From assembly GCF_000315625.1 (NCBI RefSeq), contig NW_005434592.1, positions 355,383 to 396,975 of the forward strand: 41,593 nucleotides of DNA. The letters are read 5' to 3'. This document shows positions 1 to 41,593 of the stretch, in pieces. The stretch's first letter is position 1. The number at the start of each line of letters is the position of its first letter. Position numbers and translations under genes: made by a program. Origin of the DNA: Guillardia theta CCMP2712. Taxonomy: Eukaryota; Protista; Cryptophyta. The notes beneath the pieces are model-generated. The model had not been told where the DNA came from and made no database searches. It worked only from the letters and a program-made list of their open reading frames with translations.

Positions 1-207
1 CTCCCTCCCTCCCTCCCTCTCTCCCTCCCTCTCTCCTTACCCATCGCTCTCTTCTCCCCTCCCTACCCCTCATTCTCCCCTCCCTTCCCCTCATTCTTCC
101 AACTTTTTGTGTTTGAGGTTTGTTGTCTTCTGTTCCTCACTCTCCTTCCGCCCTCGCTTGCTGTCTCGATCTCTCTTGCGCTGCTGCCGCTCACGCTCCT
201 CCCTCAG

Positions 208-918
208 CTCTCACAGGGTGAAGTTGGTTATTGCGGTCCTCTGCTTACTGTGTGGGGCCGCAACGATGAAATCTATCCTCCGAATTCCGTGCTCGATCTC
301 AAGGTACTTCTGCTTGACCTCGCCTTCCTCCACCGCCGCTATCTCTCTTCCTCTGCCTCTTTTTCCTTACCCCCTACTCCATCCTCTACCCCATCCTCTA
401 CCTCCTCCACCCGATCCTTTACTCCCTCTACCCCATCCTCTACCCCATCCTCTACTCCATCCTCTACCCCATCCTTTACTCCCTCTACTCCATCCTCTAC
501 CCGATCCTCTACTCCATCCTCTACCCCATCCTCTACCCCCTCTACCCCATCCTCTACCCGATCCTCTACTCCATCCTCTACCCCATCCTCTACTCCCTCT
601 ACCCCGTCCTCTACTCCCTCTACCTCCTCTACCTCCACTTCCTTTCTTTCGTCGTCCTCAATCTGTGCATGCGAACCTCCTCCTTCTCCTTCTCGCTTCC
701 TTCCCCTCCTGCTCGCTCGCCCTCTCACCGCAGCGCAGGAGTGCCGACCAGACTTGGAGCTCAAGTGGATGGACGGGGGTCACTGCGCGCACGACGAGAG
801 GCCGCAGGAGTTCAACGAGCTGCTGGTGGAGTGGGCGAAGAGAGTAGAGGAGGAGCGGCGCCCGTTTCCCATCCCCCGCACGCCTCGCTACAAGATGCTA
901 GACCTGTGGCCCTTCTAG
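208..918 (+). CDS. Alpha/beta-hydrolase fold protein, last two exons (208-303, 739-918); 5' part outside the window
   Basis: Splicing GT304..AG738 joins in frame PLLTVWGRNDEIYP to WMDGGHCAHDERPQEFNELLVEW. This matches the WGxxD and GH(C)xHxExP motifs at the C-terminus of alpha/beta hydrolases. Confidence 0.8.
   Translation, partial: LSQGEVGYCGPLLTVWGRNDEIYPPNSVLDLKVLLLDLAFLHRRYLSSSASFSLPPTPSSTPSSTSSTRSFTPSTPSSTPSSTPSSTPSFTPSTPSSTRSSTPSSTPSSTPSTPSSTRSSTPSSTPSSTPSTPSSTPSTSSTSTSFLSSSSICACEPPPSPSRFLPLLLARPLTAAQECRPDLELKWMDGGHCAHDERPQEFNELLVEWAKRVEEERRPFPIPRTPRYKMLDLWPF
366..640. repeat. Intronic degenerate ~12-bp minisatellite (CCCCATCCTCTA-like)
   Basis: Directly visible tandem units inside the 304-738 intron. 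Confidence 0.9.
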
Positions 919-1182
919 AGCTACAGGAGGCGAGGGAGGTGGTGGTGTCAGACGGAGTGGAAAGTCAAGGTCATGACAAACTTAGAAATGAGTCTGGGAG
1001 GAGGAGGAAGAGGAAGAGGAAGAGGAAGAGGAAGAGGACGAGGACGAGGGGCATAAACTGTCACATCCACAGCTCGTTTGCCAGTCAGTGGAACAAGTTC
1101 CGTCCTCCCTCCTCCACACAGTTGGCGTCAAGGGTTTATCAACCTTCACTCCCATCCTCATCGTCGAGCCAAGGCCTCTAGC

Positions 1183-1971
1183 CTAGCCGCCGCCTCCTCC
1201 AGCTCCTTCACCGCGGGCTTCAGCGATCCCTCCAGCTGCCTCACCTTGCAGACAGTCATTTCCTTCCTCCTTCCCCTCTTCCCACTTCAGGTTCCCTCCC
1301 CGCCTAACCCCCCGCCTCTCCCTCCTCGTCCTCTTCCTCTTCCTCTTCCTCTTCCTCTTCCTCCTCCTCCTCCTCCTCCTCCTCCTCTTCCTGATTTTCC
1401 TCCGGAAAGCAGATCGGTCGTCCTTGCAGCTGGGCAATCAGAACGGCAAGGGAACCCGAGGGTCCAAATGGCAGACCTTGTTCAGGGCGTAGCAGAAGAT
1501 TTCGAAGCGCTCCTCATCATGTCGTTGGAAGACAGTCTGGGCAGGAGGTCAACCAGCACAACATTGATCCTACACCCTACCTGCAGCAGATGAGCAGTCA
1601 CATGGTGCCGAAAGTCTGCCATCATGTATCCGATACGGAGCCGATGGAGCGGAGGCTCGAGCTCCAGGCCAAACGACGAGGGGAGGAACGGGATCTTGTA
1701 CCGAACCTGTTAGAATAGCTTGTGAGAACAAGGCGATGGAGAGGCAGGGGAGGTGAAAGACGATCTGCACATCCTCCCCCTCCCTGTACCTTCTCTAGTG
1801 CTCGAATAGCATGAGACTCAGCGATTCCAAGCATCTGCTCAGAGTCGAAGGGAGAGAGGAGGGAGTAGTACGGCCCCACTGTAGTCAAGTGACGTTGCGA
1901 CAGCTGCTGTTCCGTCACATTCTTGAGCTTTTCCAACAAGAAATCTCTCTCGTCCCAATCAATCACCTTGA
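1183..1971 (-). CDS. O-GlcNAc transferase (GT41, SEC/OGT-like) fragment: start of the catalytic region only, apparently truncated
   Basis: Exons 1971-1790, 1706-1581, 1536-1477 and 1422 onward splice to VIDWDERD...VGPYYSLLSPFD...RLRIGYMMADFRHHVTAHLLQTVFQRHDEERFEIFCYALNKDDRSAFRRKI. This matches GT41 RLRIGYxSxDFxxH and EVFCYAL motifs. Similarity stops at a purine microsatellite near 1390. Confidence 0.75.
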
Positions 1972-2418
1972 NNNNNNNNNNNNNNNNNNNNNNNNNNNNN
2001 NNNNNNNNNNNNNNNNNNNNNNNNNNNNNNNNNNNNNNNNNNNNNNNNNNNNNNNNNNNNNNNNNNNNNNNNNNNNNNNNNNNNNNNNNNNNNNNNNNNN
2101 NNNNNNNNNNNNNNNNNNNNNNNNNNNNNNNNNNNNNNNNNNNNNNNNNNNNNNNNNNNNNNNNNNNNNNNNNNNNNNNNNNNNNNNNNNNNNNNNNNNN
2201 NNNNNNNNNNNNNNNNNNNNNNNNNNNNNNNNNNNNNNNNNNNNNNNNNNNNNNNNNNNNNNNNNNNNNNNNNNNNNNNNNNNNNNNNNNNNNNNNNNNN
2301 NNNNNNNNNNNNNNNNNNNNNNNNGGGGAGAAGGGAGAGAGAGAGGTCAAGGTGAGGAGGGGAAGGAGAATGAAGAAGGCGGGAAAAGGAAGGAAAAGAC
2401 TATCAAGGTCAGTCTGAC

Positions 2419-3354
2419 CTGACTCCCTGGAACTTCATTCTTGCTACCATCAATTTGACCGAAAACAAACTGAAGATTGTCAAGAATGGTCAGGAAGGAC
2501 GGGGAGGGACGTAGGGAATCAGGAAAAGAGCGAGGGGAGGGCGGAGAGAAAACAAGGGTCGGAAAGTGGTAAGAAGGGTATGAGACAGACGAAGAGTGAA
2601 GGATGGGATAGACGAAGAATGAAGGAGACAAAGAGAAGGAAGAGGAGGAGAGGGAAAGGAGGGAGAGGAGAACGGAAAAGATGACAGAGGAGGGGAGAGA
2701 TAGTGCTCTGAGGAGAGGAGGAGAGAAGGGAAGCAGGAGAGGAGAGCAGAAGGGGAGGAGAGGAGAGGAGGAGTAGGGTGAACCTCGCCAGGGAATCTCG
2801 TCTCAAAGTACTTCGCTGCCAACTTGTATTTCGGTTCGAGCGCCTGCATTTGACGTGAATGGGGCAGAAGGTAGGAGGATGATGAAGGAAGAGAGGAGGA
2901 GGAGACGAGGAGAGGAAGAGGTAGGTTTCGTAGCTGGAGCTGGAGCTGGAGCTGGAGCTGGAGCTGGAGCTGGAGCTGGAGCTGGAGCTGTATCTTACCC
3001 TACAATGTCTGCACCAAGGAGCGAAGAACTCGATCACAACATGACGATCCTGCTCGACAAACTCGCGAAACTGCTTGCCGACAATCTTCTTGACCACAGT
3101 CGCGTTCCAGTTGTCGTAAACCTGAAGAATGATGTCAGTGTCTTGCGTTGCTGGGAGGAGGAGGAGGAGGCGGGAGGAGGCGGGAGGAAGCAATGGAGAG
3201 TAGGAAAGAATAAACAAGGATGTAGCGCTTCGGCGGGAAGACTGCTGCTGATAGACTGGGCCGAGAAAGACACAGAAGGCAATGAAAAGGATGAAGAGAA
3301 AGAAGAGAAACGAAAATGGAATGTGCGGGAGCAGTGGGAACAGGAGCGGGAGCG

Positions 3355-3419
<65 letters not shown>

Positions 3420-5997
3420 GGCAGGAGCAGGAGCGACAGCAGGAACAGGAACAGGAGCAGGAGCAGGAGCAGGAGGAAGAAGAGTACGAGGAGGAGGAAG
3501 TGAAAACCTTCTCAGAGATGTGGTATGGTTGCAGCTTGTCTTTGAGAAAGTCATCAAGAAAGGCTAGAATTCTCTCCTGCTGTCCGTCAGCTCTCCTGCC
3601 CCTCCATGCTCTTCCTCCTCCTCCATTCTCCCACCTACCCGCCCACTCCCTTTCCCATCCCCTTTCTGGTCGTCCTCACTTTGCCACCTCCTCCAACCCT
3701 TACCTTCTCTGTCCTCCTCCTCTCCTCCCCCTCTCGTCCTCCCCCTCTCGTCCCCCTCTCGTCCTCCCCTCATCCTCCTCATCCTCTGCTTGCTTCTCAC
3801 CTTGTTCAATTTGCCTTCCTCGAGCCGGTACCTCTTGCTCTTGTCGATTCGAATCACGTACACCCAGCTCTCCTCTCCGGTCTGCAGTCCTGCCCAGCTG
3901 AAACGCAACAGCGTGAAAAGGGCGCAGCAAAGAGCAACGGGGGTGTGGAGATGAGAGAGAGGGGGGGGGGGGGAGGGGAGGAGGGCAAGAGGGGAGGAGA
4001 AGGAGGAAGAGGAAGGAGGGAAGAGCAGAGCAGAGCAGAGCAGAGGAGGAAAGAGAGGAGGAGGGGGAGGGGAGGGAGGAGAGGAGAGCTCACTTGCTGA
4101 TCCTCTTGTTGGTCTCATTGACTATCTCAACGAAGTTGAACCTGTCGCGCATCTCCTGCTCCATCCCGTCACCCCCCAGCAGGAAGTTTGCGGCGTCTCT
4201 TGCCATCGCAGCGGCCCGGAACTCCTCCAGGTCCTGAGGTGAAGCTCGGAAGATCAAGACCTGAAGGTTGCGGTCAGAACAGCCCGGGGGCAGCTGAGAA
4301 TCTGACCTTGGGCACCGTGTCGTCCAGGTAGAAATCCTCTTCGTTCTCGTCTCCAAGCTTGAGGATGACAGGATTCGAGAGCTGAGAGTGGTTGAGAACA
4401 GAACCGAGCACACCAGAGCATAGCAGAGCATAGCAGGGCAGAGCATAGCAGGGCAGGGCAGAGCAGGGCAGGGCAGAGCAGGGCAGACGCAGACGCAGAG
4501 CATAGCACAGCACAGCACAGCACAGCACAGCACAGCACAGCACAGCACAGCACAGCACAGCACAGCACAGCACAGCACAGCACAGCACAGGGAGGAGGGG
4601 AGGGGAGCAGGAGACCTTGATGACCTCCCTTGCAAGCTCGTTCGGATCGGGGGAGCCGGAGTAGAGGATCTCTCGCCCAGTCTCGCTGATCGAGTTGTCT
4701 TCCTCCACTTTGGTGTAAAACCTCACCGCAGGCATCTACAACTCGATCAGGATGTTGAAAAGATGGAGATGAGCGAGGGTCGCGTCAAAGTGAAGAGTTG
4801 TTGTGGACGAGGACAACGCGTTTGGGCTGGATGAAGGAGAAACATTTGGAAGTTGAGAGAGAGAGGAAAGGAGAGGAAGGAGAGAGAGAGAGAGAGAGGA
4901 GAGGAGAGGAGAGAGAGAGAGAGAGGAGGAGGAGAGGAGAGAAGAGAGGAAGAGAAGTATATTGTGGGCGAGGATGAAGCATACCTTCACGCCCATCGCC
5001 TGCGCCACCTGCGGGTTGTTGACCATCTCGAAGTCTTTTCCCTTCAGTCTCGATTCTGGTCCGTCGGTCAGGACGACCCGCGCGGCTACCACCTCGTCCT
5101 ACCAACGTCTTGGAAGGCATGATACAGCTTATCCTCAGTGTTGTCAAAAAATCCCACAGCGAGGAACCTGCTGTACAATCTCAGGACACGCCTGTTCCTC
5201 CTTGGCAGCGATTCGACCGTGTCATGCTGTCAATGCGAGCCTTCAAGCCCTCGACAGTGTCGACGTCAGAGGACATGGTCGTGTGCCTCCTGCACCACTC
5301 CACGATCTTGCCCGCCTGTCGCTCGTTGGGCTGCAAGCTGGTCAGCTTGCCGTCCTCGAACCACTTGAGCGTCGGGAACGACTTGACACCATACTCTTCC
5401 TGCTCTCCTCGTCATCGCTCCTCCCTTCTTCTGCCTCTCTACCTGCACGCTGGGATACTGAGTGACGTCCAGCCTGGCAAGAACGACCTGGCTGCTTTCT
5501 GCGCTGATTTCTTCTGCGGCTTGACTGTTTCCCAGCACGATGGTCAATCATCCCCTCTCCATGCTTCCTCATCTTCCCACCTGTACTCTGGCTCGAGGGC
5601 CTGACAATGTCCACACCTGCAACAAGTTTCAACCAACCAGTTACGAGCATGCAGAGACCGTCCAAGGGGCGACAGAACACAAGGAGCGGTCAGGAGGGAG
5701 ATCGAGTAGGAAGTGAGGTGAGGAGGGAGATCGAGCGAGAGATGAGGCGAGGAGGGAAGAAGATCGTCACCATGGTGCGTAGAATTCGAGCATCATGTAC
5801 TTGTACTGCTGTGACGTGGACTGGAACGAGGAGGATCAGGGGATCAGGAGAGAAGCTTACAAGGTACGTACAGTTATGTTGTCTGGAGAGAGATCAAGCA
5901 CTTTAGAGGCAGAGGAGGAGGAGGAGGAGGAGGAGGCAGCGGGCATGACGCAGGCGACGACGGCCAGGGCCAGGGCAAGCCGGCACCCTGACACCAT
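2419..5997 (-). CDS. Protein disulfide isomerase, multi-exon; 3' end runs into the N gap
   Basis: Signal peptide MVSGCRLALALAVVAC. Spliced a domain [20 protein letters not shown]...ARLDV...YGVKSFPTLKWF. Second Trx domain VVIEFFAPWCRHC...QALEPKY...FGQIDGSKNEV. Confidence 0.88.
2932..2990. repeat. (GCTGGA)n microsatellite in a PDI intron
   Basis: Direct observation. Confidence 0.95.
3340..3475. repeat. (GGAGCA)n microsatellite in a PDI intron
   Basis: Direct observation. Confidence 0.95.
4415..4590. repeat. (CACAG)n / (GCAGG/GCAGA)n pentamer microsatellite in a PDI intron
   Basis: Direct observation. Confidence 0.95.
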
Positions 5998-6084
5998 ATG
6001 CACCGCCGGGAAAGTTCTGAAAGGCTGTTTCTGTAGAATTTTTGCGAAGGGCAAAGTTTAAAAAAGTTTGAGGCATCATTGAAA

Positions 6085-7245
6085 ATGGCGGTGGGAGGTG
6101 GAGGAGCAAGCATGTACATGGGGAGCCTGGCGCTCGCCATGCTGCTGATGATCGTGAGCATTCTCATACGACTAGAGGGGAGAAGGTCTGTATATCCCTC
6201 GCCATGCCGACGTTGATCCTCGACTGATTCGGCATGTTGATTTGACAGGGCCATTCTACTCCAAGTCCTCGTGGTGATCGGAAGCACACTGAAAGTCTGT
6301 TGGGATAGGATCTTCGAGTATGTAAAGCAGGAGCTAGATGCTGCCAACTGCCCTGGAGGAGATGTTCCCTTCACTGACTGGGTGGGAGTCGTTTCTCGTA
6401 TTTCTGACTGCAACACCGAACGCTGGCTCGATCAACCGTCGGGTCAGATCTTCCTCAAGGCGTACCAGCTGGTGACTGCGGATGCCTCCGGGTGGTTCTG
6501 GTCGCAGGTCCTCCTGACCCTAGTGACGCCCTTGTTCCTTCACCTGCATGTCAACCGTGTGGCCTTGAAGCGGTGGGAGAGGGTGGCGATCACTGGTGTC
6601 GGTCTCCTTGGAGCTATCTGCTCTGCCTTCTCTGCCGCCTTGCTCCTGTTGAACATTCTCCACAGTCGGAAGACGATCCTAAGGAGCAGGAAGGACGTGG
6701 AGGACGAGAGGAAGGGGTGCAGTGAGGTACGGGTTTCGCCTCTGGTGATTGCTTCAGGCTTCTTGTCGTTGCTGTGCGTGTTCTTCTTCCTGCCAAAGAC
6801 CGTGAACACAGACTCCACTGCCTTCACGTTCTTCCTCCTCCTCCTGCACCTCTCCTTGCTAGCTCCTTCCTTGGACGCCACTCCCTGGAGCCCTCTGAAG
6901 GACTCGAGGCAGTTCTCGCGCAGGAAGCTCTTCCTTGCTGTTGGGATCTGCTCGGCATTCCTGCATCTAGAAGCGCTTCTTTCAAGTCTCCACAAGAGCA
7001 GCGGGCCCTCTTTCTTCTCTGCCGCTCTCGCCAACCCTTGCCAGGTACCTCTCCAGTCGTCTCTCCTGCTCTTCTCATAGAGCTAGCAGACGTCCATCTT
7101 TGCCGATGCCATGCTGTCTACTGGCTTCGTCTTATTGTACATGCTGTCCATGTCGGGGATGGGGGCGTTCAAGTATGTTGCTCTCGCTCCCCTGCTAGGG
7201 CCTGGCGCCATGCTTTCGTTCTACTTGCGCGAGCAGAAGTTCTAA
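6085..7245 (+). CDS. Multi-pass membrane protein of unknown function (3 exons)
   Basis: ATG at 6085, short GT-AG introns at ~6186-6248 and ~7046-7089, many hydrophobic helices, ending LAPLLGPGAMLSFYLREQKF*. Confidence 0.7.
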
Positions 7246-7386
7246 GATGACGGGTTTGCAAGTTTTCACTTGATGTAGCTGAAAGACGGGGAGGTCGAGC
7301 AGCGAGAAGACGAGAAGAGTGGGGGGGAAGCATAGCTTCAAGTGGCGTGCTGGCTCAGATTTTGAATTGGCGTGTTGTTTCAAATT

Positions 7387-10108
7387 TCATCGTGGGAGGG
7401 GAAAGGAGAAACAAAACATCCTCTTGCCAGGAGCGACGAGCCTCACCTCCCTCAACCTGTTCAAATCGTCAGCCTCCTCTCCTACTGCCATCTTGAGCAA
7501 GTCGCTGGTGACCTGACGGACTCCCTGGGGATGGTTCTACCCAGAGACAAGCACGCCCTCTCATGGATCTGCTCAGCTCCAGTTACGCAAAAGGACAAGA
7601 GGAGCCTGTGTGGTTTGAGACAGACCTCAGCCTCGGGGTCGTCATGCTTGGAGAAGCAGTAAAGATGAATCATAGGGGGCTCGCATGCGGAGGAGCTGTC
7701 GACGTTGAAGGCATCAAGAAAGTCGCTGGCACTGAGCAAGGAGATCAGTGGTGGCCCGTCCACTGTCCCCGAACTCACCTGGCAGGAAGGTTCATGATGA
7801 CATGCACGCGTCTTCTGGTGCTGTTCGCCTGCAAAAGGATCAACTTGAGTTCAAGTAGGGGATAAGATAATGGCACCGCGTGGCTCGCCATTCTCTGCCG
7901 AATGAATTCTCTCGCGTCCAAGTTGGAACATTGAGCGACGAGTTGCTCGCATCTTTTCCCAAACTTCTTTGCGTTGAGCTTGTAGTTCATCTTTTGATTT
8001 GACTTGTCATCGCCAACAAGTCCACATGCCTTCATTCACCTTGCAGTAATGGTGCGACTCAGGGTTCAGATCGTTGGCAAACACGTTGCAGCCCTGTTGC
8101 ATTTCAACGACGAGGTCATACAATCATTAACCACCTTCACAGCAGCGACGAGCGCAAAGGGCCCGATGCCGGCAAACACATCCCAGATCTGCCGACCCGT
8201 CAAGTCGCTGTTGAGACAGAGAGTCTGTACCTCACTGTCAGGCTCGAAACCTTCTACCAGCACCTCTCTCTCGTGGTCCAGCCTCGAATTCCAATAGACC
8301 TGAGGGTCAGGGATGTGAGCCTTGCCGTTCATTCGAGTACCACTGCTGCACAGTGGCGAAACATAGGATCGTTGACCTTGCTGTAATCGAGCTTGAAAAC
8401 AAGATCGTTTTGCTTCACCTTTCAGCAAGAGATTTGATATTCGACATGAAAGGGCCTCCTCCTCTTAACATATTACTACCTCTGTAGACATATCAGGAAT
8501 CCCCGCCAAGACTTCGAACTTTTAAAGAAAAGTGTGAGGTCAACTCAATCTGAGTACCAATATTCTCTATCACCTCAGGCACGCGCAACTTGTTTTCTAT
8601 CTGCCCTACCTAAAGTAAACGCGAGTCAACAGGCACAGATGCTTCTTCAATGGCAGCATTCTTTGTTGACTACAGTCTTGATGTGTGCCGACTTGAGCAA
8701 AATCACCTGTAGACATCTGGATAAGCAGAAGCAGTGGACAAGGTCGAGAGGATACTTGTGCGATCAAGTGTTTGAAGGGCTGGTGCTCATCCTTCAGGTT
8801 CAGATGTGCGATATGCCCTTGAGACAGTCAATCTCAGATCCCAGGGCGAATGGGTTGGAGGCTCACCGATCTGTTGGAATCCAGTAGGAATTGTGACATT
8901 CTGATCCACAAGGTCAACAAGTGAAGCAGCCGCACAGCTCAAGGCACCTCAGGCAGCAACTCTCGCATCATCTCGTCGGCCCCTAGGTTCTGATGAGTGA
9001 TCATGACCTGATCGATCGATCATCGAGAGATACAGCTTCAAGATTATATGCTTTCCTTCTCGCTCACAATGCTTGCATCGTACTTCTCCGAGAAGCGTTT
9101 CACGTCATCGTGCATATCGTCCATTCCGTATGCATGGTCGTTGCTGGTGTTTCTGAACATGGCTTGCATACTTCCATCGTCTTCGACATGTTTTGATACA
9201 AGAAGTATCCTGTCCTGTTGTTAACCCCGAGAACAAAGAGTGGACATGAATCACTCGCCTTCTCTTGTCTGGATTTTCATGATCTTTCCTTACAATCTGT
9301 TGAGAGCAATCAAACGGCATGCCAAGAAGCTTTCATCGCGGACGTCACAACTAACCTTCAGTTTTGGTAAGTTGAAGAGGTACTTTCTCAACTCCGTGTG
9401 AACAAGGGAGCAATGTCTACCGAGCTTGTAAACAAAACATCTTTTTACAATCCAAAGTCTGCCTTGCATCTAGTCGGATTGCCGGCACAACGATCTCCTT
9501 TGAGAACGAAGAGATATTCAGGCTGCCATTGCGTTAGTGTCGATCTTGAACTTCTCGTGCTTCACTCGTTCTCCCGGTTCATATCTCCACCAGTGTGGAC
9601 AGCTCGACACTGTGTCTTGCGAATCTTCTTGGTGTCATGCTGCGCTGCTACACCTGCATGTGGCGATGTGGGTTGTAGATTAGAGACAGCCAAACAGACC
9701 TGAAGGATCCGCGGGTCGCCCCCACAGCCTCTTTCTCCTCGATGTGAGGCTCTCGACCGTGTGACTTGAAGCTGAACCCATGGAGAGGAAAGGGATCCAT
9801 CCAAACAGGTTCCACCATTGCCCGAGAGACCCTCCCCTCAGGTTCATCCTGCATTCCACTACTCTCGCTTCCTTGAACCTTTGCTGCGACACAACATTGT
9901 CAGAAATCGCGCCCGTCAAGGCTCATTCGTGGGATCCAACCTTCGATCGTGGCGAACGATCAATGAGCCAAGGGGAGGAGGACGATAAGGGGGAAGTCGA
10001 GGAGCAGCAGAGGGCTGAGGCTTCGTTTCTGACGGCGCCATGCTCGGATCGGAGCCCGCCTAGACTGCATGGGATGAACCCGAAGCTGGGCTGCCGTACC
10101 ATCCTCAT
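7387..10108 (-). CDS. TRM5: tRNA (guanine37-N1)-methyltransferase Trm5, multi-exon; start uncertain
   Basis: Exon motifs [62 protein letters not shown] and the C-terminal [19 protein letters not shown]. Confidence 0.9.
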
Positions 10109-10615
10109 GCTTCCTTAGTGCATCAAGAGCGCTTGTGCAGGCCACGCTGTTGCAGCCGTTCCACTGGCTGTTGCCTTTGACCCGTGACGCCCCCGGGGCG
10201 GCGGCCCCGGGCCCGGTTGGTACCGTACGGTACTACGGTCACCCGGTACGGTAGTGGGCCGGGCCCAAACTTAAGCCGGGCCCGTACTTAACGGTACCTT
10301 GGGCGGCTACCGGCTAAGGCTGAACTTGCCTTGGCTTGAAGTGCTTGAAGTGACTGAGGGCCGGGGGGCCCTCAGTGACCCTTCGACTCTGTCCGGTCAC
10401 CCGGGTGGTCTCAGTACTGGCAGTCCGATCGGGCCCGGGCCCCGGGTGGCCCGGCACCGTGAGCCTGGCCACCCGGTGACCGGCGGGCCGCGGCGGCCCC
10501 CAGTGACCCTCCGAACTCGATGATCGTCCGTGACAGCTCAGCGGCGAAGGCTTGAAGCCTGGTGACCGTCGTAAAGGTATACCGTCAATGTATTTCACTA
10601 CATCACTCAGTCAAG

Positions 10616-13600
10616 CTAGTCAGCTGAGGCTGCCTTCCTGATACTATGATCCACCTGCTGCCTCCAACCGGCGAGGATCGCACGTGCGGAGCGAGTGGTC
10701 CAACCATGCTCCATCCTCCAAACCCTCCGCCGGATTCGACTACGCTGGGTTCGGAGCATGTGGCTCCTTCGCTGCCAGACACGAAGCAGGTCGAAGAATC
10801 GCGAGAGCAGTTTAGCGTCTCTCTGCCAAGCGTCATGATCTGCCGCAGCCAATGAGATCATACCCATGATAATCTTTTTTCCCCCTCACCACTCAACATT
10901 GCAAGGCGAACTCCATAAAGCCTCCGACAGCTCTGTTTGAAAAAACGCTTCTGTGGTGCAGACAACTCATTTGAAGTACAAAAAGATCGATCAAAACATT
11001 ACCACCATAGCCTTGCAGACGAATGAGAACGAACGGCTTGAAAACCGCCAGAAGAAAAAGGCAAATGACAGCGAGTGCCAAGAAAGGGGAAAGACATGAC
11101 AGAGCACCGAGAGAGAAACGACGCGAGAGGACATGAAGGAAAACGTCAACGACGCCCACTCACGTAGGAAACGAGAGACAATGTAAGACGAAAATGACCC
11201 TTGAACACACACGCTGATAAAAACCAAACATCAAAAACATTCCCGTCAGAAAAAAAAATCACCTTCGCAAAAAAAATCGATTGAAAAGAGTTCGCTTCCA
11301 GGTAACAAAACAATTTGAAACAACATGAGAACGTGCAGATGAATGTCCAACAACGAAAACTCCAATACCAAATCGAAAAAACGCTCGTCTCCCCGCGTGC
11401 TCTCGCCAGCCCTCCATCGCCTCCCTCGCCGTCTCCCGCCCCCGCCGCCCCGTCAGCCGCCCCACGACCGCCGCCTGTACCCGCCGTGCCCGCCGCCCTC
11501 CCGGCCCACGCCCGCAGCGCCTCCCCGACACTCCCCGCCTCCTCCCCGCGCCTCGCCCGGCCCGACAGGATCTCCCCGACTCGCCTCGCCCGCGCTCGTC
11601 TCCCCGCGTGCTCTCGCCAGCCCTCCATCGCCTCCCTCNNNNNNNNNNNNNNNNNNNNNNNNNNNNNNNNNNNNNNNNNNNNNNNNNNNNNNNNNNNNNN
11701 NNNNNNNNNNNNNNNNNNNNNNNNNNNNNNNNNNNNNNCCGCAGCGCCTCCCCGACACTCCCCGCCTCCTCCCCGCGCCTCGCCCGGCCCGACAGGATCT
11801 CCCCGACTCGCCTCGCCCGCGCTCGTCTCCCCGCGTGCTCTCGCCAGCCCTCCATCGCCTCCCTCGCCGTCTCCCGCCCCCGCCGCCCCGTCAGCCGCCC
11901 CACGACCNNNNNNNNNNNNNNNNNNNNNNNNNNNNNNNNNNNNNNNNNNNNNNNNNNNNNNNNNNNNNNNNNNNNNNNNNNNNNNNNNNNNNNNNNNNNN
12001 NNNNNNNNNNNNNNNNNNNNNNNNNNNNNNNNNNNNNNNNNNNNNNNNNNNNNNNNNNNNNNNNNNNNNNNNNNNNNNNNNNNNNNNNNNNNNNNNNNNN
12101 NNNNNNNNNNNNNNNNNNNNNNNNNNNNNNNNNCGTGCCCGCGCCCTCCCCGCGTGCTCTCGCCAGCCCTCCATCGCCTCCCTCGCCGTCTCCCGCCCCC
12201 GCCGCCCCGTCAGCCGCCCCACGACCGCCGCCTGTACCCGCCGTGCCCGCGCCCTCCCGGCCCACGCCCGCAGCGCCTCCCCGACACTCCCCGCCTCCTC
12301 CCCGCGCCTCGCCCGGCCCGACAGGATCTCCCCGACTCGCCTCGCCCGCGCTCGTCTCTCCACGTACGTTTTCCATTTCCGTACGTGTTTGTCTTTTGAA
12401 TATGAATCGGACATCGTTTTCAATCTGAATGTTGTCTGCTCTTGCCACTTTTGTTTCAGGTGTTTCTCGTTTATGGCTTCTTTCCACGTTCGTACTCCCT
12501 TTCGAATTGTTGTAGCCTTTTTCGTCTTTTCATGTTTCATTATCTTCTCTTGGAGATACTTTTTGAATTGTGTTTCGTCTATCCATTTTTTCATACATTT
12601 TGATCTCAGGTTTGTTTGTGTATTGATCATTATTGTTTGGCAATTTCCGATTCGAAGGATATTCTTTTCTATGTCTCTGTTGCAATTTTTCCACTGGTTC
12701 AATGCCAAGGTTTTGCATCGCTCTTGCACCTTTGTTAGCCAATGGTTCATTATCAATCTTTCATAGCTGAGCACTTTGAGAAACTCGCACCATGAATTCA
12801 TTGATTTCTTAAGCATTGTTTTCTGTTTCAAACTGAAATGTTTGACCAACACAGAGAAAATTTCCAATTTTAGCTCGATGGGGCATGGGTGGCGTGGGTT
12901 CCCATCTTTGAGAGTTTTGAAACTGACACTTAAGGTTGCCGTACTTCTCCTGAACACAAGGGAATCTCTCAATTCCTTTCCTGCCTTTGAGAATTCGAAC
13001 CATTGTTGCATGGATTCTCTAATCAACTTCCGTGATGCAAGATGGATTTTTGACTCAACACCGCGCTTAACCACTACAATTTGTTCAGAATATTCTTGCC
13101 AACATCGAAAGATAGATAACTTCAACGATTTCCGTCTGTGTCCCTCGTAAAAATGTCCAAATTGGCAGATTTCAGCACCTGGCGCCTGGACTTGAACGGA
13201 CCAGTCAGATATGCACTGCTTGATCTTGTTGTTTGACTGAAGCCTTGCCATCATGTTCTCCAACACCTGATACCTCTTCTGCTTCCTTCTCAGCACAAGC
13301 GTAGTTGCAATCCATGCATCAAAGTAGGTAATCATCATGTCTTTCTCTGACTTTTTTCCAATGTGTGCGATAGCTGCTGACGCCGTCCTCTTGTTTGAAG
13401 TGATCATCTGCCAGGTATCCGTAGAGTTCCTCAACACTTCAAAACGAGTTCTAACCAACATTTTAGAGCAAAACCGCTCTATCACTTTTTTTCTTTGTTT
13501 GCGATCTAGATATGCCAGTCGAAGAGTTTCAAAAGTCCTCCATTTCTGCTTCAATTTTCGTTTTGTCTGTAGGGAGTGCATGCTTTTTCGAAGGATGATT

Positions 13601-14157
13601 GAGCGACCAGCATAACAGTCAAGTTCGCCAAAGAAAAACTTCTGCAGAGCACGATTTTGTTTGAGAAGAATCACACCAAATTGATCAGAGCAGACATGCT
13701 TCTTGGACCGGAAAGACATGCATGACTCAACAGAATTTTTCCATAACAACCAGAATCTCTTGTACTCAAAGGTCCTCCTGAGATTTCGGAGAGTTCTGCG
13801 CGATCTGCATAGAACAATCAACTTTTGCATCCACCGCAGAGCCTGGAGTCGCTCCAAGTCATTCACGACGGACAAGAACTTTGACATGCAGTTATGCAGG
13901 ACTTTGTTTCTCTGGAACAAAGATTGCCAGGTGTCTAGACATGACTGTAAAAGTGCACGGATACATCTCCTCCTGAGTAGTTTCTGGAAAACATGTATGT
14001 TGATCTCTTCGTCATCAACAATGCTCTTTACAATCGCTCTGGTCATGGAAATATTAACAACCAATATTGACTTCATCTCCCCTTGAAGCGAACGAGGAAA
14101 GTAGTGCTTCACTCGCCTCTGTTTCCAACGATAGAAAATTAGAATTTTCTGCAACAT
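10616..14157 (-). CDS. Sfi1-like (centrin-binding type) Trp-repeat helical protein; probably extends further upstream
   Basis: A long, basic, helical ORF with recurring F/LxxWK/R motifs about 33 aa apart. The terminal exon (to 10616) carries the same W repeats. Confidence 0.65.
11383..12360. repeat. GC-rich 210-bp coding tandem repeat (70 aa unit), collapsed by gaps
   Basis: Near-identical units flank two N gaps. Each unit encodes two Trp repeats. Confidence 0.9.
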
Positions 14158-15112
14158 CCAGTCAAAATAGCTTTCTTCACAAATCGGTTCTAATTGAAAT
14201 CAATCTCAAATACCTTCTTGACAGATTGTGATTCCTTGTATTTCCAAAGTATCCTCTTCATTTTCAAGTTGTGTGCAGCATGCTGCATCCATATGAAAAA
14301 ATGCAGATACTGCATCATGTCAATTGAAGCGTTCAACAGCATTCGTCCCTACCTGGTTTCTCATCAGCACTTGCTGTGTCATATGATTCGCATGCAATGT
14401 TGCTGTTTGCCTCCTGACATGCCACACCTGATCACTTGGCTCACAAACGTTATCTATTGTACACAAGCATGAAAGAACCTGCCAAATGTTTCTGGCTCTG
14501 CAAAGAATTCCATACTCTCTCAACAAAGTATTCTCATGAGCAATTCTCTCGAAGAGAATCTGGGCTTCGAGACAGTCTTCTTGAGATCCTTCTATTCTGA
14601 ACATGCTTGTGTCCCTTGATGCGCAACAAGACCAAGACATTGAGTATGCAGGGTCAGAGCTCAACTTTGTTCTTTATCCCCGCCTCCATCACATTTTGTT
14701 CGCATCCACGGTCGAATTTCTTCTATGGGCGCAAGGCCCTACAACTCATGTCTGTAGGGAGGGGTTATGAAAGTCAAAACCTCGATTGAGCCACTAAGCT
14801 CAAAGGCAGACCCTGTAGCCCTGCGGTCCATTCCATCCACAAAAATTGATACAGGTGTGTACTACAAAGCGAGCAGGCTGTTACAGAGGATTGAGATGCA
14901 AACAGAGGGGATGCACGTGTTATGATGAACAACATTCGACCATAGCAGCTTATATACAATGAGTTCACATATCAAGCTGTCAGATAGTAAGGTTGCAGTT
15001 AAAGCTTCGTTTGGTAAAATTGCAAATAAAGCTTCACTTGGAAAGATTGCAAATAGTTTCACACAGTAAGAATACACCTCGCGATTCACATAGGAAAATT
15101 ACAACTAAAGCT

Positions 15113-18100
15113 TCATACAGCGTAAGAAACTCGTGTGTCTGCCACTGTTTGAGCGAGCTCGAACAGGATCCTTTCTCTTTCTGCCTCGAGCTCTAGGATT
15201 TCCTCGGCATGGTCTCCGTAGACCTCAGAATTGAAGCTTTGAAAGGTGCTGCGATTGCCGTAGTGATCATACGGTTCTTCTGCATCAAGATAGCTCTGAG
15301 GAGGAGGAAGAGGAGGAGGAGTCTCAGCGGCAGCAACGTGGTCACTATGCGAGTAGGAGGCTCCATCAAGCGCGTTCAAGAAGGCTGATCTCGGAGCCGC
15401 ATCCCACGGTTGGGATGGGCGCAAGAAGCCCGAGGGGCGACTGAGAGAAATTCGCGGGCCTTGTCCGTCATCACCTCGTGCGCCCGTGACGAGCTGTGAA
15501 GCTTCGCCCCTCGAGGAAGTATGTGTCGAATCCTCGCGACCTCGTGCAGGTTGCAAGACTGTCATGATTTCAGGTCGGTCGGTCTGGTCTGAAGCTCGTG
15601 CAGAGTCGCGATGGGGTGAGGCCCCGTGCCCATGGTCCGTGTCCTTCAGCTTGGAGGCAGACGGACTGAAATTCACTCGAGCATAGTCGCTCGTCAGGCG
15701 TTCAGGAGCCCTGCCTTGACTATCAGAGTACAACGCATTTTCTCTGGCACGATGAGACATGTTTGGCTGAAAGCTGGTGACGAATTCTTCTAATCTGCTT
15801 AAGCGCATTGGGTTGTCCTGCTGTAGGGAGACTGCTTGCCTCGAGATCGTCTCAGCTGTCATCTTCAGCTTATCCGCATGCTCTTGAGCTTGCAGTCGAA
15901 GCAGAGTCGCTTCCTCTTGAGCCCTTGCTCGCAGCTGCTCAGCTTCGCGCTTAGCCTCCTCGATCACTTTTTCTGCTTCGCTCGTAGCAGATCGTCGCAG
16001 ATCTTTGAGCTCCTTAACAATGAGCGAGGCCGACCGCTCCCCGACTTTTCGGCTCGTCGCCAGCCAATCAGAGATCTCGTCATCTGTGGGCACTCGAGTT
16101 GTGACTCCCGTCGATTCCTGGCCTCGCGTGATTCCTGGCAGTGAAGCTGGTCGGCGATCCCTTTGAGAGATGTCATTGTTCAACGGTGAAGTCATCGGGC
16201 TCCACACGATGCTTCCATTGTAAGTGATCATTGCTATGTTTCGACTCATGCTCTGTTGCGGTTCAAGCTGCGAGCCCTGTTCTTGATGGTGAATCGGTAG
16301 CGCATGGAAGTGCGGTGACGAGTGAGACGGAGGAAATACGCTCAGCCCTTGTGTGTCGTGAAGGATGTGTGAGCGAATGTCTGAAGGTTGGGAGACGGAA
16401 TCTTGCCGGTAGCATCCACCGAATTGCTGGCGTTGCTGTGTTCCATGATTAATCATCAACGGCTGTGAACGTCGGGATATTCGATCGATCCTCTCTTTGA
16501 TATGGTTTTCAACATTCTTCTCCTTCAAGTCAATCTACAATTCCAAAGTTAAAGGCAGAAAGTTCTTCGCATCGCATTACCAACGATCCGTCGGGCGTCA
16601 TTACGCTTTGTCTTGTGGTTCCCATGATGTATTCTTGCAAGTTCTGTGCTGTCTAGCAGAGTTGTTGATCAATCTTTGGCAGCACAGCAGAGACTAAAAT
16701 CCTGGTCACTTACCCCCGGAACAAGATGCGCGACAAAGTAGATTTCACTTCCTGCAGTGCCTAAACGAATGAAATCGCCATGTCCGATGTCGCTGCAGGT
16801 CCCATGGATGAAGTTTTCATTCACAAAACTGCCGGATGAGCTTGAGTCCTGGTAAACCCAAGCTCCTCTTGCTGATGAATAAGAGACGCAAGCATGGTGA
16901 CCAGCGACATCCTTGCATGTTTCTGGGTTGATCACAACGGTGCAGTCAGCGAAACTCCTGTTACAAGCATAAGAATGATCGCTATCACGAAGTACCAAGG
17001 ATCACCCAATTCTGCATTGTTCGTATGCTTTCACAACCCAACTACGACCAAGGTTGTCAACAAGTAGCAGATTCGTAGACGAGTTTTCGAAAGCATTTAT
17101 GCTTTTCGCAACACTCGATTGAAATGTTTTCGAGCTTGCAAAATCACTTCTGATCACCCTGCTCAACAAATCTACATTACAAGATCCAAAGTTCTTCACA
17201 ACAAAAGTTGCGTTGTGAGAATCGATTGATGAAACATGTTTATCTTTGCTCGTGGCCTGCTCATCCAAATCCCAAACGGCTGAGTTGAGTATCGCAGGGA
17301 CCTCGTTCTCACTCAAGTGCACGGAGTGAATGGATTGGTCGTCTTTGACATATGTCTTCTCCTCGGAAACTAAAAAGATGATCAAGACGATAAAACACTT
17401 TTCAACACTTTGTGATTCTGTTCAAGTGAAAAATGCTTTCTACTCGTTCGTAGCTTTGACTTACCACCTTTGTCTTCTGAATGGTCGTCAAGGACAATAT
17501 CAGACGGCTCAACATCTTGCAAACGATCGAGTCTGACAACTTTATCGCCTCTCAGCACCTTGAGCAGTCACGTGAGGGCATCCGCACTTGTGACTCAAGC
17601 GCTGTTTTCACCATAACCGAAGGATCATGGTAGGGCTGTGCAGGCGGCCTTGCCTCGCTGCCAGAGAGAATCATCATCGACCCCTGCCTTGAAGAGCTTG
17701 GTACCTCTGCAGGAGTTTGCTGGTGGTCTCAGGAGCATCCAGCACTTGAGGGTTGGCTGCAGCTTTCTCGGATATGCTGAGTGATGAAAGGCTCGTTTCG
17801 ATGGCAGAGAGATGTTCATTGAGCGCCTGCATTGCAACATCGAATGACATGACATGACATGAGATGTCGCATTACACCTCGTCGAGCCCCTTGCTGTCGT
17901 AGCCTTCCCCGTGGGTGTGCTTCCTGGTGTACAGAGTCAAATGGTTGGAGCTTGACTATGTGCGACTCGCACAATTTCAGCTCGAACAGATCTCTTGCAG
18001 CCTACAAGCTGACGTCATCCTCTTTGACAAGACGGAACAACGAGAACTTTCCTGAGTGGAGGATCGCAGTCTGATCATCTCTCGATGAAGTTCTGTTAAT

Positions 18101-18141
18101 CTCGACTTGAAGTCACTGGATTCATGCCTCTCCATTTCCAT
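15113..18141 (-). CDS. Coiled-coil / FHA-domain / disordered protein, multi-exon; possibly the 5' part of the Sfi1-like gene
   Basis: FHA-like CRIG|RSFADCTVVI...VAGHHACV...WVYQDSSSSGSFVNENFI...IGHGDFIRLG at ~16740-17050. A 471-aa exon has a coiled coil (EAEKVIEEAKREAEQLRARAQEEA). Confidence 0.6.
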
Positions 18142-18982
18142 TCCTGCAGACCAACAGCACACGTGAGCTGATCCAGCATGACAGTGTCGTGACAGTCAGT
18201 GACTATCACACAACTCAAACGTGTGCTCAGATCGGTGTCATCCCCTCTCTCAGCCTGGTCTCTGACCATTCTGATCATATTTTTTATCGTTACGGTGATT
18301 ACCCTAGTCACAAGGTTCTACTACTATACTACGCACTGGCAGGCCGCTTGACCGTTTCCGAACCGTGACGCCGTGAACTCGAAAAGTTCGCGTTAAAGTT
18401 TATCTGATTTTATGATCGGCTGGCAGCGGCCCGATCGGAGGGCGGCGGCGGTCGGGGTGACTCCGGCGGGTGTAAGCAGACAGGCGGGCCGCCGGATCGG
18501 ATCACTGAATATGGCAGCGAAGGACAGGGAGGCCTTGAGCCGCTGAGCTGACGCCGCCGAAAGATCCTGGGCCAGATGCGTTTACAAGTTGATCCTTCGC
18601 AGCCGTGACAACGGTACGGTACGCCGGATCGGTGACCGGCGTACTCGCCGCAGGCTGACGCAGACGGTGCAGCGAGCAGCCTGGGCTTCCTGTAGCACTC
18701 TGATCCACTGAGTGGCACTGTCCAAGAAAGAGGCCGCCTAATCATCGGATCCTCAGCGGCCGGGCGAGTCACTGTGCAAACTAACTAGCTGAAGCCTCGC
18801 CGGCAGGCGTCGGTGCTGTCACGGCCCGGCAGTCTGGCAGTCACCTGAGGGTCTCCGTTGAGAAACTTTGCGCACTCGAGGTCAGTCACGTCTGATCGCC
18901 TCCACCCATCGAGCATCTCCTGTCGCCTGACACTAGCAGCGTCGTCGGCCCTGTGAGCGAAGGCCACGGCCTGCCAAGCACG

Positions 18983-21741
18983 TCAAATGGCGTGAGAGAT
19001 TTGACGTGAGAGTGGGGGAGGGGACCTAGGAGGGTGGAACTCTTGGAAGCAGTGGCCGTGCATGCTGGCGGGGAGTCGGAGAAGATCTCCTTTAACGAGC
19101 CGGTCAATGTCATGCAGGACGAGCCATTGGAAGGAGAAGCTGAGAGCTGACGCGGGAGGCTCCAACAAGACGCGGACGAGAGTAGCTCGATCCTACCGGG
19201 GAAGGCTGAGAGGACGAGGAAGCAAGGGAGGAGCTACCTTGAAGCCAAGCTCGTCGACCAAGACGACGCTGACGGGGTCGCGTTGAGAGGCCAGTGAGCT
19301 GAGAGCCTTCCTGAGGTCCCTCGAGAGATCCATCGGTGCGAGAGCAGGAAAAAACGATCGAAGCTGATCGGCCCCTAGTAGCTCTTCCTCCTTGTTCTCT
19401 TGCCACCATCTTCCCCGACCCGAAGTGCCGTCCTCCAGCAAGACCGGTACGATCCTGCGATCCTTGCCACCTATACTGCGAGCAACCACCTCCTGCGCAG
19501 CCTCTTGGGTCTCCCTCAGAGCACCAAGGAGGAGGATGCAGCCTGAGGTCTGTGAGATTGTTGCTTCCAGCACAGGGAAGAAGGATATCAAGGGGCTGGA
19601 CATGTAGACCGGATCTAGTTGGTACTGATTGGTTAGCAAGCTTGCAATCTTTATGAGCTCAGCATCTGAGTTGGCATCGTGCTTGTCTATGTTCTGGGCT
19701 TGGCACGTACTTTCTTGGAAATATGTGAGACCACGCAGTCGGTTGTGTTGAAACATGTCAGGGTAACACCACTGATCGTAGGAGTAAAAGTCAATGTCGA
19801 TGTCACAATCCTCCTCCTGGCTTGCGAGAAGAGTTGGAGGTCCAGCCAAAACCTGCAACATGAGGTGAATTAACAACATGATGTAAAGTAGCAACATGAG
19901 GTGAATAAGTAACATGAAGTAAATCAGCAACGTGAGGTGAATAAGCAACATGCAGCATAAATATCACCCTCCCTCTCAATCGCTCCTGATCCTTTACTGC
20001 TACCATCCGATAATGATCATTTCCACCGTCAAGGTTGTAATCGATGTCATCCTTTCCTTTCCTTTCATCTAAAATTTTCATCCCTTCCATACCAAGAATT
20101 ACTTTCGTTATCATCATAAAACGCCTCAGTGCCATCGCAAGCATCGCCATCATCATGATCATCATCCTTGGAAGTCATTTCATCATCATGGTAACGTACA
20201 GGAAAGGGGCGAGGAGGGAAAAATTCGTGGAAACGTTTGAACTCATCGCTGAACTTTTCGAACCCCTGAAAGAAGAGGATTCAGAAATTCATTTCAGGGG
20301 ACCTATTGAGCACCTTCTGACCAAGTTGTCGATAAGCATCATGCATCACGATGAACTTGGTTCTATTTTTGATCCTCCTTGCAACTTCAATCCTCGCGCT
20401 CTCAGGATGTTGGTCAACAAAAGCAAGACCCCAGCTGCAACTGAACATCACCCAGCTGTTGGGCAAGCAAGAACTACAGCACACCTGCCGCTCAATATCT
20501 CTCTCATGATCTCCCCTCCTTCTACTTCATCCCAACCTAAGCAAGAGGCATTTCAAATTCAACCCCATCGAATTGAAAACGTCACGAGATTACCAGCAAC
20601 GTGATGAATTCGGTGAGTCTCTGACTTGAAGTGCTCAAATTTCGACACCCACTCCTTGTCTGTGTCGAGACTGGTCAAACGCCTGGCTCTTCATATCATC
20701 TCCAGCTGTTCAACCGGACCTCTGACCTGCCCTTTTGCGCACAAAGATGGTGAAGCATTGGAGTGCTATAAAATCCCATTCCGAACTCAACCACCTGTCA
20801 ATGTTCAGCTCGAACTAGACTTTGTGTTGAGTTCTAACCGATCCTGACGTCAAGAAGAAGGCAGCATGCAACACAGGTTGATGAGTCCCATGGCCATCTC
20901 CGCCGCGATAGTTGAAGAACACATCACTGTCATTGACCACCTTTCTTGCCAGTCAACTAGATGAACAAGCAGATCACGTGTGAATACAGGACAAGGCGGT
21001 CTGAAGCTCTTGACATCTTGGAGCAGCTTGTTGGTAAGATCATACGAAAACTCCATCTCATCTTTTGCAACAATCTTTCCATAACGATCCACAATGCAAC
21101 CCATGAGCGAATGTACAAAGTCTCCTCTTGATTCGCGTTCGGCAAACTCGTGCGGTGAGCGCATGATCATGCTCATAGTGCTTGTCTGATCTGTCGTTCT
21201 CTGTAGCAGCTTTCCGTTGAGGAAGATGTTGACCTCCATCGAGGAATCCATTGCCGACGTGTAAAAAGATATCAACTGCACCAACAAGCCAGCTTGTCAA
21301 TATGCTTCATAGGTCAAAGTCAATACATGCCAACCAGTCCCTTCAGAAAGCTTCAGGGATCCCATTCTTCATCTCTCTCCATCTGGCTCTAATTCTACCC
21401 CCCTTCCAACCTTCCACTGTCTCTATCTCCCTCCTCCCCTCTCGCTCTGACTGACTGGCTCTCTCACTCTCCTGCTACCTCTTCAAGACCACAGCGCATG
21501 GTTCCATCGTTTGACTTACCGGGTGAGGGCCGTCGTTGCGTCTGCACTCAACAGTCTCGTACTGGCAGTCATCATTTTCAACCCATAGCATGATGTGAGG
21601 ACCAACCCCCTCCTCTCTTGACGTGTCCTCCACCATGTCAGAGTCTTCCGCTCCAGCATCCATCAGGTGTGTGATCATAACTAGCATAGTCAAGAAAGTG
21701 AGTCGCCTGGAGCTCCTAATGCTGAAACTCCAAGAGACCAT
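18983..21741 (-). CDS. Putative secreted protein with two SAM-methyltransferase-like domains
   Basis: Hydrophobic N-terminus. Spliced GTHQPVLHAAFFLTSGS.VVEFGMGFYSTPMLHHLC...LTSLDTDKEWV...GLAFVDQHPESARIE...FIVMHD. A degenerate second copy reads FFPVLEATISQTSGCILLLG...SVVLVDE...WLVLHD. End coordinate uncertain. Confidence 0.6.
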
Positions 21742-21977
21742 TGTCCTACACCTGTTTGCAGATGACGGACCAGAGATCATCGCCTCGTCTCGACACCAGC
21801 CAGATCAACGACTTGGCAGGTCACTGTCACAGTAGAACTTTGACGATGATCTGTGCTTCTGATCGACTGAGGTCAATCCCCTACCACCCATGGCCATGCA
21901 AGCTAGCGAGACACTCCGACAACCTACATTAGCTCAGCGAGTTATATGACGGTGAATCTTTTCTGCATTAGCTCTTT

Positions 21978-22600
21978 TCTAACTAAACAAGCCAGCTAAG
22001 CTAGGCTTGTTTTCAAGGCTTTTCTTCTGTGCGCCCTGTTTCTGATCGCATAACATTTTCATGGGCAACAATCCCAATCGATGCGTTCTTCACCTTATAA
22101 AACGCGAGCTAATGCAATAAAATCCCCTTTCTAACAAGCCAGCTAGGCTTGTTTTCTTTTCTTCTGTGCGCCCTGTTTCTGATCGCATAACACTTTCATG
22201 GGCAACAATCCCAATCGATGCGTTCTTCACCTTATAAAACGCGAGCTAATGCAATAAAATCCCCTTTCTAACAAGCCAGCTAGGCTTGTTTTCTTTTCTT
22301 CTGTGCGCCCTGTTTCTGATCGCATAACACTTTCATGGGCAACAATCCCAATCGATGCGTTCTTCACCTTATAAAACGCGAGCTAATGCAATAAAATCCC
22401 CTTTCTAACAATCCAGCTAGGTGCAATAAAATCCCCTTTCTAACTAACAAGCCAGCTAGGCTTGTTTTTTTCTTCTGTGCGCCCTGTTTCTGATCGCATA
22501 ACATTTTCATGGGCAACAATCCCAATCGATGCGTTCTTCACCTTATAAAACGCGAGCTAATGCGAAATCCCCTTTCTTGTAACAAGCCAGCTAGGCTTGT
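21978..22600. repeat. 137-bp tandem repeat, ~4.5 copies
   Basis: ATGGGCAACAATCCCAATCG occurs at 22061, 22198, 22335 and 22509. The last interval carries 37 extra bp from a local duplication. Confidence 0.95.
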
Positions 22601-22805
22601 TTTCTTTCTTTTTTTTCCTAGCCCTCAATTTATTGAAATGCTTCTATTGCCTGGCAACAATCCCAATCGATGCGTTTTTTTCTTGATCTCTTTTATTATT
22701 ATTAATATGTTGAAGAACATGAAGAACGCATCGATTGGGATTGTTGCTAGACAATGGAATGCAAATCCAATAAATTGAGCGCCAGGAAAAAAGAAAACGA
22801 GTCTA
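22592..22805. repeat. Long imperfect inverted repeat (~85-bp arms, ~40-bp AT-rich loop)
   Basis: GCAACAATCCCAATCGATGCGTT (~22654) pairs with AACGCATCGATTGGGATTGTTGC (~22725), and CTCAATTTATTG pairs with CAATAAATTGAG. Confidence 0.9.
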
Positions 22806-23223
22806 CCCCTCCATCCTCATTTCATTTGCACCCCTACCCACACCTGACCAAAACTCTTTACTCAAAGTTAAGTTAAAAATCAGTAGCAACTAGTGGGCAG
22901 ATTCCCGGGCCGGCCCGCGGGCAGGGCTGGGGCAACACTGAGTGGCCGGGCCCGTGCCCATCATAGTATGTCACTTGTCACCCTTCATTTATTACTCAAG
23001 GTTAAGTTAAAAATCAGTGCGACACAATGCCTCAATCCCCGTGGTCGCAGTTGATGCCCTAGAATGACGAGGACTGATAGGAATATCATTTCAGAGACAA
23101 CGATGCATGCCCAACGGACGAAAGCGAGCAGACTAGAACTTGTTGTTTGTACTCTCTTAGATGATATGAAAAGGGGGAAATCGGGATAGTGCTGCAAAGA
23201 TGTATAATTAACGCCTTTCTCAG

Positions 23224-23999
23224 ATGACATCGTGGAATCTTTTCTTTCTTGTTTTCATCCCGACAATTTTGTGTCTAGATGAAGTAGCATTCAAATCCCT
23301 TTCACCATCGGATGAGAATCAAGTTGTCTTATTGTACAGGGGTGGTGATGAACAAAGCGAGAAAGCGATCGATGCTGTGAGCCAAGCTGAAGTTGCATTA
23401 AAAGGAATGAATTTCCCAGAAATGGCAAACATGAAATTTTTGAAAGCTGATGCGAGGAAGGGTGATAATAGTCGTGAAATGGAATTGAAAGGAATCAGCA
23501 ATTTTCCTATGCTTTTTGTAGCTGTTCAAGGACAAGGAATGGGTAATGACATTGTTGGATTGTTCCTTCAGTGGCTTAATTTTGATTAGATAGGTATCTG
23601 CGCGAGCTATCCTCTCAAAATATTGTAGAATTCGTTCGTGTTAAGTTTGAAAACACTACGGAGGAAGATGTTTTTCCATTCAACGAAGAGGTTCCCTTGT
23701 ATTGCTGCATGCATTTCTATTCCAATTCCCTGTACAGCTCATTACGGACGAATATCCTACGCTGGTAAAGTTCCACGAGAAATGGTGCACAAGATGCCAG
23801 AGCATGAAACGGGCATTTGAATATGCTGCGAGCCAGACCCTGGGAAAAGTAATGTTTATGGAGGTTTGTCTGGCAGTAACCGTTCTGTAGTTCTAAGCGA
23901 ATGACAGGTGGAATGCTCGCTCTCTGTTGAGTCTCAGAAGTTTTGTAACAAGGTTACTCCCAACCTCTACAAACATAGATTTTATCCCCCTCCCCACCC

Positions 24000-24075
<76 letters not shown>

Positions 24076-24312
24076 ACCACCACCACCACCGCCACCGCCA
24101 CCATTTGAAACTCACACCTTGACATTGTTTTACAGCATCACGTGAATGGATTTCCCACAATCAAACTGGTAGGAGGAAGTATCAAACATCCAATCCTATA
24201 TTCAGGAGAAAGAAGCGTACAGGTCAATGCACACTGCTATTGTGCCGGGGTAATGTTGTTGCAGGGGTTGTTGGATTTTCTAGGAGAGCATGTTCCAGAG
24301 ACTCGGGAATAA
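23224..24312 (+). CDS. Secretory thioredoxin-fold (PDI-family) protein, multi-exon
   Basis: Signal peptide MTSWNLFFLVFIPTILC, a redox-inactive Trx-like segment (GISNFPMLF), then LVKFHEKWCTRCQSMKRAFE...VNGFPTIKL...YSGERSV. Confidence 0.8.
24004..24073. repeat. (CA)n microsatellite, intronic
   Basis: Direct observation. Confidence 0.97.
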
Positions 24313-24549
24313 CGCATAGAAGAATTTTTCTTTCCAATTTTATAAACCGATTGTGCACATGTTATCGTGTCCATTTTCTAGTTGCATAGGTGGATATGAT
24401 GTGAATGAGCAAATCTAACCATATTCATTTCCAACTAGTCGTCACCAGGAGGAGATAGGAGCAAGGCGAGACATTCAGTGCTATGTTCAAATTGAAAGGG
24501 GTAAGAGAACTGATAGCAACTTCGATTGTAGATCGTTTTCAACAACCAT

Positions 24550-25269
24550 TCAAATCATTTTCGGTTTCACTGTTGAAGTGGGTGTTGCAATGTCCATTTC
24601 TGAATTCAGCTTCTGTTCTTTCTGCACTGACACTTCATTCTTGGAAACGATATCTTGCTCAAAGCCCCTCCGGATGATCTGAAGAATCTGCTCTTGTAAG
24701 ATTTCTTCCTTGCCCTTCTTTAGCGAGATAGCTGAGGCAATTGCTGGTGTCTCATTTAGGGCAAGCTCCTCAAGCTTGGTTTTGGTTCTTTCCAACGTCG
24801 TTTGCAAGCCCTCAACAACTTTGTTTAATCTCTCGGCTTCGTCCTCGCCCTCACCTTTGATCCGAACCAGTTTGATGGTCAAAACCAACAGGAGCGACGC
24901 TAGCCCGATGTTGAGTAGTTCATCCCTGTGAGAGGCAACGAACTCTTGAAAGGTCGAGCCGATTCTATGTTTTGGGGTTGTATTTGTAGTGATTCTCCTC
25001 ACGCTATGCAGAAGAATGCCACCCGGCACTGAGAAGTTCCTCCCTGAATTTGAGATCCCTCGATGTGGAATGACGCTTGCACTGTAATGCAGGCTTTTGA
25101 ACCTTACTGGGCGGAGTGCATCCCTTAGCAAACTCGTAGGAGGAAAAGAGAAGGTAAGGGGCATTGGCGAAGCCAGAAGATTGAGGCATGGAGGAGGGAG
25201 ACGGAACGGGCGAGCAATAAACGCTGTCACTGTTGACAGAACCGGCGCACGCGACCAAGCTGAGGACAT
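24550..25269 (-). CDS. Hypothetical protein: organellar targeting-like N-terminus, one TM helix, coiled coil
   Basis: Intronless 239-aa ORF with an Arg/Ser-rich, acid-poor N-terminus, TM helix IGLASLLLVLTI and a coiled coil after it. Confidence 0.65.
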   Translation of the reverse strand: MSSAWSRAPVLSTVTAFIARPFRLPPPCLNLLASPMPLTFSFPPTSLLRDALRPVRFKSLHYSASVIPHRGISNSGRNFSVPGGILLHSVRRITTNTTPKHRIGSTFQEFVASHRDELLNIGLASLLLVLTIKLVRIKGEGEDEAERLNKVVEGLQTTLERTKTKLEELALNETPAIASAISLKKGKEEILQEQILQIIRRGFEQDIVSKNEVSVQKEQKLNSEMDIATPTSTVKPKMI

Positions 25270-25478
25270 CTTCTAGTGGTATAATGATCACCGGCCCAAT
25301 TTGGTCACAAAAGGTGGGTAGGGGTCATTTACAGACCAAAGTCTGAGCCCGTGCATTGAGCAGAGAAGCAAAACAAGGATCTGCGTGAGGGAGACTGGAA
25401 CAGCTTCCCTCAGATGTGCCTTCGTTTGAACTCTAGTCGGTAGGGTCAAGTCAACTCCGATTTTCATTATTCGTGGCC

Positions 25479-25957
25479 ATGTTTTGTCCGTATTGTGCAA
25501 ATCTTCTTGTGGTAGAGCCTGCAAGCCAAGGCATGAGATTTGCTTGCAAGACTTGTCCCTATGAGCATAAAATTTTGAAAAAGATCAAGAAAACAACACC
25601 TTTAGAACAAAAGAAGGTGACAGAGGGTTGCAAGGCTGTACTTGTGAATGATATGGCCGCCATTTGCAGGTGGACGATGTTCTTGGCGACTCGTTTGCAA
25701 ATGCTTCCATGACAGATGTGATCGGTGGATGCCCTAAATGCGGTGAGAAGTGTCCTAGACAGGCAGAGTCGTGGTGTTAAGTTGTACACTACAGGACATC
25801 CTAAGGCCTACTTCTTTTCGATACAGATTCGCTCAGCCGATGAGCCGGCCACTCGGTAAGAGATGCAAGGTTGAATCTGAGAGCCTGACATGCTGCCAGA
25901 TTTTATCGATGTGCAAGAGGGGCTGAGTGCACATACACTTGGAAAGAGGACAACTGA
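25479..25957 (+). CDS. RPC11: RNA polymerase III subunit C11 (RPC11/POLR3K), 4 exons
   Basis: MFCPYCANLL...FACKTCPY...VDDVLG...CPKCGHPKAYFFSIQIRSADEPATRFYRC...WKEDN*: two zinc ribbons and the QIRSADEP motif. Confidence 0.95.
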
Positions 25958-26149
25958 TCAAGAACAAGAATGTAACGTGATACTCATAAACCAACAGCTT
26001 CAATTCACGCTCTTCAACTCCTAATCCCGGATTCAGAGTTGAAACCAAACTGTTAACAACACCAAAACAGATTGGTTTCAAAGAAGATCGTCCATTTCAT
26101 CATCGGGATCTGTAGCTTGCTTCTGATCAGTCCCTTCTGTCTTGCGTGC

Positions 26150-28053
26150 TGTCGACGCTTGTTTGGATGCACTTACTCTGAAAAACATTCAGCTGAAAAG
26201 ACTACAGGCTACTTTCACCTTGCTCCAGTCATGTCTGATGCACATTGCTCACAGACATTCTTGAGATTACTTGCCGCACGCGCGATCTGATTTGAATTGA
26301 TGATTTGAGATAAATGTACGGAATACCTTGACCTGATTTTCAAGCAGCGTGAATGTCTGCGTCTTTGTCATCGACTCAACAGCCGCGCTATCCCCATCCT
26401 CGAAAGCCTGAGGTGAAATTAAAAGAGTCATCAGGATGAGAGATGATGCGCATAAAGAATCGAAAGCACCTGAATCAAATCACTCGCTGCTTGTCCTTCT
26501 CTTGTCATCATAAAATCGCCGAAGCTATCTCTTCATCGCATGTCACAGCCTTAAACATCCGGAATACCATCGCGGACCTGGCACTAGATGCCGCGACCAT
26601 GTCCCCTTTAGAGAGCTTGTTTGAAGTGAGAAGGTTGCAGGAGCATCAGGTAGTTCACCAGAAGAACGACTACGCTTAGCTGTGCCTTGTACATGTAGTC
26701 CGTTTGGTCCAGAATCTGCACGGTGTTTCTCAGTCTCGCTTGAACGTTTGAGATTCTTGTAGCAAGTGAAAGGGGGTGAGGGGGGTGGAGGGACCTCAAA
26801 GTTGTGAATCATTCTCTTCAACAGCTGGATTGCATCATCAACCTGAGTAAGTTTGTCAGAAGCTTTTGCTGGTTCTATGGATGTGAACCAACTTTGCGAT
26901 GTCGCATCATGAGCCCAAGACCTTTTGTCATTAGCAATTAGAGAGAAACGTTACAAGACAAAGCTGGAATTCCAAGAACAAGAAAGAAAAAACATACATG
27001 CACGCCATGAGTCTCCAATGAAAATATGCTTTTCTTCATCTTCATAGATACTCATACTTTCCTGGACCGGAACAAATAAGGAGAACAATTATTGGCCATG
27101 ATCGTGATGTACGAGATAAAGTTTGATTGCATTGTCGACGTCGTCCTCAGCAATAGCTCTATCGCACATCATGAATATAGAGCTAAGATCAAACGCAAGT
27201 ACTTGGCTGCTTTCATGAGTGATTCTGCTGCTTTCTCAGCGTTCCCTGCTTCTCTATCTCAAGCGTCAACTTATGGAAGTATATCTCGTACAGGCACCTG
27301 TAAATGGCAGAAGCTTTTTTGTATCTATCGCAGCTGGTTGAGTTTTCTTTCAGGTCCCTAAGGATCTGCAGCAGCACATTATGCGAACTATGAAAGTAAA
27401 GAAGTTTTACATTAGCCGCATTCTCCATTGCAACAGCTCCAAAAAACTGAGCTCCTGCCATGTATCTCAGAGATATAGAGTTGAACCTGGCATCCTTGAA
27501 CCTCCTTTCACATGTGCATTGGAAGCGTCCTCGAAGGCTTTTACAGCATCGGACAACTTCTTTACCTGTCCAGCGAAAGAGTGAGCATTCTCCTAGCAGG
27601 TTTCGTGAGAAGGTCATATTGGTTGAAAAAATATCAAAGTCATGTTGAGGGTTAGCAACGTAGGTATACAGCTGGGGAGCGAAGTATTTGTGCAGCCTTC
27701 TGGTAGCAATCAGCTGCCCTTTCATAATCAGGTTTTTTCCTGAAAAGCATGGACTTTTTGTTCATGCTAAAACAAATGAAATTACAAGAAAGCAGAAAAG
27801 AATCAAGAAGCATAGAACACATAAAGTTTCGTGGTTATGGACTGAGTGCATAGAAGAACCAAATGCACGATGAAACCAAAAGCAGAAAAATCAACAAACA
27901 ATGCAACTCGTTTCAAAGAAAGGCAAACAAATCTGAGAAACAGATGTTGATAAGGAAAATTGTATCACAAAAAAACATGATATTGATGTGCATGGTGTTG
28001 AGCTTACTGTTTCTCCGCTTCCCTTAACAGCTCGTCGGCATCAGCTTTGGACA
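26150..28053 (-). CDS. Hypothetical helical multi-exon protein; weak resemblance to the AF4/FMR2 C-terminal homology domain
   Basis: First exon MSKADADELLREAEK followed by a GTAAG donor; later exon KKASAIYRCLYEIYFHKLTLE. Boundaries are approximate. Confidence 0.4.
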
Positions 28054-28117
28054 TTTTCCTCAGGTTTTGTCTGAGGCGGATTGCAAGGTTGTCAGTGACC
28101 CCGAAATGGAAGGATTC

Positions 28118-28291
28118 AACCTAAACCCGGTTTAGGATTCCCGGGAGCCTGGTATCATGGCTGCGCGCCAGGTGTACGGGGGAAGCCGCAAAGGCGCGAG
28201 GAAGCTGTAAGCAAGGGTTTGGTATAGTTCAAACAGCTTTCCGAATTTAGTTCTTCAGTATGGTGAAAGTAATCAAGGTTCGCAACATGCT
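28118..28291 (+). mobile_element. Degenerate 5' fragment of telomeric retroelement family B, preceded by an inverted telomeric motif
   Basis: 28156-28291 aligns by eye with 32191-32318 (CATGGCTGC...GGAAGCTG...TTCAAA.AGCTTTC...GTTCTTCAGTATG.TGAAA...GTTCGCAAC). CCTAAACC-C-GGTTTAGG lies at ~28120-28136. Confidence 0.75.
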
Positions 28292-28433
28292 AACCCCCCC
28301 CCCCCCTCCTCTCCCAACCACTTCCACCACAACTCTATGATCATTACAAAGTCCCTCAGCTGTACAGACTTGGCCCTTCTCTCTTGCCCATATTCTTCCA
28401 TGATGTCCTGTTGACACTTCGTGAATCGAGCTA

Positions 28434-30762
28434 TCAGTGAATCCCCTCCTCGTCCTTGCGCAGCTTCGCAAGATTCTTCTTCCTGCTCGGCATCAGAGTC
28501 ACATCCTCACACGAGCGAGCACTGACAGCTACTGCCGATAAAGTGTGCTAGCAGAAGTGGCGAAGGCGACTCTTTCAGCGTTCTGCTGAAGCATCATGAA
28601 ATGTCAAGCACCAAGACACCGTCACCTTGGCAACGAGCTGCAGAGAAGTTTGGGTGCTGAGCAAGTTGCCACAGGATCAACTTTCAAACCTCCAGCGGAT
28701 CCTTTGCCACCTCCTTCCCCATGTTGTTGTTAGCCTCCGGTCGCTTGGGCGTCTGTGACTTCCCCGCCTCTTTGCGCATCGCAACAGCTTTCTCAAGCTC
28801 GTGAATGACTCTCTGTTGCGCTTTGACCTGCAGCCAGCACATGACTAACCAGGCTTGCCTCTTCCTCCAACGCCATCCTCTTCTGGCATGCAGCTGAGGC
28901 AATCTGCAGAGCGTTAGCTCGGGAGTGTGTCAACTGCAGAGACCTGGTGCAGAGTTGCAAGCTTCTTTTCTTCGTCCCACTGCTTCTTGTCTTGCTGCTC
29001 TCCCATGTGAGCTCCTCACCACTTCCCTCCTCACCTCACCTGCATCCTCCGCTGCTCAGCGACTGCGAGGGTCAAGAGAGAAGGGATGAACTTTGCTGTT
29101 GCTTGCTCGCCTGCGTGACATTACACCTTCAACTCATCCTCGTCCTCAGCCTTGTCCTCATCCTCGTCCTCATCCCCACTGGGTTTGAGGGGCAGCACGA
29201 CATAAGAGTTCTCGTTGCCTGATGCAAGTTTGCCGAACTTCTTTCCCGCTGTTCTCGCTCGATCAGCCCAGGACAAGACACCACACAGAGAGCCAAGATA
29301 AGCAGAAATGGAATGGAGCTTACCTTGCAGTCCTGCCTCATACTCTCTCGCATCCAGCTCGCCCTTGTCGTAGGCCTTAGCAGCGAGCTGGTTCCACTTT
29401 CAGTTCATCATGAGAGGAAAGGAGGAAGCTGAGCACCTCTCCCTCCTTGTATGCCCTTTCAGCATCCACGATGTTTTCTTTTTCCTTGTATACATCGGCC
29501 AGGCGCTGACTCCTTGCCCTCGATCGGACGATCCTCAGGAGCTGAGCGGCAGAAAGTTTCCCTTCTGAGGAAGGGAAAGAGGAAAGCGAAGGAGCTCTGG
29601 CATTGGCACCCTCTTGGTCGCTCGGCTTTTCCTTTGTACGCTCAGCTTTCAAAAAAGACGGCTTAGCCTTCTCCCCTCCCTGTTCCTTCTAGGCCAACTG
29701 CACCTTGGGAGGTTTCATCTTTCGCTTCAGCTGCAAGCTCCCTGTCGAGCGCTTCCCTTGCTCGCTGGATGGAGGTGGCGAGTTTGCTGTGTTGAGGAAC
29801 TCTGGAAGTACCGCTGCTTACAACACTTCACATCCCTATCATACCCTAGGCTCCTGCTCTCGCACCTCAACTTCCCCTGAGCCACTTCACGCGCGACTCT
29901 CTCCCTCTCTTCCGTCAGCCCCTCTGCTGAAGTCGAGCTTGAAGGAGCGCTGGCATGAGAGGATCAGCACCAGGAAGACTGGAAACATCATCTCCTTACC
30001 TCCCCACGCGCTCGAACTTCGTCCCTTTCATCCTCCCATGGTAAGCCTTGCGGATGCAGTCGAGGGGTGCGCGAACCAACGCGAGGAGCATTTGCTGCTC
30101 GCAGGTGTTGGATGCTCCTGGGGAGCAACGAAGAGGTCGCAGCTGGACATGTGAATGAGAAGCACTGATCCATCAAAGCCTCTCCCCGCACCTTCCTATC
30201 ACCCTGTCCCGCTATCATGTTGGGCTTCGCTATGGCGTGTGATACTGGCGGAGGTCGCAACATCGCCTTGATGACTCTGTTACCTGAGAAAGTCTGTTGC
30301 TGTGCAAGACTCTTTGAAGGATCGAAAGGCTTCCAGTCTTTTCTCATCTCCTGCCATGTCGGCCTGGCCCGCGGCTCTGGCCTTCCCTTCCCAGGCCCCT
30401 CCACGTCACCGTATGCTTTCCTCATCAACCGAGGGACATCGTCAGCACTGCTATCACTTCCATAGCCTCCGCCTCCTCTTACGGCAGCATGCAGTTTGAG
30501 TGGTTCTACAGCCCCAGCCCTCTGAGCTCCTCCCACTCTCTCTCTCTCGATCTTCCCCGCTAAGGATCCTTCCCAGAGTATGCTTAAGCTGCCTTCTGGC
30601 TCTTTCTCGCTCGTGCAAGATCCGGACGAGGCTCTTCTCGCTCAGCATCGTCCTTGTCGTCTCTCTCCCCATGCTTTCCTTCTCCTCCTCCCTCCTTGCC
30701 CCCAGCACCATCACCGCCACTGCGGCCGCAAGCAGCCATGGCCAAGTCTTTCCCCACTGCAT
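28434..30762 (-). CDS. Lineage-specific protein with N-terminal signal/TM segment and charged coiled coils, multi-exon
   Basis: MQWGKTWPWLLAAAVAVMVLG..., followed by several K/E-rich exons with short GT-AG introns. The stop position is tentative. Confidence 0.5.
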
Positions 30763-31852
30763 GGTCGGCGAAAACCTGCAAGTCCATCCAAGGCAGTGTC
30801 GGATCAGTGATCAACAGGGTCTGCAAGCCTGTCAGCCTGAGGAAGTTGATGGCTGGTCTTTGAGTTGATAGTCTGCGCACAGGCCGTCGATTGACATAAC
30901 CTCTTTCAGACAGGAGTCCCTCCGACAGGTTTGATCTATGCCGTGTTATTGGGCTGAAGACTCGGAGGTTATCTGATCCACTCGTCATCTTGATTACCAT
31001 CCGAGTGATCATAACTAGTAATTAGTGAACTTTTTTTTTAGTAAACCGTTCACAGACCGGGCCTTCCACGGTGCTACATAAACTCCACCGGTGCTTGAGA
31101 CCTTATCCAACAGGGTGGGGTGATCACTGAAATCTTAGTACCATACACAATTACTCAACGTTTACTTACGGCGTCCGATCTTTCGGAAATTCAGGGCCGA
31201 GATTACTACTGCTGACAGCGCCGGTATCGCGAATCCAGCACAACAGCATATAGCACTTTGACTAAAGAGTCTTTACATTAGTTATAAAATGTATCGATCG
31301 CGATACCAAAATGTATATTCAAACTTTTCGCGATACAATACAACAAAGGCCTTGGTCACGGTCGTCATTCAACAACTGCTTTTAAAACTGACACGTGAAT
31401 TGTACACATGAGTGAGAATACTGAATATATTCATAGCATTATTACTACTCAAATACTACCTGCGGTACAAAAGCTTGTGGAATATATATCCTTACGTGGG
31501 TTCTGATGACCGCCCCAGTACTCAGATCGAGACCCCCATGTGTCACCCCAGCAGAACGCTGGTCACTGGAGGGGGTCACTAGTACTGTTTTACATTAGTA
31601 CTGTTTTATTGCTACTGGGTACCTTTTTATTATTCATACAGGCAGGGGGGCGGAGGGCCGCGGGGAGAGGAGAGAGGCGAGGTGAAGAGAGCAGGGAGAG
31701 AAGAAAATAGCAGGGAGCGTAGACGAGAAAGAAGAGGAGAAAGAAGAGGAGAAAGGAAGTGCAGGAAGAGAAGAGGAAAGCAGGGGGACAAGGCGAGAGC
31801 AGGGAGAGAAGAAAATAGCAGGGAGAGGAGTGAGGAGGAGATATCGAAGAGT

Positions 31853-31993
31853 ATGAAAGTCAATCACGCTGCACTTGTCGTCGCTTCGATAGCAGTTTTG
31901 CAGTTTCAGTTAGTAGAAACAATCTGCACGCAACAGCCATGCACCAAGAACAGCGATTGCTCAAAGATCTGGTCAGCCAACGACCCCTACCCG
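31853..31993 (+). pseudogene. 5' stub of a secreted Cys-rich protein gene, cut off by telomeric repeats
   Basis: MKVNHAALVVASIAVLQFQLVETICTQQPCTKNSDCSKIWSANDPYP reads directly into (TTTAGGG)n. Confidence 0.5.
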
Positions 31994-32073
31994 AGGGTTT
32001 AGGGTTTAGGGTTTAGGGTTTAGGGTTTAGGGTTTAGGGTTTAGGGTTTAGGGTTTAGGGTTTAGGGTTTAGG
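31994..32073 (+). repeat. Telomeric repeat block 1 (TTTAGGG)n
   Basis: Perfect heptamer array. Confidence 0.98.
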
Positions 32074-32188
32074 AGCGCCGGTTATTTCAGGCGAGCGCCG
32101 GTTATTTCAGGCAGCGCCGGTTATTTCAGGCAGCGCCGGTTGTTTCAGGCAGCGCCGGTTATTTCAGGCAGCGCCGGTTATTTCAGGC
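32074..32188 (+). repeat. Six copies of the 19-mer AGCGCCGGTTATTTCAGGC at the element 5' end
   Basis: Direct observation. Confidence 0.95.
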
Positions 32189-32913
32189 ACCATGGCTGCA
32201 CGCGTGGTGTAGGGGAAGCTGCCAGGGCGCCAAGGAAGCTGCAAGCGAGAGGTTTGTATACTTCAAATAGCTTTCTAAGTATGGTTCTTCAGTATGATGA
32301 AAATGTTCGCAACCTGCTGTATCGGAGATCATGCCAATACACGCAGAGCGGACTTGTGGATGCCTCTGTCCTCGAAGCTGATCTCGTCGAGAGGGTGAAG
32401 AGCTTCGCGAAGCGTTATCCGAACAGCAGGACAGCCCAGGCTTGCAAGGCTGTGGAGGGATGCACCCCCGACGCTATCGCAGAAGCCATCCGCTCGACAT
32501 GTCAGCAGGCACGACGTGAGCTTCTCCAAGAAGCGATGACTGGATGGAGTGACGCATCCAGAGAATGGTTTATGCAGCAGATTGAAGAAGCCAAGAAGGA
32601 GAAGGTCGAGACATACACCGCCTCAGCAGGCAACGAGGTGACTTCCTTCATCTCCATGACTCTCCTGGGCATCTCCTCGGTGTATGTCAACCATGAAGAA
32701 AAGCTGAAGAAGAAATTCGAAGAGATCGGACTGATCGTAGACTCAGTGCAAGAGAGTAAAGCAATCATGTGGAAGGCTCCGTATAGACCCGAGATAGCGA
32801 GTGCTGAGGAGATCCCGGTGACTGTTTCCTTCCTCCGCATTGCACAAGCGGAGAAGCTCTGGCAGGGAAGAGAGGACTTCGCGATCGATGGTCGCAAGTT
32901 CACAGCTGTACAT
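32074..32913 (+). mobile_element. Family B retroelement, 5' portion (5' 19-mer array plus ORF1 N-half), 3'-truncated
   Basis: ORF 32140-32919 is homologous to the N-part of ORF1 at 34658 (RYPNSRT/QYPQSRT, AIAEAIRSTC/ALAEAIRQTC, EEIPV/DEIPV, LWQGREDFAIDGR/LWKGQTNFRIDGK). Confidence 0.85.
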
Positions 32914-33049
32914 GTTTAGGGTTTAGGGTTTAGGGTTTAGGGTTTAGGGTTTAGGGTTTAGGGTTTAGGGTTTAGGGTTTAGGGTTTAGGGTTTAGGGTT
33001 TAGGGTTTAGGGTTTAGGGTTTAGGGTTTAGGGTTTAGGGTTTAGGGTT
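32914..33049 (+). repeat. Telomeric repeat block 2
   Basis: Perfect (TTTAGGG)n. Confidence 0.98.
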
Positions 33050-34049
33050 CACAATGGAGGCAGCATCTCCGTCAAGCCAAGAGGACATGCAGCTCGTCAG
33101 CGAGCTGTCAGCAGTCATCGAAGATGCAGCTTCTTTGAACGAGGCGGGAACGAGCGAGCCGATCAAGCTGGTCCTGGACAAGGCCGTTGGCAACCTCCAC
33201 GACACCTTCTACTCTCCGGGGAGCCTGGAGTTCATGTCGCTGGGAGAGTGGGCGAAGATGCCAGAGGAGCAGGGAGTTGGGCGCAACGTTCTCAAGGAGA
33301 AGCTGGGGAAGTGGCTGCAGAGCAAGCGCTGGACTCGCGTGCAAGGAGAGAGCAAGAAGGCAAGGAGGGGCAGCGCGTTCTCGCCACGGGCAACGGCAGC
33401 TGCTGAGCTTGAGCAGGAGGCGGAGAGCGACGACATAGAGCGTCGATCTCTTAGCTTCCTGTTCATAGCACTGAGTAAATTCGCAGAGATGCATGTGGCC
33501 TGCTCGCTGAAGGTGGACAAGAAGGACCGACTGCGAGTGGAGATGAGGGAAGATGACGAAGAAGAGGAAGACATGGAGGAAGAGCAAGGCGAGGGCTAGC
33601 CTGGAAACAGGGCGAGCCCGTACCGAGCTTGAGCTGAGCTCAAGGTAAGGAGAGAAGGTAGGAGGCGACCGAAAGCCAAGGTGAGGAGAGGCAACTCTCC
33701 TGACTGAGGCTGAGGAAGCTGAATGGAGGAGGAGTAGGTGGCGACCGAAGGCCAAGGTGAGGAGAGGCAACTCTCCTGACTGAGGCTGAGGAAGCTGAAT
33801 GGAGGTAGAGTAGGTGGCGACCGAAGGCCAAGGTGAGGAGAGGCAACTCTCCTGACTGAGGCTGAGGAAGCCAAGAGAAGACAGCAGAAGTAGAAAGTAG
33901 AAAGACGCCTCAGAAGCAGGGTTCGCATTGTAGGCCGTGTACTCCCAGTGCTCGAGCGCCTCTTTAGACTAGGATCAAATTGCATAAGCCCACAACGAGG
34001 CCGAGCAACATTCTAGCATTCTAATAAACTCACATAATAATAATAATAA
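33050..34049 (+). mobile_element. Family B retroelement, 5'-truncated: ORF1 C-terminus, 3' UTR and (TAA)5 tail; no ORF2
   Basis: ORF 33054-33599 is homologous to the C-terminus of ORF1-A (KLVLDKAVGNLHDTFYSPG/KLRLDGAIVGLYDSLSSPG, LGEWA/LKEWA, FLFIALSK/LLFLALNK, acidic tail). It is followed by ~435 bp of UTR, AATAAA and (TAA)5 joined to TAGGG. Confidence 0.88.
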
Positions 34050-34173
34050 TAGGGTTTAGGGTTTAGGGTTTAGGGTTTAGGGTTTAGGGTTTAGGGTTTA
34101 GGGTTTAGGGTTTAGGGTTTAGTTTTAGCGTTTAAGGGTCTAGGGTTTAGGGTTTAGGGTTTAAGGTTTAGGG
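34050..34173 (+). repeat. Telomeric repeat block 3 (degenerate near the gap)
   Basis: (TTTAGGG)n with variant units next to the N run. Confidence 0.95.
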
Positions 34174-34273
34174 NNNNNNNNNNNNNNNNNNNNNNNNNNN
34201 NNNNNNNNNNNNNNNNNNNNNNNNNNNNNNNNNNNNNNNNNNNNNNNNNNNNNNNNNNNNNNNNNNNNNNNNN

Positions 34274-34496
34274 GTGAGGAGAGGCAACTCTCCTGACTGA
34301 GGCTGAGGAAGCCAAGAGAAGACAGCAGAAGTAGAGAGTAGAAAGACGCCTCAGAAGCAGGGTTCGCATTGTAGGCCGTGTACTCCCAGTGCTCGAGCGC
34401 CTCTTTAGACTAGGATCAAATTGCATAAGCCCACAACGAGGCCGAGCAACATTCTAGCATTCTAATAAACTCACATAATAATAATAATAATAATAA
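34274..34496 (+). mobile_element. Second family B 3' end with a (TAA)7 tail
   Basis: Nearly identical to 33833-34049 (one visible substitution), but with a different tail length. Confidence 0.9.
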
Positions 34497-34549
34497 TAGG
34501 GTTTAGGGTTTAGGGTTTAGGGTTTAGGGTTTAGGGTTTAGGGTTTAGG
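34497..34549 (+). repeat. Telomeric repeat block 4
   Basis: Perfect (TTTAGGG)n. Confidence 0.98.
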
Positions 34550-34657
34550 AGGCCGCTGGAGTAACAGACATGCTCTCCTCCCCTGCAGTTTGAGGGGATC
34601 CCTGCGAGCTAGGGTGCTGAACAGGACATTTTTCTGTGCAGAAACGGTTGTTTGATC

Positions 34658-36763
34658 ATGTGGTATCTATCCAAAGAGGAAAGGAAACAGATTGCTCGTG
34701 TCCGAGTTTCCCAGTTCCTAAACAAGGACACGACACCTTCAGCACCTTCGCTAGGAGAGCTGATCCGAAGATTGGAACACTTCGTCAGGCAGTACCCTCA
34801 GAGCAGGACAGGCAGAGCCTTGCAGTCCAAGGAAGTCTCGATGAACGCCTTAGCCGAAGCCATTCGACAGACCTGCAAACATGCTGAAGTCAGGAGCCAG
34901 GAGGATGCCATCAAAGAATGGGGGGAAGAAGGACAGTCGTGGTATGTCTCTGCATGGAACGCAGACAAACAGGAGGTACTAGACAAGAGTGCCTGCATCG
35001 ATGCTTCAGGAGCGTCCCCCGAGAGTGGTAAACTGATTACCATGGCTATCCTCGGAGTTCCTACCCAGTACATAAAACAAGTTGAGGTACTGTGTGAGAA
35101 GTTGAAGGATCAAGGACTCTTGGTGCACGAGGAGCAGGGCAAGAAATGCATCTCGTGGAGAGCCCCGATCAAGAAAGATTTGATTCCGACAGTGGATGAA
35201 ATCCCAGTCGTGGCAACACTCCAATTGAACGACGCAGCAGAACTGCTGTGGAAAGGACAGACGAACTTCAGGATCGACGGAAAGATGATCCGCGCGGTGA
35301 ACGCGCATTCGAAGCATCCTTGCTCCTTCAAGATAAGGCCACAGAAGGATAAGCACTCTGGCAAGGCGGGGGCCCTAGCTGAGTTCTCTCACCTCCTCAA
35401 GATGAATGGCATGAACTCAGCTGGGATTACGGAGATCTATCGTCAACACCTGCTGCAACAAGGAATAGCTGTGTTGGAGGTGCAGCCGGAAGCGGGCATG
35501 CAGCTAGAGGTCAAGACGAAGAGGAGACCTCAAGGTCAGCCCAACAAACGCACTTTCGCAGCAGCCGGAGTGGACGAGATACGACAAGGAAGAGAGATCG
35601 ATTGGATTGCGAGATGCTCTTCGACGGACGTCCTGAGCACCACGCTACGGATGTTTGAGGGAGATGACAGGAATGGAGGAAGCATACACCTCGGACTGAT
35701 GTCGGAAGATGAAAAGATCCTCAAATGGTTCACTACTCAGGTTAGTGCAATCACCAGGGTAACGAGACAGCATCCAATTAGGTTGGACTTCTTGCCCGAC
35801 GCGCTAGGAGCAGTACCACGAAGAGTGACCTATGAGGTGCTGGTCAAGAGTAAAGCACAGAAGGGAAGGTTCACAAGAGAGGAAGCTGAACAGATCTGCG
35901 ACGGGGAGGATCTCTCTATGGGCATGACAATTCGAGGACTGAGACGGATCGTGGCGAGCTGGAAGGAGTCAGCGGCTGAGCACATCGTCAAGATCTCCTC
36001 GAAGGAAGATGTCGAGACCAACAGCTGGAACGGTGAACATCTAGTGCTCAGCTTCTCAGAAAAAGAAACGGCGATCGACATACTCAGGTCCTTTGCGCCA
36101 TGGGACAGGGCGGGGAAACTTCTTCTCCTAGAGCCAGGCAGTGCCAACCTTTGGGAAGCGATCGCTACAGAACCCCCCACGGAGCCTCTGTGGGCACAGG
36201 TAGATCTCGAACGGATCGAGAATGAGATCAACATCCCAGAACCAGAGGCAAACGTGGTCCTCGAAGACATCTACAAAGTTCTGGAGGAGACTGTCAACCA
36301 GGGACAGAGTGCAGAAAACCAAGCTTGCAAACTCAGGCTCGATGGAGCCATCGTCGGCCTGTACGACAGCTTGTCATCTCCTGGAAATGCATGTTTTCCG
36401 ACGCTGAAGGAATGGGCGGAATCATCCTCGGCAACCCAGGACGACGACATGCAAGTTTTGAAGAGTAAGATTGCAAGAGTAAGCGAGCAGCATGCGTGGG
36501 AGACGGTAGCATCAAGAAGACGCCAGGGAGCCTTTGCAAAAGCAACAGGGAGAGGAGGGGAGAAACAACAAAAAGAATTTCGAACTGACCTGTTGTTTCT
36601 TGCCCTGAATAAATTAGTTCTCACAGCTACGCTAACCTACCAAGGCAGCGTTGGCTCGGGAGACGAAATTGAGTTTCTCTTGAGCAAGGCAGAGGAGGAG
36701 ATGGGACTGGAGATGGAAGAGGAGAGTGGCAACCAAGAGGGAGAGGTTGCCTCTCAACTCTAA
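34658..36763 (+). CDS. Retrotransposon ORF1 protein (~700 aa, no recognised domain)
   Basis: Long intronless ORF ending 9 bp before the ORF2 ATG; homologous to the family B ORFs. Confidence 0.85.
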   Translation: MWYLSKEERKQIARVRVSQFLNKDTTPSAPSLGELIRRLEHFVRQYPQSRTGRALQSKEVSMNALAEAIRQTCKHAEVRSQEDAIKEWGEEGQSWYVSAWNADKQEVLDKSACIDASGASPESGKLITMAILGVPTQYIKQVEVLCEKLKDQGLLVHEEQGKKCISWRAPIKKDLIPTVDEIPVVATLQLNDAAELLWKGQTNFRIDGKMIRAVNAHSKHPCSFKIRPQKDKHSGKAGALAEFSHLLKMNGMNSAGITEIYRQHLLQQGIAVLEVQPEAGMQLEVKTKRRPQGQPNKRTFAAAGVDEIRQGREIDWIARCSSTDVLSTTLRMFEGDDRNGGSIHLGLMSEDEKILKWFTTQVSAITRVTRQHPIRLDFLPDALGAVPRRVTYEVLVKSKAQKGRFTREEAEQICDGEDLSMGMTIRGLRRIVASWKESAAEHIVKISSKEDVETNSWNGEHLVLSFSEKETAIDILRSFAPWDRAGKLLLLEPGSANLWEAIATEPPTEPLWAQVDLERIENEINIPEPEANVVLEDIYKVLEETVNQGQSAENQACKLRLDGAIVGLYDSLSSPGNACFPTLKEWAESSSATQDDDMQVLKSKIARVSEQHAWETVASRRRQGAFAKATGRGGEKQQKEFRTDLLFLALNKLVLTATLTYQGSVGSGDEIEFLLSKAEEEMGLEMEEESGNQEGEVASQL

Positions 36764-36772
36764 AACCGAATC

Positions 36773-37726
36773 ATGACAGGAGGAGGAAGGGAGGAGGAAG
36801 GGGGGAGTGCCGGGAGTAGGCAAGGGGGGGAGATGGAAACGGTTTCAAAGGAAACGCAACATGTAGATAGAACACTGTATTTTTTTGATTGGATCGAGGA
36901 GATCCCATGGTCAGACAAACGAGGCGACAAGGAATTTGGCATCACTGCCCTGAACAATCGAGGAGTAAGCGGATTTTTATGCGAGAACATGATCGAAGTT
37001 ACTCTCAATGAGATGAGCAAGGCTCTTCAAGGAGGACGAGCAATACATATGGTACGCAAAGGGAGAGCTCGTGAGGACCAGCAAACGCGGAACATCATCT
37101 TCTTGCCAAGGGTAATATCCAGTCTGCGAGACGAGGCGTCCCGCTTGAGAGTCGGGAACAGATTTCACCTCAGCAGTTTGAGAGATGAGCAACACACCTT
37201 CCTGTTCCCAACTATCATCCACAGCAACCACTGGATTCTAATTGCATTAAGATATGATCGGCGATGCGCGTACATCTTGGACCCCCTCTGCGAGGACAGA
37301 ACGAGCACAACGAGGGACCCACGAGGGATCGAGGGAGCGAGGAATCTTGTAACAACGGGGGAGCACGCAAAAGGAGCAAGAGAAATGGCTGAGCTGACAA
37401 TCGGAGTGATCGAACACATCTTTGACGATCAGACCAATGCCCCATGGCAGATACAGTGGTGCTCAGCCTTCCAACAGGAAGATAACTTCAACTGCGGAGT
37501 GTTCGCTATCCTTCACACCCTACTGCTCTGCGAGACAAATCAAGACTGGCTAGCAACGATGGAAACGAGGACAAGACTAAGACTTCCGCAAGAATGGCTG
37601 ATGCAAACCAGAACACAACTGATTGCAGCTCTCACCCATCTAGAGAAGATGGAGGAAACGGCCCAGGTAATTCTGCGATCTCTGCCGAAGGAGGCGAGGG
37701 TGCAAGAGAGGAAACGGCCCAGGTAA
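36773..37726 (+). CDS. ORF2 part 1: Ulp1/C48-like cysteine protease domain
   Basis: FLFPTIIHSNHWILIAL...YILDPL...FQQEDNFNCGVFAI gives the His-Asp-Gln-Cys catalytic order of clan CE (SUMO protease) peptidases. Confidence 0.85.
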   Translation: MTGGGREEEGGSAGSRQGGEMETVSKETQHVDRTLYFFDWIEEIPWSDKRGDKEFGITALNNRGVSGFLCENMIEVTLNEMSKALQGGRAIHMVRKGRAREDQQTRNIIFLPRVISSLRDEASRLRVGNRFHLSSLRDEQHTFLFPTIIHSNHWILIALRYDRRCAYILDPLCEDRTSTTRDPRGIEGARNLVTTGEHAKGAREMAELTIGVIEHIFDDQTNAPWQIQWCSAFQQEDNFNCGVFAILHTLLLCETNQDWLATMETRTRLRLPQEWLMQTRTQLIAALTHLEKMEETAQVILRSLPKEARVQERKRPR

Positions 37727-38099
37727 TTCTGCGATCTCTGCCGAAGAAGGCGAGGGTGCAAGAGAGCTTGAAATCGACGACAAAGCCGGAGGAGGAGGTA
37801 CAGCCAAACGCAATCCAGCGGCTGATGACCTCGACGACAAAGCTTGAGGAGGAGGTACAGCCAAACGCAATCCAGCGGCCGATGACCTCGACGGCAAAGC
37901 CTGAGGAGAAGGTACAGCCGATCGCAATCCAGCGGCAGGCGACCACCACGAAGCCCCAACCAAGACTTTTTGGTGAGGAAATGGAGGAGAATGCACACTC
38001 AGGAGAGAAAACCTCCCAGAGAGGGAAGGAGCGGAGGGGGAAAAGGCAGGAGGAGCAAAGGGGCAATGATTGGGCGCAGATGCATCGAAAAAGCTCAGA

Positions 38100-38885
38100 C
38101 CCAGGTTTCCTCATCTCACAAAATGTGAATGGTTGCAATCACTTTGTTCTCAAGCACATCCTCGCATACTTAATCCAGTCCTTCCAACCTGGGGTTGTGC
38201 TACTACAAGAGGTAAGGGTCTCGGCCCGCGACGAGAACAAATTAAGGAAGATGATCAAGGAGAACTGGGCCTGCTACAGAATCTTCCTGGGGCCTGCAAA
38301 GATCAATGCCAAGAAGGGGAAAGGAGACCTGAGGTTGGTAACGCTGGTCCACGCTTCCCTCTCGCCTTCCCCTTCCCATGCCGCTCAGGCGTGCAACAAA
38401 GAAAAGAAATATCGAAACCGAGTGTTTTCGATCAAAGTCGGAACAGGGAAAAATTCTTTCGTAGTCACGAACCTCCATCAGGTACCGGCGGAAAATGCTA
38501 CACCTCGCTCTGGGAACGAGAGAGACACACATCATAGCCGGAGACTTTAATGCAGCAAGAACCAACACAACAACACCAATGCGGAGAGGATATTCCCCCT
38601 CATCTATCACCGCAAAAGCAGATGAGAGATTCGAGAAATTCCTGGCAGACCTTTCCGCACACCGTACACTCTCATATGAACAGATCAGCGAGACTGGGAC
38701 AACATTTACCTTCTCAACATGGTACAAACAAGAATTGATAGAAGCCAAACTCGACGCAGTCCTCGCTATCCACCCCCCAACTAATGAGGACAACTTCCCC
38801 AACATCTCCCTTCAATCGTGGACGGTCGACGGCTGTGTGATAGGGGGAGCAGTTGATCACAGAGCCCTGGTGGTGCAAGTGCACA
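38100..38885 (+). CDS. ORF2 part 2: apurinic/apyrimidinic-like endonuclease (frameshifted near 38500)
   Basis: ISQNVNG, VVLLQEV, IIAGDFNA, TFTF, KLDAVL and VDHRAL motifs, split over two reading frames. Confidence 0.9.
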
Positions 38886-39986
38886 CCAAGTTCACATCCG
38901 AGGAGACGCAGCTAATCCCACGAGTGGAAGTGCATCAGATGAATTCACGACAGAAGAAGGGGGAAACCCCTAAAAGCAGATGGGTGCTGGATCGCGATAC
39001 GTGGGAGGAGGAGAAGATCGAATGGGCGCAACAACTAGATGCAAACATACGAGACATGCGAGCTAAGGCGCAAGAATGTAACATTTGTGAGATGCTCGCC
39101 AACTCTCTACCACTAAAGGAGGTGAAAATCAGAAAGGGAGGGAGGCGACACGCGAACAAAGAACAAATGGATTTGAAGAGATCGATCCGCAACTTGCGGA
39201 CTAAACTTAGGGAAGCATCACAGCAAAGACCAGCGACTGGAGTACCTACGGAAGCTACATTACAACGAGAATTGCGAACTAAGATCGAGAGGTTCAGAAC
39301 GATATGTGAAGAACAAAACAACGAAGTTTTCCAAGAGATCTGCCAACAGCAGCAAACACGGCTTGGCACGGTAGGCAGCCGTGAATCCCAGAATGCAATG
39401 GGACGCAAGAATGATTTCACTCCCAAAGAACCGATGATAAGTCAAGACATCAAGAAAAAACACCCTAACTCCCTTCGTTGCCACAAAGGCTTGGCTCTTA
39501 GACTGCTCGGCAAGATAGTCGACAATGCCGACGAGCTCATCAACCAACTCGAAGCAACCCTATCTAGCGAAGACACGAGGGGTGTTAGAGCATTTTGGAG
39601 TGCAAACCAGCAACTGATGATTGGGATCGAGCGAGAGGGGACAGATGACTGGCTCTTTCTATCACTGCTACCTGCAAACACAATCACGAAAGCAATTGTA
39701 GCACTAGAAGAATCTAAGCGCTGGTAATGNNNNNNNNNNNNNNNNNNNNNNNNNNNNNNNNNNNNNNNNNNNNNNNNNNNNNNNNNNNNNNNNNNNNNNN
39801 NNNNNNNNNNNNNNNNNNNNNNNNNNNNNNNNNNNNNNNNNNNNNNNNNNNNNNNNNNNNNNNNNNNNNNNNNNNNNNNNNNNNNNNNNNNNNNNNNNNN
39901 NNNNNNNNNNNNNNNNNNNNNNNNNNNNNNNNNNNNNNNNNNNNNNNNNNNNNNNNNNNNNNNNNNNNNNNNNNNNNNNNNNNNAC

Positions 39987-41593
39987 CACCTGAGGGGGGT
40001 GCAGCTTTCAAGGAGACAACAACAGGAAATCACCAGACCCCTGGCACCGGGAGAGATTGATGTCTGGCTCGCCTCGGCGCCGAGACGAAAGGCTGCAGGA
40101 CTTGACCTCATTTCGAACGAAGTGCTGCGGGCGCTGCCACCAGCATGCCGAGAGGAAGTTGGCAAGTTAGTCAATGCAGCCCTAGAAGGCAAAGCTGAGG
40201 TTCTCAACAAGACAGCGAGAGTACGCCTCCTGCCAAAAAATCAATTCTGTCACATTCTCGAAAACATGCGGCCTATATGCGTCATGTCAACGCTTACTCG
40301 GCTGGTTCAGGCAATCCTGGCGCATCGTCTGAGTAAGACAGTAGAAGCAAATAACGTCCTCACAAACTTCCAGGAGGGGTTCCGTCCAGGCAGAAGCACA
40401 AGTCGGCAGGCTCATCGACTGATCTCGATCGTAGAAGAAGCAGAAGAGGCCAAAACGTCCCTCATTCTCTTGTACCTGGACTTTGCGAACTTCTTTAACA
40501 ATGTGGCAATCGAGGTGGTCGAGCAGGCAATGAACAGCCTAGGCTTCCATCCTGAGGACATTAGAACTGTGATAGCCTGCAACAGTGGAGTCGAGCTGCA
40601 AATACAAACAAACGAGTTCAACACAGGGAAAATACCTCTAATGATCGGGCTGCCTCAAGGTGGAGCAAGTAGCCCACAACTGGCCAACTTGGTGCTATGC
40701 ATCCTCTCTAGGCAATTGGACAAGTGCAGCACAGGAACAACAAACAACCTGTCCTTCGCCGATGACATGGTACTCATCGCACACACGATGAAAGAAATGC
40801 GAGAATTGGTAGCAGTGGTGGATTCCTTCTGCAAATGGTCAGGACTGCAAATCAACAATAAGAAATCAGAGATAACCAGCTTCGACTATGCTCGCAAGGG
40901 AGAGGTTCCTGGTGCGAACAAAATAACGGTCATGGGGGAACCTGTCGAAGCCCTACCGGCTACTAAACCGTTCAAATATCTCGGCTATCGCATCTCTCTG
41001 TGGAAGGAAGAAAGACGAAGAATAAAGGGCTGCCCTTTCACTTGGGGAGAACGAGCATACGTCTTTGAAAAAACCAAAGAACTGATCAAAAACATCAGCT
41101 CGTCGAGTTATACTCCTGCGCAAAAATTCTACCTGGTGAAAGTTGGAATTCTCAACGTCTTTCGCTACTCCGCAGTCATGACTGGATGGACTTGGCGAGA
41201 TCTACAAGAATTAGATCAACTGTGGATCAGAGCTTTTAAACAAGCGTTAGGACTGAGCAAAAGTACAGGGAATGGTATATTCTACCTGCCAACAGAGAAT
41301 GGAGGGCTGCAGGTCCCTCATCCTGCCCCAATCCTAGGGCGAGCAGCGCTACGATACATCGAACGAGAAGTGAATAGTAAGCATGGTGGAGACATCCAAG
41401 ATAGACTGATATCTAAACTCAGAAACTGGTTTGCGGAATGGGGATGCCAAACAATCCTCGAGCTCCAAAGAGAAATGAATTTTCGAACTATGGAGCGTGA
41501 TGTGGTGCGGGGACCCGAAGCTTTAGCAGTCTGGCTGGCGGAAAAACTAAACACGAGGATCAGCTGGGCCCACATAGAAGCAGGTCACCTACC
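39987..41593 (+). CDS. ORF2 part 3: non-LTR reverse transcriptase, open to the window end
   Basis: Manual translation: KAAGLDLI, LLPK, MRPICV, FQEGFRPGRST, LYLDFANFF, GLPQGGASSP, FADD (40755-40766), GLQINNKKS, FKYLG, YLPTENGGL. Confidence 0.95.

Follow-up and report, generated by a model that had tools for sequence, protein, structure and literature searches.

Few lineages are known to harbour retrotransposons specific for telomeres. In Bombyx mori, the R1-clade elements SART1 and TRAS1 target one nucleotide of the telomerase-type repeat and take one orientation, form arrays interleaved with the repeats and coexist with a retained TERT gene; to our knowledge, no ORF1-only partner has been described for them. 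In Drosophila, the HeT-A, TART and TAHRE elements (Jockey clade) build head-to-tail terminal arrays in which the commonest member encodes Gag (ORF1) alone and lives beside RT-encoding partners, and as far as we know such a partnership at chromosome ends has so far been a Drosophila speciality. MoTeR1 and MoTeR2, related to the CRE clade and equipped with a restriction-like endonuclease only, combine an RT-encoding element with a shorter RT-less partner that has the same ends, and the mammalian HAL1 (half-L1) is a non-autonomous LINE derivative that encodes ORF1 alone and needs the ORF2 protein in trans. SART1 lies in G-strand orientation and its proteins recognize the 3′ UTR in trans (PMC7265360), the MoTeRs sit in the telomeres of Pyricularia (Magnaporthe) oryzae (PMC7367193, PMC10088271), and a 2023 survey lists Zepp (Chlorella), GilM/GilT (Giardia), Tx1-1_ACar (anole) and Athena (rotifers) as further telomere-associated retroelements outside insects (PMC10088271). 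The presence of an APE before and a restriction-like endonuclease after the RT in one protein has been stated to be unique to Dualen, whose protease is Josephin-related (PMC9977147), and an Ulp1/C48-like protease occurs in NeSL and Utopia (PMC4640811).

Here we analysed a window of 41,593 nucleotides (the whole stretch under study) from Guillardia theta CCMP2712, a cryptophyte alga and so the kind of host that the original prediction had guessed. Matches to named G. theta proteins support this origin. The terminus of its scaffold, C82, is a head-to-tail array of co-oriented retrotransposons that lie in the same register within telomere repeats (Table 1). The double telomere unit gave 41 matches against 0 expected, and the four same-strand tracts, as assembled, alternate with co-oriented retroelement pieces just as had been anticipated. 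The junction between unique DNA and the first tract ends in GGG, as do most comparable junctions elsewhere.

Table 1. Features of the telomeric array, in window positions.
Feature	Position	Strand	Remarks
Telomere tract 1	31994-32073	+	11.4 units; adjoins unique scaffold DNA at 31993/31994, the array base
Family B 5′ part	32074-32913	+	3′-truncated copy, capped by telomere repeats
Six 19-bp 5′ repeats of family B	32074-32189	+	
Family B ORF1 N-terminus	from ATG at 32281	+	
Telomere tract 2	32914-33049	+	19.4 perfect units; stands in place of the B middle
Family B 3′ part	33050-34051	+	5′-truncated copy
Family B ORF1 C-terminus	33054-33599	+	181-aa ORF
Family B 76-bp repeat, 2.9 copies	33649-33871	+	
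Family B 3′ box	34012-34034	+	
Family B (TAA)n tail	34035-34051	+	
Telomere tract 3	34050-34173	+	degenerate towards gap
Assembly gap	34174-34273	.	5′ part of next B copy inside; stated length may not be true length
Second B 3′ end (last ~210 nt) and (TAA)n tail	34274-34498	+	99.5% identity to 33833-34049
Telomere tract 4	34497-34549	+	7.6 units
Family A, window copy	34550-41593	+	5′ end through RT, cut by scaffold end
Family A 5′ end	34550-36763	+	5′ repeat, 5′ UTR, ORF1
Single 20-bp 5′ repeat unit, family A	34550-34569	+	
Family A ORF1	34652/34658-36763	+	703 aa (701 aa from second start)
Family A ORF2, N-terminal half	36773-39729	+	protease, repeats, APE
Ulp1/C48-like protease, family A ORF2	~37205-37549	+	
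56/57-bp repeats, family A ORF2	37652-37936	+	
APE, family A ORF2	~38106-38885	+	
Assembly gap within family A ORF2	39730-39984	.	size matches intact copy
Family A ORF2 RT domain	39985-41593	+	RVT_1 ~40233-40994, FADD box

The first family B copy had been read as one element and proved to be two broken pieces, namely a 3′-truncated copy, its telomere cap and a 5′-truncated copy. A full B copy continues past the break point, and the replacement of the middle (~930 bp) by 136 bp of telomere repeat occurs in the window copy only: the two halves are 920-932 bp apart in nearly all copies, 888 and 896 bp apart in two, and 137 bp apart in the window. The degeneracy of tract 3 near the first gap probably reflects read-end errors, and after this gap the sequence restarts within the B 76-bp repeat. 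The flanks of the second gap stand 270 positions apart in the window (255 of them N) and 270 bp apart in the intact family A copy L061; since the flanks are collinear and the spacing equal, the element is continuous across this gap and the gap is about the right size. The window ends where the scaffold ends, so that its family A copy lacks ~3.3 kb, from the linker through the CCHC motif and predicted restriction-like endonuclease to the 3′ UTR and (CTA)n tail.

Family A is ~10.3 kb long, with an ORF1 of 701-703 aa, in which no recognisable domain was found, and an ORF2 of 2481 aa in the intact copy. Its expected status as an autonomous two-ORF LINE was borne out by independent ENA contigs, on which an intact copy carries the 20-bp 5′ repeats, an uninterrupted 2481-aa ORF2 with APE and RT recognized by Pfam, and a 3′ end that enters telomere repeats. 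The 701-aa ORF1 product of the window is identical to P0022 from independent ENA contigs. The window copy does contain both ORFs, as predicted, but its ORF2 differs from the intact copy by a 56-bp insertion at ~37692 and a 35-bp deletion at ~38496, and the frame is broken between them. It has a single 20-bp 5′ repeat, and other copies have up to about 29-30.

The ORF2 of family A encodes, in this order, an Ulp1-like protease, an APE, an RT and a CCHC motif with a predicted restriction-like endonuclease. The RT is a non-LTR one with a YxDD-like FADD box, and Pfam RVT_1 matches both the window copy (E 6.6e-36) and L061 (E 4e-35); its best PDB matches are the R2 and L1 ORF2 proteins, and nothing named exceeds 28% identity to it. 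Congruently with non-LTR membership, the elements have unrelated 5′ and 3′ ends, variable 5′ truncation and (TAA)n or (CTA)n tails of variable length. The APE (Pfam E 5.9e-8) shows the N, E, D/N and D-H motifs, and the Ulp1 domain, for which a relative of 33% identity exceeds the Pfam threshold, keeps its His/Asp/Gln/Cys residues. At the C-terminus, C-X2-C-X8-H-X4-C followed by PD...E is conserved between family A and a further family, C. A restriction-like endonuclease is thus predicted at the level of motifs; searches of this region gave no PDB or Pfam sequence match, and R2 proteins were the top fold matches (Foldseek E no better than 5e-3, on a model of pLDDT 50).

With this C-terminal CCHC/restriction-like domain and an N-terminal protease, the ORF2 is not APE-only, and we rejected a placement in the R1 clade proper. 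Both SART1 and TRAS1 differ from the Guillardia elements in this respect, having an APE without a restriction-like endonuclease or protease, and also in their poly(A) tail, their insect hosts and the presence of both ORFs in each family. The layout resembles that of Dualen/RandI of Chlamydomonas reinhardtii, which has an APE N-terminal and a restriction-like endonuclease C-terminal of the RT (the latter matched here at motif level) together with a cysteine protease. Dualen differs in its Josephin-related rather than Ulp1/C48-like protease, is not telomere-specific and is not known to have a separate ORF1 or an ORF1-only partner, and the RNase H domain expected of the Dualen group gave no match here in ORF2 aa 1507-2239. 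We would call family A Dualen-like by its domain layout.

Family B is 2.77 kb at full length and codes for ORF1 alone. Each of its halves is present in at least 40 genome copies of 97-99% identity. The ORF at window positions 32074-32913 aligns with aa 1-217 of family A ORF1 (29% identity, E 2e-28), and the 181-aa ORF at 33050-34049 aligns with aa 536-655 (27% identity, E 4e-9); the latter piece contains no ORF2. No RT was found in the B copies, in which ORF1 is always followed by ~450 nt of UTR and then the tail. A 715-aa ORF is intact in half of the 12 full copies (6), and two further copies have ORFs of 713 and 701 aa. The mean pairwise dN/dS of 0.21, obtained from pre-selected intact copies alone and from pairs that are not independent, points to an ORF1 under purifying selection. 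The B ORF1 is ~30% identical to that of family A and to that of family C, and it falls with a Hanusia phi sequence into a separate clade; this divergence and separate clade argue that B is not a recent deletion derivative. As foreseen, B is a family in its own right, strongly diverged, with ORF1 alone and a (TAA)n tail, and it is abundant. Two observations hint at expression of the elements: a 99%-identical peptide is present in a transcriptome-derived EukProt set, and 0.6-0.78 of the words of B were found in runs guessed to be RNA. HAL1 resembles B in encoding only ORF1 but is dispersed instead of telomeric, and a repeatedly formed and recent L1 derivative rather than an old separate lineage, and the MoTeR system differs in that the partner has no ORF1 homologue and the host is a fungus.

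The simple two-component pair that had been proposed did not hold, for at least four families (A, C, B and B2) occupy the same niche. Families A and C are the autonomous members; for C we saw the RT and the CCHC/restriction-like parts, and the full ORF2 was read for A alone. Comparison of the 3′ ends, which the original prediction had called for, revealed short 3′-terminal boxes common to A, B and C, followed by triplet tails, (CTA)n in A and (TAA)n in B. These boxes measure 17-33 nt (17/17 nt of the B box are common to A) and the remainder of the UTRs does not align. They include an AATAAA-like signal, which could be conserved for polyadenylation alone.

Every one of the 40 element 3′ ends that could be inspected enters telomere repeats in one register, and in 40/40 segments the element strand is the telomere G-strand, as in SART1. 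Targeting of telomere repeats, as predicted, is thereby upheld, and we did not see most copies lying outside them. At the 5′ side, 28/40 ends directly abut a telomere unit that finishes in TTTAG(G), and variable 5′ truncations, with points that differ among copies, start immediately past the repeats. Tails are 9 to 36 nt long, and the median telomere tract separating two elements is 44 bp (range 16 to 178 bp). Copies sit at scaffold ends with their tails outward, on the minus strand within ~25 kb of coordinate 1 and on the plus strand at proven scaffold ends. In at least nine other 3′-truncated elements, telomere repeats follow the break directly as a cap. The supposed coexistence with telomerase gained support from a TERT candidate in the genome (RNA-binding-domain match of 51 bits). 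These properties are those of a SART/TRAS-like system, and the array in the window is probably the innermost part of a chromosome end that a guild of non-LTR retrotransposons specific for telomere repeats has assembled.

We consider it unlikely that the array instead reflects subtelomeric repeats spread by recombination, break-induced replication or tandem duplication, with the retroelements as old passengers and B as a dead deletion derivative. Such processes would account for joints without tail or telomere tract, at which a B 3′ UTR runs straight into B 5′ repeats, for one 5′ end that is a B/A chimera, for the identical flanks of C228 and C60, and for tandem B neighbours (C225, C149, C183) that could be duplications. 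Indeed, these tail-less joints and the few copies that are mid-scaffold or inverted (C60:377 kb, C72, C8) indicate that recombination also shapes the arrays. However, tail and tract lengths, the number of 5′ repeats (1 to ~30) and the truncation points all vary, neighbour combinations differ, and the intact ORFs, low dN/dS and separate ORF1 clade of B do not fit a dead derivative.

A little less probable still is an assembly artefact, in which the alternation of tracts and elements would stem from Sanger reads with repeats that were wrongly joined where the scaffold ends. The region does contain two gaps, the telomere tract beside the first one is degenerate, the scaffold breaks off within a repeat and the B copy with a telomere repeat for its middle is unique. 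Nevertheless, junctions of these types are seen again in 40 independent segments spread over about 40 scaffolds, the 5′ repeats of A and its 3′ telomere junction are reproduced in an independent short-read assembly, and telomere-capped truncated elements are found at the other places mentioned above.

The predicted HeT-A/TART-like pair was right in that an ORF1-only element (B, interleaved with A and C) shares the chromosome end with RT-encoding elements, but the orientation is opposite to that of HeT-A/TART. A mechanism of the Drosophila type, in which elements attach by priming from the terminal 3′-OH without specific nicking and replace telomerase, would agree with terminal head-to-tail arrays, a Gag-only member and truncated elements at former ends, yet it is very improbable, as end priming leaves tails facing the centromere, and Drosophila has no telomerase repeats, whereas here all tails are distal, the sense strand continues the G-strand, all elements lie within telomerase-type repeats in a fixed register with telomere-flanked copies, the two ORF2 endonuclease domains (the restriction-like one predicted) keep their catalytic motifs and a TERT candidate is present.

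The distal tails and the G-strand sense imply endonuclease nicking inside the repeats, as in SART1, and we therefore favour endonuclease-dependent insertion into double-stranded repeats by a guild of telomere-specific elements over chromosome-end priming. In the cycle that we propose, an ORF2 endonuclease would cut the C-rich strand of the telomere duplex at one set point, placed by the junction within CCC/T/A/AA, and the freed 3′-OH would prime reverse transcription on the RNA 3′ end, whose ...UA triplets, (UAA)n or (CUA)n, could pair with TA of the nicked strand. From the common 17-33 nt 3′ boxes we infer that B RNA, coated with its own ORF1 protein, may take the ORF2 protein of A or C in trans. 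Telomerase would then re-extend the end. Erosion or breakage may strip the distal (3′) parts of terminal elements, new repeats would cap the remnants and fresh insertions would follow; the broken B of the window could be the record of one such round of erosion, capping and insertion.

More tentatively, and with somewhat less than even confidence, we propose that telomerase and a telomere-specific LINE guild of a new Dualen-like dual-endonuclease lineage jointly build the chromosome ends of Guillardia theta, perhaps to the benefit of the host, and that an old, separately evolving ORF1-only element provides a Gag-like protein of its own and borrows the ORF2 protein. If true, the division of labour would be convergent with that of HeT-A/TART, yet achieved via sequence-specific nicking inside telomerase repeats. 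The ORF1-clade relatives in Hanusia phi suggest that the arrangement may be older than the split of those genera. The claim that no description of such a system exists holds for the searchable literature, a scope beyond which Repbase and Dfam lie: there, we found none of an autonomous two-endonuclease element with an ORF1-only telomere partner. Zepp, GilM/GilT, Tx1-1_ACar and Athena differ in that none is from a cryptophyte, and neither dual endonucleases nor an ORF1-only partner has been reported for any of them.

The partnership of ORF1-only and RT-encoding elements is now found in a cryptophyte with telomerase-type repeats and a TERT candidate, and its autonomous members keep an APE, a predicted restriction-like endonuclease and an Ulp1-like protease. 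The system could reveal which of the two endonucleases determines the target, by what means reverse transcription on telomere DNA is initiated from short 3′ boxes and triplet tails, and whether the evolution of a Gag-only partner is possible without telomerase loss. Dozens of G. theta "hypothetical proteins" (GUITHDRAFT entries) are the ORF1 of these telomere elements, and because of the telomere-element arrays many scaffolds of the assembly stop in repeats.

In the last part of the window the original prediction had placed four telomeric blocks alternating with co-oriented retroelement pieces, and this is the arrangement that we found, with all four tracts on the + strand. Before it come 32 kb of ordinary nuclear DNA, in which we saw simple repeats and three additional gaps. 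The window covers 355383-396975 of scaffold C82. When we searched the assembly (87 Mb, 669 scaffolds), the downstream part of family A was absent from C82 past the window end, so the window end is the scaffold end.

Features of the window (positions count within the window)
Feature	Position	Strand	Content
Gap	1972-2324		in the unique part; unrelated to the finding
Gap	11639-11738		in the unique part; unrelated to the finding
Gap	11908-12133		in the unique part; unrelated to the finding
Tandem repeat	22019-22595		137/174-bp units, 99% identical; unrelated to the finding
Telomere tract 1	31994-32073	+	
B 5' piece	32074-32913		six 19-bp repeats at its start; ORF 29% identical to A-ORF1 aa 1-217
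Telomere tract 2	32914-33049	+	
B-type piece	33050-34049		181-aa ORF, 27% identical to the C-terminus of A-ORF1
Telomere tract 3	34050-34173	+	
Gap before the third B	34174-34273		degenerate telomere tract on one side, B 3' fragment starting inside the 76-bp repeat on the other
Telomere tract 4	34497-34549	+	
Family A piece	34550-41593		ORF1 of 703 aa and ORF2 pieces
A 5' repeat	34550-34569		1 unit
Tandem repeats in A ORF2	37652-37936		56- and 57-bp repeats, in the linker between protease and APE
Broken frame in A ORF2	~37692 to ~38496		
Gap in family A	39730-39984		255 N

Genome searches recovered each half of family B at least 40 times, at 97-99% identity. The spacing of the halves is 920-932 bp in nearly all other copies, with values of 888 and 896 bp in two of them, whereas the window copy alone has 137 bp, entirely telomere repeat; the ORF of its 5' piece passes straight into telomere repeats, and a full B copy continues in sequence past this break point. 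The difference in spacing argues that the window B is a 3'-truncated copy with a new telomere cap. We rejected both family A and a third family as the source of its 5' piece, which matches the 5' end of B. In the B-type piece that follows, the ORF is succeeded by a 76-bp repeat, the 3' UTR and a (TAA)n tail, without ORF2. The window thus holds a capped 3'-truncated B, an independent 5'-truncated B and, beyond the gap, the 3' end of a third B. The array is real, with its pieces in the order given by the assembled sequence. The diverged homologous ORF1, the (TAA)n tail and the lack of ORF2 ascribed to family B stood, but its copy in the window is a set of broken pieces and not one element.

A full B measures 2.77 kb. 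It starts with 19-bp repeats in variable number and an ORF1 of 715 aa; a UTR of ~450 nt that contains the 76-bp repeats comes next, and a conserved 3' box precedes the closing (TAA)n. The 715-aa ORF is intact in six of the 12 full copies, and two others have ORFs of 713 and 701 aa. Among the six intact copies, which were pre-selected as intact and whose pairs are not independent, the mean pairwise dN/dS was 0.21. A reverse transcriptase (RT) was found in none of the B copies. We also identified a B-like subfamily, B2, whose ORF1 has 57-61% identity to that of B and whose 19-bp repeat differs.

Family A was expected to carry both ORF1 and ORF2, and it does. An exact-protein look-up placed the A-ORF1 product on two 10.4-kb contigs from independent short-read data in ENA. 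Both start with 20-bp A-type repeats and continue with ORF1 and an uninterrupted ORF2 of 2481 aa; behind the 3' box, a (CTA)n tail leads into 100 nt of telomere repeat. Full-length copies of ~10.25 kb are present on scaffolds C231, C64, C160 and C15. The window copy is 97-98% identical to intact A, and its ORF2 frame is broken by the insertion of a 56-bp repeat unit and a 35-bp deletion. One extra 56-bp unit corresponds to the frame break, and the repeat count differs in the intact copy. The flanks of the gap within this copy are collinear with intact A, in which 270 bp stand opposite 270 window positions (255 of them N), so the gap is continuous and its size about right.

In the ORF2 pieces of the window, Pfam detected Peptidase_C48 (weak), Exo_endo_phos (weak, in this broken copy) and RVT_1 (E 6.6e-36). 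The Ulp1/C48-like domain has conserved His, Asp, Gln and Cys, and in a relative with 33% identity, from a Logan contig, it scores above the Pfam cut-off (E 9.9e-8). The APE domain (Pfam E 5.9e-8) shows the usual catalytic motifs and the RT of A carries a FADD box. The C-terminus, 59% identical between A and C, contains C-X2-C-X8-H-X4-C followed by PD...E. Pfam gave only a weak zf-RVT match over the CCHC motif, the ESM Atlas returned only zf-RVT-type clusters, the PD-(D/E)xK part had no match by PDB sequence search or Pfam, and a PDB profile search with the C-terminus retrieved nothing relevant. The best fold matches of its low-confidence model (pLDDT 50) were to R2 retrotransposon proteins and other PD-(D/E)xK nucleases (E 5e-3 to 7e-2). 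From the motifs and this weak fold match only, we regard the C-terminus as a putative restriction-like endonuclease. Family C, whose RT is 66-69% identical to that of A at the nucleotide level, has its own 5' repeat, a C-terminal CCHC/endonuclease region as in A and a (TAA)n tail. A 3552-bp Logan contig of SRR20069373 (L063) contains a further family. Its ORF1 shows 36% identity to A, the N-terminal part of its ORF2 bears a clear Ulp1 domain, and a 19-bp 5' repeat is specific to it; the family belongs either to G. theta or to a relative.

The architecture of the autonomous members is that of a Dualen-like dual-endonuclease element, with its restriction-like part putative. Dualen, an element with a Josephin-related protease, has been described as the only one to combine APE with a restriction-like endonuclease (PMC9977147), and NeSL and Utopia are known to have Ulp1-like proteases (PMC4640811). 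Family A would share the endonuclease pairing with Dualen but differs from it in its Ulp1/C48-like protease.

To examine targeting we tabulated flanks at 60 loci of the genome, merged into 40 segments (188 kb in total). The element strand was the telomere G-strand in 40 of 40 segments. All 40 visible B/C-type 3' ends carry tails of 9-36 nt and then run into telomere repeat, always in one register. At the 5' side, 28 of 40 ends lie directly on a unit ending TTTAG(G), the remainder on degenerate repeats or chimeric joints. Telomere tracts between elements have a median length of 44 bp (range 16-178 bp). About 90 scaffolds bear one of the families; of 15 B copies on the minus strand, 14 are found in the first 25 kb of their scaffold, and for plus-strand copies every known end places them at the scaffold end (C29, C225, C161, C157, C187, C4, C60, C111, C128 and C183). 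A few copies are mid-scaffold or back to back, with 5' ends facing (C72:429962-440980, minus, and C72:452929-456777, plus; C60:377257; C8:1176166-1178004; C176), and may reflect mis-joined scaffolds, fusions or former ends that have become internal. On C161, C149 and C134 (loci L017, L038 and L052) a B 3' UTR lacking its tail adjoins the 5' repeats of a following B with no telomere tract between them, which does not fit simple insertion.

Telomerase, which had been proposed to coexist with the elements, has a candidate gene: the single telomerase RNA-binding domain match of the genome (51 bits; C21:562211-562372, minus) points to TERT, and its one in-frame TAG is probably an intron boundary. 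Unique DNA passes into telomere repeat at the base of seven arrays, and telomere repeat caps a minimum of nine other 3'-truncated elements without intervening sequence. Most junctions of these two classes, among them those at window 31993/31994 and on C184, C60:377 kb, C110, C133, C125 and C111, have GG or GGG as their last bases, which is the trace that de novo telomerase addition to broken ends would leave.

Since the tails are distal and the G-strand runs on into the sense strand, first-strand cDNA would be primed from an inward-pointing C-strand 3'-OH, and hence from a nick and not from a chromosome terminus. GGG comes directly after the tails, which are (ATA)n or (CTA)n. If the nick falls within CCC/T/A/AA and the palindromic TA pairs with the terminal UA of the RNA, exactly the junctions observed would result, and the triplet tails could arise from repeated realignment. 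For the Drosophila I factor and its (TAA)n tail, a similar process is known. The geometry is the same as that of SART1, with G-strand sense and C-strand nick priming (PMC7265360), and opposite to that of HeT-A/TART; the original prediction likened the pair to HeT-A/TART, but the mechanism would be SART-like and not HeT-A-like. The two-component reading was largely right, with A carrying ORF2 and B only ORF1, but the guild is larger than a pair and includes C and B2.

When we compared 3' ends, the UTRs of A, B and C had two short blocks in common, an upstream CC..TTTAGAC box and a terminal TCTAATAAA box, the remainder being unalignable. The 3' box of B is identical to that of A at 17 of 17 nt, and B shares with family C a 33-nt block and the tail type. 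SART1 proteins mobilise RNAs bearing the SART1 3' UTR (PMC7265360). By analogy, we infer that B may be mobilised in trans through the shared boxes, with A or C as helper. The elements might also benefit their host.

Pfam found no domain in A or B ORF1 and the ESM Atlas returned nothing with ORF1. An exhaustive profile search yielded 57 related clusters among 1.84 billion representatives, none of which indicated a known family. The best fold matches of a poor model built from 12 sequences (pLDDT 50) were to multi-RRM proteins, all with E above 1e-3; this resemblance would fit an RNA-binding role and is a lead only. A midpoint-rooted tree split the ORF1 sequences in two. Those of A, C and the Logan relative, each of which goes with an ORF2, formed one group, and B, B2 and a Hanusia phi sequence the other, so B represents an old lineage and did not arise as a recent deletion of A. 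An origin of B as a recent internal-deletion derivative of A was rejected, given an identity of only ~30% and the separate clade. In Hanusia phi an ORF1 homologue shows 37% identity.

Proteins with 94-100% identity to the ORF1s of the elements are named hypothetical proteins of Guillardia theta CCMP2712; this cryptophyte alga is thus the host, in line with the alga-like protist proposed. A 99%-identical B ORF1 peptide occurs in a transcriptome-derived EukProt set labelled Heterocapsa arctica, probably through cross-contamination, and a fraction of 0.6-0.78 of the B 5' ORF words was present in runs guessed to be RNA, from at least six studies. Each of these is a hint, and no proof, of B expression. 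A 2023 survey of telomere-inserted retroelements covers SART/TRAS, GilM/GilT, Zepp1, MoTeR1, Tx1-1_ACar, Athena and the Drosophila trio, and cryptophytes are absent from it (PMC10088271). Our search, which covered the literature, found no relevant description of telomere retrotransposons in Guillardia or cryptophytes.

The extreme 5' end of each family, B2, C and the L063 family included, is a tandem repeat with a 19-20-bp unit peculiar to that family and a highly variable copy number: B has 1-14 units, and the A repeat, single in the window, reaches ~29 units in C15:1033193-1037186 (L002) and C17:21185-25178 (L010). These repeats may serve as a promoter, or may merely be left behind when the 5' end is completed. 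L010, on the minus strand, has a chimeric 5' end in which telomere repeat is followed by 1.3 units of the B 19-mer, a short TTAGG, ~30 units of the A 20-mer and the A body; it looks like the outcome of template switching at the 5' end, or of recombination.

Follow-up and report, generated by a model that had tools for sequence, protein, structure and literature searches.

A probable ORF1-only non-LTR retrotransposon family in the telomere repeats of the cryptophyte Guillardia theta

Introduction

To our knowledge, gag-only telomeric retrotransposons that use the reverse transcriptase of a partner are essentially known from Drosophila, where telomerase is lost. HeT-A, which occurs there together with TART and TAHRE, encodes only gag (ORF1) and no reverse transcriptase (PMC5537684). 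It is the most abundant element in mixed head-to-tail arrays that run in one direction, and negative selection acts on its coding sequence (PMC5537684). The poly(A) of HeT-A faces the centromere because the element is added to the chromosome end (PMC5537684).

SART1 and TRAS1 of Bombyx mori are autonomous elements, which possess an ORF1 as well as an ORF2 with apurinic endonuclease-like (APE) and reverse transcriptase (RT) functions and which end in poly(A) (PMC7265360). The SART1 proteins also work in trans, on any RNA with a SART1 3′ UTR (PMC7265360). A further type of reduced element is HAL1 (“half-L1”) of mammals, which the HAL1 passage of PMC5753468 (citing Bao and Jurka 2010) describes as non-autonomous, encoding only ORF1p, and as having arisen several times independently. 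Telomeric LINEs of Guillardia or other cryptophytes were not found described in the papers searched (Repbase excluded).

Here, we analyze a stretch of 41,593 nucleotides from Guillardia theta CCMP2712 (contig NW_005434592.1, positions 355,383–396,975), referred to as the window. An initial annotation had proposed that positions 33050–34049 of the window are an ORF1-only, non-autonomous element resembling HeT-A or HAL1. We conclude with good confidence that this stretch belongs to a family, designated B, of non-autonomous ORF1-only non-LTR retrotransposons that insert into (TTTAGGG)n at the chromosome ends of G. theta.

Results

Organization of the telomeric array in the window

The array takes up the right-hand 9.6 kb of the window and consists of elements parted by perfect (TTTAGGG)n tracts; it stops at the end of the contig (G000:C82). 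The telomere repeat is matched 41 times in the window (0 matches expected by chance), and the G-rich strand is the sense strand of every element of the array. The following features were assigned:

up to 31993: unique DNA, preceding the element array
31994–32073, plus strand: first (TTTAGGG)n tract, where unique subtelomeric DNA gives way to the element array
32074–32919, plus strand: 5′ part of a family B element, with six 19-bp repeats (32074–32189), 5′ UTR, and ORF1 codons 1–212 (32281–32916)
32920–33049, plus strand: (TTTAGGG)19 tract, parting the two B pieces
33050–34049, plus strand: 5′-truncated family B copy, with the final 181 codons of ORF1, 3′ UTR, and tail
33054–33599, plus strand: C-terminal ORF1 fragment; its ATG is an internal Met, and its TAG (33597–33599) is a copy-specific premature stop
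33649–33871, plus strand: 76-bp tandem repeat (2.9 units) in the 3′ UTR, with a long imperfect hairpin with GCAA loop per unit
33964–34034, plus strand: 3′-terminal module common to the autonomous families, TTTAGAC ... TCTAGCATTCTAATAAA (including AATAAA at 34023–34028) ... CTCACA
34035–34049, plus strand: (TAA)5 tail, joining TAGGGTT in the fixed register of family B
34050–34173, plus strand: telomere tract, partly degenerate, followed by a 100-N assembly gap (34174–34273)
34274–34495, plus strand: 3′ end of another B copy with (TAA)7 tail; its 5′ portion is missing owing to the gap
34496–34550, plus strand: telomere tract, preceding family A
34551–41593, plus strand: autonomous LINE of family A, cut by the contig end, with one 20-bp 5′ unit, ORF1 (34652–36763), and ORF2 (from 36773)

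The unique part of the window holds a 1003-amino acid ORF with internal 21-bp repeats (11146–14157, minus strand) and a 137/174-bp tandem repeat (22019–22595).

The pieces at 32074–32919 and 33050–34049 do not form one element but are two separate insertions with 19 telomere units between them. The first piece is cut off on its 3′ side and is directly adjoined by telomere repeats; this break at 32919/32920 points to an eroded end that was probably healed by telomerase. The second piece, originally annotated as the ORF1-only element itself, turned out to be a 5′-truncated copy. The designation holds for family B, but not for this stretch as a whole element. Most matching copies have a reading frame that extends upstream for 694 or more codons without a stop, indicating that the ATG at 33054 is internal and that the window copy is truncated.

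The positions originally given for the 3′ part of this copy were confirmed: the TAG is followed 424 nt on by AATAAA and then by the (TAA)5 tail, to which TAGGGTTT is directly joined. The TAG is indeed present at 33599, but it is not the stop of the family, which is a TGA located 33 nt further on (window-equivalent positions 33630–33632). In the window copy, the TAG sits in a divergent 15-nt patch, and the frame runs 11 codons beyond this position in the copy on L033; the length of the frame shows the same for the 28 other copies compared. The hairpins of the 76-bp repeat were predicted by RNA folding to have energies of −32.4 and −32.7 kcal/mol, with z scores of −5.9 and −4.6 compared with shuffled sequences.

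In the family A element of the window, the last nucleotide of the ORF1 stop is 36763 and ORF2 starts with the ATG at 36773, leaving the 9-nt spacer that had been claimed. ORF2 of this copy is broken, with at least two frameshifts around 56/57-bp repeats and an N gap at ∼39730–39985. As also claimed, both B pieces are free of internal stops despite their low identity to the ORF1 of family A, which is 29% for 32140–32916 (residues 1–217 of A, E 1e-30) and 27% for 33054–33596 (residues 536–656 of A, E 2e-10).

Full-length structure and abundance of family B

Full-length B measures ∼2.9 kb, and a copy of 2.87 kb at L033:3143–6009 falls within the 2.5–3 kb that had been predicted for the intact element. 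The telomere repeat is followed by 19-bp units (1 to >12), a short 5′ UTR, and one ORF of 700–713 amino acids. The ORF is succeeded by a ∼420-nt 3′ UTR with the 76-bp repeats, TCTAGCATTCTAATAAACTCACA, (TAA)n, and TAGGGTT. Most copies contain a 39-nt in-frame segment of the ORF that is missing from the L033 copy. The element encodes neither a reverse transcriptase nor an endonuclease, and a Pfam search with its ORF found no enzyme domain.

Every family begins with its own 19–20-bp tandem unit, present in 1 to ∼29 copies (e.g. window 32074–32189 and L048:117–700), and at least seven 5′-repeat types exist in the genome. These units may be a promoter array or the product of repeated copying at the 5′ end of the RNA.

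When the 1-kb stretch of the window copy was searched against the same genome, at least 40 full matches at 95–99% identity were found among 237 candidates. In a six-frame search, in which 61 of 691 candidates were scored, 59 of the 61 ORF1 copies were fully open without a stop, and all were 97–100% identical. Genome-wide motif counts gave 130 ORF1 ends (27-mer), 122 UTR starts (25-mer), and 104 B 3′ termini (28-mer), with counts of 0 for the reversed-pattern controls of all three motifs. The ORF is annotated repeatedly as “hypothetical protein” in G. theta CCMP2712.

The arrays are head-to-tail and mix B with other families; B is the most abundant member of these uniform arrays, which also hold the pol-bearing families. 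Individual B copies differ in the number of 5′ repeats, the point of 5′ truncation, and their neighbors (A, B, B2, C, and D). Identical idiosyncratic B 3′ junctions were observed on two pairs of contigs (C225:62062 and C289:2725 on the minus strand; C149:116646 and C206:1094 on the minus strand). Such pairs represent duplicated chromosome ends or redundant contigs, so that the B copy counts are somewhat inflated. The near-identity of B copies could, in part, have the same origin in array duplication or redundant contigs.

Sequence downstream of B ORF1

According to the initial annotation, other copies with a B-type ORF1 that continues into a pol ORF would make the window copy a mere deletion product. 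We compared ORF1 ends with the 3′ region by coordinates on contigs with complete listings, and none of the 71 ends compared was seen to run into pol (68 were followed). The B 3′ region is entered from 68 of the 71 ends: in 66 cases, the B 3′ UTR starts exactly 60 nt on, and in two cases the B 3′ terminus lies ∼370–445 nt on. The other three ends (C46:583321, C72:422693, and C106:248565) are without a detectable B UTR or terminus, and a family C pol is located ∼1–4 kb downstream of C72:422693. In every locus read, what comes after the B ORF1 is either the UTR or a healed truncation.

A related family, B2 (P0016, 716 amino acids), possesses its own 20-bp 5′ repeat and is 61–62% identical to B ORF1. 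At C39:588577–590724 and C321:13715–15862, the next element begins within ∼400–600 nt, indicating that B2 is also without pol. Neither in the loci read nor in the coordinate comparisons was pol found directly after the ORF1 of B or B2.

Autonomous families and the common 3′ end

Family A spans ∼10.8 kb (C15:1035715–1046530) and starts with up to ∼29 copies of a 20-bp unit. Its ORF1 is an open frame of 716 codons (703 amino acids by the listed start). ORF2 is unusually long; it is intact in copies outside the window, comprising 2503–2504 amino acids (L048:2892–9998 plus L052:3–1400). It contains APE (E 5.5e-8), RVT_1 (E 3.8e-35), and zf-RVT domains and, near the N terminus, a weak Ulp1/C48 protease-like match (E 8.6e-4, below the Pfam cut-off). 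By sequence matches in the PDB, the RT of the putative partners is about equally close to R2 (4e-23) and L1 ORF2p (2e-19). Pfam searches with the ORF1 of A and B returned only sub-threshold noise and, for B, no zinc-knuckle match.

Family C (L034:1–5072, corresponding to G000:C183:68000–73072) encodes a pol that is 48% identical to that of A, in open frames of up to 2261 amino acids. An N-terminal ORF1 on contig C321 was ascribed to family C solely because a C-type pol lies downstream of it; it shows 42% identity to the ORF1 of A and 35% to that of B. In a full-length alignment, B ORF1 shows 31% identity to A ORF1. This low identity to both families, together with the existence of the separate family B2, argues that B did not come about by a recent deletion in A or C.

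At the 3′ end, 25 of the 26 terminal nucleotides of B are identical to family C, which ends in GAGTCTAATAAACTCAAA(TAA)n followed by TAGGG. Family A ends in TCTAGCATTCTAATAAAATCGAC(TAC)4 followed by TAGGG and has the 17-nt block TCTAGCATTCTAATAAA in common with B, identical and at the same place. In A, B, and C, TTTAGAC is found ∼55–70 nt upstream, and in single-sequence folds UUAGAC pairs with (G/U)UCUAA just before the tail. Compared with shuffled sequences, the 3′-terminal hairpins of the three families reach z scores of −0.1 to −2.2. Because these folds are not significantly stable alone, the common fold is a lead and not a proof.

On the reverse strand of L013 (2500–2830; G000:C321 ∼9980–10310), chimeras of C 5′ repeats, a piece of the B 3′ UTR, and a piece of the C 3′ UTR lie between telomere tracts and look like products of template switching or aborted insertion. 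The chimeric B/C 3′ UTR junctions are compatible with a single enzyme that switched between the two RNAs as templates.

Insertion site and orientation

We collected 33 junctions through the TCTAATAAA-plus-tail motif. The tail comprises two to nine triplets, and the next bases are TAGGGTT in 30 of the 33 junctions, in 28 of these without extra bases. The register of the B 3′ junction, (TAA)n followed by TAGGGTT, is fixed. Full-length elements of all families begin after TTTAG(G). All elements are separated by (TTTAGGG)n tracts of 1–19 units; at the junctions collected here, the tract before the next element has 1–14 units, with up to 19 between elements overall.

Behind elements that are cut on their 3′ side, the telomere repeats resume in no particular register (window 32919/32920; G000:C115:4440 on the minus strand, C17:997468, and C176:10005). 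The simplest explanation for these variable-register ends is erosion of the chromosome end and subsequent healing by telomerase.

The B sense strand points to the chromosome end: 40 of the 42 minus-strand copies listed lie within 32 kb of the contig start, and plus-strand copies, where the length of the contig is known, are located close to contig ends. As the sense strand of B is the G-rich strand, the (TAA)n tail faces the chromosome end, and the C-rich strand would serve as primer for the first strand. Copies of B bear the marks of target-primed insertion, i.e. 5′ truncation, a variable tail, and a defined 3′ end. Specific insertion into (TTTAGGG)n at chromosome ends is part of the reading that we consider probable as a whole.

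Purifying selection on B ORF1

The initial annotation had suggested that selection acts on the ORF1 of B itself, and B ORF1 is indeed under purifying selection. Among 29 independent copies, classified against their majority-rule reference, synonymous variants of the ORF outnumber nonsynonymous ones (67 against 39) and no nonsense variant is present, whereas ∼2.6–2.7 nonsynonymous variants per synonymous variant are expected under neutrality with the observed transition bias (binomial p = 8e-14). Codon positions 3, 1, and 2 account for 70, 23, and 13 of the 106 variants, respectively. Omega is ∼0.14 for variants common to at least two copies and 0.33 for singletons. Per site, the UTR is 2.5–3 times more variable than the ORF.

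A Logan contig from another sample (L054) contains a B copy of ∼92% nucleotide identity with an open 713-amino acid ORF. Compared with a CCMP2712 copy, dS is 0.246 and dN is 0.035 (omega 0.14). The layout of L054 (telomere repeats, 19-bp units, ORF, and the start of the B UTR) is the same, which together with the open ORF indicates that the ORF1-only form and its coding capacity predate the current burst of copies.

Transcripts and predicted protein

RNA-seq had been suggested as a check on B, and sense-strand reads were found to cover the element, with depth dropping at its 3′ end. Raw reads of RNA run X19 (∼6% of the run read) gave 4564 reads on L028, nearly all of one strand, which was identified as the sense strand by non-templated A runs at the read ends. 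In this 3′-biased, tag-like library, depth peaks at 2279–2412 of L028 (up to 330), shortly before the element end at ∼2503, and then falls to 12 and to 0. An internal peak at 135–536 with A runs (position 432) may be due to internal priming. The Logan contig runs X1, X9, and X11 were rejected as evidence of expression, as the depth of B at 100–300 times that of the flank could be copy number.

Transcriptome-derived homologues of B are P0013 and P0036, and a transcriptome-derived protein of Hanusia phi is 38% identical to B ORF1. P0013 (461 amino acids, EukProt), labeled Heterocapsa arctica, is 96% identical to Guillardia B ORF1; its presence in a dinoflagellate set is most likely due to cross-contamination or prey RNA.

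The AlphaFold2 model of B ORF1, calculated with 14 homologues, is of only moderate quality, with a mean pLDDT of 64 and 298 residues at 70–90. Its best PDB matches are the multi-RRM proteins Prp24, raver1, and hnRNP A1 UP1 (E ∼1e-4, low TM-scores), and the model tentatively suggests a multi-RRM-like RNA-binding fold for ORF1p. An RNA-binding ORF1p is expected from LINE biology. A comparison of B ORF1 with Atlas features gave no usable match.

Discussion

Alternative explanations

Deletion derivatives of LINEs are common, and the window copy could stem from an autonomous element by an internal deletion, either recent or unique to this copy, with an ORF2 in the normal form of the family. The three of 71 ORF1 ends without a detectable B UTR, one of which (C72:422693) has a family C pol ∼1–4 kb downstream, would agree with such an origin. 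However, the same UTR or terminus follows the other 68 ends, the 104 B 3′ termini are identical, and the layout recurs at a dS of 0.25 in a copy from another sample. Moreover, B ORF1 is just 31% identical to that of A and 35% identical to that of C, and with B2 there is a second ORF1-only family at 61–62% identity to B. We consider this origin highly improbable and largely refuted, in line with the initial annotation, which had argued against a recent deletion derivative. It is also unlikely that B is mobilized neither by A nor by C but by an unseen autonomous sibling of its own lineage that combines a B-type ORF1 with pol. Drosophila has such an element in TAHRE (PMC5537684), at least seven 5′-repeat types are present in the genome, three ORF1 ends are without a detectable B UTR, and 40–61 candidates were scored per search. 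Yet no pol match directly follows the ORF1 of B or B2 in the loci read or in the coordinate comparisons, and the terminal 26 nt of B already match family C.

Equally doubtful is the view that B has ceased to be mobile and is now a multicopy subtelomeric host gene family, which spreads when chromosome ends recombine or are duplicated and whose protein is kept by selection for a host function, e.g. end protection. Subtelomeres are known to exchange sequence, the identical junctions on different contigs point to block duplication, and ORF1 is under strong purifying selection with nearly all copies open. But duplicated host genes fit poorly with copies whose 5′ and 3′ end points agree to the nucleotide, whereas the tails (2–9 TAA units), the intervening telomere tracts (1–14 units), the 5′ repeat numbers, and the neighbors (A, B, B2, C, and D) differ and 5′ truncations occur at various points. 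These features are the marks of separate target-primed insertions. In addition, the singleton omega of 0.33 is as expected if the copies are mostly recent insertions that stem from lineages under selection.

Proposed mechanism

We therefore favor family B as a non-autonomous retrotransposon. Because it encodes only a predicted RNA-binding protein, the copying enzyme would have to come from its larger neighbors. In the proposed mechanism, the multi-RRM-like ORF1p would coat its own B RNA, and the resulting particle would borrow its ORF2 protein, with APE and RT, from an autonomous family that shares the arrays. The more probable RT donor is family C, and family A is a possible one, an assignment that rests on 17–26 nt of 3′ identity. 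The donor would recognize the common 3′-terminal hairpin and the tail of TCTAATAAA plus triplet repeat. Its endonuclease would then nick the C-rich strand of the telomere repeat, where reverse transcription would be primed in a SART-like manner. That the SART1 proteins act in trans on RNA with their 3′ UTR makes the borrowing step plausible for B. Telomerase would go on adding repeats, and eroded ends would be healed, which would account for the layered array of the window.

A more far-reaching possibility, to which we give little weight at present, is that B ORF1p serves as a telomere-targeting or end-protecting factor that is needed by the autonomous families and perhaps by the cell, so that chromosome ends would be upheld jointly by telomerase and a retrotransposon consortium. 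In Drosophila, HeT-A Gag is a factor on which TART depends. If true, joint upkeep in Guillardia would represent an intermediate, convergent state between canonical and Drosophila-type telomeres.

Comparison with known elements

Like HeT-A, family B is gag-only, telomeric, under selection, presumably dependent on a partner, and the most abundant element alongside pol-encoding telomeric LINEs. Unlike HeT-A, its tail faces the chromosome end instead of the centromere and consists of (TAA)n instead of poly(A). Moreover, B is embedded in TTTAGGG repeats, whereas HeT-A, TART, and TAHRE replace telomerase repeats. No sequence relation of B to HeT-A was found by Pfam or zinc-knuckle matches.

With SART1, B has in common the insertion at one position of the telomere repeat, one (SART-like) orientation, and the coexistence with telomere repeats. 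In contrast to SART and TRAS elements, it has no APE or RT of its own, both of which are present in family A. As far as HAL1 is described in the source cited above, B resembles it as an ORF1-only LINE derivative, of which there are two families here (B and B2). It differs in being telomere-specific, whereas HAL1 is dispersed and L1-derived, and its ORF1 has just 31–35% identity with the ORF1s of the autonomous families found here. In Magnaporthe oryzae, the shorter element MoTeR2 occurs in telomere repeats beside its RT-encoding relative MoTeR1. MoTeR2 belongs to a different element class than B and to a fungal TTAGGG telomere.

Family B thus belongs to none of the HeT-A, HAL1, and SART families, but combines a HeT-A/HAL1-like function with a SART-like mechanism. 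The likeness to HeT-A and HAL1 proposed at the outset holds for the coding content (ORF1-only), but not for integration, which for B is opposite in direction to HeT-A and takes place in telomerase-type repeats at a fixed register.

The division of labor known from Drosophila telomeres appears here a second time and independently, in a cryptophyte alga that has retained telomerase-type repeats, in combination with SART-like site-specific insertion. Family B offers a second, unrelated system in which to ask why elements keep only the RNA-binding protein and how such a protein is selected. The system also bears on the host, i.e. on whether telomere-targeted elements are tolerated or used. At the scaffold ends of Guillardia, it accounts for ∼130 gene models listed as “hypothetical protein”, and it portrays the chromosome ends of this alga as layered records of erosion, healing, and insertion.
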